Positions 1 to 46,006 of a stretch of DNA of 46,006 nt are shown here, piece by piece. The position numbers and the translations under genes were made by a program. The notes below the pieces were generated by a model that searched no databases, was not told where the DNA came from, and saw nothing but the letters and a program-made list of their open reading frames with translations. Each line of letters starts with the position of its first letter. Within the stretch, counting starts at the first letter, position 1. The stretch is from the NCBI GenBank assembly GCA_963693555.1, contig CAVOAA010000002.1:1-46006 (forward strand), in the 5' to 3' direction. The stretch comes from Dehalococcoidia bacterium (GTDB lineage: Bacteria > Chloroflexota > Dehalococcoidia > Lucifugimonadales > UBA3495).

Positions 1-264
1 GCTGGTGGGCATCTCACGGATGGTCGGTTGGCGGGGGAGGGTACTCTCAACAGCAGCAGGAGTCGTCATTGGCGTCGCGATCCTCGAGAATTCTTGGGGA
101 AAATGTCGTCCAGCCGGAACCAAAGCGCCCGGAGATCGGTTAATGAGCAATGGCCCCGGCCCCATAGGAGTAAACCAGTCCATTGGAGCCTAAAACGCCC
201 GACCATTTCAAGGAGCAACTGTCAATAATGGCTGCCGGAGCTGCTGGAAGGACCGCTGGCGTCT

Positions 265-399
265 CTAAGCCGCCACCTCGATAAACTCCACCGGGTAGTC
301 CTTCCGCCAGGCGTCTATACCGCCGGAAAGTGCGGAGGCTTCGAAGCCTTGGTCCCTTAATTGCTGCGCCACACGGACGCTAGTCGCATCGTCGGGTCA
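265..399 (-). other. In-frame continuation of the rhodanese domain beyond the TGA at 397-399. This is a candidate UGA-selenocysteine recoding site, or else a nonsense lesion.
   Basis: Hand translation in the same frame after the TGA gives PDDATSVRVAQQLRDQGFEASALSGGIDAWRKDYPVEFIEVAA, then a TAG at 265-267. That is the expected C-terminal half of a rhodanese fold (the GG-x-x-AW motif). Confidence 0.5.
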
Positions 400-1851
400 A
401 CTACAATAGAAGACCATCTCCTTCCCCGGCTCATATTCTTGCGCCCACTCGAAGGCACCGTCGGGCACCACCCGGATGGACTTTGGAATCCTGGTCCCGT
501 CATGGTTGTAGCTGGCCCGGGTCCGTACATCCACCACCAACGGCGGGTTGGGCCGCGTCAGACGGCCAACAAGCTCGTCGGGCGTTAGCATGGGGACTTG
601 TCCATCGTGACCGCCGAATAGCCCGGCTACCGTGCTCTCACGCTCTTCCAACAGGGTTTCTTCGGCGGCGACCCGGCCGTACCAGACCCCCACCGGCGTC
701 GCACTGCCGCCGTGAATGGCCACTGATGCCATGACCACCACACCCACGGTCGCCAGCAATAGCTCAGCGCCAGGGATACCCGCCTGCACGACAAGCAGGG
801 CCAGCAACAATGAGTTCAGCCCTCTTGGGCCGAACCAACAGATGAAGGCACGGGCCTGCCAGCTCAGCCGGGCCTTGGCCAATACCGTACCCAAAACCGC
901 CGGCCGTATGACGAACACCACCAGGGCGGCCAGGAACAACGTGGGCGTAACGTCAACCGTTCCCAACATGCCCGAGAGCACAGCTCCGAACAGGACAAAG
1001 GCCAGCAGCATGGCCATCTCAGAGGTGACTTCGCCATATTCCAGGAAACAATCGCAGAGAGACTGGTTGAGCATCACCACGGCCAGTCCGGCCGCGAACG
1101 CCCCCAGGAACCCATCGCCACCCGCTGCGGTTGCCGCAGAATAAGATGCCAACACCAGGCCCACGCCGTAGAGGGACTGATGCTCGCGCCGGATGGTCAT
1201 CTTCTTGTCCATCCAGTTCATCAACCAAGAGCCCACTCCGCCGACGGCAAAACCGATGGCCGGCCCCAAGAGGAGCAGCTTGACCAGGAAGATGACCCAG
1301 CCTCCGACGCTGCCACCCTGATCGGTGGCCACGGCAATCAGCACCAAGACCACCGGAAGTACCACCAGGTCGTTCATGCCCGCTTCGATCTTCAACACCT
1401 GCCTTACCGAACGGGGGATGCGCTCGTCACGCACGATATCCCGCAAGACGACCGGGTCGGTGGAAGCCAGGACAGCACCGCCGATGAAGGCCAGTATCCA
1501 GCCAAAGTTAAGGAACAACCCAAAGGGCAAAGCGCCGATGGCGATGATCAAGCCGGTACCCGGGCCAAGGATCAATGCCGGTACCAACCAGCGTTTGCCG
1601 AGTTCGGTGATCTGGATTTTTACGGCGTCCAGAAACAGAACCAAGGCCAAGGTCAGAGTGGCAACGACCTCAAGAAACGGGGAATGAGGTCCAACGTCAA
1701 GCTCGTCTATTCCCTGACTCCCCAGCAAAAATCCCAAGCCAAGGAAGATCAAAGGGAAAGAGAGCGGTGACCGCTCGACCAACCCGGATGCCAGGGCAGT
1801 AACCGTCAGAACGACGGCTATCACCCCGAATATGAAAATGAAATCAGGCAC
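397..1851 (-). CDS. Cation:proton (Na+/H+) antiporter, CPA1-type, fused to a C-terminal rhodanese domain. The ORF as tracked stops at a TGA inside the rhodanese active-site loop.
   Basis: About 400 aa of multi-pass hydrophobic segments typical of Na+/H+ exchangers are followed by a rhodanese-like tail (VVDVRTRASYNHDGTRIPKSIRV...EMVFYCS). The start is a GTG at 1849-1851. The ORF ends ...FYCS-TGA. Confidence 0.85.
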   Translation of the reverse strand: MPDFIFIFGVIAVVLTVTALASGLVERSPLSFPLIFLGLGFLLGSQGIDELDVGPHSPFLEVVATLTLALVLFLDAVKIQITELGKRWLVPALILGPGTGLIIAIGALPFGLFLNFGWILAFIGGAVLASTDPVVLRDIVRDERIPRSVRQVLKIEAGMNDLVVLPVVLVLIAVATDQGGSVGGWVIFLVKLLLLGPAIGFAVGGVGSWLMNWMDKKMTIRREHQSLYGVGLVLASYSAATAAGGDGFLGAFAAGLAVVMLNQSLCDCFLEYGEVTSEMAMLLAFVLFGAVLSGMLGTVDVTPTLFLAALVVFVIRPAVLGTVLAKARLSWQARAFICWFGPRGLNSLLLALLVVQAGIPGAELLLATVGVVVMASVAIHGGSATPVGVWYGRVAAEETLLEERESTVAGLFGGHDGQVPMLTPDELVGRLTRPNPPLVVDVRTRASYNHDGTRIPKSIRVVPDGAFEWAQEYEPGKEMVFYCS

Positions 1852-1885
1852 TGGCGCCCCTGCCAGAAATTTACTTGGTCAAACC

Positions 1886-3523
1886 CTAGAACTTGGAGTA
1901 CTCGCCCTCGTCCTTGGTGATGAACTCCAATACTACTGCTTTGCCGGCCTCGGTCTCGGCGATGCCCCGTTTGATGGCGGGGATGATGTCGGCCGGGGCG
2001 GTGATCTTTTCAGTATAGGCGCCCATGGCCTGGGCAACCTCAGAGAATTCGCCCGATAGGGTTTTGACGTTGTATTTCTCCAGCGCCACGGGGAACCGGC
2101 TGTCGTCGTAGATGGACATATAAGCGTTGTTGATGACGATGGTCAGCGTGGGTATATCGCACCTGACTGCCGTCTCGATGTCCAGCCCCACGGTGCTGAA
2201 AGCCAAGTCACCCATTACATTTATGCACAGTTTTTCCGGTGCGGCCAGCTTGGCACCCATGGCCAACCCGAGACTGTAACCCAGCTGGGTGGACTTGCCC
2301 CAGCCGATGAAACTGCGGGGCGCACGGGCCTCCCAGAAGGGGCTCAGGTATTCTCTGGCGCTGCCCGACTCATGGGTGATTATGGTGTTGTCCAGATCAA
2401 CTGTGTGCATCAGGTCCCAGACCACCCGGTAGGGGTTCATGGGCACTTCTTCAGAGGTCAACTTGGGCATCCACTGGGCCAGCCAGGCTTCTTTCATCGA
2501 CTTGATGTCGTCTTGTAGCACCTGGTTCTTGGCCCTGGCGCTGCCCGCCTGGCTCTTCAGTTCGTCCAGCATTTGGCGCAGCACGAGTTTGGCGTCACCC
2601 AGCATGGCGAACTCGGTCTTGAACTCCCGGCCAATGGCGTCTTCGTCGTTGGTCAGATGGACCATGGTTTTGCCGGCGGGTATGGCCTGGGCGAAGTTGG
2701 TCTTGGTGAAGCTACAACCGACGCCAAAGACCAGGTCAGACTCTCTCAGGTATTTGTTGGCCTGGGCGGTCGTACTGGGGCCACCGGCGCCCAGGGACAG
2801 GGGGTGTGTCTCCGGGAAGGCGCTCTTGCCCGACAGGGTGGTCATCACCGGGGCCTGCAAGAACTCGGCCAGCTCGATCAGTTCGGGTGTGGCTTCCGCG
2901 TACAGGATGCCCTGACCGGCATGAATTATCGGCCGGTCGGCGGCCAGCAGGGCCTTGGCGGCGCGGCTCACGTCCGACGGATCAGCCTGTTGCAACACCA
3001 CCCGGGGTGGCTCGTAGTTGAACAGCTCTTCGGGCAGTTCGGCGGTGGCCACGTCCTGGGGGATCTCCAGCAGGACCGGGCCGGGGCGTCCGGTGCGCAA
3101 CTTGGTGAACGCCCGCCGCATCAGGTCGGGTATGCGCTCAACCATGTTCATCTCTTCCGACCATTTGGTGATGGTCTCGTAGCTGCGGGTGGGGTAGAAG
3201 TTCGGGTGGACCCCCCGTTTGTCCCGGGGCATGCCAGCGGGCAGCAGAAGGATGGGGACGGACTCCGAATAGGCTTGGGCAACGCCGCCGAAGCCGTTCT
3301 CCGCTCCGGGTCCGTTCTGCATCATGAACACGCCCATCTTCTTGCCGTTGGTCACCCTGGAATAACCGTCAACCATGTGGATGCCGGTGCTTTCTTGTCT
3401 AAAGATTATCGGGCGGATCCCGGCGATGGCCGCGGCTTCCAAAAGCGGCTGATAGGGCACGCAGCCGATGAACTCCACACCCTCCATGCGCAGGATATTG
3501 GCGATCGCTGTGACTCCGTCCAT
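1886..3523 (-). CDS. Thiamine-diphosphate-dependent enzyme, acetolactate-synthase-like family
   Basis: The 545-aa product has the N-terminal ThDP pyrimidine-binding region (GVEFIGCVPYQPLL...) and a C-terminal GDLAF...NN ThDP-binding motif. I moved the start to the ATG at 3523, which has a GAGGAG 7 nt upstream; the ORF-track TTG at 3538 lies inside that ribosome-binding site. Confidence 0.85.
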   Translation of the reverse strand: MDGVTAIANILRMEGVEFIGCVPYQPLLEAAAIAGIRPIIFRQESTGIHMVDGYSRVTNGKKMGVFMMQNGPGAENGFGGVAQAYSESVPILLLPAGMPRDKRGVHPNFYPTRSYETITKWSEEMNMVERIPDLMRRAFTKLRTGRPGPVLLEIPQDVATAELPEELFNYEPPRVVLQQADPSDVSRAAKALLAADRPIIHAGQGILYAEATPELIELAEFLQAPVMTTLSGKSAFPETHPLSLGAGGPSTTAQANKYLRESDLVFGVGCSFTKTNFAQAIPAGKTMVHLTNDEDAIGREFKTEFAMLGDAKLVLRQMLDELKSQAGSARAKNQVLQDDIKSMKEAWLAQWMPKLTSEEVPMNPYRVVWDLMHTVDLDNTIITHESGSAREYLSPFWEARAPRSFIGWGKSTQLGYSLGLAMGAKLAAPEKLCINVMGDLAFSTVGLDIETAVRCDIPTLTIVINNAYMSIYDDSRFPVALEKYNVKTLSGEFSEVAQAMGAYTEKITAPADIIPAIKRGIAETEAGKAVVLEFITKDEGEYSKF

Positions 3524-3632
3524 GTCTTTACTCCTCAAATAACCCGTGGGGGGCGAGCCAGCCGTGGCTCACGTGGGGCTGCGATTTCGGGCCAGTGTAG
3601 ATTGCACGCCTAAGGGTGTCAACCGGCCTAAA

Positions 3633-3700
3633 TCTCCTCTCCCGTCCTTCCGCGGAAAGAGGAGAGGGTTAGGGCGAGGTCACCTCGTCGGTGGCGAGCA
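3633..3700. repeat. Intergenic REP-like palindromic element (CCTCTCC...GGAGAGG-GTTAGGGCGAGG type)
   Basis: The sequence tctcctctcccgtccttccgcggaaagaggagagggttagggcgaggtcacctcg contains the inverted repeat cctctcc/ggagagg and a second small hairpin cgagg-tca-cctcg. It resembles a short intergenic repeat family I recall from many bacteria. Only one copy occurs in this window. Confidence 0.3.
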
Positions 3701-3739
3701 GCATTAGACGCAGGCTCCGTCTAGCAAAGCACAAGGGCT

Positions 3740-3780
3740 AAAAAAGCGCAGACCCTCAGCATATGCTGAGGGTCTGTTTA
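3740..3780 (-). terminator. Rho-independent terminator downstream of the LuxR/LAL regulator
   Basis: A perfect 28-nt palindrome, cagaccctcagcat|atgctgagggtctg, lies at 3749-3776. The A-run at 3740-3745 becomes a T-run after the hairpin on the minus strand. Confidence 0.65.
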
Positions 3781-3870
3781 ATGCCTATATTGTGGGCCGG
3801 GGACGACGTACATCCCAGTTTGTCAGACTAGTAGCAGCCGCCGCCACCGCCCTGACGACTGAAACAATCG

Positions 3871-6800
3871 CTAAGGTTCGGTTACTGGTGGTACCAAACC
3901 GTGCTGATTGGCGTAGTTGGCGGCCTCGGCGCGGTTAGCCGCGCCGGTTTTGCTGAGGATGTTTCTCACGTGGTTGCCTACTGTATTGACGCTGATGACC
4001 AATTCTTCACCGATCTCCCGGTCGGTCATACCAGCGCAGATAACCAGCAGGACTTCGACTTCCCGCGCGGTGAGTCCATCGGGGTATGCAGGCGTCCTGA
4101 TGGGCTGTGCTTCAGCTAGTTCCTGAAGCCCCATAACCCGGTCTATCAGAGGACGCATACCCAAGTCGCTGGCCAGATCCAACGACTCTTTTAGCAGCGC
4201 AATCGCCTTGACTCGATCATCGCCCGAGTTGCGCTGAACCAGCAAGCCGGCGTAGTCGCAGCAAGTCCAGGCCAATTCGGGTCTACAACCCGCCTTGCGA
4301 CAGAAAACCAGCGCTTCTTCGAAGTGGGCTGCCGCTTGGTCAAGGTCACCGGCCGTCCGCGACAATAGGCCCAGCACTCTATCGACGACGAAACCAGGAC
4401 CATTACTGCTTTGAGGCGCCATAATGCCAGCAGTCGCCAGCAGCGAGCCGTACAATTCCCTGGCGGCCGTCTCGTCTTGCCGCTGCACAGCAATCAATGC
4501 CAGGCCTATCCGGGCCGCGTGCAAGTAAGCAGGGAGAGCGACCGGCAAGGAAAAGATTGCATTGGCCACCATCTCGACAAGATCAAAATGGACCATCCGG
4601 CCGGTTATGTAGGCGACCGCTGGGATGACCACGGCTGGGACCGTGTAAAACCCTTGTGTCACCAGCGCGATTGTGGCTGGGGGACTGGGCCACCCCCCCG
4701 GGGACGCTATCTAAGAGGCGCTGAAGATAAGCGTCGCTGGCATCGCTATCCCCTAATTGACACTCCAGCAGCGCCCCAGCGCCTAGAATCACAGGATCCC
4801 GTGGTGACGTTTTCAGGCACTGGTCAATATAGGTTCTAGCGGTCGGCCAGTCCCCCTTGGCGCTGTTTAAAACTACGTTGGCATCCATGGCACGGTCGTG
4901 CCAGATACGCGACCGGCTGCGTTCTGCGGCCGCCAACATCGCCTCAGCATGGACGGTTGCTTCTTCCAAGTTGCCCATCGCATAGAGAACGTGGTTCAGG
5001 TCGTAACGGGCGTGAGACTCTTCATTCGGCAGATCGACAAACTGCGCTAACGCGATGGCCTGCAGGTTACTTTCCAGGCTCTGCTCATTGTTGCTGTAAT
5101 GATAATCCACGCACCCTGCGGCGACCAAAGCCTTCATCTCCAGCGATTTGTTTTGTTGTTGGCGTGCGATGGAAAGAGCGTGATGAAAGGCTTCTTGAGA
5201 CCGGCCATAGTCGGTGCGAAATGGGAAGATCAGGCGGGCCTGGAGCCACCCAGCTTCGATGGTGTCCGGTGCAACCAACGTCAATGCTCTTTCGACGAAT
5301 TCAAGTCCAATGGTCACGATTGGAAGGTCGGAAAGAGCGGTTGCCAATGCTCGCTCTGAATCCCCGATACTCAAATAGTAATCGAAGGCTCGGGTAAGGC
5401 TGACAGCCACCTGCCTCGAATTTGACCGGTCATGGGTACCTAGTTGCGCGTGACCGAGTCCCGCTAATAGCGCCGCGGCCTCTTCATCTTCAGCCGGCTC
5501 CGAACCCGTTAGCGCTATGCCTTTGACCGTCAATCCCATTTGAAAGTGGACCAGCGCTTCATCGTAGGCCTGAACATTCACAGCTTTTTCGCCCGCCAGA
5601 ATGGAGTACTGCACCACCTTTTCTACGCCGGTAACTGTCTGCGCCTGGGCAAAATGGTAAACCAGTTCGGCGGCGTGGGCCTCGGCTTCCAACCCGTACC
5701 CAATTTCCAGAGTCTCGGCGATTCGGGCATGGAGACGCACACGCTGGGTCAAGGACAACTCCGAGGTTAGAGTCTCTTGAATCAATGCGTGAGCGAACTG
5801 GTAGTGGCCCACCGTATCGGATGTCTCTTCGATCGCTCGACCAGCTAGAGCCTCCTCCAACACACCCAACAACTGGCCCCCTGTGAAGTCTTCTATCAGC
5901 GGCCGCAATTGGTCCAGCGTGAACTCCCGGCCGATGACCGATGCCACAGTAAGGGTTTCGTTGCAGTGATTGGACAGACGATTCAGACGCCTTCCGATCA
6001 CTTCACGCACTCCCTCAGGAATGCGTATGGTCCATGAGTCTTTATCTTCTTTTTGTACCGAGCCGGGTACCGGGCCCGACATCGCGCCGGTGCTCAGCCC
6101 TCCCTCCTGCTCCAACATCCGCACTATCTCAGTGACGAACAGTGCATTGCCTTCTGTCTGAGAATGAAGAGCCTCGACCAATCCTGGATGGACTGTATTA
6201 CCTGAGGTAATCTCGATCAGGCGCGCCACATCTTCCCGGGCCAGGCCCTGCAATCGCAAGCGCTGGAATAATCGTTCTCTGGTCAATTCGCCAAGGGTCT
6301 CTACGAGAGGGTGTTGACGGCTAAGCTCAACATCCCGGTAGGTACCCAAGAGCATCAATCGTGCCCCATCCAACTCCCTTGTGACGAATCTAAGCAGTTG
6401 GAGTGATGGCAGATCGGCCCAGTGGAGGTCATCCAACACGATGACCATAAGCTGTTTCTGGGAGGCGTTTTTTAGAAATGTAGTTATCGAGTCGAACATC
6501 CGGAACTGGGCTTGTTCCGGGCTCTCCATCTGGGACGGAGGTCCGACTTCGGGCAACCTTTATTTCACGTCCGGCACCAGACCGGCAATGTCAGCGGCCC
6601 CAGCTCCGACCTCTGATCTCAGCTGATCTGGGTCAATTTCCCTCACGTGGGACCGGATAGCCTGGACCCAGGGCCAGTAAGGAGGCACTCCCTGCTCTTC
6701 GTAGCAACGGCCCCACAGCACCCGAGCGCCCTTGGAATCTGCGTGGTTGGCCAGTTCCTGCGCCAAGCGGGTCTTCCCGATGCCAGGCTCGCCGGCCAGC

Positions 6801-6919
6801 ATAGCCATCTGGCCTATTCCAGACAAGACTTCGTCCAAGACCGCAGTAAGTACTGCCATCTCATCCTGGCGACCGATGAATCCAGAATCCCGTATCTCGT
6901 TACTCGTCACGGCACACAC
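3871..6919 (-). pseudogene. Large ATP-dependent LuxR-family (LAL/MalT-like) transcriptional regulator, disrupted by an in-frame TAA and a frameshift
   Basis: Three consecutive ORF fragments make up the gene. 6560-6919 carries the Walker A motif GEPGIGKT. 4583-6556 carries DDLHWAD and a long helical/TPR-like region. 3871-4662 carries TPR-like repeats and a C-terminal LuxR HTH (LTAREVEVLLVICAGMTDREIGEELVISVNTVGNHVRNILSKTG). Fragments 1 and 2 share a frame and are separated only by the TAA at 6560-6562. Fragments 2 and 3 fuse if one base is removed from the C7 run at 4693-4699. The total of 3049 nt is 3n+1. Confidence 0.8.
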
Positions 6920-7048
6920 CCCGCCCTTTCGTTGGCAACATACTACAACTAATCTGTGTACTCTTGCCTCCAGCCAAGCACGCGGCTTTATTTAGTGCGT
7001 GCATTGTTGGAGTAGGGGCGGCGGCCTGTCACCCAGCCGTTGTGTGGA

Positions 7049-7483
7049 TCAGAACTCGGGCTGGGAGCTCCAGGGGACGAACCTTGCCGGCGTGATCTTG
7101 ATCACCGGGCTTTGGTCCAGGTCCATCTGGCGGTATTGGGGGTATTTCTCGCGGAGCATGGCGATGGCGCGCGACCATTCTTCACCCGATTCCAGCAGGC
7201 CGGCCTCGCCGATAACTAACACGTATTGAAGACGTGTCCAGTCCTCTTCGTAGTGGTCGGCGATCAGGGAGACCTGGGGGTTGGCCAGGATGTTCCGCAC
7301 GCGCCTGAGTCGCTTTAGGGGCGTGGTCTTGGGCTTGGCGTCCAACACCGAGTAGATGACCGTCCCGTCGAACACATAACAAACTGGGATAACGTGGGGC
7401 TGGCCGTCCTTGCTGGAGGTGGCCAGGTGCCCGGTGCGCGCAGAGCGGAGAAAGAGGTCTTGGGCGGCGGATAGATTGGCCAC
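7049..7483 (-). CDS. PPOX-class (pyridoxamine-5'-phosphate-oxidase-fold) probable F420-dependent oxidoreductase
   Basis: The roughly 144-aa core reads HLATSSKDGQPHVIPVCYVFDGTVIYSVLDAKPK...RVRNILANPQVSLIADHYEEDW. The ORF-track N-terminus (to 7651) overlaps the upstream HEAT gene and looks like junk. The GTG at 7483 is the first start after that gene's stop. An ATG at 7534 is an alternative. Confidence 0.7.
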   Translation of the reverse strand: MANLSAAQDLFLRSARTGHLATSSKDGQPHVIPVCYVFDGTVIYSVLDAKPKTTPLKRLRRVRNILANPQVSLIADHYEEDWTRLQYVLVIGEAGLLESGEEWSRAIAMLREKYPQYRQMDLDQSPVIKITPARFVPWSSQPEF

Positions 7484-7499
7484 GAGACTGGGGTTTGGC

Positions 7500-8423
7500 C
7501 TAGAAGTCGCCGAGAAAACCCTGAGGGTCTTCATCGAATTCCAGGTCTTGCAACTCCATCTGAGCTGCCTCTTCGAGGTTGGCGTCACCGTCTTTGACCA
7601 GGGACGTGAGCACCTTCTTGGCCAACGGGCCGCCAATCTTGCCCAGCGCACTGACTCCAGCCAGTTGGACCTCTGAATCGTCGTCTTTCAGCAGCAGGAT
7701 CAGGTGGGGAACTGCATCCTCTTCGCCCAGTTCTCCACAGGCATGGGCGGTCTCGTAGCGAATGGTCGGCTCCTCATTCTCTAGCTCTTGCAGCAGGATC
7801 GGCAACCAGCCACGCTCGCCGGTGCGCCCCATGGCAAAGATGGAACTGGCACGGAAATCCGGGTCAAGGCTTTCGTAGGCCAGGGTGATGAGTTGGTTGA
7901 TCTCCATGGTGTTGAAGGGTGCGATGGCTTCCATACAACGCCGCCGCACGTCGATCGGCTCTTCCTCGTCCTCCAGCACCTGCATGAGGTTGTCGTGGAT
8001 CAGCTCGCCGTCCCTGGAAAGCAGCTTTCCGGTCTGGGCCAGCATCGGGTACCGCCCCAGCGCGCTGGCGGCGGCGGAACGGACCGAATAACCCTTGTCC
8101 GACCGCAAAACTTCGATAAGCCCGGGAATCACCGACCGGTCTTCGTGCTCCCAGAAACCGTCCATGGCGATCTCCAAAAGGGGTTCGTCATCGCTCTTGA
8201 GGCACATCTTGTAGATGGCGATAAAGTCTAGTTCGGGGTTGTCTTCAGCCAGTTCAACCATGTTCGAGGCGATTGAACGTTGGCGTTCGATGGGGAGTGG
8301 ATACCATGCTGAAGCGAAGAGCTCCAACTCCTCTGGGGAGAGGTCTGATATCTCATAGAAGTCCACCGCGGACACATGACCTGTAGGGTCTGAAACGTTC
8401 TCGAGAAAGAATTCGAAAGACAT
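7500..8423 (-). CDS. HEAT-repeat (PBS-lyase-like) protein
   Basis: The 307-aa product is acidic and carries repeated helical units of the type IPGLIEVLRSDKGYSVRSAAASALG and VPHLILLLKDDDSEVQLAGVSALGKIG. Confidence 0.75.
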   Translation of the reverse strand: MSFEFFLENVSDPTGHVSAVDFYEISDLSPEELELFASAWYPLPIERQRSIASNMVELAEDNPELDFIAIYKMCLKSDDEPLLEIAMDGFWEHEDRSVIPGLIEVLRSDKGYSVRSAAASALGRYPMLAQTGKLLSRDGELIHDNLMQVLEDEEEPIDVRRRCMEAIAPFNTMEINQLITLAYESLDPDFRASSIFAMGRTGERGWLPILLQELENEEPTIRYETAHACGELGEEDAVPHLILLLKDDDSEVQLAGVSALGKIGGPLAKKVLTSLVKDGDANLEEAAQMELQDLEFDEDPQGFLGDF

Positions 8424-8559
8424 TTATCTTCGGTTCCTATCCTGAGTTAATGTGGCCAATATAGCCTTTGATCCGAGCTGTTCAAAGCCGCTATAAAGCT
8501 CTGCGCAGGCACGCTTTTAAGTATATCATAGGCGAACCGGGCAACCACAATGGCCGGTG

Positions 8560-10119
8560 TCATATCTCTCGGGTTCGCCGCATCGCTGCCGGTATCCCAA
8601 TAAGCAGGTCAGACGCCGCAGTGCCGGTGTTCCCCAACCGGGCAACTAATTCCCGGCCAGCCTCACCATGCAGATAGACCCCACAAGACGCGGCGATGGC
8701 TGGCGATAGTCCCTGGGCCATCAGACCGGCGATGATGCCGCTGAGTACGTCTCCTGTGCCGCCAGTGGCCATCCCCGGATTGGCGAGCGACGCCACTCTG
8801 ACGATCCCGTCGGGCTGGGCGATGACCGTGTTGGCCCCCTTCAACACCAGGGCCACGTTCCACTTGGCGGCGTATTCCCGCGCCACCGCCACCCGGTCTT
8901 TCTGAATCTCTGCAGTCGAAAGCCCGGTCAGCGTCGCCATCTCTCCCGGATGAGGAGTGAGCACCAAGGGGCCGCGCGGGCGCTCATGCCAGTCCTTGAT
9001 ACGAGCCAGGTTGTTCAGACCATCGGCGTCAACCAGCGCCGGCAAAGCCGAGAGTCCAGGGCTTTCCGGATTGAATAACAGGTCTTCAACAAACTCAACT
9101 GTACCCTCGGAAAGGCCCAGTCCACAGCCCAACAAAATGTTGGTGTAACGCCGTGAACCTTCACGCAGTACCTGGGCCGCACGGGCACCGACCAGACCCT
9201 CTTCATCTTCCAGCAAAGGCAGGTGGATCGGCTCGGTAGACTTGGCTGCCGCGATGGGGTAGACGCTTTCCGGAGAAGCCAGTGTGGTTAGTCCGGCCCC
9301 AGCCCGCACCGACGCCTGGGACGCCAGGTAGGAAGCTCCAACGTAATTTCGAGACCCGGCGACCACAAGGGCGTGGCCAAATGTCCCTTTGTGGGAGTCC
9401 AGCGGACGCCGTGGCAGGTTCCTCGCGACCCAACGCGGCTCCAACAACTCCAGTTGGATCTCCCTCTCTTCTCTGAGGCCGGTCGGCACACCAATGTCCA
9501 CCACCCGCATCTCTCCGGCGTGCTCGGTACCGGGGAACTCCAGCAGGCCGACTTTGGGGTAGCCCAGAGCAAGGGTCACATCGCAGGGCACGGCGCTAAA
9601 GTCGACATCGCCGGTGTCAGGGTTGAGGCCGGTGGGTAGGTCTAACGCGAGCAGTTTGGGCGGCTTGGCGGCATTTCGGACGTTGGCCAAGCAGAACATG
9701 GCCTCCTGAACGGACCCTTCCAACGGGCGGGACCTTCCGGAGCCCAATAGGGCGTCGATCACCAGGTCTGACCGGGACAAGAACCCCTCGAATGGTTCCG
9801 TGCCAATGGCTTCTATCACGCGGACGGCGTAGTCCAGGGCTAGGTCCATCTTGGGGTCGATCTCCGGGCGTCCGGCCACTACAAAGCAGATAACCTCTGC
9901 TCCCCAACGGCGTAGATGCCTGGCCGCCACCAGACCGTCGGCGCCGTTATTCCCTGGGCCGACGAGGACAGCTATTCGCACACCGGCCGCGCCGACCATC
10001 TCCCTTGCCTCTTGGGCCACGGCCAAACCGGCATTTTCCATAAGGACGTCGGTACTGACTCCAGCTTTCTCCGACGCCTGCTCAATGGCCGCCATCTGGG
10101 CGGCGGTTACAATCTTCAT
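8560..10119 (-). CDS. nnr: Bifunctional NAD(P)H-hydrate repair enzyme (epimerase plus ADP-dependent dehydratase)
   Basis: The 519-aa product has an N-terminal YjeF-N domain (VLVGPGNNGADGLVAARHL) and a C-terminal carbohydrate-kinase-like domain (GHALVVAGS...GGTGDVLSGIIAGL). Its ATG overlaps the acpS stop as ATGA. Confidence 0.9.
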   Translation of the reverse strand: MKIVTAAQMAAIEQASEKAGVSTDVLMENAGLAVAQEAREMVGAAGVRIAVLVGPGNNGADGLVAARHLRRWGAEVICFVVAGRPEIDPKMDLALDYAVRVIEAIGTEPFEGFLSRSDLVIDALLGSGRSRPLEGSVQEAMFCLANVRNAAKPPKLLALDLPTGLNPDTGDVDFSAVPCDVTLALGYPKVGLLEFPGTEHAGEMRVVDIGVPTGLREEREIQLELLEPRWVARNLPRRPLDSHKGTFGHALVVAGSRNYVGASYLASQASVRAGAGLTTLASPESVYPIAAAKSTEPIHLPLLEDEEGLVGARAAQVLREGSRRYTNILLGCGLGLSEGTVEFVEDLLFNPESPGLSALPALVDADGLNNLARIKDWHERPRGPLVLTPHPGEMATLTGLSTAEIQKDRVAVAREYAAKWNVALVLKGANTVIAQPDGIVRVASLANPGMATGGTGDVLSGIIAGLMAQGLSPAIAASCGVYLHGEAGRELVARLGNTGTAASDLLIGIPAAMRRTREI

Positions 10120-10493
10120 CCTGTTTGGTCTTTCCCTTGGGTCACAACAAAGGCCACTGCGTATTCACGGGAGTGGGAGATACTCACGGAAATCTCGCCA
10201 ACCTGCAACCGCTCGGCCCGTTTCTCGGCCCGCCCGTGGAGCTTCACGCTGGGTGCTCCGCTATCGGCCCGCACAACCTCTATGTCCTTCCAACTGACCC
10301 CACGCACACCGGTGCCCAGGGCTTTCATGGTAGCTTCTTTGACTGCGAACCGGCCGGCAAGGTTGGGGGCGCGGCCGCGGCAATATTCGATCTCGCCGGG
10401 CGTGAAGATGCGATCCAGGAACCGTTGGCCGTAGCGTTCCAACACCTGTTTGATCCGGGGAATCTCTATGATGTCGACGCCTGTTGTAAGCAT
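10116..10493 (-). CDS. acpS: Holo-[acyl-carrier-protein] synthase
   Basis: The 125-aa product reads GVDIIEIPRI...RIFTPGEIEYC...AGRFAVKEATMKALG...ISISHSREYAVAFV. Confidence 0.9.
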   Translation of the reverse strand: MLTTGVDIIEIPRIKQVLERYGQRFLDRIFTPGEIEYCRGRAPNLAGRFAVKEATMKALGTGVRGVSWKDIEVVRADSGAPSVKLHGRAEKRAERLQVGEISVSISHSREYAVAFVVTQGKDQTG

Positions 10494-10564
10494 CGTCCGC
10501 CCGTGGAATTATCGGATAGGCCAGATCGGGTAAGTCGACCGAGTGAGCCGGTGAGGTTGCTAGA

Positions 10565-11482
10565 TCAGTTGTCCCGGCTGTGTCCGGGAAGGTCCAGGTT
10601 ATCCAGGATACGGGACACGGAATAGCTGCGGTTCAGCACGTAGAAATGGACGCCGGGCACCCCGGCATCCCAGAGCTCTCGCACCTGGGCGGTGGCATAT
10701 TCCACACCCATATCGCGGGCGCTGTTTTCACTGTCTGCATACTTGTCCAGCAGCTTGTCCAAATCTGGCGGAATCTCAGTCCCGCTGAGGCGAGTGAAAC
10801 GGCGGACCTGAGCTGAGTTCAACACAGGAAGCACACCGGGGATGATGGGGACGTCGATGCCCGCAGCTCGGGCTCGCTCCACGAAATCGAAGTAGTACCG
10901 GTTGTCGTATAGTAACTGGGTGATCAGGAAATCAGCCCCGTTGTCCACCTTCATCTTGACGTATTCAAGGTCGGTATCCAGGTCTACCGACTCGGTGTGG
11001 CCCTCCGGGTAGCAGGCGGCAGCCACGCCAAAGCTGTAATTGGCCTTTACATGCGTCAGCAGGTCGGAGGCGTGCTGAAACCCACCTTCAACCGGAACAA
11101 ACTCTGTTTCACCCTTCGGAGGGTCACCGCGCAGAGCCATGATGTTATCCACGCCCTCGGCCGCTAGACGCGCCAGTACCTTGTCGATCTCCTCTTTGTT
11201 CTGACCGACGCAGGTCAGGTGGGCCATGACCTCGACTCCGGTGTCCTGCTTAATCTTGAGCGTGATCTCCTCGGTAAAAGCCTGAGTGGAGCCGCCGGCC
11301 CCGTAGGTCACCGACACAAAGTCGGGGCAATACGCCTTCAACTCCTCCATGGTCTCCAACACCGCCGGTATGCCTTCGGCCTGCCGGGGTGGAAAGAATT
11401 CAAAAGAGATAGGGCGCGTTTTTTTCAGGATGTCTTTGATCTTCAAGCTGGGTATCCAATCACTGCCGGGAGATTTGTACAC
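10565..11482 (-). CDS. metF: 5,10-methylenetetrahydrofolate reductase
   Basis: The product contains ISFEFFPPRQ...VSVTYGAGGST...HLTCVG...LRGDPP...ITQLLYD. The start is uncertain: the GTG at 11482 has no ribosome-binding site, and a TTG at 11446 would give the typical MKIKDIL... N-terminus. Confidence 0.9.
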   Translation of the reverse strand: MYKSPGSDWIPSLKIKDILKKTRPISFEFFPPRQAEGIPAVLETMEELKAYCPDFVSVTYGAGGSTQAFTEEITLKIKQDTGVEVMAHLTCVGQNKEEIDKVLARLAAEGVDNIMALRGDPPKGETEFVPVEGGFQHASDLLTHVKANYSFGVAAACYPEGHTESVDLDTDLEYVKMKVDNGADFLITQLLYDNRYYFDFVERARAAGIDVPIIPGVLPVLNSAQVRRFTRLSGTEIPPDLDKLLDKYADSENSARDMGVEYATAQVRELWDAGVPGVHFYVLNRSYSVSRILDNLDLPGHSRDN

Positions 11483-11637
11483 CGGCAGGAGGTTATCGTA
11501 TTCGTAAAATCACTAGCCGTAGGCCATGAAATACGCTATTGGTGACACTAAATCATAGCATTGGCCCAGGTGGGTGTCGAACCAACCAGGCTCAATAGCC
11601 GCCTAGTAGCCTCTAAATAAAGCCGGGAAAATGCCAG

Positions 11638-12417
11638 TTAAAACTCTGGCTTGCGCTTCTCGATGAACGCCTTGATCCCATCCGAAGGGTCGGTCGATGT
11701 GGTCATATACCGGATGAAAGCGAGGCTCTCCAACTCAACCCCATCGTCGATCGATAGCCCCATACCGCGGAGCGTGGTCGCCTTTATCAGATTCAGGCCC
11801 TCGCGGCTCTTGGTGCGAAGGAGTGTCAAGATGGACTCAAGTTCATCATCCAGCCCTTCAGCCGGGACCGAACGCAAGGCCAACCCCCACTCGACAGCCT
11901 CAGGCCCGGATATCCACCGGCCGGTGGTCAACAATTCCATGGCCCGCTGCAAGCCCACACGTCGCGGCAGCCGCTGTGTGGAGCCGCCGCCGGGGATCAG
12001 TCCAAAATTCACGTGCTGGTCGCCGATCCGTGCATCATCGGCCACCAGGGCCATGTCGCAGGCCATCATCAGTTCCAGACCGCCCGCCAAAGCAAAACCG
12101 TGCACGACGGCGATAGCTGGGAATGGCAGAGTCTCGATCCGGTGGAGCAGGTCGGTGACCTGGGCCAGGTATGGCGGCAGCAATGCAGTGTCAGCGAAGG
12201 TCTTCTGGAAATAGGTCAAGTCAGCACCGGCACAGAATGCCCGGCCCTCGCCCCGGATAACCAAGGCCTTGATCGACTCATCCTCGCCGGTATCCGTTAC
12301 CGCGGCAGCGAGTTCGGATATCAGATCGGGACTCAGGGCATTAAGCGCGTCCGGCCGGTTCAGCCGGATGGTCGCCACCCGGTTTTCTTTCTCCAGTTTG
12401 ATATTGATATACTCCAC
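11638..12417 (-). CDS. Enoyl-CoA hydratase/isomerase (crotonase) family protein
   Basis: The product contains ATIRLNRPDALNAL...FCAGADL...AIAVVHGFALAGGLELMMACD. I set the start to the GTG at 12417, which has an AGGAGG 6 nt upstream. The ORF-track start at 12465 lacks a ribosome-binding site. Confidence 0.85.
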   Translation of the reverse strand: MEYINIKLEKENRVATIRLNRPDALNALSPDLISELAAAVTDTGEDESIKALVIRGEGRAFCAGADLTYFQKTFADTALLPPYLAQVTDLLHRIETLPFPAIAVVHGFALAGGLELMMACDMALVADDARIGDQHVNFGLIPGGGSTQRLPRRVGLQRAMELLTTGRWISGPEAVEWGLALRSVPAEGLDDELESILTLLRTKSREGLNLIKATTLRGMGLSIDDGVELESLAFIRYMTTSTDPSDGIKAFIEKRKPEF

Positions 12418-12515
12418 CGGACGCCTCCTAAAGCATGTTTTCGGCTGCATGTTTTTCAACAGCATGTGGGCCTGTTGCCTTAATATACCAGACGACCTAA
12501 CGCCGCTCCTGAAAG

Positions 12516-12836
12516 GTGCTTAGACATCTCGTGAAGCCCGCGAAGCCTCAAAATCCTGAAGAAACTTGTACGCTGAAAGTGCGGGTACAACCCAAAGCCT
12601 CGCGCAATCAGGTGGATGGTTTTGTAGAAGACACGCTGCGGCTCAGGGTTACTGCCCCGCCGACAGAGGGCCAGGCCAACGATGGCGTGATCACGCTGTT
12701 GGCCAAGGCATTGGGCGTCAGCAAGTCGCGGCTGGAGATCGTCCGGGGGCACAGCTCAAGAGACAAACTTATCTCGGTGCAGACCTTGTCCGAACAAGAA
12801 GTTCGGCGGCGTATCGAGACCGGGGCAAAAGGCTGA
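12516..12836 (+). CDS. DUF167 (YggU-like) family protein
   Basis: LKVRVQPKASRNQVDGF...LRLRVTAPPTEGQANDGVITLLAKALGVSKSRLEIVRGHSSRDKLI matches the YggU pattern I recall. The start (GTG at 12516 or 12531) is uncertain. Confidence 0.8.
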   Translation: MLRHLVKPAKPQNPEETCTLKVRVQPKASRNQVDGFVEDTLRLRVTAPPTEGQANDGVITLLAKALGVSKSRLEIVRGHSSRDKLISVQTLSEQEVRRRIETGAKG

Positions 12837-12860
12837 TTAAAGGGGCCTAGGAGGGCGCGA

Positions 12861-13310
12861 TTGCAGGCAATGAACTTTGGTTGGGTCTTGGAAAACGAAC
12901 TGGCCGGGTCAGAAGGTCCGGCCAGTTTTGACGACTTAGCTTTTCTCTACCATCATGGAGTCCGGGCCGTTATCCGGATGGAAGAACGGACCATCCCCGC
13001 CGACAGCGGGAAAGACATCGACCTGTTGGACATGTACGAGCCGGTCGAGGATTTCACGGCGCCCGACATGGAACAGATCCAGCGGATGATTGATTTCATC
13101 GACCAGCAGACCGCCGAGAAACGGCCGGTGGTGGTCAGTTGCTATGCGGGCATCGGGCGGACCGGCACTGTCCTAGCCTGTTACCTGGTGCACCGTGGCA
13201 TGGAACCCGCCGCTGCCATCAGCCGGGTACGGGAACTACGTCCACCCTCGATCCAGACAGCAAGCCAAGAAGCGGCTATCCATGCCTACGCGGAGTGGGC
13301 CAGCCGTTAA
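12861..13310 (+). CDS. Dual-specificity / protein-tyrosine phosphatase family protein
   Basis: A CX5R P-loop is present (VVVSCYAGIGRTGTVLACYLV). The TTG start at 12861 follows an AGGAGGG by 5 nt. Confidence 0.75.
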   Translation: MQAMNFGWVLENELAGSEGPASFDDLAFLYHHGVRAVIRMEERTIPADSGKDIDLLDMYEPVEDFTAPDMEQIQRMIDFIDQQTAEKRPVVVSCYAGIGRTGTVLACYLVHRGMEPAAAISRVRELRPPSIQTASQEAAIHAYAEWASR

Positions 13311-13516
13311 GCGGCAACGGCCCTGGCGCGATCTTCGGTCAATGCCTGAATAGCGATCTGATCGAACGTCGCCCCGTGTAGCACGGACCGGTGGCCGCCC
13401 GACTCGTTGACCTCGGTCAATTTCCCGCATTGCAGGCATTTTAGGAAAGCGCCGAATGAGTCCTTTTCCAGGGTCAGGTCTCCCTCGCATTTGGTGCAGG
13501 CTTTTAGATAAAACAT
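13307..13516 (-). CDS. Small zinc-ribbon protein (69 aa), uncharacterised
   Basis: The product is MFYLKACTKCEGDLTLEKDSFGAFLKCLQCGKL..., with two CxxC pairs. A GGAAGGA lies 8 nt upstream of the ATG at 13516. The longer ORF-track version (to 13921) is an antisense shadow of the JAMM gene. Confidence 0.55.
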   Translation of the reverse strand: MFYLKACTKCEGDLTLEKDSFGAFLKCLQCGKLTEVNESGGHRSVLHGATFDQIAIQALTEDRARAVAA

Positions 13517-13697
13517 CTGATGATTCCTTCCGGGTTGCGGGCTGTGCGAATCTTGCTGGGCCACTTTCCCGTATCTATTTATGCAAGCTTTGATGCCGCT
13601 ATTCACTCCAGGGTTTCCTCTGGTATATTCACACAAGTTTGCGGCTTCATACCCTCCTGACGTAGATCGCTCAGATTTTGTTCCCGGAGTTGACCGA

Positions 13698-14111
13698 TTG
13701 GTCCAGATCAAACAGGAATTCATCGATGAAATGGTGGCCCACGCCAAGGCCGACCTACCCAACGAGTGCTGCGGCATCCTGGCGGGGCCGGACGGCCAGG
13801 TGATGAAGGCGTTCCAAATGGCCAACGTGGAAGCCAGCCCCTTCCGGTTCGCGATGGACCCCGGGGAACTGGGCAGGGTCGATTCCGAGGCCGGAGACAA
13901 TGACTGGGAGCTGCTGGCCATCTACCACTCCCACACCGGCAGCGAGGCCTATCCTTCCGACACCGATGTCCGCATCGCCGGCGGCACTGCCGGGCTCTTG
14001 CCCGACGTCCGCTACGTGCTGGTCTCTCTGATGGACATGGACAACCCGTCGGTACGCATATTTCAGATATCTGATGGAACAGTCACTGAGGAGCCCCTCG
14101 AGGTCGCCTGA
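13698..14111 (+). CDS. JAMM/MPN+ (Mov34) metalloprotease family protein
   Basis: The product contains EFIDEMVAHAKADLPNECCGILAG...YHSHTGSEAYPSDTD, which covers the E-x-CG and H-x-H-x7-S-x2-D JAMM motifs. The TTG start at 13698 has a GGAG 8 nt upstream and gives a typical 137-aa size. Confidence 0.8.
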   Translation: MVQIKQEFIDEMVAHAKADLPNECCGILAGPDGQVMKAFQMANVEASPFRFAMDPGELGRVDSEAGDNDWELLAIYHSHTGSEAYPSDTDVRIAGGTAGLLPDVRYVLVSLMDMDNPSVRIFQISDGTVTEEPLEVA

Positions 14112-14151
14112 AATACACACGCCGGTACAGTCCCTGAGAAGCCGCTCAAGA

Positions 14152-16392
14152 TTGAACCACGCACGATTCATTCGTTGGTTGCCCGCAGCTATCTTCTTAC
14201 TGGCCGTCGCATGCAGCGGCGCCACGGCAACGCCCTCGTCTTCAGTCACGCCTAGTGGCGTTGGTCAAGACGGGACCTCTACTCCATTGGCAACACCAAC
14301 CGGACACACTCCAGCCCGGCCGCCCACTCGGCATCCCGATACCACAAACTGGGTGGAAGCACGCCTTGATGCGGTCGTGGACCTCTATCAACCCACCCGG
14401 GCCGGAGTGGCCCTACTGCGCAGCCTGGACTTGCGGCAGATGGAGGGCGAGCCGGGCTTCTTCGGTAGCTATGGGTTCGCCGAATGGGCCGGCGTCGGCG
14501 AGGCCTCACCCATCGGTGTGATACACGAACTGGGCCACTCCTATTGGGGCGGCTTCCCTGTCGCAGGCCGGCCCGACCTCAGCTGGGTCAGGACTTCCAA
14601 TGACACGCGGGACACAGGCGACACGCGCTCGACGGCCATGCAGAGCTACCACAAAGACATCCTCACCTTCATGGCTCAACCGCCCGACGACTACGAGTTG
14701 CTCCGGCAGCGGATGCGCAACCTCCCCGACATCTCCAGCGACAACACCGAGCCGGTGCTCCACAACATGGAAGCCGACATGGTCTACAACACCGGCGGCA
14801 GCCTCAACATGGTGCCGCCCATCCTGCAGAAGTACTGGGTGAATTTTCTGTCGCCCGGACGGTTCGGCAACTGGTATAACGCGGCCGGTTGGTTTCAAAC
14901 ACTTTCTGAAGACGACCGAAAATTAGCCGGCAAGTGGCTGGGATTCGAGCACTTGGACCTGCGGGATTACCCAACTCTGGAAACGGTCCCGCCATCTCCC
15001 GAGGTCATGCTCACCGCCCAGACCGTTATCGAAACCGAAGAGAGGCAGCGCCTCTGGGACCTGGTCTACCAGTTCGATCTGCTGATCGGCGACCCGCAGA
15101 ATGAAGAGGACTTCGAGTTCTGGCGCCGGTATCTTCGGGACAAGATCACCCTCCACCAAACCCACCCCGCCTACCTGTTATTGCTCTCTCACTCGCGCGC
15201 CGGACAGTTTGACTCGGCGATGCGTTTTATCGAATCTCTGACCAATAACTCACCTGCTGAGCAGGCGGCCCGGCTGGCAGACCAACTGGTGGCGGAGCCC
15301 TTCCTGGTAAACCTGCTGCCAGCGGTCGATAACCGAATACTGGTGGAGCTTTTTTCCAGTGGAGCCGAACTGCCAGAAGGACAGACGCTACAGGCCACTG
15401 CCAGCTTCGTGGAGCGGCTCAAGGTATTTGGGTCCAAGGTCGATTCTGTCCTACAAGCCGGGCGGTCCGACCCCTCGGCCGGTGCGGCGGAGTTGGAGAC
15501 GTTCCTGGGTGAAACAGGGCTCGAACATGAAGACGACATCAAGCTTTTCTTCAACCTGTTCAAAGACCGAGACCGGGAGGTTGCCAGCGCCGTGACACTG
15601 GCGCTGTCCGGCAAAACGGTGCGCGGATTGATGGTGCCTGTTCCGTTCCAATTGCGTTCGCTGCTAAAACCGTCAGCGCTGCTATCCAAGCTCGGCGTCA
15701 CGTACGCTTACAGCGAATCTCCGCCCCTCAGCGAAGCGATAGCCCTGTTGGTCGAAGAGCCATCGGGGAACTTCCAGGTTGACGAGCCATATCTGGACGC
15801 CATGTTTGAAGTCGTGGCAGAGCGCACGGGAGACTCGCCCCATGATGCGGCGCAACTGCTGCTGAATACACCCTTCCCATTGGAGGGTTTCATCATGGCC
15901 CAACCGGCTGCGGCGGCGGCGATATTCAATACCCGGATGCCTGTCGCGGTGGAGTTGGTGCAAACCAGCGACTCGCTGCTGGCGCCGCCGTGGCGGATCA
16001 TGTACCGGCTGATCAAAGCCGACCATGAGTTGGCGGCAAGCGTCCTAGCCGAATTCCACCGGCGCGGCGAGACCCGCTTGGTTGCCGAGTCCCTGGCCCA
16101 CATGGCCTACGACAAAGACCGGCAGGAAAGATCATCCCTGCTACCGATCTCGTTGGAGGCCGACGGCCAGTTCTTGGGAGAACTGTTCCAATCCGAAGGG
16201 GCGGACTGGCTGGAAGACAGACTCGGTGAGTCGGTATCGCTATTCCGCACGAGGGTGGAAGACGGCGAAGTGAGCCCAGAATTCCTGGAGCGTTACCGCG
16301 AAACCCTGGAATTCGCCGCCGCCTTTCTCAGCGACCCAGAAACCCGAACCGGCCTGACCGGGGTTATTCGTCGGGCGTTTGGGCTGTCATGA
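14152..16392 (+). CDS. Large uncharacterised lipobox-bearing protein with a single HExxH motif (putative secreted zinc metallopeptidase)
   Basis: A TTG at 14152 gives MNHARFIRWLPAAIFLLAVAC-SG, a signal peptide with a lipobox-like cysteine. This is followed by a Thr/Pro/Ser linker and then VIHELGHSYWGG (HELGH at 14524-14538). I recognise no other family signature. Confidence 0.6.
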   Translation: MNHARFIRWLPAAIFLLAVACSGATATPSSSVTPSGVGQDGTSTPLATPTGHTPARPPTRHPDTTNWVEARLDAVVDLYQPTRAGVALLRSLDLRQMEGEPGFFGSYGFAEWAGVGEASPIGVIHELGHSYWGGFPVAGRPDLSWVRTSNDTRDTGDTRSTAMQSYHKDILTFMAQPPDDYELLRQRMRNLPDISSDNTEPVLHNMEADMVYNTGGSLNMVPPILQKYWVNFLSPGRFGNWYNAAGWFQTLSEDDRKLAGKWLGFEHLDLRDYPTLETVPPSPEVMLTAQTVIETEERQRLWDLVYQFDLLIGDPQNEEDFEFWRRYLRDKITLHQTHPAYLLLLSHSRAGQFDSAMRFIESLTNNSPAEQAARLADQLVAEPFLVNLLPAVDNRILVELFSSGAELPEGQTLQATASFVERLKVFGSKVDSVLQAGRSDPSAGAAELETFLGETGLEHEDDIKLFFNLFKDRDREVASAVTLALSGKTVRGLMVPVPFQLRSLLKPSALLSKLGVTYAYSESPPLSEAIALLVEEPSGNFQVDEPYLDAMFEVVAERTGDSPHDAAQLLLNTPFPLEGFIMAQPAAAAAIFNTRMPVAVELVQTSDSLLAPPWRIMYRLIKADHELAASVLAEFHRRGETRLVAESLAHMAYDKDRQERSSLLPISLEADGQFLGELFQSEGADWLEDRLGESVSLFRTRVEDGEVSPEFLERYRETLEFAAAFLSDPETRTGLTGVIRRAFGLS

Positions 16393-17443
16393 TTGACTGG
16401 CCCGATATTGGACTAGACCGAGAGCTGTCATCGTCGTCGTCTTCGGTCCCGCCCACGGTTGCCACCACCACAGCTCCAACTATGTAGGCTGTTGCCATCA
16501 ACCCTAGTATGACTGCCATCACCCCAGACTTTATCCGGTTTCGCGCCAGTATCAACACCAACGCGGATAGCATCATGCCCACCGCAACGCCACCAGCCAC
16601 AAAATGCGCCGGCACGGTCTGGTTGCCCAGCACACCGTCGCGGAAGAACGGGTCGGCGTAGAACAATATCGTCACGTTGAAGGCGCAACTCCCAAAGAGC
16701 CCAGCCACACCCAGGTCCGCAGCGCCCATCTTAGCAGCCGCGATGGTCGATGACGCCTCGGGCATGGTTGTTACCAGCGACACCAGCAGGATGCCCAGGG
16801 TGCTGGATGCGATGCCGGTGATACCGGCGATCTCGTCTGAACTCCAAGCCAGGAAGAACCCGGACACGACCACACCGGCAGAGACCAAGCCGAATAGCAA
16901 CCAGGCCTTCTTCAGGGTCATTCCCGGGTCGTCTTCTTCTTCGTCGTCGTCAGCCTGAGGCCGGGTCTTGTAAACCCAGAACATGCCTACCACGAAGAAC
17001 ACTATCAGGACTATCGAAGAGATTCCGACCTCTCCCGCGTTCGTCCCCATCTTCAAGGCGCCGAAGAGGATGGCCCCTCCGGTCATGACCACGGCAACAA
17101 CAATCAGATAGCCCTGCTCGGGGGCCACCTGTGCAATGAACTTCTTGCCACCGAACGCCAACGCCACCGCGGCCAGGGTGAACATGTTGAGCATGTTGGC
17201 GCCGAAAACGTTGCCCACGGCCAATTCGGGGTTGGGAGGGTCAAGCGTCACCGCCGAAATGTTGGTGGACAACTCTGGCAGTGACGTTGCTAGGGCCACC
17301 AACAGACTTCCCACGAACAACCGGCCCCAGCCGGTCAGCGACGCCAGAGCGTCGCCGTAGACCGCCAGTTTGGCACCGCAGAACATCACGACCACTGCGC
17401 TGCCCAAGAAAACCAATATTGCGACCGTTAGGTCTCCGCCCAT
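16364..17443 (-). CDS. Ca2+/cation antiporter (CaCA, sodium/calcium exchanger family) membrane protein
   Basis: The two alpha-repeat motifs GNVFGANMLNMF and GLFGSCAFNVTILF are separated by an acidic loop (DDDEEEDD), and there are about 10 hydrophobic segments. An AAGGA ribosome-binding site favours the ATG at 17443 over the TTG at 17446. Confidence 0.85.
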   Translation of the reverse strand: MGGDLTVAILVFLGSAVVVMFCGAKLAVYGDALASLTGWGRLFVGSLLVALATSLPELSTNISAVTLDPPNPELAVGNVFGANMLNMFTLAAVALAFGGKKFIAQVAPEQGYLIVVAVVMTGGAILFGALKMGTNAGEVGISSIVLIVFFVVGMFWVYKTRPQADDDEEEDDPGMTLKKAWLLFGLVSAGVVVSGFFLAWSSDEIAGITGIASSTLGILLVSLVTTMPEASSTIAAAKMGAADLGVAGLFGSCAFNVTILFYADPFFRDGVLGNQTVPAHFVAGGVAVGMMLSALVLILARNRIKSGVMAVILGLMATAYIVGAVVVATVGGTEDDDDDSSRSSPISGQSIMTAQTPDE

Positions 17444-17490
17444 CAATCGATCCTTATTTGGTTGATTTAGTCCCTTATGCTGATCCGGTT

Positions 17491-18591
17491 CTAGCTTCCG
17501 GTTTCTATGGCAGCAACGATCAGGTCACCCATCTCTACCGTCGAAACACGCTCGGTGCCCTCGGTCGCCGTGTCGGCGGTCCGGGCGCCCTGTTCCAATA
17601 CCTTGTCCACCGCCCTCTCGATGGCGGCGCCTTCCTCGGTCAGGCCAAGGGAATAGCGGACCATCAAACCCACGCTCAGTATGGAGCCTGTGGGGTTGGC
17701 GATGCCTTTACCCGCTATATCCGGCGCGGTACCGTGGATCGGCTCGTACAGCCCACCGGAACGTTGTCCTGCCACCGGCACTCCAGCCAGGCTGGCCGAC
17801 GGCAGCAATCCCATGGAAGCCGCCAACACGGAGGCTTCATCACTGAGGATGTCGCCGAATGTATTCTCCGCAACGATCACGTCGTAGCTGGCCGGCGCTT
17901 GGATCAACTGCATGGCACAGGCGTCCACCAGCACGTGTTCCAATTCTACGTCGGGGTATTCTAAGCCCAGTCTTGTGGCCACCGTGCGCCACAAACGTGA
18001 ACATTCCAGCACATTGGCCTTGTCAACGGAGGTCAACTTCTTGCGGCGTCCCCGCGCCAGTTCAAAGCCCACCCGCACCACCCGCTCTATCTCGCCCTCG
18101 GTGTAGCGCATGGTGTCCTCGGCTATGATGCCGTTGGGTGTCTCGCGCCTTCCTCTCGGCTCGGCATAATAGAGACCGCCCGTCAGCTCACGCACGACCA
18201 CCAGATCAACGCCCTCTATGATATGGGGTTTCAGAACACTGGACTCGGACAACCACGGGTAGACCTTGACTGGTCTGATGTTGGCGAATACGCCCATGTG
18301 GGCACGCATGTCCAACAAGCCCATCTCGGGCCTTACCTTGGCGTCGGGAGAGTCCCATTTGGGGCCACCGACAGCGCCGAAGAGCACAGCGTCGTTGGAG
18401 TCCAGAAGACCTCTGGTCTCGTCGGTCAGAGGAATCCCGTGCTTGTCGATGGATATCCCGCCGATATCGCCGTAACTAAGATTAAATTCATGGCCGAACG
18501 CCCGGCCCACCGCCTCGAGGACGCGGACGCCCTGGTCAGTAACTTCCGGGCCGATCCCGTCGCCACCCAATACGGCGATGTTGAACTCCAC
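17491..18591 (-). CDS. leuB: 3-isopropylmalate dehydrogenase
   Basis: The product contains [13 protein letters not shown]...[12 protein letters not shown]...ELTGGLYY...[14 protein letters not shown]...[21 protein letters not shown]. The GTG start has an AGGAGG 6 nt upstream. Confidence 0.95.
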
Positions 18592-18857
18592 TTGGTCCCT
18601 CCTGGATGTCTAAAACCGGATGCCAATATAGATTGAACCGGATATTGCCTGAAACGAAAATCCTCCGGCCCAAATCCCGCCACAGTATACCCATAAACAT
18701 GAGGACCATCAAACAGGACCTAAACCGAATCAACTGGCAGACCGGCTCCAGCCTGGCAATGAGGCCGATTTTGCTCTATCATCCCAGGGATTCCAACGGG
18801 AATCGGCCGGACGTCCGGCAATCGTTGATCAGGGTTTTTAGGCACGTGGTCCCAGGC

Positions 18858-20285
18858 ATGGATTTCAAACGATTTCTAAAAAACCTCCAAGACATCGTCG
18901 GTGAGCAGAACGTGGTCCACCACTCCGACGACCTGCTGGTCTTCGAGTACGACGGCTCGGTCGACCGCAGGGTGCCAGAAGCTGTGGTATTCCCCAAGAG
19001 CACCCAAGAGGTGAGCCGGGTTATCGCCCTGGCCCGCCGGAACAGGGTCCCAGTTGTCGGCCGTGGCACCGGTACCGGCCTCAGCGGCGGCGCCATCGCC
19101 CCTCCTGGCGGCATCCAAGTCGCCTTCACCCGCATGAACCGCATCCTGGAAGTGGACACCGACAACCGCATGGCCCTAGTCGAACCGGGCGTCATCAACC
19201 TGGACCTCGACACCCGCGTCCGCAAAGAGGGTCTCCGCTACGCCCCCGACCCCTCCAGCCAGAAAGCCTGCAGCCTGGGCGGTAACGTCGCCGAGAACTC
19301 GGGCGGGCCTCACTGCCTGGCCTACGGCACCACCACCAACCACGTATTGGGCATGGAAGTAGTGCTGGAAGACGGGTCGATCGTGAACCTTGGCAGCATG
19401 GCCCGAGAGACCACCGGCTACGACCTAAGGGGCGTGTTCACCGGGTCCGAGGGCACCTTCGGAATCGCCACCAAGATCGCTGTCCGGCTGCTGCCGGTGC
19501 CGGAAGCCGTGCGCACCTTCCTTGGCATCTTCCCGGACGTTGGTACTGCTTGCACCGCGGTATCGGCGGTGATCGAACACGGCATCGTGCCCGCCGCCCT
19601 GGAGATGATCGACGCCCTGACGATACAGGCGGTACAGAACGTCAGCGACGCCGGTTACCCGGACGACGCTGGGGCTGTTCTGCTCATCGAACTCGAGGGG
19701 CTGAGCGACGAAGTGGACGAGATCGGAAAAGAGGTTGAGGCCGCGCTCTGGGACACCGGCGCGACCGAGGTACGCACCGCCCAAGCAGCCGAGGAACGCC
19801 AGCAACTCTGGGTCGGCAGGAACGGCGCATTGGGCGCATTGGGCAGCATCGCCCCCAACTATTTCTTGGTCGACGGCGTGGTGCCCCGGACTCAGCTGGC
19901 ACAGGTCCTGGGACAGGTGGCCGAGGTCAGCCGGAAGTACGACATACCAATCGCCAATGTGTTTCACGCCGGCGACGGCAACCTCCATCCATGCCTGCTC
20001 TTCGATGAACGCAAGCCCGGCGCGTTGGAAAAGATCGTGGAGGCCGGGACCGCGGTATTGCAGATATGCGTTGATGCCGGAGGAACCCTGACCGGCGAAC
20101 ACGGCGTGGGCCTGGAAAAGAAAGAACAGATGCCCCTGGTGTTCTCGGAAGATGACATGGCCGCCATGATATTGGTCCGCGACGCTTTTGCGCCGGCCAA
20201 TAGCCTGAACCCCGGCAAGATCTTCCCCGACGGTACCAAGCCGCTCCCCCATGCCCATCCAGCCGCACCGGGAATGACCGTCTAG
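18858..20285 (+). CDS. glcD: Glycolate oxidase subunit GlcD (FAD-linked oxidase)
   Basis: The product begins MDFKRFLKNLQDIVGEQNVV... and contains VVGRGTGTGLSGGA...DPSSQKACSLGGNVAENSGGPHCLAYG. The ORF-track 5' extension (18606-18857) has no protein-like content. glcE and glcF follow. Confidence 0.9.
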   Translation: MDFKRFLKNLQDIVGEQNVVHHSDDLLVFEYDGSVDRRVPEAVVFPKSTQEVSRVIALARRNRVPVVGRGTGTGLSGGAIAPPGGIQVAFTRMNRILEVDTDNRMALVEPGVINLDLDTRVRKEGLRYAPDPSSQKACSLGGNVAENSGGPHCLAYGTTTNHVLGMEVVLEDGSIVNLGSMARETTGYDLRGVFTGSEGTFGIATKIAVRLLPVPEAVRTFLGIFPDVGTACTAVSAVIEHGIVPAALEMIDALTIQAVQNVSDAGYPDDAGAVLLIELEGLSDEVDEIGKEVEAALWDTGATEVRTAQAAEERQQLWVGRNGALGALGSIAPNYFLVDGVVPRTQLAQVLGQVAEVSRKYDIPIANVFHAGDGNLHPCLLFDERKPGALEKIVEAGTAVLQICVDAGGTLTGEHGVGLEKKEQMPLVFSEDDMAAMILVRDAFAPANSLNPGKIFPDGTKPLPHAHPAAPGMTV

Positions 20286-20355
20286 CGAACCGTACTCGGC
20301 CTACGGCCTCTGGCAACATCCGATTCAATAACATCCGATTCAATCAGGAGTACAT

Positions 20356-21726
20356 TTGGAGTCTTCTTTAGTCGACCGGCTTTCGCGTCTCCTAGGGGGT
20401 AGCGCGGTCTCACCTGGTGACGGGCACGAGATCGACGGCCTAACCCCGCAGGCAGTGGTGCGCCCGGTGGACCGGCTCCAGCTTTCCGAGGTCATCAGTT
20501 GGGCTTCTTCAGAACAGGTAAGCCTCCTGCCCAGAGGCGGCGGCACCCGCTCGGGCTTGGGCAACGTCCCAAGAACCGCCGACGTGGTGCTCGACCTGGG
20601 AGCGTTCAACCGCGTGTTGGACTACCAGCCTGCCGACATGACGGCAACGGTCGAGGCCGGCGTGACCCTGTCCTCACTGCAAGGACAACTGTCGTCCGGT
20701 GGAGAATTTGTTCCCCTCGAGTCAGCGATGGCCGACCGGTCAACCGTGGGCGGAATCCTGTCAGTCGGCGCTGGCGGGCCGCTGTCCCATACCTACGGTC
20801 TGCCCAGGGAATGGCTCATCGGCATCGGCGTGATGACCACCAAGGGCGTGTCCACCAAGGCCGGCGGCAAGGTGGTCAAGAATGTGACCGGCTATGACCT
20901 GAACAAGCTCTACACCGGCTCCCTGGGCACGCTGGGAGTGATCGTAGAGGCCTCGTTCAAGCTCTTGCCCCGTGACCCTCAGGCCGGGACGCTGATGGTG
21001 TCATTCCCATCCCTGGCCGCGTCCATCGCGGCAGGCCGGAAGTTGCTGCATTCGCCAGCTGCGCCGTTGGGGTTTCATGCAATCACCTCGGGCGTCTCCC
21101 GCCGTTTGCAAGACTCGGTCCAAGCCGCGTCTCAAGACCTGGGACTCAACGACGAGGAAACCGCACTGTCGTTCTCGTTCTTTGCCGGCCGCTCCCAAGC
21201 CACCCGGCGAAGATTGGATGAGGCGGCGGCCCTCCTGCTGGCGGAAGGCGCGATCGCAGTGCAGCGCATCGAAGGCGATTCAGCCAAGGGCATGCTGCGT
21301 TGGATCACCGATGTACCCGCCGAGATCAGCCCTGAATCCACGCTGGTCATGAAAGTGTCGGTCCAAGCCAAATCCGTGGCCCGTACCTCCGCTGAATGCG
21401 CCGACATTCTTCTGTTTGGAGAAGGCCCCGACCAGATGGCCGACCCCGGTTTCGGCACGGTCCGGCTGCACTGGCCCGAATCGCAAGACGGCCCAAATCG
21501 GAGCGCCGGGGTTGATCAGTCGATCCTGGACGCGGTACGCAAGATACGCCAGATCGCCCACCAATACGGCGGCTCAGCAGTGGTTGAGCATTGTCCTCTG
21601 TCGGCCAAGCGTCAGATGGACGTCTGGGGAGACCTGCCCGACAGCCTGGAGGTCATGCAGGCCATCAAGGAACGATTCGACCCCGGCGAGATCCTTAACC
21701 CCGGCCGGTTCTTGGGAGGTATCTAG
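20356..21726 (+). CDS. glcE: Glycolate oxidase FAD-binding subunit GlcE
   Basis: This is an FAD-binding PCMH-type domain (LLPRGGGTRSGLG...GGKVVKNVTGYDLNKLYTGSLGTLGVI) sitting between glcD and glcF. The TTG start has an AGGAG 5 nt upstream. Confidence 0.8.
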   Translation: MESSLVDRLSRLLGGSAVSPGDGHEIDGLTPQAVVRPVDRLQLSEVISWASSEQVSLLPRGGGTRSGLGNVPRTADVVLDLGAFNRVLDYQPADMTATVEAGVTLSSLQGQLSSGGEFVPLESAMADRSTVGGILSVGAGGPLSHTYGLPREWLIGIGVMTTKGVSTKAGGKVVKNVTGYDLNKLYTGSLGTLGVIVEASFKLLPRDPQAGTLMVSFPSLAASIAAGRKLLHSPAAPLGFHAITSGVSRRLQDSVQAASQDLGLNDEETALSFSFFAGRSQATRRRLDEAAALLLAEGAIAVQRIEGDSAKGMLRWITDVPAEISPESTLVMKVSVQAKSVARTSAECADILLFGEGPDQMADPGFGTVRLHWPESQDGPNRSAGVDQSILDAVRKIRQIAHQYGGSAVVEHCPLSAKRQMDVWGDLPDSLEVMQAIKERFDPGEILNPGRFLGGI

Positions 21727-23037
21727 GTGATCCAACTAAAGATCGGCAATACTGGCGGATTCTCCGGCCCAGACATCCCGGCAGAGTCTGATCTCTACCG
21801 CTGCGTCCACTGCGGGCTGTGCCTGGGCTCCTGCCCAACCTACGTGGAGACGTCGTTGGAGATGGAGTCGCCCCGGGGCCGCCTGGCCTTGATGAAGGCC
21901 GTGAACGAGGGCCGAGTAGCGATCACGCCCAGGATCGTCTCCCACTGGGAAGCGTGCTTGCAATGCCGTGCCTGCGAGGCGGTCTGCCCTTCCGGCGTGC
22001 CCTACGGCCGCATCATGGAACGCACCCGGGCGCAGGTCAGGGCTGCCGGTCTACAAGGCCGCGAACTGAAGCGGTTCGGCCGGTTCTTCTTGAACTCCGC
22101 TCTGCCCAATCCGAAAAATCTCAAGATGGGAGCGTACTTGATCCGCCTCTACCAGTGGTCGGGCATCCAGAAGCTGGTCCGTCTTTCGCACCTGCTCTAC
22201 CTGCTGCCCGGCGGCATCGGCCGGCTGGAGTCCCAGTTGCCGCCTCTGAGCAGACGGTTCTTCGGGCCATCGGACGATGTACGCCCAGCCCAGGGCGAAA
22301 AAAAGATGACCGTGGCGCTGCTCTCCGGCTGCGTCATGCCCCTGATGCAGGGCCCAACCATGGAGGCGACGGTACGGGTGCTAACCCGCAACGGTTGCGA
22401 TGTCATGGTCCCTAAGGGCCAGGGCTGCTGCGGGGCTTTGAACACGCATGCCGGCGACCTGGATAACGCCCGCGCCATGGCCCGGACGAATATCGACTCA
22501 CTGATGGCTGCCGGTGTTGAGCGGATCATCACATCTTCGGCCGGCTGCGGTTCCAGCATGAAAGAATACTCCGAGTTGTTGAAAGACGACCCGGAATACC
22601 ACGAGAAGGCCATTCGGTTCAGCGAGATGACCCAGGACGTAACCGAGTTTCTGGTGGGGCTGCCCTTCCAGCCCCCCACATCAACTGTCAACCGCCGAGT
22701 CACCTACCAGGACCCGTGCCACCTGGCCCACGCCCAGCGCATCACCGCCGCGCCGCGGACCATCCTGAATTCCATACCTGGCCTGGAGCTTGTGGAGATG
22801 GAGAATTCCACCCTCTGCTGCGGCGGCGCCGGTATCTATTCATCGGTCCAACCCGCTCTGTCCAAACGGCTGCTCAAGCGCAAGATGGACAGCATCAACG
22901 CCACCGACACTCAGGAAGTCATCACCGCCAATCCCGGCTGCATGCTCCAGGTAGAAATGGGCTTCAAATCCCAAGGAAAACGGGGGCGGGTAAGCCACGT
23001 GGTGGACATCCTAGATGAGGCATACGCGCTGGAATAG
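21727..23037 (+). CDS. glcF: Glycolate oxidase iron-sulfur subunit GlcF
   Basis: Two ferredoxin-type clusters (CVHCGLCLGSCPTY and CLQCRACEAVCPSGV) are followed by two cysteine-rich CCG-type regions (GCCG, LCCGGAG). The GTG start has a GGAGG 7 nt upstream. Confidence 0.85.
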   Translation: MIQLKIGNTGGFSGPDIPAESDLYRCVHCGLCLGSCPTYVETSLEMESPRGRLALMKAVNEGRVAITPRIVSHWEACLQCRACEAVCPSGVPYGRIMERTRAQVRAAGLQGRELKRFGRFFLNSALPNPKNLKMGAYLIRLYQWSGIQKLVRLSHLLYLLPGGIGRLESQLPPLSRRFFGPSDDVRPAQGEKKMTVALLSGCVMPLMQGPTMEATVRVLTRNGCDVMVPKGQGCCGALNTHAGDLDNARAMARTNIDSLMAAGVERIITSSAGCGSSMKEYSELLKDDPEYHEKAIRFSEMTQDVTEFLVGLPFQPPTSTVNRRVTYQDPCHLAHAQRITAAPRTILNSIPGLELVEMENSTLCCGGAGIYSSVQPALSKRLLKRKMDSINATDTQEVITANPGCMLQVEMGFKSQGKRGRVSHVVDILDEAYALE

Positions 23038-23066
23038 GCTCTGAACAAAACTTCCTCGGATTTGGC

Positions 23067-23201
23067 TTTCGCAGGAATGACGGCGGCGTCCCAGCCTAAG
23101 CTATCGTCATTCTGTCGAAGGCCCGAACCCAGGAGGGTTGGGTTAGCCAAGCACGGTTTTCCCAAAGCATTCTGGATTCCTGCCTACGCAGGAATGACGA
23201 T
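23067..23201. repeat. REP/MITE-like intergenic element of the AGMT/IPA-type family
   Basis: cgcaggaatgacg occurs directly twice (23070-23082 and 23187-23199). A near-inverted copy, cgtcattctg, lies at 23105-23114. An 8-bp hairpin attcctgc-ctac-gcaggaat lies at 23176-23195. The element translates to ...FAGMT...WIPAYAGMT... and, in reverse, VIPAKA.../RQNDD. These are signatures I recall from spurious ORFs over a widespread bacterial repeat. Confidence 0.5.
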
Positions 23202-23207
23202 AGAAAC

Positions 23208-23248
23208 AAAAGAAAGGGCCAGCTTAAAGCTGGCCCTTTCTTTTGTTT
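23208..23248. terminator. Bidirectional rho-independent terminator between glcF and the acyl-CoA dehydrogenase gene
   Basis: The stem agaaagggccagc / gctggccctttct is 13 bp or longer with the loop ttaaa. It is flanked by an A-run on the 5' side and a T-run on the 3' side. Confidence 0.75.
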
Positions 23249-23265
23249 GACCTAATTCTAAGAGA

Positions 23266-24441
23266 CTAGCCGCGAGGCAGGCCCAGGCCTCTTCCGGCGA
23301 TTATGTTTCGCTGGATCTCAGACGTCCCAGCCGCGATGGTGCCGGCAAAGGCGTTCATCCAGTGTTCCTGGACTCGGCCTTTCAGGGGCGCCCATTTCTC
23401 TTCCCGGACCAAGGTGCCGTACATGCCCAGTATCTCCAGTGCAGTTTCGGTAACCTTTTGCACCGTCTCACTGCCAAAGACCTTGCTCATGGACGCTTCC
23501 TTGGTGGGGATGAGGTCTTGGGACTGCATGTAGGCTACGTTGTAGGCCATCAGCCGGGCAACTTCGCACTCGATGTACCGGTCGGCCATCTGGGTGCGCA
23601 CCCAAGGAATCTCGATAAGCGGCACACCGTTGCGCTTGGTCTCGGTGGCGAACTCCTTGGTGTCGTCCAGCAACCGGCGCGCGGCGGCTGAATAGTCGAT
23701 GCCAGAGCGTTCGAAGTCCAGCAGGGTCACGGCCACGTACCAACCCCGGTCTTCTTCGCCAACCACGTTGGCCCTTGGTACGCGCACGTCGTCAAAAGTA
23801 ACCTGGTTGAACTCGTGCCCGCCGGCCATGTTGATGATGGGCTGGACCGACACTCCGGGACTCTTCATGTCCACCAGCACGAAGCTAATGCCACGGTGCT
23901 TGGGGGCGTCCGGGTCGGTGCGGGTCAGCAGCATGATCCAGTCGGCGCGGTGGGCCATGGTCGTCCAGACCTTGGCGCCGTTGATCACTAAGTCGTCGCC
24001 GTCACGCACGGCGCGGGTGCTAAGGGAGGCCAGGTCGGAGCCTGATTCCGGCTCGCTATAACCCTGGCACCATTGAATCTCGCCCTTGGCCACGGAAGGC
24101 AGGTGGGCCTTCTTCTGCTCCTCTGAGCCGTGAATCATCAGGGTCGGACCCAGCATGCGAACGCCAAAGATATCCCGTCCGGGGGCGCGCATGTAGGCAA
24201 TCTCTTCGTTGTAGATGGCAGACTTCACCGGAGACGCATTCTGGCCGCCGTATTCCTCCGGCCAGTGCATGGTGAGCCAGCCTTTTTCGGCCATCTTCTG
24301 GCGGATGACCCGGTTCAGGTCCCAGTCGTCGTCTTCGGGGTAACGGCCGGCGCCTTCCCATGGGTCGGGAAGCTCCGCCTTCATGAATGCCCGAAGTTCT
24401 CTCCGAAACTCTTCGTCTTCGGCAGTGAACTTGAACTCCAA
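23266..24441 (-). CDS. Acyl-CoA dehydrogenase family protein
   Basis: The 391-aa product has the ACAD N, M and C domain pattern (WCQGYSEPESGSDLASL...GTSEIQRNIIA). The TTG start has an AGGAGA 6 nt upstream. Confidence 0.9.
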   Translation of the reverse strand: MEFKFTAEDEEFRRELRAFMKAELPDPWEGAGRYPEDDDWDLNRVIRQKMAEKGWLTMHWPEEYGGQNASPVKSAIYNEEIAYMRAPGRDIFGVRMLGPTLMIHGSEEQKKAHLPSVAKGEIQWCQGYSEPESGSDLASLSTRAVRDGDDLVINGAKVWTTMAHRADWIMLLTRTDPDAPKHRGISFVLVDMKSPGVSVQPIINMAGGHEFNQVTFDDVRVPRANVVGEEDRGWYVAVTLLDFERSGIDYSAAARRLLDDTKEFATETKRNGVPLIEIPWVRTQMADRYIECEVARLMAYNVAYMQSQDLIPTKEASMSKVFGSETVQKVTETALEILGMYGTLVREEKWAPLKGRVQEHWMNAFAGTIAAGTSEIQRNIIAGRGLGLPRG

Positions 24442-24492
24442 AGTGTTTCTCCTATGCGCGTCCCCATCGGGACTTAAAGACTATTTGGTTTG

Positions 24493-24729
24493 CTAACTGC
24501 CTACCGCGACACAGGTGACTGTGCGCACGACGCCGGCCACGGTATGGATATGCCCGGTGACCAGATCGCCGACGACAGTCATATCTTCGCCGGAAACCAG
24601 TGCGATTATGTCGTAGGGGCCCGTGACCACGTCCACCGTGGTTATGCCCGGAAGATCACCCAGGGTATTGGCCACATCGCGAGTCTTTCCGACCGCGGTT
24701 TCGATCAATAGATATGCTTTTGTTGCCAT
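24493..24729 (-). CDS. Stand-alone Lrp/AsnC ligand-binding (RAM) domain protein
   Basis: The 78-aa product reads KAYLLIETAVGKTRDVANTLGDLPGITTVDVVTGPYDIIALV.... An AAGGGGGA ribosome-binding site is present. Confidence 0.75.
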   Translation of the reverse strand: MATKAYLLIETAVGKTRDVANTLGDLPGITTVDVVTGPYDIIALVSGEDMTVVGDLVTGHIHTVAGVVRTVTCVAVGS

Positions 24730-24877
24730 GGTTCCCCCTTATCGATACAGCCGGGATACAGTCGGGCGTTGGCCTCGCCGCGTATTGAACGTCATTCTAC
24801 GGCCCGGCTTCTAACGGTGTCAATTTGGCGGGAGGCGGCTCAGCGCCCAGCGCGATCCATCTATAACACGACCCGTC

Positions 24878-24883
24878 TATAAT
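24878..24883 (+). promoter_or_regulatory. Candidate -10 box (TATAAT) only 8 nt upstream of the rsmG ATG, implying a leaderless or near-leaderless mRNA
   Basis: The sequence is cgtcTATAATaggcccatATG. There is no Shine-Dalgarno sequence between the box and the ATG, and the -35 region (ATCCAT) is poor. Confidence 0.3.
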
Positions 24884-24891
24884 AGGCCCAT

Positions 24892-25629
24892 ATGCCTGAA
24901 CGAATGGAACTCTTAAGGGTGGGTGCTGCCCAACTGGATATCGCCCTATCCGAACAACAACTGGACCAGTTCGAGGTTTTTTTCCACGAATTGGCCGACT
25001 GGAACAAGCGGGCGAACCTAACCGCCATCATCGAATATGACGATGTCCAGATCAAGCACTTCGTGGACTCGTTGACAGTTTGCCTAACGGCGCGGCAGAT
25101 CTTGGAGTCGTCGGCTCAGACGCTGGTAAGAGTGATCGACGTGGGAGCCGGGGCCGGGCTGCCGGGACTAGCCCTGAAACTGGTCTACCCAGAGATAGAG
25201 CTTGCAATGGTGGAATCGGTGGCCAAGAAAACCGCGTTCATGGAACACATGGTGGAGAAGCTCGAGCTTGAGGGAGTCACCGTCCGCACCGGACGCTCTG
25301 AAGACCTGGCCCGGGAAAAGGGTTTTAGAGACGCTTTTGACCTGGTGGTGGTCAGGGCGCTGGCCAAGCTGCCCTTGCTGCTGGAGTTCAGCCTGCCGTT
25401 CTGCAAGACCGGGGGCCGGCTGGTGGCCCTGAAACACGGCGGAGATTGGTCGGAACAGGAATCCGCGGCCAATGCCCTCAAAGAGTTGGGCGGCCACATA
25501 GAGAGGGTTTCAACCGTGCTGGTGGACGGACTGACCGACGACCGGATCGTCATTTCCGTAGAGAAGACCAAGCCAACCCCGGCCCGCTACCCCCGGGCGG
25601 TTGGGATTCCAGGCAAGCGGCCTTTATAG
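24892..25629 (+). CDS. rsmG: 16S rRNA (guanine527-N7)-methyltransferase
   Basis: The product contains the SAM-binding VIDVGAGAGLPGLALK and the GidB-type N-terminal region (QLDQFEVFFHELADWNKRANLTAI...HFVDSL). Confidence 0.9.
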   Translation: MPERMELLRVGAAQLDIALSEQQLDQFEVFFHELADWNKRANLTAIIEYDDVQIKHFVDSLTVCLTARQILESSAQTLVRVIDVGAGAGLPGLALKLVYPEIELAMVESVAKKTAFMEHMVEKLELEGVTVRTGRSEDLAREKGFRDAFDLVVVRALAKLPLLLEFSLPFCKTGGRLVALKHGGDWSEQESAANALKELGGHIERVSTVLVDGLTDDRIVISVEKTKPTPARYPRAVGIPGKRPL

Positions 25630-25650
25630 CGAACAAGTTTGTGGGAACCC

Positions 25651-25682
25651 AAAAAAGGCCCGCCTTCCGGCGGGCCTTTTTT
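25651..25682. terminator. Bidirectional rho-independent terminator
   Basis: The sequence aaaaaaggcccgcc-ttcc-ggcgggcctttttt is a perfect GC-rich stem flanked by an A6 and a T6 run. It lies between the convergent rsmG and metalloprotease genes. Confidence 0.8.
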
Positions 25683-25703
25683 AATGATCCAGGTTATTCA
25701 GCT

Positions 25704-27137
25704 TTACTCTGCTTGGAGAGATCCGCCGTTTGCTCCGTTCTTATTGCCGGTCGATTGTTTGCAGACACTGGAGGCCGGAGGTTGGACTCCGTCCCAATCC
25801 AGACCGGCAGCTGCGACGCCCTCAACCTCAGTTGAATAGCAACCGGATGGAGCATTCCTGAGCCGGAACGTAACCGACCCATCAGATCCAGTCGATCCAG
25901 TGGCTGTCCAGGTCGTGGACGACGAGTCGATGCTGAGAAGTATGCTCACCGACGCGCTTGCTACGGGGTCGCCAGCGCTGTCAACAACGTTCACCTTGAC
26001 GCGGAGGTCCTTATCGCCGGACCCTCCTCCAGACAGAGTGTGGACTATGCTGGCTACGCTTACAGAAGAGCCGCCCACGGGTTCGGTACCAATGGCCAGC
26101 GTTACCGTTGCGTTAGCTGTATCCGTCCCGTCGTTGACCGTCGCAGTCAACGAATAGTTTCCTTCAGTCCCTACAGCAGGTGTGCCGGAGATTTCACCGG
26201 AGCTCGCGGTCAAGGACAGGCCAGACGGGAGCGTCTCGGCTATCGACCAGGTATACGAACCCGATCCACCAACCGCTGCCAAAGTTCCGCTATATGCGGA
26301 GCCTTCAGTCGCACCGGGAAGGCTGGTAGTGGTGATCGCCAGGTCAATGGCACCAGGCGCCGGATATTTGGCGGTCACACCATCTATATCGTCTTGCTGT
26401 AGATCAAGCAACATGCCGCTGTACGACGGCCACATGACCGCTCCGCCAACGTCTGAATGCCCTAGCCCCAAGGCGTGGCCGTTCTCGTGGAGGAAAACGG
26501 TCTGCATGTTGTAGTTGGCCTCGCCGGTCGTCCAGTTGTACTTGGTATTCAGTGCCATATCGGCTTCATCTATATTGGTTCCCGTCCAGGTGACTCCCAA
26601 TATGTTCCCGCCTTTGATGGACGCCCAGCCGACGTCGTTAAACCCGTCAAATGTCTGCTTACCGGGGCATTCCTTGACCAATGATGGGCAACGGGTTGTT
26701 GACGAGCCGTCGGTGAATGTGAAGCTCGACGTCGCGACATCATTCCAAGATTGTTGAGACAAGGCAAATACAGTGTGACCAGCCGGGTCCGCTTCATTCG
26801 CTTGATTGTAATGCTGGGTCACCGTGTCATTGTTATCATTCGAATCAAAGAACTGGTCCCAAGAGATCGCGATCGTCGAGAACTCTTGCTTGGTTACAGC
26901 CCTTGCGCCCTGATTGGCCAATGCTTGTTTGGCAACCTCGGCTCGGTCAGCGCCGGGTGGCACCAGGGCTAGGATGTGGACCACCAGGTCCTGTCCAGGC
27001 ACGATTCCAGTCACGGCGATGACTTCACCCTGGCCGCCGCTGGCGCCTACCGGAGAAGCGGCTAAAGCGGCCAATAATATCGCTGCGAAAATCGCTAAGA
27101 TCGAAAATCGTTTCTTCATGGTTCTCATCGTTCCCAT
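25704..27137 (-). CDS. Secreted matrixin-like (peptidase M10 / metzincin) zinc protease with a C-terminal putative-Ig domain
   Basis: A signal peptide is present (MKKRFSILAIFAAILLAALAASPVGA). The HExxHxxGxxH motif VFLHENGHALGLGH is followed by a Met-turn (VMWPSY). The He_PIG-like segment reads LPGATEGSAYSGTLAAVGGSGSYTWSIAETLPSGLSLTASSGEISGTP. The start could be the ATG at 27137, 27128 or 27119. Confidence 0.8.
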   Translation of the reverse strand: MGTMRTMKKRFSILAIFAAILLAALAASPVGASGGQGEVIAVTGIVPGQDLVVHILALVPPGADRAEVAKQALANQGARAVTKQEFSTIAISWDQFFDSNDNNDTVTQHYNQANEADPAGHTVFALSQQSWNDVATSSFTFTDGSSTTRCPSLVKECPGKQTFDGFNDVGWASIKGGNILGVTWTGTNIDEADMALNTKYNWTTGEANYNMQTVFLHENGHALGLGHSDVGGAVMWPSYSGMLLDLQQDDIDGVTAKYPAPGAIDLAITTTSLPGATEGSAYSGTLAAVGGSGSYTWSIAETLPSGLSLTASSGEISGTPAVGTEGNYSLTATVNDGTDTANATVTLAIGTEPVGGSSVSVASIVHTLSGGGSGDKDLRVKVNVVDSAGDPVASASVSILLSIDSSSTTWTATGSTGSDGSVTFRLRNAPSGCYSTEVEGVAAAGLDWDGVQPPASSVCKQSTGNKNGANGGSLQAE

Positions 27138-27265
27138 CCTCGTACCGGAAGATTAGGCTTAACCAGTGCCTTCCAGTCTCATTGTACCGGCGTATTCCCC
27201 GTGGCTGGTGTGAGCCTGGTGTGCGCACCGATCGATTATTAAACTTATTGCCGCTAATTAAGAAC

Positions 27266-27294
27266 TTGACGCCGATGAGGGTCAATACATTAAT
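27266..27294 (+). promoter_or_regulatory. Candidate sigma70-type promoter upstream of the epimerase gene
   Basis: TTGACG (27266-27271), a 17-nt spacer and ATTAAT (27289-27294) sit in an AT-rich divergent intergenic region. Confidence 0.3.
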
Positions 27295-27418
27295 TTGTTT
27301 TTATGTTAAACCAGACCGGCGTTGCAGGGGCTTCTCCGTGCCTATATCATCTACATGGCGAATCTAAACCAGATACTTCAACTGGTATTTCTGACTTGAA
27401 AGCGATTTGGAGGGCTTT

Positions 27419-28360
27419 ATGTCCGTGATGGTCACCGGCGGCACCGGATTCATCGGCAATCGAATCATCCGCAAGCTACTTGACCGGGGCGAAGAGGTTG
27501 TCTGCTTCGACCTGGCGCCTCCCAGAGCCACATTGGAACCCTATCTGGATCGCATCAAGATGTATCGGGGCGACATTACCCAACTGCCCCATCTGCTGGA
27601 GGCTATCAACACCAACGACGTCCACAAGATCATCCATATGGCCGCCCTCCTACCACCCGACACCGAGGAACGTCATTCCTATGCCATGCAGGTGAACATC
27701 GGCGGCACCAACAACGTCTTTGAGGCGGCCCGCTGGACCGGAGTTGAGCGGGTGGTCTACGCCAGCTCCATCGCCGTCTACGGCGTCCAGGAGACCTTCG
27801 GCGACCGGCCCATCAACGAAGACGACCTCAACGACCCGATCAATGTCTACGGCATGACAAAGTCGGTGAACGACTTCTCCGCCAAACGCTACATCGACCG
27901 CCATGGCATGGACCTGGTGGGCGTGCGCATCTGCACGGTCTTCGGCCACGGTCGAGTCACAGGCATGACCGGCATGATCGGCGGCCTTTTGATGTCTCTC
28001 CCGGCCATCGGTAAACCGGTGAACATGCCCTTCCATCAGGAAGAGAAATCGCCCATGATCCACGCTGAAGACGCCGCCGAGATCTTCGTCAGGGCCGCCC
28101 TCGCCGAGAAGCTGAACCACTCCATCTACATCAGCGGCGGCAGTTTGTGCAGCATCAAAGAAATGGCCGATATAGTACGAGACATAATCCCCGACGCACA
28201 GGTCACCACCGGCGACCAGTTGGTGCCGCACGTGTACAACCTGGACAACAGCCGGATGCTTGCAGACCTCGGCTACGAGATTGCGCCGTTGCGGCAGCGG
28301 ATACTGGACCACATCAACGACGCCCGCACCGAAGCCGGCCTGGATGCCATCAGCGGGTAA
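27419..28360 (+). CDS. NAD-dependent epimerase/dehydratase (extended SDR) family protein
   Basis: The product begins MSVMVTGGTGFIGNRI (Rossmann GxxGxxG) and contains YGMTK (YxxxK). The ATG at 27419 follows a GGAGGG. Confidence 0.85.
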   Translation: MSVMVTGGTGFIGNRIIRKLLDRGEEVVCFDLAPPRATLEPYLDRIKMYRGDITQLPHLLEAINTNDVHKIIHMAALLPPDTEERHSYAMQVNIGGTNNVFEAARWTGVERVVYASSIAVYGVQETFGDRPINEDDLNDPINVYGMTKSVNDFSAKRYIDRHGMDLVGVRICTVFGHGRVTGMTGMIGGLLMSLPAIGKPVNMPFHQEEKSPMIHAEDAAEIFVRAALAEKLNHSIYISGGSLCSIKEMADIVRDIIPDAQVTTGDQLVPHVYNLDNSRMLADLGYEIAPLRQRILDHINDARTEAGLDAISG

Positions 28361-28461
28361 GACAAAAACTTAAGCTGGCGCGAGGCGAACTGGGTTATAA
28401 TTGCTCTCAGATTCAGCCGCCGCTAAAAAACGACGGGACAAGATAGCCTAAGAGAGATGAT

Positions 28462-29394
28462 ATGAGTATCGCCATTGGTTTCATGCCCGGAGCCTACGGA
28501 GAGGGTGGAGAAGACCACGAATACCTCCGCAAATTGGTGGCGATAGGTGACAAACACCACTATGACTCCCTGTGGCTCAGTGACCGGATCGTCGGTGAGA
28601 AATTCAGCCTTGAGCCCATGATGGCCTGCTCCATGGTCTTGGCCTACTCAGATCGCCTCAAGGTCGGCACCAGCGTGCTGGCCATGCCCTTGCGGAACCC
28701 CGTCGTTTTGGCCAAGCAGGTCGCCACCCTGGATTACCTCTCCCAAGGCCGGTTCTTCCCCGCGGTTGGCTTGGGACAGGAGGAGCCTGAGGAGTACGAG
28801 GCCTGCGGTGTATCCAAAGAGCGCCGTGGCCCCCGCACCGATGAGGCGATAGAGCTGATGCGCCGGCTCTGGCAGGAAGAAGACGTCACCCATGAGGGTG
28901 AGTTCTTCACCTGCCACAACGTGACCGTGACCCCGAAGCCCTTCCTCCAACCCTCCACCCCAGTTTGGATCGGTGGACGCTCTCCGGCCGCTGCCAGGCG
29001 CGTTGGACGGGTGGGCGACGGTTGGCTGGTTTCCAGCGCCACACCCGAAGAAGTGAAAGACGGCTGCAGCACCCTCTTTGAGACCGCCAATGAGTTCAAC
29101 CGTGAGATCGAAGACGACCACGTTGGCGTCTTGATGGGCTACTACATCTCCGACGATGTGGCCGGTGCAACTGAGATGGCCGAACGTTTCGTGACCCGCC
29201 CGCGCCCCGACGCCCATTTCACCGAGTTCACCGCTGTAGGTCCGGTGGAAAAAATAGCTGAGTACGTACAGAACTACATCGATGCCGGCGGCTCCAAGTT
29301 CGTGATGCGGCCGCTCTGTCCCGCTGAAGAGTCCATGGAGCAACTGGAGATATTGGGTGAAGAGCTGCTGCCCATGTTCCCCATCAAGCGATAG
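28462..29394 (+). CDS. Luciferase-like monooxygenase (LLM) class flavin/F420-dependent oxidoreductase
   Basis: The product contains SLWLSDRIVG...LKVGTSVLAMPLRNPVVLAKQVATLDYLSQGRFFPAVGLG...PVWIGGRSPAAARRVGRVGDGW. Confidence 0.85.
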   Translation: MSIAIGFMPGAYGEGGEDHEYLRKLVAIGDKHHYDSLWLSDRIVGEKFSLEPMMACSMVLAYSDRLKVGTSVLAMPLRNPVVLAKQVATLDYLSQGRFFPAVGLGQEEPEEYEACGVSKERRGPRTDEAIELMRRLWQEEDVTHEGEFFTCHNVTVTPKPFLQPSTPVWIGGRSPAAARRVGRVGDGWLVSSATPEEVKDGCSTLFETANEFNREIEDDHVGVLMGYYISDDVAGATEMAERFVTRPRPDAHFTEFTAVGPVEKIAEYVQNYIDAGGSKFVMRPLCPAEESMEQLEILGEELLPMFPIKR

Positions 29395-29540
29395 GCGTTT
29401 TCTCGGCAATCTCGTCCCCTCGTGGGGGTTTTGATGCCGCACCTGATGTCTGGATCGTTGGTTGGAGTGTTCTACGAGGCCTTCATCTAAGCACGCAGCC
29501 ACCTAGACACCCCGCCAGCAGTGATGGCCAAATAAAAAAA

Positions 29541-29577
29541 GAAAAGCAGCCCGACATTTCGGGCTGCTTTTCTTTTG
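29541..29577 (+). terminator. Rho-independent terminator
   Basis: The 14-bp stem gaaaagcagcccga-catt-tcgggctgcttttc is followed by ttttg. Confidence 0.7.
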
Positions 29578-29593
29578 TGTGACTCTCATTGGC

Positions 29594-29599
29594 TATAAT
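29594..29599 (+). promoter_or_regulatory. Candidate -10 box (TATAAT) 17 nt upstream of the 29617 ATG, with no Shine-Dalgarno sequence
   Basis: The sequence is cattggcTATAATcacattcggccaacaccATG. Confidence 0.3.
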
Positions 29600-29616
29600 C
29601 ACATTCGGCCAACACC

Positions 29617-30018
29617 ATGAGATTCACCACGCTTTACATAACCGCCATTGTCTTTGGACTCATTGGAGCTGTCGGCGGCGCCTTTGCCGGAGGTGTCATA
29701 GCCGCCGCCCAATGCGATGGCGGGTTGGAGTGTCTGGGGGCGGCGTTTTTGGGCGTCGGACTGGGCGCCATCGTCTTGGAATCATTGGCCATGAGCCTCA
29801 TGGTTCACAAGGTCAACCATAACCGGGGCCATCTTATGCTGACGTTCCTGCCCACCATTGTCCTGGCCCTGCCCATACCCTTCGCCCTGCTACCGGGCGT
29901 GACCGCGCCTTTGGCATTGCCGTTATTCCTGCTACAGGCGTGGGTCTGCGTAAAGATACAGGTCGCCACAGCGGGCAAAAGGGGTATCCGCAGAAGGACT
30001 CGGTCAGGCTCCAGATAA
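29617..30018 (+). CDS. Small hydrophobic membrane protein, uncharacterised
   Basis: The 133-aa product has about 4 predicted hydrophobic helices (AIVFGLIGAVGGAFAGGVIAAA..., LTFLPTIVLALPIPFALLPG...) and a basic tail. I see no recognisable family motif. Confidence 0.5.
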   Translation: MRFTTLYITAIVFGLIGAVGGAFAGGVIAAAQCDGGLECLGAAFLGVGLGAIVLESLAMSLMVHKVNHNRGHLMLTFLPTIVLALPIPFALLPGVTAPLALPLFLLQAWVCVKIQVATAGKRGIRRRTRSGSR

Positions 30019-30022
30019 GCCT

Positions 30023-31936
30023 TTAACGCCGGTGTGCGGGCCGGGCTTTAAGTCTGGCGGGCTTTCCGGGGCGCGCTGGGCGCGGGTGGAAAGACGGCGG
30101 TCCTTGTTTAGGAGCCCTGGTGCGACCATTGGAAGCTGGCAGAGGTGTACTCCGTCCCAACAGTTGGCCGGAGCGTCTCCGGTTCTCAGCGTCACTGATC
30201 GGCGCGCTGCCCAATATCTGGCCGGGGCTTCTACTGTTGGGGGAATCCGAACGCGTCGGTCTCCCAAGCGTCTGGCCGGAGCTTCTGCCGTTGGGCGGGC
30301 CCGAACGCGACGGTCTTCCGGTTGACGGGCCTGAACTTCTGCCGTTTGACTGACTCGGAGTCCGCTCCCAGCGATTGCCGCCGGACTGACTTGGCGTCCG
30401 GTCTGAGCGATTGCCATTCTGGGAAGCGCCATTTGTTGACCGAGGGGCGTACTGGCGGTCTGACTGGCCGTTAGACGAACGAGGAGCGGACTGGCGGTCT
30501 GACTGACCATTGAAGGTGCGTTCTCGTGGAGCTGCGCCCGCAGGCTGCTCCGAGGGGTTGCCGTTATTGGAGTTGTCCCGGCCTTCAAATTCAGGTCTGC
30601 GGCCCGGCTGTGCCCCTCGATTAGTGATGGCGTTCTTGCGCCGGTTGTTCTGAGCGCTGTTCAGTCCATTGTTTTGGCCATTGTTTTGGCCATTGCCCTG
30701 ACGGCGAGGTCCACCGTCTCTGGTGCTCCGGCTTGCCCGGCCGCCATTACTCTGGCCACCGGCACGGCGTAGTCCCATGCGGTCTTCCCGGAATTGTTCT
30801 TCCGGGGTGAAATTACCGTAATCGAAGCCGTCCAAACGCCGGCGTTCGATCTTGACACCAAGTTCTCGCTCAACCTCGCGGATCATGTTGGTGTCTTCAC
30901 CCGTCGCCAATGTGAAGGCCTCGCCGGTCTGTTCTGCCCGGCCGGTCCTTCCGATGCGGTGGGTGTAGGTGTCAGTGGTGTTCGGGAAGTCGAAGTTGAT
31001 AACGTGGGAGACTTCCGGCACGTCGATGCCGTGGGCCGCGATATCGGTGGCAACCATTATGTCGAACTTGCCGGCGCGGAACCCGTTCATCGCCTGTTGC
31101 CGGGCGTTCTGCGACATATTTCCCTGGAGCGCGGCCACGCGGAACGAATGCTTGGCCAACTCAAGCGCCAGAGTACGGGCGCGGTGCTTGGTGCGGGTGA
31201 AAACCAGTGCCCGGCCGGTGGCAGTCCGCGTTAGCAGGGCCAACAGCAGGTCCCTCTTGAGTTTCTCCGGCACCGGGTACAGGGAATGGGACACCGTTGC
31301 AGCGGGTGCGATGGTCCCGATCTGGACCATCTCCGGGTCTTTCAGAATCTTGACCGCCAACGACCTGATCTCTTTTGGCATGGTCGCGGAGAAAAAGAGC
31401 GTCTGCCGGTCGGAAGGGACGTGGTCCAGTATGCGGCGGACGTCGGGCAGGAAGCCCATGTCGCACATGGTGTCGGCTTCGTCCAGGACCAATACCTCAA
31501 CGTTCGTGAGGTTGATGTCTTTTTGGCCAACATGGTCTAGCAGCCGCCCCGGACAGGCGACGACGACCTGAGCCCCACGGCGCAGTCCGGCCAGCTGAGG
31601 GACTTTGGACACACCGCCATAGATGGCGATGCTCTTGATGCCCAGGTGTTTCCCAAGCTCACGGAAGGTCTGCATGATCTGTTCGGCCAGCTCACGGGTT
31701 GGCGCGAGCACCAGGCACCTTACGCCTTTCGTGGGGGGAGTGGTTGCCAGATGGTGCAAGATGGGCAGCACGAATGCTGCGGTCTTACCCGTGCCGGTTT
31801 GGGCCAGCCCCAATAGGTCCCGGCCTTGAAGGGCCACAGGGATCGCTTGTTGCTGGATGGGGGTGGGGGTGGTGAAGCCAACGGATTCTACGCCGGCCAG
31901 CACCTTAGGATGAAGGGAAAATTCTTGAAAACTCAC
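30023..31936 (-). CDS. DEAD-box ATP-dependent RNA helicase with a roughly 240-aa basic low-complexity C-terminal tail
   Basis: The helicase motifs present are the Q-motif (GFTTPTPIQ), AQTGTGKT, DEAD, SAT and HRIGRTGRA. The tail is rich in R/G/S/N/Q/P with internal repeats. The GTG start has an AAGGAG upstream. Confidence 0.9.
   Translation of the reverse strand: MSFQEFSLHPKVLAGVESVGFTTPTPIQQQAIPVALQGRDLLGLAQTGTGKTAAFVLPILHHLATTPPTKGVRCLVLAPTRELAEQIMQTFRELGKHLGIKSIAIYGGVSKVPQLAGLRRGAQVVVACPGRLLDHVGQKDINLTNVEVLVLDEADTMCDMGFLPDVRRILDHVPSDRQTLFFSATMPKEIRSLAVKILKDPEMVQIGTIAPAATVSHSLYPVPEKLKRDLLLALLTRTATGRALVFTRTKHRARTLALELAKHSFRVAALQGNMSQNARQQAMNGFRAGKFDIMVATDIAAHGIDVPEVSHVINFDFPNTTDTYTHRIGRTGRAEQTGEAFTLATGEDTNMIREVERELGVKIERRRLDGFDYGNFTPEEQFREDRMGLRRAGGQSNGGRASRSTRDGGPRRQGNGQNNGQNNGLNSAQNNRRKNAITNRGAQPGRRPEFEGRDNSNNGNPSEQPAGAAPRERTFNGQSDRQSAPRSSNGQSDRQYAPRSTNGASQNGNRSDRTPSQSGGNRWERTPSQSNGRSSGPSTGRPSRSGPPNGRSSGQTLGRPTRSDSPNSRSPGQILGSAPISDAENRRRSGQLLGRSTPLPASNGRTRAPKQGPPSFHPRPARPGKPARLKARPAHRR
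30161..30525 (-). repeat. Imperfect in-frame tandem repeats inside the helicase tail coding region
   Basis: About 54-bp units start at roughly 30163, 30217 and 30271 (tctggccgg[ag]gcttct[ag]c[ct]gttggg...cgaacgcg). Two 40-bp units lie at 30446-30485 and 30486-30525 (g[gc]g[ta]actggcggtctgactg[ga]cc...). The protein repeats are NGQSDRQ[SY]APRS[ST] and NGRSSG.-.GRP.RS. Confidence 0.6.
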
Positions 31937-32236
31937 TGAGAGGGTCTACTCCTTAGGACTGAGACTAGTTTCTTGACTGCTGTACCGAGCCAAGTCACAC
32001 TCTCAGGCCCAAGGTTACGGTCAATCTATCGTCGCGGCGTTAACGGGCGTTAAGCGCTCGCGCGTTACGAACTTTGTGGATGTTCGATTAAGTATAACAG
32101 CTAATCCGCCAAATAGGCTCGTCAAACGGGCCCGCCAATGCCCCTTTTGGGAAAATTGACCCAACCGGTACCCCCCATCAGGCCGTTTGAGTGTTAACAT
32201 CACTTTCGGCGACAACTATCCCCCGGAGGCAAGGCA

Positions 32237-33268
32237 TTGGCTTACTACATGTACGTATCCGTCCAGGAAGAAGACCGGATCGCGATTTTCACGATAACCC
32301 CCAAGACCGGTAAGTTGAAGCATCAAGGAGATGTGGAGCTCAAGGGCCGGCCCGCTCCCATGGCGATAGACCCTGACCGAAAATATCTTTTCGCCGGCCG
32401 CCGTAAGGCCAACGATTTTGGCATGACCAGTTTCAGCATCGACCGTAAAAACGGCGGCCTAACGTCCATCGGTTCTATCCCCCTAAAGGGCGACCCGGTG
32501 CACATGTCCACCGATAAGACCGGCAAGTTCCTCCTGTCGGCCTACTACTATCAAAAGACGGCTGCCGTCCACAGCATCGGCGACGACGGCGCACTGGCCG
32601 ACCCACCGGTGGTCTGGCGTGAAACCGACATCGGCGCCCACTACATACAGACCGACCCCGCAAATAAGTACGCGTTCGTACCCCACATCGCCCATGGCGC
32701 GATGGACGGCGCCAACGCCATCTTCCAGTTCAGGTTCGACCAAGAAAATGGCTCTCTAACGCCTCTTTCGCCGACTCGCATCAACAACAGAGAAGACGAC
32801 GGCCCGCGTCATATGTGTTTCCACCCGAAGATGAATACCGTCTACGCCTCCAACGAGCAGAGCAACAGCGTGACGGTCTACTCTTACGACCCGGATAAGG
32901 GAACTCTGCATCCGGTACAAACCATCTCCACCCTGCCAAGCGGTTATGACGGAGACAACTCCTGTTCTCAGATCCAGATAACCCCCGACGGCAAGTACCT
33001 GTATGCGCCCAACCGAGGTCATAACAGCGTCGCCGGATTCCGGGTAAGCCCGAACAACGGCCACCTCTCGCTCATCGCCCAGACACCCACCGAGGCTGTC
33101 CCTCGAGCGTTCAGTATCGACCCACAGGGCAGCTTCCTCTACGTGGCTGGCCTGGAGACCGGAAAGCTGGCCTCCTACCGCATCGGCGCTGACGACGGAG
33201 TCCTGGAGCCGGGAGACGTCTACGACGTGGGCAAGGGTCCCATGTGGGTGCTGATCACTGAGTTTTAA
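32237..33268 (+). CDS. Lactonase family beta-propeller protein (6-phosphogluconolactonase-like)
   Basis: The 343-aa product has repeated blade motifs and reads YVSVQEEDRIAIF...GKFLLSAYYYQKTAAVHSI...DGKYLYAPNRGHNSVAGF...GSFLYVAGLETGKLASYRI. The TTG start has a GGAGG 7 nt upstream. Confidence 0.8.
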   Translation: MAYYMYVSVQEEDRIAIFTITPKTGKLKHQGDVELKGRPAPMAIDPDRKYLFAGRRKANDFGMTSFSIDRKNGGLTSIGSIPLKGDPVHMSTDKTGKFLLSAYYYQKTAAVHSIGDDGALADPPVVWRETDIGAHYIQTDPANKYAFVPHIAHGAMDGANAIFQFRFDQENGSLTPLSPTRINNREDDGPRHMCFHPKMNTVYASNEQSNSVTVYSYDPDKGTLHPVQTISTLPSGYDGDNSCSQIQITPDGKYLYAPNRGHNSVAGFRVSPNNGHLSLIAQTPTEAVPRAFSIDPQGSFLYVAGLETGKLASYRIGADDGVLEPGDVYDVGKGPMWVLITEF

Positions 33269-33318
33269 CCGGGTCTTAGTCAGCTTTTAATAATGATTCA
33301 CTGCCTGGAGGGCGATCG

Positions 33319-34287
33319 ATGACATTTGGGTTCATGTTGCCTTCCCGCGGCCCCCTGACCCGGCCGGAAAACCTCTCGTCCATCGCCAAACGCAGTGAGG
33401 AGCTGGGCTACGGCTTCATCATGTTTCCGGACCACATCGTGATGCCCCGGAACGTGTCGTCCCAATACCCCTACTCCGCGTCCGGAGTGTTTCCGGGCAC
33501 CGACAACAGCGAGACCATGGAGCAGCTGACCACACTGGCTTTCCTGGCGGGGCAGACCAGTTCCATCAGACTGGTCACCAGCGTCATGGTCGTTCCCCAC
33601 CGCAGCCCCGTGGTCACCGCTAAGGCCCTATCGACGCTGGATGTGCTGTCGCAGGGACGGGTCACGGTCGGCGTTGGAACTGGCTGGCTGGAAGAGGAAT
33701 TCCAAGCACTGGAAACCGCGCCATTCGCCGAACGGGGAGCAGTGACCGACGAGTATATCCAGGTGTTCAAAGAACTCTGGACCAGCGATTCTCCCGAGTT
33801 CGACGGCCAGTATTGCCGGTTCTCCAACATCGATTTCCTGCCCAAGCCGGTGCAGAAGCCTCACCCGCCCATCTGGGTCGGTGGCGAAGGCCGCAGGGCC
33901 ATCCGGCGCGCCGCACGTTTCGGTGACGGCTGGCAGCCACTGGGCAACAACAGCCGCTTTCCAACTGCCACCGCCGAAGACCTTGCCGTTGGCCTGAAAA
34001 GACTGGACGAAGAGCTGGAACGGGCCGGCCGCCCCGCTGGGTCGTTGGAAGTGACCAGTCGAATGTTGGGCTACAGCCTGAAGAAAGACGGCTCGGCAAC
34101 GGCCAGTGACCGAACGCCATTCTCCGGAGACTCCGGCCAGATAGCCTCGGACATCAGGCAGTTCCAAGACCTGGGAGTCGCCAATCTGGTCCCCAGTTTC
34201 CACGGCGTGGCCGGACTGGCGGAGAGCCTGGAAGCGATGCTGCACGACATGGAAGACTTCGCCGACGAAGTCATGCCCAAGGTCTAG
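33319..34287 (+). CDS. LLM-class probable F420-dependent oxidoreductase
   Basis: The product contains MTFGFMLPSRG...GYGFIMFPDHIVMP...[41 protein letters not shown]...PPIWVGGEGRRAIRRAARFGDGW. A GGAGG lies 7 nt upstream. Confidence 0.85.
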   Translation: MTFGFMLPSRGPLTRPENLSSIAKRSEELGYGFIMFPDHIVMPRNVSSQYPYSASGVFPGTDNSETMEQLTTLAFLAGQTSSIRLVTSVMVVPHRSPVVTAKALSTLDVLSQGRVTVGVGTGWLEEEFQALETAPFAERGAVTDEYIQVFKELWTSDSPEFDGQYCRFSNIDFLPKPVQKPHPPIWVGGEGRRAIRRAARFGDGWQPLGNNSRFPTATAEDLAVGLKRLDEELERAGRPAGSLEVTSRMLGYSLKKDGSATASDRTPFSGDSGQIASDIRQFQDLGVANLVPSFHGVAGLAESLEAMLHDMEDFADEVMPKV

Positions 34288-35684
34288 GGCGAAGGCCAGA
34301 TCCGCAGTACCCCGTCCTCCCGGCCAACACCCAGGGCTATGCCGCCTCCAGTATTCACCGCCGCCAGGTTCGTCACCGCCTTGCCGCCGACGGGCGTTTG
34401 CCAGGCCAACACCACTCCGTCTCCGGTCCGGCGCAGCGCCTTGATCTCCATGAACGGTTGATCGAAGACCACCAACTCCGGCTGGCCGTCGCCGTCGAGG
34501 TCGGCCGCAAGACCCATGTCCAAGTTGCGTGAAAACAATAGATGAGAGGTGACGCCGTCGGTCTGGACGATCAGATCCAGGGAATCCCCTTCCAACCGGT
34601 AGAAACCGGCGATGCCGCCGATGTGCGGCGTCAGCACCTCGGCAAGTTCCATTTCACCATTAATGCCGAAGGGCGCCACCGCGATCTGGTGCCGCCAGCG
34701 GTTGCCCCGGCCCACCGCCGGACCCGCCGCCACCTGCCTGCCAGATCCGTCGTACACCACGAGCTGCGCCCCTTGGTCTGAATCGCTGAGCGTGACGATG
34801 ATCTCCCTTTGGCCGTCGCCGTTCAGGTCGGCCCAGATAGGCGAGATTCCCTCCACCACCCGCCGGCCCGGGATGGTAATAGTCCGGACTACCCGCAGCG
34901 AAGGCAGTGTTTCCAGCAGGGTGATCTCCGTCGCTTCCAACTCGTCTCCGGCAATGCCGTGAGGATAGCGAGTTGACGGCTTGGTCAGCAACAACACCCG
35001 CTCTTGTTCGTCCACCAGCAACCTGGCATCGGGCAGGGCGTCCACTGACAGCCGCCCCGCTTCAAAGCCGTCCTGCAAAACAACCAGATCGCCACCTACT
35101 TCTATAAACGCCATGCGGCCTGGAGCGCCCAATGGGACTGGGTGGGAAAATCTTGCCTCCATGTCGGACCGGCTGGCGAGCAGATCGATCTGGTCACCGA
35201 CAACGGCCAGCAGCGGAGGGGCGCCGGCAGGGAGAGACCGCAAAGAGAAAGCCGTCTCCACGGCCTGCCCGCCTTCAATCTGAAATGCCTGGGTTGTGCC
35301 GTCTTCTAACACGGCTACCCAGAGACTCCCAGCCCCATTGGGCGCTGCCACCAGCCACTGGGGAACTCCAGAAAGTTTGATGTCGAGTGGTTGGGTGCCG
35401 GGCATGTTCCCCTGCCCTTCCAGGTAGCGGTTGCCGTCCGGCCGTAGTTGGATATAGGCGTAATCAGTTGCCATTGTCAGCACCTTGGGTTGGGAAGATA
35501 GCGCCTGGGTCGCCCGATCAGCCTGGGTCGCTTGGTCAGAAGCTGTGGTGGGCTTAGGTGTACCGGTGGAAGAGGGCGACTCCCCGCAACTCATTAATGC
35601 CGGCAAAGCGACGATGAACAGGAGCAAGAAAAAGCCACGCCGTGCATTTCGAATATTAGCCCCGTTGATGAGACCGGATGACAC
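34284..35684 (-). CDS. FG-GAP/VCBS-like repeat lipoprotein, uncharacterised
   Basis: A signal peptide with a lipobox (FLLLFIVALPALMSC-GES) is followed by a Thr/Pro linker and Ca-binding-type repeats DLNGDGQREIIV and DLDGDGQPELVVF. The GTG start lies 2 nt after the stop of the upstream membrane-protein gene. Confidence 0.65.
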   Translation of the reverse strand: MSSGLINGANIRNARRGFFLLLFIVALPALMSCGESPSSTGTPKPTTASDQATQADRATQALSSQPKVLTMATDYAYIQLRPDGNRYLEGQGNMPGTQPLDIKLSGVPQWLVAAPNGAGSLWVAVLEDGTTQAFQIEGGQAVETAFSLRSLPAGAPPLLAVVGDQIDLLASRSDMEARFSHPVPLGAPGRMAFIEVGGDLVVLQDGFEAGRLSVDALPDARLLVDEQERVLLLTKPSTRYPHGIAGDELEATEITLLETLPSLRVVRTITIPGRRVVEGISPIWADLNGDGQREIIVTLSDSDQGAQLVVYDGSGRQVAAGPAVGRGNRWRHQIAVAPFGINGEMELAEVLTPHIGGIAGFYRLEGDSLDLIVQTDGVTSHLLFSRNLDMGLAADLDGDGQPELVVFDQPFMEIKALRRTGDGVVLAWQTPVGGKAVTNLAAVNTGGGIALGVGREDGVLRIWPSP

Positions 35685-35686
35685 GA

Positions 35687-36163
35687 TCAGTCGTCATCCC
35701 CCAAGTTGGTCTGCATCCGGTAGGAACTCAGGGCAACGATGCCGGTCACTGTACCGACTCCGGCCCCTAAAGCCGCGCCTTGGGCCGCGAACTCGGGAAT
35801 GATGGCGGTGATGATAGCCCCGGCAGCGCCCCCGCCGCCGATGGCGATCACCAACCCGGCCAATAGCTCAACGACCGGATTCAAGTTCAGCCACCGAGCC
35901 AGCGTCAACGCACCGATGGGCGCTCCTGCCCCGGCAACGCCTCCGATGAACGATGGAATGATGGCGACTACCGACGCGATCATAGGCGAGCCGGTGTCAA
36001 AACTGACGCCCGCAGAGTCCCCATAGATATCTATGGCGTCCGTCAGCGCGGCCCCGATCTGCACCGAGTGGGTTAACCCGTACAGAATGCCGATGCTCAG
36101 GCCGATCAATAAGGCGGATATGAAGCCGGTCCGGACGGCGTGATCAAGGTGTTGCGGATTCAA
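35687..36163 (-). CDS. Glycine/alanine-rich integral membrane protein, uncharacterised
   Basis: The 158-aa product has 4 hydrophobic segments with GxxxG-rich stretches (GGVAGAGAPIGAL, AIGGGGAAGAII). The TTG start has a GGGGA upstream. It appears translationally coupled to the FG-GAP gene. Confidence 0.5.
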   Translation of the reverse strand: MNPQHLDHAVRTGFISALLIGLSIGILYGLTHSVQIGAALTDAIDIYGDSAGVSFDTGSPMIASVVAIIPSFIGGVAGAGAPIGALTLARWLNLNPVVELLAGLVIAIGGGGAAGAIITAIIPEFAAQGAALGAGVGTVTGIVALSSYRMQTNLGDDD

Positions 36164-36362
36164 TGCTCGGTCCCCGGTGCTAGAGATTCCGACTAAAGTC
36201 GATGTGATTATAGCTGCTGACCATTCCGATTCAGCAACGCGCTTGCCACCGCAGTCGGTGAATGTGCTGTCGCTCTAGCACCCTAATCCAGGCCACCGAT
36301 GGCCCTGCAATGAACGCGAAACACGCATCAGCCGGTTGGTGAGTTGCCCTCTAGCCCGTTGC

Positions 36363-36368
36363 TATAAT
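36363..36368 (+). promoter_or_regulatory. Candidate extended -10 promoter element (TGcTATAAT)
   Basis: The sequence cccgtTGcTATAATcg lies 48 nt upstream of the ATG at 36416. I see no good -35. Confidence 0.35.
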
Positions 36369-36415
36369 CGAACAGCACGATAGCCGTGGAAGCACCCCGG
36401 TGGCCGAGAGGAGCA

Positions 36416-37768
36416 ATGTTGAAAACCCTGATCAAGCGCGGACGTATTGGAATCGGTCTTATTGTTCTCTTTGCCGCATTTGCCGCCATCGCCTGTGGCG
36501 GGTCTGATACTCCGATCACCCAGACCCCGGTGGTGATTGCCGCTCCGCCAACAGAGGTCCCGGACGCGACTGTACCGGCCAACACGCCTCAGCCGACTCC
36601 CAAACCAACCGCAACGCCGACTCCCAAACCGGTGCCCACCGATACACCCCAACCAACGCCATCTGACACCCCAGTGCCGACACCAACCGTCACGCGAACC
36701 CCGTCGCCAACATTTACCCCTGAGCCTACTCCTACCACTCCGCCTACGCCCGTACCCGTCCCAACCGATACACCTGAGCCCACTATCACGCCCACGCCAG
36801 CCCCGACAGCTACGCCCACCCCCATACCTGGCCCAACCCCGGCCCCTAATCAGATCGTATGGACCCACAAGCTCAGCGAAGCGGGAACATCCGTGACCGC
36901 GGTGGACATCAGTGATGACGGCTTCCGGATAGCAGCCGGGACATCGGGCGGCGATGTTCTGCTGTTTACCGAACTCGGCGCATTGCTCTGGACCTACGAT
37001 GGGGCCGCCGACGCTCCACAAAGCGTGGCCAATCGCAGTGTCGCCAGCCTGGCGTTGAACTTGACCGGAAATCGAATCCTGGCCGGGTTCACAGATGATG
37101 CCGGCGCCGAAAAGGAATCAAGCGCTATTTACCTGCTCGATAACAAGCCAATCAAGATGTGGTCCGTTGCCATCAATGGGGCCATCAACGAAATTGGATT
37201 GTCCGATGACGCGAGTCGTGTAGTGGCCAGTTCATCCGACCGGAACATCTACTCGCTTAACCAGGATGGCCTGACGCGCTGGAAGGTCGGGACTCCCGAA
37301 GGCACCGGTCAGCCAGCCAACGCGGCCGACATTTCCTCAGACGGCACACGCGCCGTTGGCGGCGACTCGTCGGGCAAGGCCTATCTTATGAACTTGGACG
37401 GCGTGAAGATCTGGACGCTGGACACGGACGGGGTGGTTAACGACGTCGCGGTCTCGAACTTAGGCACCCGGTCGGGTGTTGGCACTTCAAAGGGCACCGT
37501 GTACATCGTAGCCAACCAAGGAACGGTTGTCGGGCAATCTTCTTATCCTGGGACCTCCATAGTGGCGCTCGCCACCAATACGGGCGCAACCAAGTTCGTT
37601 GCCGGCACATCAGACGGCAGAATATTGGTTTTTGATGGACAGGGGACATTTTCCTGGCAAACATTCTTGGGCGGGTCCGTAACCGCCGTCGGCATAAACT
37701 CCAGCGGAAGCAAGATTGTCGCTCTGTCAGAAAACACTGTTTATCTTCTTACCGGTAACGGCCCTTAA
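36416..37768 (+). CDS. Surface lipoprotein with a long Pro/Thr linker and a WD40/PQQ-like beta-propeller
   Basis: The product begins [29 protein letters not shown], followed by about 90 aa of PT-rich linker ([23 protein letters not shown]...). It has at least 7 blade-like repeats ([97 protein letters not shown]). A GAGAGGAG ribosome-binding site precedes 36416. Confidence 0.65.
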
Positions 37769-38007
37769 ACAGCCTTTTTATCGGCCATACGCGTTATAAA
37801 ACTGATTTAAACCGTAAAATCTTCAGTCTTGGCTACCGATTGCCTCCATCCAGAGCCATTATCAGTCTGGAAAGATCTCAAAAGGTTGGCATCACGAATT
37901 GGGATAATTTATATTCTGTTTTGCCCTCGTTGTCCGAAAGGCGATAGCCTGTTGGTTGCCGCCCATAACGCCAGAGAGGGACAAAAAAAACTGGAGGAGG
38001 CAACCCG

Positions 38008-39174
38008 ATGATAAAGTTGCGGAAGTTCACATTTCCAATCTTGATCGGTATCTTCTTGCTGATCATGACGGCGTGTGGCGGGGACGACGACAGTGCCACC
38101 ACAAGTAGCTCAAGCTCCGGTAGCGAGAGCAGCGGCAGTAGCAGCAGCACTGGCAGTAGTGGTAGCAGCTCCGGTCTGGTTTCTGAAGGTCTTAGCTTTA
38201 GTTTCCAATACGCCTGTATCAACAGAACCCTAGACCCTTGCGAGTTGATGGCAGCTCCTGGCGGCCTCGTTGACATGATCAAGGAGCGCACCAACGGACA
38301 GGTAGAGATTGAGATTTCCTCTTTCCCTGAACTGGGCCTGGGTGGACCTGATACCCTCCGGTTGATTCAAGACGGCACCCTGGGAATGGCCGAGATTTAT
38401 AGCGGCTACGTCGGTGGTGACTATCCTCCCATCGATGCTGCCAACCTCTGGGGTCTCATCCCAGATAACGAAGTCAACCTAGAAGTCATTGACGCCGTGC
38501 ATGATGCAGTATCAGCCGACATGCTTGCTCGGTTCGGCGCTGTGGTGATCGGCGAAAGTTATTACCCGAATAACTACTACTTCTCAGGCAAGCCCTTGCG
38601 GACAGTAGCGGATTTCGAGGGATTGAAGACACGCAGCCACAGCACGGTGCTGGCTGACTTGCTCAACGGCATGGGCGCCGACGCCCAGTTCATGGCCTTC
38701 TCTGAGGTCTACACGGGCCTGGAGAGAGGAATCTTGGACGCGGCGGTCTCTTGCGGCGGCTGCGGCGCAGGACTGCGCTGGTATGAGGTCACTGATTACC
38801 TCGTGGGTCCAATCGTAGCCTTAGGTGTCACTTACATCTCGATGAACCAAGACCGGTGGAACGAGATTCCCGCCGACCTACAGACGATCATCACCGAGGA
38901 AGTTGCGGCCCACTCCAAGCGGAACCGGTCCCTGGTTGTCAATGAATGGACCGTATCTGGGGTTGATGACAACGTAGCCGGTGGCATGGAATACATCGAG
39001 TTCAGTCCTGAGATTAAAGTAGCACTCAGGAAGGCCTCGATCGAACAGGTAGTCCCCAACTGGGTAGAGCGCGTCGGCGGTGTCGATACTGACGCCGTGA
39101 AGATGTACAACGAATTTGTTGCCCCACTGCTTGGTGTTTCCATCGGCGCCGATGGTCAGGCGGTAGAGAACTAG
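38008..39174 (+). CDS. TRAP-transporter (DctP-like) solute-binding lipoprotein with a Ser-rich linker
   Basis: The lipobox LLIMTAC-GG is followed by a poly-Ser/Gly linker and then a DctP-like core (ERTNGQVEIEISSFPELGLGGPDTLRLIQDGTLGMAEIYSGY...). A GGAGGAGG ribosome-binding site is present. The family call comes from motif memory only. Confidence 0.6.
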   Translation: MIKLRKFTFPILIGIFLLIMTACGGDDDSATTSSSSSGSESSGSSSSTGSSGSSSGLVSEGLSFSFQYACINRTLDPCELMAAPGGLVDMIKERTNGQVEIEISSFPELGLGGPDTLRLIQDGTLGMAEIYSGYVGGDYPPIDAANLWGLIPDNEVNLEVIDAVHDAVSADMLARFGAVVIGESYYPNNYYFSGKPLRTVADFEGLKTRSHSTVLADLLNGMGADAQFMAFSEVYTGLERGILDAAVSCGGCGAGLRWYEVTDYLVGPIVALGVTYISMNQDRWNEIPADLQTIITEEVAAHSKRNRSLVVNEWTVSGVDDNVAGGMEYIEFSPEIKVALRKASIEQVVPNWVERVGGVDTDAVKMYNEFVAPLLGVSIGADGQAVEN

Positions 39175-39205
39175 CGGTAGAGAACTAAAAGACAGTCATA
39201 CAAAA

Positions 39206-39250
39206 AAGACGCGCCCCGTGAACCGGAGTCTGGTCCACGGGGCGCGTCTT
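39206..39250 (-). terminator. Rho-independent terminator oriented for the minus-strand zinc-ribbon/orphan operon
   Basis: The 15-bp stem aagacgcgccccgtg / cacggggcgcgtctt is preceded on the plus strand by an A6 run, which is a T-run following the hairpin on the minus strand. Confidence 0.6.
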
Positions 39251-39296
39251 GAAACCCGCAAATAACGCGGGATTCACGGGATTCAATATCAGAATC

Positions 39297-39350
39297 GGGC
39301 GCACGCTCCGGGTTATCGATTCAGACCCAGAGCGTGCGCCCATTTTTATT
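39297..39350 (+). terminator. Hairpin plus T-run oriented for the plus-strand TRAP SBP transcript
   Basis: The 12-bp stem gggcgcacgctc / gagcgtgcgccc has a 21-nt loop and is followed by atttttatt. Confidence 0.5.
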
Positions 39351-39446
39351 GCCCTTCGAGCGCCTATAGGCCCGCAGCCCGTTTTATCTAGGCCGGTCCT
39401 CCGCCTCAAAGCCAGACATTTGCCTCATATCTTAGGCCGCCATTAG

Positions 39447-40016
39447 CTAATTTCGGGCGGCTCCAGACTCCATGGACCTCATCCCTCGGGATATACATTT
39501 CAAGAGATCAAGGGCCTCACGGAGCTGGCTGACCTTTTTGATGACTCCGTTATCTTTGGAACCAAACGCCCGGTTGTCCAGACTGATCGAATCGGGTCCT
39601 GCCTCCAGGGTGAAAAAGTCGGAAGCGTCGGCGATAGACTCTTGTATCTCAGCGCTGGCCAGAAGACCGCTCAGCTTTTTGACGTTGTTGAATTCGACCT
39701 TGGCGCGTGACGCCAGGCCCGGAAACTCCGAGTTCAGGTAGGGATCACGGTCGAACTGCGGCACCTCACTGTCACCCCAGCCAAATATCTTAAACTGGAA
39801 CTCTTCGCTTGAATGCCCAAGAGTCATCACGGTCCGGCTATTGCGTCCGTCGGTCTTGTTGCTCACTTCGATCCGGTAACCCATGAACGGGATATGGACC
39901 TCATCACCCCCGGACTCGCCTTCCGTCACCAAAAATCCACCAACCTCGTTACTGAACCGGCACCAGTTCTCCTGGCATTTGCGGTCTGAATGAAATGCGT
40001 TTCCTATAAATCCCAT
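39447..40016 (-). CDS. Hypothetical protein (189 aa) with no family recognised
   Basis: The ORF has a strong ribosome-binding site (GGAGGGG, 5 nt before the ATG). Its GC is about 45-47% in two 60-nt lines I counted, against about 68% in a typical line elsewhere. An N-terminal CQENWC pair is present. Confidence 0.6.
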   Translation of the reverse strand: MGFIGNAFHSDRKCQENWCRFSNEVGGFLVTEGESGGDEVHIPFMGYRIEVSNKTDGRNSRTVMTLGHSSEEFQFKIFGWGDSEVPQFDRDPYLNSEFPGLASRAKVEFNNVKKLSGLLASAEIQESIADASDFFTLEAGPDSISLDNRAFGSKDNGVIKKVSQLREALDLLKCISRGMRSMESGAARN

Positions 40017-40088
40017 GGTTCCCCTCCAAGCTAGTGGTCTTGAGAGACCCTGCGGCTGTTCTCCGGTCTTGTTCTTGGCAGGCGTTGG

Positions 40089-40250
40089 TTACGACGCCCG
40101 TTGTTGAATCCCTTCGTTCTTCCACCACATCTCTTGGGCCACGCCGTTACGCAGCAGATATTTGCGGCCGCATTGGTAGCAGCTCCATCCGTCATATGCC
40201 AAAACCAATTGGCCGTTGCATTTCCCACAGCTGATCAGTTTCATACCCAT
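40089..40250 (-). CDS. Small zinc-ribbon protein (53 aa), absent from the supplied ORF track
   Basis: Hand translation gives MGMKLISCGKCNGQLVLAYDGWSCYQCGRKYLLRNGVAQEMWWKNEGIQQRAS, then TAA. A GGAAGGG lies 10 nt upstream of the ATG at 40250. The ORF ends 72 nt upstream of the 189-aa ORF on the same strand. Confidence 0.5.
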   Translation of the reverse strand: MGMKLISCGKCNGQLVLAYDGWSCYQCGRKYLLRNGVAQEMWWKNEGIQQRAS

Positions 40251-40408
40251 ATCGTTTGCACCCTTCCAGTGGTTGGCCCGATAGCCTTGCGCTCCACTGT
40301 CCCCTTATGGTTCAACCAGTACATAATCTATTAAACCGTCATGGGGCCTCGTTAAATATGACCCTGAGCACAGGTCGGATGTGAGTATCGTCACAATTAA
40401 AGATTCGA

Positions 40409-40488
40409 TAAAAAACCCAGTTAAAAAACCGGTAAAAAAAACCGGTAAAAAACCGAGAACCCCGCAGTAAAAAACCCAATAAAAAACC
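40409..40488. repeat. Array of six phased A-tracts (core TAAAAAACC)
   Basis: The cores start at 40409, 40422, 40433, 40446, 40468 and 40480, giving spacings of 13, 11, 13, 22 and 12 bp. CCGG(T) lies between several units. The array is strikingly AT-rich for this genome. Confidence 0.8.
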
Positions 40489-40529
40489 ACCCCGGATGAC
40501 TCGGCCACAAGCCGAACAGGAGGGGTGGT
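40481..40529 (-). terminator. Probable rho-independent terminator of the upstream ACAD-fold gene
   Basis: On the minus strand, the stem ACCACCCC...GGGGTGGT (8 bp, with an inner 5-bp hairpin tcggc/gccga) is followed by TTTTTT. That T-run is also the first unit of the A-tract array. Confidence 0.45.
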
Positions 40530-40565
40530 GGGATTCAAGGTTACCGTGCGCGGGACTAGGGCCGA

Positions 40566-41759
40566 TCAGCCCATCGGGTTGGCGTCGGGAAATCCCAGCA
40601 TGAATTGGCCGTGGTTCTCATACGCCCGGTCGCTGACCATGTTGTGTTGGGCCGCACCGTGGACGTCACGCAGGCATTTCTGCAGAATGTGGGAACTGAA
40701 CAGGGCCGACCCGCCGCCGAACCGGAACGCCTGAGAGACTATATCCGATGCCTCCTCGGTGGCGTAGGTGCTAGAAGCCCGCAGACGGACCTGGAGCTCT
40801 GGTGGTGGCGTTATCTCTTTGGTGACCAATTCCCAGGCTTCTTCCAGGGTATCTAAACAGATCAGCTTGGCCGCCCTGAGGCGCATGTCCGACTCGCCCA
40901 GGAACCGCTGGAACGACCCACGGTCAGCGATCAGCGCCTCGGTGCCCCGGTAGCCGCGCTTCTTGGTCTTGGCCAGTTCCGTGATTTCGTCCAGAGCCCG
41001 GCGTCCTATTCCCAGGACAACCCCGCAGTGTCCGGTGGTCTGCATGCCCGGCCTGCCCAGGTAGAAATTCGCCCCGCCGCGCAGAGGTCTGGCTTCGGTG
41101 CCAGGCCAGGTGAGATGCTGGGGCACAAATACATCTTCCACGGAAAAGTCGCAACTGCCAGTCCCGCGCAGCCCCATGACCTCCCAGTTGTCGTGAATCT
41201 TTGCTTCGGACGTGGGCACCACCACTCGTATCTGCTGCGGTCCGTCTGGACTGTTCACAACCATGGCCCCCATGGCGAGGTAGTGAGAATGACGTATGCC
41301 GCTGGCAAACGCCCACCTGCCGGTGACCCTGTAGCCGCCGTCAACGATGACCGCTTCTCCCGATGCCGCCGCCGCTCCCGCTGCCCGGGGGAATTTACCA
41401 TCGACGAATAACTCGCCAATGGCTTGCTCACTGAGAAAGGCGACCATGCCGGATAACGTCCCGGAGCCGATCATGATGCTCCATCCAACGGCCGGGTCGA
41501 TGCGGCTGGCGGCTTCGACCACCTCCAGCTGGATCATGGCGTCCGCCTCAGCGCCGCCCAATACCCGAGCCGACTTATAGGCGAATAGTCCGGCTTCGTG
41601 GAGCGCGTCCACAGTTTTTTGAGGGAGGGTCCCGGTTTCTTCAGCCTCGTCGGCGCCGGCCTCGATCACGCCGCGTAAGCCCTCCACCGCGTCCAACAAC
41701 GCTTGCCGCTTAGCCTCGCGTTCCTCCGGAAAAGTGGCGACCGATAAGGTGGTTACCAA
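40566..41759 (-). CDS. Acyl-CoA-dehydrogenase-fold flavin-dependent monooxygenase/dehydrogenase (ACAD type-2-like)
   Basis: The ACAD-like middle and C-terminal domains are present (GGYRVTGRWAFASGIRHSHY...; FRFGGGSALFSSHILQKCLRDVHGAAQH). The TTG at 41759 has an AAGGAGA 6 nt upstream. The ORF-track ATG at 41807 would add an Arg-rich 16-aa extension. Confidence 0.75.
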   Translation of the reverse strand: MVTTLSVATFPEEREAKRQALLDAVEGLRGVIEAGADEAEETGTLPQKTVDALHEAGLFAYKSARVLGGAEADAMIQLEVVEAASRIDPAVGWSIMIGSGTLSGMVAFLSEQAIGELFVDGKFPRAAGAAAASGEAVIVDGGYRVTGRWAFASGIRHSHYLAMGAMVVNSPDGPQQIRVVVPTSEAKIHDNWEVMGLRGTGSCDFSVEDVFVPQHLTWPGTEARPLRGGANFYLGRPGMQTTGHCGVVLGIGRRALDEITELAKTKKRGYRGTEALIADRGSFQRFLGESDMRLRAAKLICLDTLEEAWELVTKEITPPPELQVRLRASSTYATEEASDIVSQAFRFGGGSALFSSHILQKCLRDVHGAAQHNMVSDRAYENHGQFMLGFPDANPMG

Positions 41760-41973
41760 GTGGGGTCTCCTTTGGCGACGACTCGAGGTCGTTGCCAGTT
41801 GGTTCATCGTATAAAGTGGGGCGTCGATCAGTTAAGAGCGGTGCCGCCGCAATAGCCGAAGAATATCAGGTTTGCCGCACAGTTATCCAGCGACGACGTT
41901 GCCGGTAGAAAGGCCGACACACCAGGTGCGGAAGACAGAAGACTATTGCGCTACCGGGCTATTACTTTCAAGG

Positions 41974-42462
41974 CTAGTCAGGGGAACTGGTGATTATGTC
42001 CCCTTCCTTTATGATCCCGTCAGTCAATATCTCGCAGCTGATGCCGCCGTTGTCCCAGAGTTCTTTATATAAGCCCGGTTGGTCCAGAAGCTTCTCCAGA
42101 TAGAGACACGGCTGAGTGATCCGGTGGGCGCGCAATAGCACCGTGCCCACATAGAACTCGGTCCCGATCAGGTCGTTGATCTCCACGCCCTTGGTCAGCA
42201 CGTTCCGGCGGGACCCCTCAGGCTTAACGGTGATGTCGAACTTATCTTTGAGCAGCTCCAGCATCTCGCTTTTGATCAACGTGACCTGCCGGCCAGGCTG
42301 CGGCTTCTTGGAGTAAGTCCCGGTACCCAACATATACCGGTCGCCCTCCAACCCCTTTCCGGCCAAAGCGTTCACCTGCTCGACCTTCTTCATAGGATCA
42401 GACATCCGGTCCACAACAAAAAGCGCAACAACACTACCGATTCCGATCTGTGGGTCAGCCAT
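41974..42462 (-). CDS. MOSC domain-containing protein
   Basis: The 162-aa product reads GLEGDRY...RQVTLIKSEMLELL...RRNVLTKGVEINDLIGTEFYVGTVLLRAHRITQPC. A GGAGG lies 7 nt upstream. Confidence 0.8.
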   Translation of the reverse strand: MADPQIGIGSVVALFVVDRMSDPMKKVEQVNALAGKGLEGDRYMLGTGTYSKKPQPGRQVTLIKSEMLELLKDKFDITVKPEGSRRNVLTKGVEINDLIGTEFYVGTVLLRAHRITQPCLYLEKLLDQPGLYKELWDNGGISCEILTDGIIKEGDIITSSPD

Positions 42463-42540
42463 AAAAGCACCTCCGCAAGTACCAACGAACGTCCGCCAAG
42501 GGGATTGTCATCTATAGGAAGGGTTGGCGCAAGGGAGGAG

Positions 42541-42613
42541 TGGGCCGTGCGAGGCTCGAACTCGCGACACCCGGATTAAAAGTCCGGCGCTCTACCAACT
42601 GAGCTAACGGCCC
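42541..42613 (-). tRNA. tRNA-Lys (anticodon UUU)
   Basis: The 73-nt cloverleaf, folded by hand, has acceptor GGGCCGT/ACGGCCC, D arm GCTC-AGTTGGTA-GAGC, anticodon arm CCGGA-CTTTTAA-TCCGG, variable loop GTGTC, T arm GCGAG-TTCGAGC-CTCGC and discriminator A. CCA is not encoded. Confidence 0.92.
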
Positions 42614-42873
42614 ATGATGAGGGGGAGCCAAGGCGGGGAGCCTTGGCGGAGATATTGTATCACTCGCGCCTGTGTGAGGGCACGGGTGAACTGAATTTTT
42701 CTGCGATTCTGCTATCAGCCAGATACACCACCAAATAGAAAACCATCTCCGGCCACTGTAAGCCAATCGCGCCCTTCTCACGCCCATGAAAACCCGGCTG
42801 CGCCGGTTGCGGATAGATGTTTGTTTATGGTACTTTTGCCGACGTAAACCAACGCTATTATTGGAGATGAGAG

Positions 42874-43377
42874 ATGGGTTTCACACCGAGCTACCTGGGT
42901 CATATCAACATTTATGTTCGAAACGCTGAGGCTTCGCGCCAGTGGTACGAGGACGTTTTAGGTCTGCACACCTACGACTTCCTGGCTGGGCGAGCGGCAT
43001 TCATGTCGGCCAACTTGGACGAGTCCCACGAGATCGCGCTGATGGAAGTCGGCGACGACGCCGACGGCCCCCACAAGGGTCAGGTGGGCTTGAACCACAT
43101 GGCCTGGCGCTTCGATTCCCTGGACAACCTGGCCGATTTCTACAACAACCTGAACGACAAGGGCGTAGAGATCAAGCGGGTCTCCAACCACGGCCTGTCC
43201 CTGGGCATCTACTTCACCGACCCCGACGGCAACGGCATCGAGTGCTATTACGAAACGCCGCGGACCGAGTGGTATCGCCAGGAAAAGCTCTTCATGCACG
43301 GCGACCGCCCCATGGTCGAGTTCCCCGGCCCCTGGGAGAAAGACCTGGTCCCCGACGGCGTGTCAGCCAAGAGCTAA
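42874..43377 (+). CDS. VOC (glyoxalase/bleomycin-resistance/extradiol dioxygenase) family protein
   Basis: The product contains LGHINIYVRNAEASRQWYEDVLGL...HEIALMEV...GLNHMAWRF...HGLSLGIYFTDPDGNGIECYYE. A GGAG lies 7 nt upstream. Confidence 0.8.
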   Translation: MGFTPSYLGHINIYVRNAEASRQWYEDVLGLHTYDFLAGRAAFMSANLDESHEIALMEVGDDADGPHKGQVGLNHMAWRFDSLDNLADFYNNLNDKGVEIKRVSNHGLSLGIYFTDPDGNGIECYYETPRTEWYRQEKLFMHGDRPMVEFPGPWEKDLVPDGVSAKS

Positions 43378-43398
43378 CCCTCTAACCAACCAGTGAAC

Positions 43399-43434
43399 AA
43401 AAAGGGCGTCCCGAATCATCGGGACGCCCTTTTT
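43399..43434. terminator. Bidirectional rho-independent terminator
   Basis: The sequence aaaaagggcgtcccga-atca-tcgggacgcccttttt lies between the convergent VOC and ridA genes. Confidence 0.8.
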
Positions 43435-43470
43435 AATTAGCTGAGAGCCGAAGGTCCCGATAAATCTGGA

Positions 43471-43866
43471 CTAGCTAGTGACCGCTATCGCCTCGATCTC
43501 GACCAGCATGTCCTCGTGGACCAGCGCTTTAACCTCGACCATGGTGCTGGCCGGATAGCCACTGGTGAAGAACTCGGCCCGCACTTTATGGATGTCGGCG
43601 AACTGCTTCTTCAGGTTGGTTACGAACACCGTAACCTTCACCACGTCGTCCATGGTGGCCCCAGATTCGGCCAGGACCGACTGCATGTTCTGCAGCACCT
43701 TGCGGGTTTGAGCGGCGACGTCGCCAACTCCAACAACACTGCCGTCCAAGTCGCGCGCCACCTGACCGGAAACGAACACCATCTTGCCGGCCGGTACCTC
43801 CACTCCCTGGGACATTATCCCGCCGGGCGCAGACACCTTGGAACTCTGAAGGATCCTCTTAGCCAT
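43471..43866 (-). CDS. ridA: RidA (YjgF/Rid) family reactive-intermediate deaminase
   Basis: The 131-aa product reads VFVSGQVARD...AQTRKVLQNMQSVLAESGATMDDVVKVTVFV...FFTSGYPASTMVEVKALVHEDMLVEIEAIA. A GGGAGG ribosome-binding site is present. Confidence 0.9.
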   Translation of the reverse strand: MAKRILQSSKVSAPGGIMSQGVEVPAGKMVFVSGQVARDLDGSVVGVGDVAAQTRKVLQNMQSVLAESGATMDDVVKVTVFVTNLKKQFADIHKVRAEFFTSGYPASTMVEVKALVHEDMLVEIEAIAVTS

Positions 43867-43902
43867 GAGTGACCTCCCGATAGTTAATTTTTGGCTGGCT
43901 GC

Positions 43903-44220
43903 CTACCGCCAGTTGGCGTCAGTCGGATACAGGTTCTTGCTGCCACGGGCCGAACCCTTGATGCCCTCAACTCGCCACTTATCGGCGGCGGCCTTGAAGA
44001 CCTGGAAATGGGGCGCCTCAAGGTGGGCCTGGAAGGCAGCTTCGTCTTTGTAGACCTCATATAGCCAAATACGGTGGTCGTCGTCAGCGTCCTCGACCGC
44101 GTCAAAACGCAGGCAGCCCGGCTCGTCTTCGTTAGCGCCCTTGGCGTCCACCATCAACGCTTCCAGGAACTCGTCCCGGTGTCCTTGTTCGATCTGGATG
44201 GGCACGATCACTACATACAT
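43903..44220 (-). CDS. Antibiotic-biosynthesis-monooxygenase (ABM) domain protein / putative quinol monooxygenase
   Basis: The 105-aa product reads EPGCLRFDAVEDADDDHRIWLYEVYKDEAAFQAHLEAPHF. A GGAG lies 8 nt upstream. Confidence 0.8.
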   Translation of the reverse strand: MYVVIVPIQIEQGHRDEFLEALMVDAKGANEDEPGCLRFDAVEDADDDHRIWLYEVYKDEAAFQAHLEAPHFQVFKAAADKWRVEGIKGSARGSKNLYPTDANWR

Positions 44221-44378
44221 ATATTCATCTCCAACCGCTGATTGCCCCTGATGGGCTCTCTGGGCAGGCGAATGTTACCCCCTTTGACCCTGTGAGGCAA
44301 CGGCCGCCGGGCATGGTAATATCTCACCGTTCCCCAGCGATAATAGAGTGCCAAAACTCGCTTCACAGAGGTTAGACA

Positions 44379-45833
44379 ATGCCAGCCAGAACCGGAGCGG
44401 AATACATCAAAGGCCTCCAAGACAATCCGCCGGAGGTCTACCTCAACGGCAAGAAGGTCAAGGACGTCACAACCCACCCCGGACTCAGCAACGGCGTGCA
44501 TACGATGGCCAAGCTGCTGGACATGCAGCACGACGCCAAGCTGCGTGACGAGATGACCTACGAGTCGCCCACCACCGGAGACCGGGTCGGCCTGTCATTC
44601 CTAACCCCGCGTACCCACGAGGACCTGGAACGCCGCCGCGTGATGATGCACCACTGGGCCAAGACCACCTGCGGCATGATGGGCCGCAGCCCCGATTTCA
44701 TGAACGTAAACATGATGGCCATGGCCGCCGCCGGAGACTACTTCGCCCAGAACCGGCCCGAGTTCAAACAGAACATCCAGAACTACTACGAGCACGTGCG
44801 GGAGAACGACCTGGTCCTGACCCACACCCTGTTGAACCTGCAGCGCAACCGGGCGCCGGGAGCGACTCCTCTGGAAGACCGCACCGATATCGCCCTCTCG
44901 GTGATCAAAGAGACCGACGCTGGAATAATCGTCCATGGCGCGCGGGTGCTGGCCACCCTGGCGCCCCTGTCCGACGAGATCGCCCTCTACCCGACCGCGT
45001 CGCACATGCTGCCTGGCAACGCACCCAGTCCCACGTCGTTCGCCTTCGCCATCCCCAGCAATACCCCCGGCCTAAAGTACCAATGCCGGGAGAGCTTCGA
45101 CCTCAGCCGTTCCCACTTCGACCACCCCCTCGGCTCACGGTTCGAGGAGATGGACGCCGTGGCCTTCTTCGACAACGTATTCGTGCCCTGGGAGCGGGTA
45201 TTCCTGCTCGGCGACGTTGCGCTCTGCAATAACATGCAGATGGCCACCAACCGGCACGTCCACGCCGGCCAACAGGTTGTCACCAGGAACCTGGCCAAGT
45301 GCGAGTTCGTGCTGGGGCTGGCCAACCTCATGACCGAGACCCTTGGCTCCAGTGACTCGGCCCAGGTCCAGACCCTGATGGCAGAGATCATCGAGAACCT
45401 TGAGGTCACCAAGTCCTGCCTGCGGGCGGCGGAAGTCGACGCCAAGATCGACCAATGGGGCGTGATGGCGCCCTCCGAATTGCCCTTGCAGGTGGCCCGC
45501 AACATGTTCATCCGCATGTATCCCCGGATGGGCGAGATACTGCACCTACTGGGCTCCAGCAGCCTCATGGCCCTTCCTTCGGAAGCCGACATGGACGGGC
45601 CGCTGGCCGACGACATCAGCCGCTACCTGGAGACCGACACCTCGTCAGCCCGAGACCGGGTCCAGCTATTCCGGCTGGCTTGGGACGTCAGCTGTAGCGC
45701 TTTCGGGGCACGTCAGATACTCTACGAGCGGTTCTTTCAGGCCGACTCGGTACGCAATGCCGTGATCCTGTACAACATGACCGACCGGGAATCCGCCAGC
45801 AGCGCGGTGCGGGAGTTCTTAGCCCAAGAATAG
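44379..45833 (+). CDS. 4-hydroxyphenylacetate 3-monooxygenase oxygenase-component family (HpaB-like) flavin monooxygenase
   Basis: The 484-aa product has the N-terminus MPARTGAEYIKGLQDNPPEVYLNGKKVKDVTTHPGL typical of the HpaB family, and the length is typical too. No flavin-reductase partner is visible in the window. Confidence 0.85.
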   Translation: MPARTGAEYIKGLQDNPPEVYLNGKKVKDVTTHPGLSNGVHTMAKLLDMQHDAKLRDEMTYESPTTGDRVGLSFLTPRTHEDLERRRVMMHHWAKTTCGMMGRSPDFMNVNMMAMAAAGDYFAQNRPEFKQNIQNYYEHVRENDLVLTHTLLNLQRNRAPGATPLEDRTDIALSVIKETDAGIIVHGARVLATLAPLSDEIALYPTASHMLPGNAPSPTSFAFAIPSNTPGLKYQCRESFDLSRSHFDHPLGSRFEEMDAVAFFDNVFVPWERVFLLGDVALCNNMQMATNRHVHAGQQVVTRNLAKCEFVLGLANLMTETLGSSDSAQVQTLMAEIIENLEVTKSCLRAAEVDAKIDQWGVMAPSELPLQVARNMFIRMYPRMGEILHLLGSSSLMALPSEADMDGPLADDISRYLETDTSSARDRVQLFRLAWDVSCSAFGARQILYERFFQADSVRNAVILYNMTDRESASSAVREFLAQE

Positions 45834-45893
45834 ATCCGCCCGAAAAATTACATGTAAAATCCACACGGAATATCACTCGAAAGGGGAGTCCAT

Positions 45894-46006
45894 ATGCCAG
45901 ATCCAAGGGTTGTCAGAAGAGAAGAAGTGGAAAACCTACAGCGCGCGCCGGGAGTCAGCGTGGCCAGCAGCATAACCAAAGAGGTCGGCGCCACCGAGAT
46001 ATCCAG
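45894..46006 (+). CDS. 5' end of a CDS running off the window (possibly a cupin-fold protein)
   Basis: An ATG at 45894 is preceded by an AGGGGAG ribosome-binding site. The translation is MPDPRVVRREEVENLQRAPGVSVASSITKEVGATEIS.... The function guess is weak. Confidence 0.45.
   Translation, partial: MPDPRVVRREEVENLQRAPGVSVASSITKEVGATEIS

Follow-up and report, generated by a model that had tools for sequence, protein, structure and literature searches.

The window analyzed here, a 46,006-nucleotide stretch of DNA from a Dehalococcoidia bacterium, contains near its beginning a gene for a cation/proton antiporter that is interrupted by a TGA codon close to its 3' end. This gene and all of its features described below are located on the minus strand. 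Up to the TGA (397..399), the open reading frame (397..1851) starts with a GTG codon (1849..1851; homologues start with MPDF), encodes 484 amino acids and ends with EMVFYCS-TGA. Beyond the TGA (399..397), the same frame continues with PDDATSVRVAQQLRDQGFEASALSGGIDAWRKDYPVEFIEVAA-TAG, in which the TAG at 267..265 would be the true stop of the gene. The read-through coding sequence (265..1851) has 527 residues, with selenocysteine (Sec) predicted at codon 485 and an expected protein mass of about 57 kDa, and full-length Cys-containing homologues have 528-539 amino acids. Almost all homologues in the databases were called as 484-amino-acid proteins with the same final residue.

Two Pfam domains could be identified in the read-through product. 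The N-terminal part corresponds to a CPA1-type Na_H_Exchanger membrane domain (PF00999; residues 18-389, positions 685..1800), which scored 127.3 bits against a threshold of 26.2 when Cys was placed at the TGA, and in which the TD (131-132), ND (160-161) and GPRG (341-344) motifs are invariant across the family. The C-terminal part is a rhodanese domain (PF00581; positions 301..585), which scored 40.7 bits against a cut-off of 22.2 and, with the UGA read through, matched the profile from position 1 to 101 of 102. Since this match extends over residues 423-517, the rhodanese domain spans the TGA at codon 485, which lies in its active-site loop. An original prediction made for this DNA had claimed that an in-frame TGA cuts the rhodanese active-site loop and that the sequence behind it supplies the missing C-terminal half of the domain; both the coordinates and the frame were confirmed, and the Pfam match runs across the TGA as expected from this claim. 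The active-site motif is FYCS-U in the window gene and [AVTF]-Y-C-[TSA]-U in the family as a whole. The TGT codon at 403..405 encodes Cys483, the first residue of the C-x-U motif, two residues ahead of the position at which the UGA would be read as Sec (U-P-D-D-A-T-S). All but one of the 69 TGA-form sequences have Cys in the column of Cys483, and the TGA column aligned with the catalytic Cys of two solved rhodaneses (6mxv and 3iwh).

The codon was compared among species-level relatives, out of about 545 genomic relatives in all; the proteins of this set share 56-89% identity with the product of the window gene, and conservation of the TGA and the frame behind it extends over relatives with 56-95% identity. 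The codon aligned with positions 397..399 is TGA in 68 of the 79 relatives, TGC or TGT in five and TGG in six. The 43 codons that follow the TGA are conserved as protein in all 79: entropy is low at the first two codon positions and high at the third, and T, L and GG residues are invariant; no conserved start codon was found 3' of the TGA in the family alignment. Cys at codon 485 was present in five loci (L011, L025, L042, L066 and L078) and in three database proteins (P0078, P0084 and P0098). The active-site motif of the three proteins is YCTC[RH]NEATS, and that of L066 and L078 is YCSCPDDATS or YCTCPDEASS. Thus, the Cys motif given in the original prediction (YC-T-C-PNEATS) has real counterparts, and its placement of the TGA in a Cys column with a CxU arrangement agrees with both the Cys homologues and the alignment to solved structures. 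Most homologues carry either Cys or the TGA itself in this column, and the TGG forms belong to a clade that keeps the rhodanese domain with the loop remodelled to WHRESSS and the hairpin described below lost. Neighbour-joining placed the Cys and Trp forms within the TGA forms, so that TGA is the ancestral state of the family and, as judged from these alignments, probably an anciently conserved Sec codon at the rhodanese catalytic site. The base immediately 3' of the UGA was C in 52 sequences, G in 12, A in five and T in none. Rare single-base variants of the codon were also observed, namely TCA in P0005 and P0003.

Further examination of the region downstream of the UGA revealed a conserved hairpin at positions 366..380, which consists of a 5-bp stem (GCGUC/GGCGC) and a 5-nt loop (CGUGU) and has the family consensus GCG(C/U)C-CGUGN-GGCGC. 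The stem begins 16 nt 3' of the UGA, and the spacing between the UGA and the loop is 21 nt. On the basis of an RNAalifold consensus and pair counts over 69 sequences, 98.8% of cells were paired. Among the same sequences, the stem showed three compensatory double changes in all, including CG to UA and GC to AU; covariation is therefore thin, and support for the candidate SECIS element comes mostly from conservation. This conservation is visible at synonymous sites, which are nearly frozen at codons +6 to +10 after the UGA: third-position entropy within the hairpin is 0-0.32 bits, compared with 1.5-2.0 bits at other conserved codons. Similarly, the Arg residue encoded in the hairpin uses CGT in 67 of 68 cases, whereas CGT accounts for 140 of 1677 Arg codons (8%) elsewhere in the same genes. 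CGT was kept in just one of the five Cys forms. It should be noted that three Cys forms (L011, L025 and L042) retain a stem at the hairpin position, so the pairing may partly follow from the S-A-R-A-A-Q coding sequence.

The bacterial SECIS (bSECIS) model, as outlined in PMC13188914, has a loop of 3-9 nt, a stem of 4-16 bp and a UGA-to-loop distance of 16-37 nt, a G within the first two loop positions (G[G|U]), and a stability threshold of MFE ≤ -7.5 kcal/mol. The hairpin lies inside the coding sequence, as bSECIS elements do, and agrees with the geometry of this model (5-bp upper stem, 5-nt apical loop with G at the second position followed by U, spacing of 21 nt). However, it is close to the smallest element that the model allows and has no conserved lower stem, and the core by itself (-4.9 kcal/mol) falls short of the threshold if non-conserved flanks are not counted. 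Neither the 15-nt core nor the 45-nt element (-11.5 kcal/mol) was more stable than dinucleotide shuffles, and folding energy was therefore dropped as evidence. A possible lower part of the element could be drawn for the window genome alone (354..396; pairs 394-396/354-356 and 386-388/362-364) and is not conserved in the family; likewise, two outer helices (12-14/36-38 and 10-14/39-43) were rejected, with 50-61% of cells paired across the family. The original prediction had asked for a hairpin within about 40 nt of the UGA and had offered two stems. Neither of them corresponds to the conserved element, which is located between the two: the GACG/CGUC stem was 70.7% paired, no better than column shuffles, and the distal GUGUGG/CCGCAC helix falls in a region without sequence conservation. 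Searches of Rfam at 230..460, with both gathering-threshold and permissive scans, returned no SECIS or other family, with chance-level microRNA and sRNA matches only. No second gene with the same hairpin was detected in 625 kb of sequence comprising the window and the related loci. A predicted 5-bp SECIS element that is invisible to the eye and to folding energy was revealed by frozen synonymous sites. The other in-frame TGAs of the window appeared to be ordinary out-of-frame or intergenic events.

We also investigated the distribution of the Sec-decoding machinery, which the original prediction had proposed to look for in the genome. SelA (TIGR00474) was identified in two MAGs (CAYFYG01 and CAZYOV01; 558-563 bits against a cut-off of 267.9) and, as a partial sequence, in a third (DAOUMF01); all three are carriers of the TGA form (loci L023, L045 and L044). 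The scans used detected no SelB, SelD or tRNA-Sec in these three carrier MAGs. This co-occurrence should be read with the caveat that MAG binning can mix genomes, and it concerns the three carriers rather than the genome of the window or its closest relatives (L001-L005). To our knowledge, SelA, which makes Sec-tRNA(Sec), has no other role. In other Dehalococcoidia MAGs, tRNA-Sec adjoins SelA, while in SAR202-like MAGs selB, selD and selC were not located beside it. A search of the whole 46-kb window and of the next 10 kb gave neither tRNA-Sec nor sel genes, and none turned up in the flanks (±3 kb) of 80 related loci.

Several explanations for the TGA have to be considered together. The original prediction had itself raised the alternative of a recent nonsense mutation in a decaying gene, or of a sequencing or assembly error at a TGC/TGT Cys codon. 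TGA is one base away from both codons, single-base variants such as the TCA forms do occur, and the window contains, elsewhere, a broken LuxR-type regulator gene. This decayed gene, which had been taken as a hint of a lesion, has no bearing on the antiporter-rhodanese locus. Furthermore, a mutation or an error is difficult to reconcile with a TGA that is shared by the great majority of species-level genomes, is ancestral in the family tree and is followed by a frame under protein-level constraint. Four independent assemblies have an identical TGA context and TGA terminates seven other genes of the window, which indicates that neither an assembly error nor a changed genetic code is involved. 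The related loci differ at many positions and thus are not copies of one contaminating sequence. Taken together, we consider that this explanation has practically no chance of being correct. A true stop at the UGA, with a functional 484-residue antiporter and the following 43 codons kept as a small peptide or an RNA element, would be in line with the 484-amino-acid form reported by gene callers and NCBI, and a truncated product probably exists as well, as termination competes with recoding. On the other hand, the downstream codons show protein-type conservation and complete the rhodanese fold exactly, a separate peptide would need a start codon of which the family alignment shows no conserved trace, translation of the Cys and Trp forms gives a single uninterrupted protein, and there is no reason why half of a rhodanese domain (residues 423-484) should be conserved by itself. 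This reading therefore appears very improbable.

It is somewhat less improbable, although still quite unlikely, that the UGA is read through with a residue other than Sec. In a system of the 'ReC' type, Cys would be inserted by a tRNA(Cys) that resembles tRNA-Sec; alternatively, hairpin-aided near-cognate suppression could place Trp or another amino acid there. That UGA, frame and hairpin are all conserved indicates recoding rather than the identity of the inserted residue; moreover, the site is occupied by UGG (Trp) in one clade and by Cys in five loci, and the carrier MAGs showed no SelB, SelD or tRNA-Sec. Against this, SelA is present in three carriers, the site corresponds to a catalytic Cys, which is the classic position of Sec/Cys exchange, and the curated family closest to the domain consists of known selenoproteins that share its C-x-U motif. 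In addition, the loss of the hairpin in the Trp clade with the WHRESSS loop would be expected if the chemistry of the site had changed. We thus favor, with a probability of roughly 0.88, the explanation that the gene at 265..1851 encodes a 527-residue antiporter-rhodanese selenoprotein in which the UGA at codon 485 is recoded through a SECIS element within the coding sequence. The Sec reading advanced in the original prediction is supported by the Cys/TGA column at the catalytic residue, the conserved UGA, downstream frame and hairpin, the SelA genes of three carriers and the concordant assemblies, and these data suggest that Sec is indeed inserted at codon 485. According to the proposed mechanism, SelB and Sec-tRNA(Sec) would recode the UGA at 397..399 under the direction of the minimal hairpin at 366..380. 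The product would be an NhaP-like CPA1 cation/proton antiporter with a C-terminal rhodanese domain, which is probably cytoplasmic given the topology of CPA1 proteins and which would carry the motif Cys483-Ser-Sec485. When recoding fails, translation would end with a 484-residue antiporter whose rhodanese fold is only half complete.

The predicted protein was then compared with known families. Free-standing rhodanese selenoproteins have been mentioned previously, with attribution to the bSECISearch study (PMC13188914, PMC9312934). The best NCBIfam match of the domain was NF041203 (rhodanese_LYCAU, 'rhodanese-related (seleno)protein'), a known C-x-U family, with an E-value of about 1e-22 over residues 417-522 and profile positions 18-124 of 126. 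Its score was 79.3 bits for the full protein and 82.5 bits for the domain alone; both are below the curated cut-off of 115, and the window protein is therefore not an equivalog member. In both families there is one rhodanese fold, Sec occupies the catalytic position, and a Cys precedes it by two residues ([LFA]-Y-C-x-U). In contrast with the free-standing NF041203 proteins (about 126 amino acids), the domain in the window protein forms the C-terminal tail of a 13-helix-type membrane antiporter, and its family has an acidic active-site loop (P-[DN]-[ED]-A-T-S). For the antiporter part, the closest solved structure was the Na+/H+ antiporter 4cz8/4cza (E-value 2e-6), and the ATDP, ND and GPRG motifs could be aligned with those of the NhaP-type CPA1 antiporter 4cz8/4cz9/4cza. 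These solved proteins are distant relatives and have neither a rhodanese tail nor Sec. All antiporter equivalogs of NCBIfam scored far below their cut-offs; for the NhaP2-type potassium/proton antiporters (NF003716 and relatives), the score was 136 bits, with 355 required. Other transporter selenoproteins resemble the predicted protein in that they are ion transporters of the membrane whose Sec sits in an accessory soluble domain, but they belong to another transporter class and have a metal-binding Sec domain with a different motif. A literature search for selenoproteins that join an antiporter to a rhodanese, or for fusions of NhaP and rhodanese, returned nothing relevant, and the Sec fusion appears to be undescribed and to match no curated model. 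In the literature searched, no other rhodanese selenoprotein tethered to an ion transporter was found.

With regard to function, our best guess is that the selenol and Cys483 would form a selenenylsulfide or accept sulfane sulfur, and that the domain may regulate the transporter by sensing redox state or sulfur, instead of working as a free sulfurtransferase. A regulatory role fits with the Trp clade, which keeps the domain with an altered loop. A more specific proposal, which we regard as speculative and rather unlikely, is that the Sec-rhodanese tail acts as a selenium- and redox-dependent switch on the ion transporter. When selenium is present, the full-length antiporter would be made, and its selenol and Cys483 would sense sulfane sulfur or oxidants and gate cation/proton exchange; when selenium is absent, termination at the UGA would yield a tail-less antiporter of different activity. 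If this were true, selenium status would directly set ion and pH homeostasis in SAR202. In any case, the fusion raises the testable question of whether ion exchange is controlled by redox state, sulfur or selenium. The conserved linkage to an upstream gene for a TPP enzyme was considered as a functional clue and rejected, as it is restricted to eight close relatives.

Genes for the predicted selenoprotein occur widely in SAR202 and other Chloroflexota, and public annotation gives the protein in truncated form: in dozens of genomes the protein stops at residue 484 and is named a plain cation:proton antiporter. Because of this annotation, the predicted catalytic selenol and half of the domain are invisible to comparative and metabolic studies of these lineages. 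The gene could also provide a conserved marker of selenium use in SAR202, a globally abundant lineage of the dark ocean, whose selenoproteome we did not find discussed in the literature searched. Finally, closed MAG chromosomes such as OZ253472.1, OZ220745.1 and OZ250185.1 are among the carriers, and the TGA form together with the same hairpin was identified in Nitrolancea hollandica Lb (L055, CAGS01), a cultured nitrite oxidiser whose active-site peptide would read AYCT-U-PNEATSAR and in which the prediction is directly testable.

On the minus strand, we found an open reading frame of 484 codons that runs from GTG at 1851 to TGA at 399..397 and ends in ...EMVFYCS, and beyond the TGA a further 43 codons (PDDATSVRVAQQLRDQGFEASALSGGIDAWRKDYPVEFIEVAA) follow in the same frame before a TAG closes it at 267..265. 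When the TGA was read through, Pfam analysis assigned residues 18-389 to Na_H_Exchanger (127 bits) and residues 423-517 to rhodanese (40.7 bits versus a cut-off of 22.2), with the TGA, codon 485, falling inside the rhodanese domain. Thus, the original prediction of an in-frame TGA within an antiporter-rhodanese fusion proved exact.

We searched about 5.8 billion predicted proteins and obtained homologues with identities between 100% and 59%, nearly all of which were called as proteins of 484-489 aa with 92% query coverage and therefore end at the same residue as the window ORF; only a few were full length (528-539 aa). We took 80 related loci from species-representative genomes, all of which belonged to Chloroflexota (SAR202, other Dehalococcoidia, Thermomicrobiales and the isolate Nitrolancea hollandica Lb). 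The aligned codon was TGA in 68 of 79 loci, TGC or TGT in 5 and TGG in 6, and in every locus the frame after it was open and translated into the remaining half of a rhodanese (xxEATSARxAQQLRxxGxxAxALxGGFxAWRxxYPVEP). Column entropies of 69 TGA-form sequences revealed a coding signature after the TGA: the Thr, Leu and Gly-Gly codons there did not vary at their first two positions and were nearly random at the third (1.6-2.0 bits). No start codon downstream of the TGA was conserved; therefore, read-through is the only way in which the downstream part can be made.

The TGA had also been suggested to be a fresh nonsense mutation or an assembly error. In a neighbour-joining tree, three groups of Cys forms and a single clade of Trp forms were nested among the TGA forms, implying that TGA is ancestral within the sampled family; given this ancestry and the conservation of both the TGA and the downstream frame, a nonsense lesion could be excluded. 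Four contigs assembled independently from different samples contain a TGA context identical to that in the window, which excludes an assembly error, and seven other window genes terminate with TGA, so the genetic code is standard and reassignment could be excluded as well.

With regard to the residue replaced, Cys-form homologues read YCTC[RH]NEATS, YCSCPDDATS or YCTCPDEASS, with the TGA column at the second Cys. HMMER alignments with two single-domain rhodaneses of known structure, 6mxv (YFYCGGGFRS) and 3iwh (YYIVCAGGVRS), place this column on the catalytic cysteine with which the active-site loop begins. Both comparisons bear out the proposed Cys column and give a Cys483-x-Sec485 motif, after which comes an unusually acidic loop of six residues, P-[DN]-[ED]-A-T and then Ser.

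Comparison across loci revealed a hairpin, GCG(C/U)C-CGUGN-GGCGC, at +20 to +34, counting from the first base of the UGA (window 380..366), and the same helix was the sole consensus structure given by RNAalifold. The strongest evidence for a putative SECIS comes from synonymous sites: third-position entropies at codons +6 to +10 after the UGA were 0.26, 0.11, 0.11, 0.00 and 0.32 bits, versus 1.5-2.0 at nearby codons equally conserved, and the loop Arg codon was CGT in 67 of 68 sequences, whereas only 140 of the 1677 Arg codons of these genes are CGT. This CGT was kept in one of five Cys forms, and the Trp forms had no hairpin. Standard pairs made up 98.8% of 345 pair-cells, G.U wobbles occurred in 15 sequences, and pairing fell to 20-60% when the partner was shifted by one to three columns. 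Covariation events were few, both sides having changed with pairing kept in three cells of two pairs (C-G to U-A twice and G-C to A-U once). Bacterial SECIS elements have loops of 3-9 nt with a G as first or second base and usually a G or U next to it, stems of 4-16 bp and a UGA-to-loop distance of 16-37 nt (PMC13188914). The candidate hairpin, with a 5-nt loop, GU at loop positions 2-3, a 5-bp stem and a distance of 21 nt, fits these constraints. No convincing SECIS had been seen by eye; a conserved hairpin does exist. The folding energy of the window sequence was unremarkable (-4.9 kcal/mol for the core and -11.5 for 45 nt; z about 0 versus shuffles). No lower helix below the core was conserved across the family, and the GACG/CGUC stem proposed as a candidate paired no better than shuffled columns. 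The base 3' of the UGA was C in 52 sequences, G in 12, A in 5 and T in none, UGA-C being the leakiest stop context in E. coli. Three Cys forms (L011, L025 and L042) retain a 5-bp stem at +20 to +34 after the Cys codon, with changed loops (AGAGC, CGCGC) and, in L011, a stem altered on both sides; this stem may be the relic of a former SECIS, or it may result in part from the S-A-R-A-A-Q coding sequence.

As for the Sec machinery, the window contained tRNA-Lys as its sole tRNA and no sel genes, nor were sel genes present in the next 10 kb beyond it. We scanned the genome collection with the SelA motif GDKLLGGPQAG, taken from E. coli and Aquifex sequences, and used the SelA loci thus found in several Dehalococcoidia as queries. 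SelA and the TGA-form gene occurred together in at least three MAGs: CAYFYG01 (loci L256 and L023, respectively), CAZYOV01 (L289 and L045) and DAOUMF01 (L294, partial at a contig end, and L044). The two complete SelA proteins scored 558-563 bits on TIGR00474 (cut-off 267.9), and the partial one reached 258.6 bits across the portion available. In other Dehalococcoidia MAGs (L220, L235 and L291), tRNA-Sec adjoins SelA. A full sel system with clustered genes has been reported in Dehalogenimonas (PMC4918011), whereas in SAR202-like MAGs (L297:10001-11368 and flanks; L289, L290 and L287) selA is isolated, flanked on one side by an aminotransferase/phosphoglycerate-dehydrogenase pair and on the other by an AMMECR1/LigB gene, with no selB, selD or tRNA-Sec within 10 kb.

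Rhodanese selenoproteins are established predicted families, for which reviews list five forms, one of them C-x-U (NF041203; TKB26178.1), and Sec-bearing COG0607 sulfurtransferases occur in marine metagenomes. The best NCBIfam match of our domain was NF041203 ('rhodanese_LYCAU, rhodanese-related (seleno)protein'), with E about 1e-22 and a score of 79-82 bits, below its curated cut-off of 115. No NCBIfam model covers the antiporter-rhodanese fusion, a 2026 review does not mention an antiporter, SAR202 genome papers do not mention selenoproteins, and literature searches for selenoprotein with antiporter and rhodanese, or for NhaP with rhodanese, found nothing relevant. What appears new is the architecture and its distribution: a Sec-rhodanese forms the C-terminal tail of an antiporter, and this fusion is conserved across Chloroflexota, where it is annotated throughout as a truncated antiporter.

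The CPA1 ion-binding motifs T131-D132, N160-D161 and G-P-R343-G show no variation across the family and align with those of the solved Na+/H+ antiporter 4cz8; thus, the transporter half is probably an active cation/proton exchanger. All NCBIfam antiporter equivalogs scored far below cut-off, giving no substrate assignment. The C-terminal tail is presumably cytoplasmic by CPA1 topology. With Sec at the catalytic position and a Cys two residues before it, the domain may either accept sulfane sulfur or selenium or form a selenenylsulfide. The Trp forms (L052, L060, L063, L064, L065 and L071) are monophyletic and carry TGG at the Sec codon, a single UGA-to-UGG change, and keep the rhodanese domain with its loop remodelled to WHRESSS, which suggests a role of the domain independent of catalysis; their tail looks catalytically dead. 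Our preferred, though inferred, reading is accordingly that the tail regulates the antiporter or acts as a sensor on it. Rare Ser (TCA) variants at the Sec position were found in two close relatives of the window protein (L081:2953-2955, P0005; L299:1645-1647, P0003), with the hairpin still present; downstream, P0003 looks degraded, with odd substitutions (AWRK to AGRK). Either natural loss of function or sequencing error could account for them.

Directly upstream of the antiporter lies a gene for a TPP-dependent enzyme (1886-3538, minus strand), which is syntenic only in the eight closest relatives (L001-L005, L015, L037 and L072) and therefore probably not functionally linked. The clearly decayed gene noted in the original prediction is presumably a large LuxR/LAL-type regulator (AAA_16 ... 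GerE), which is indeed broken into three overlapping or adjacent ORFs (3871-6556, upstream to about 6900, minus strand) but unrelated to the TGA finding. In locus L083 (4942-7981), these ORFs measure 116, 648 and 253 aa, and an intact 990-aa paralogue lies 10 kb off (18326-21298). At 12834-13307 (plus strand), an open frame of 157 codons, starting ...MNFGWVLENELAGSEGP, comes after an in-frame TGA; it looks like a separate small gene that begins at the ATG rather than a second selenoprotein. A 772-aa ORF (14074-16392, plus) and a 204-aa ORF (13307-13921, minus) had no Pfam match at E <= 0.001, and two short minus-strand ORFs (35687-36163 and 39447-40016) had none either. The other ORFs tested in the window encode ordinary SAR202-type metabolism, including luciferase-like monooxygenases, acyl-CoA dehydrogenases, enoyl-CoA hydratase and FAD-linked oxidases with a CCG-domain protein.
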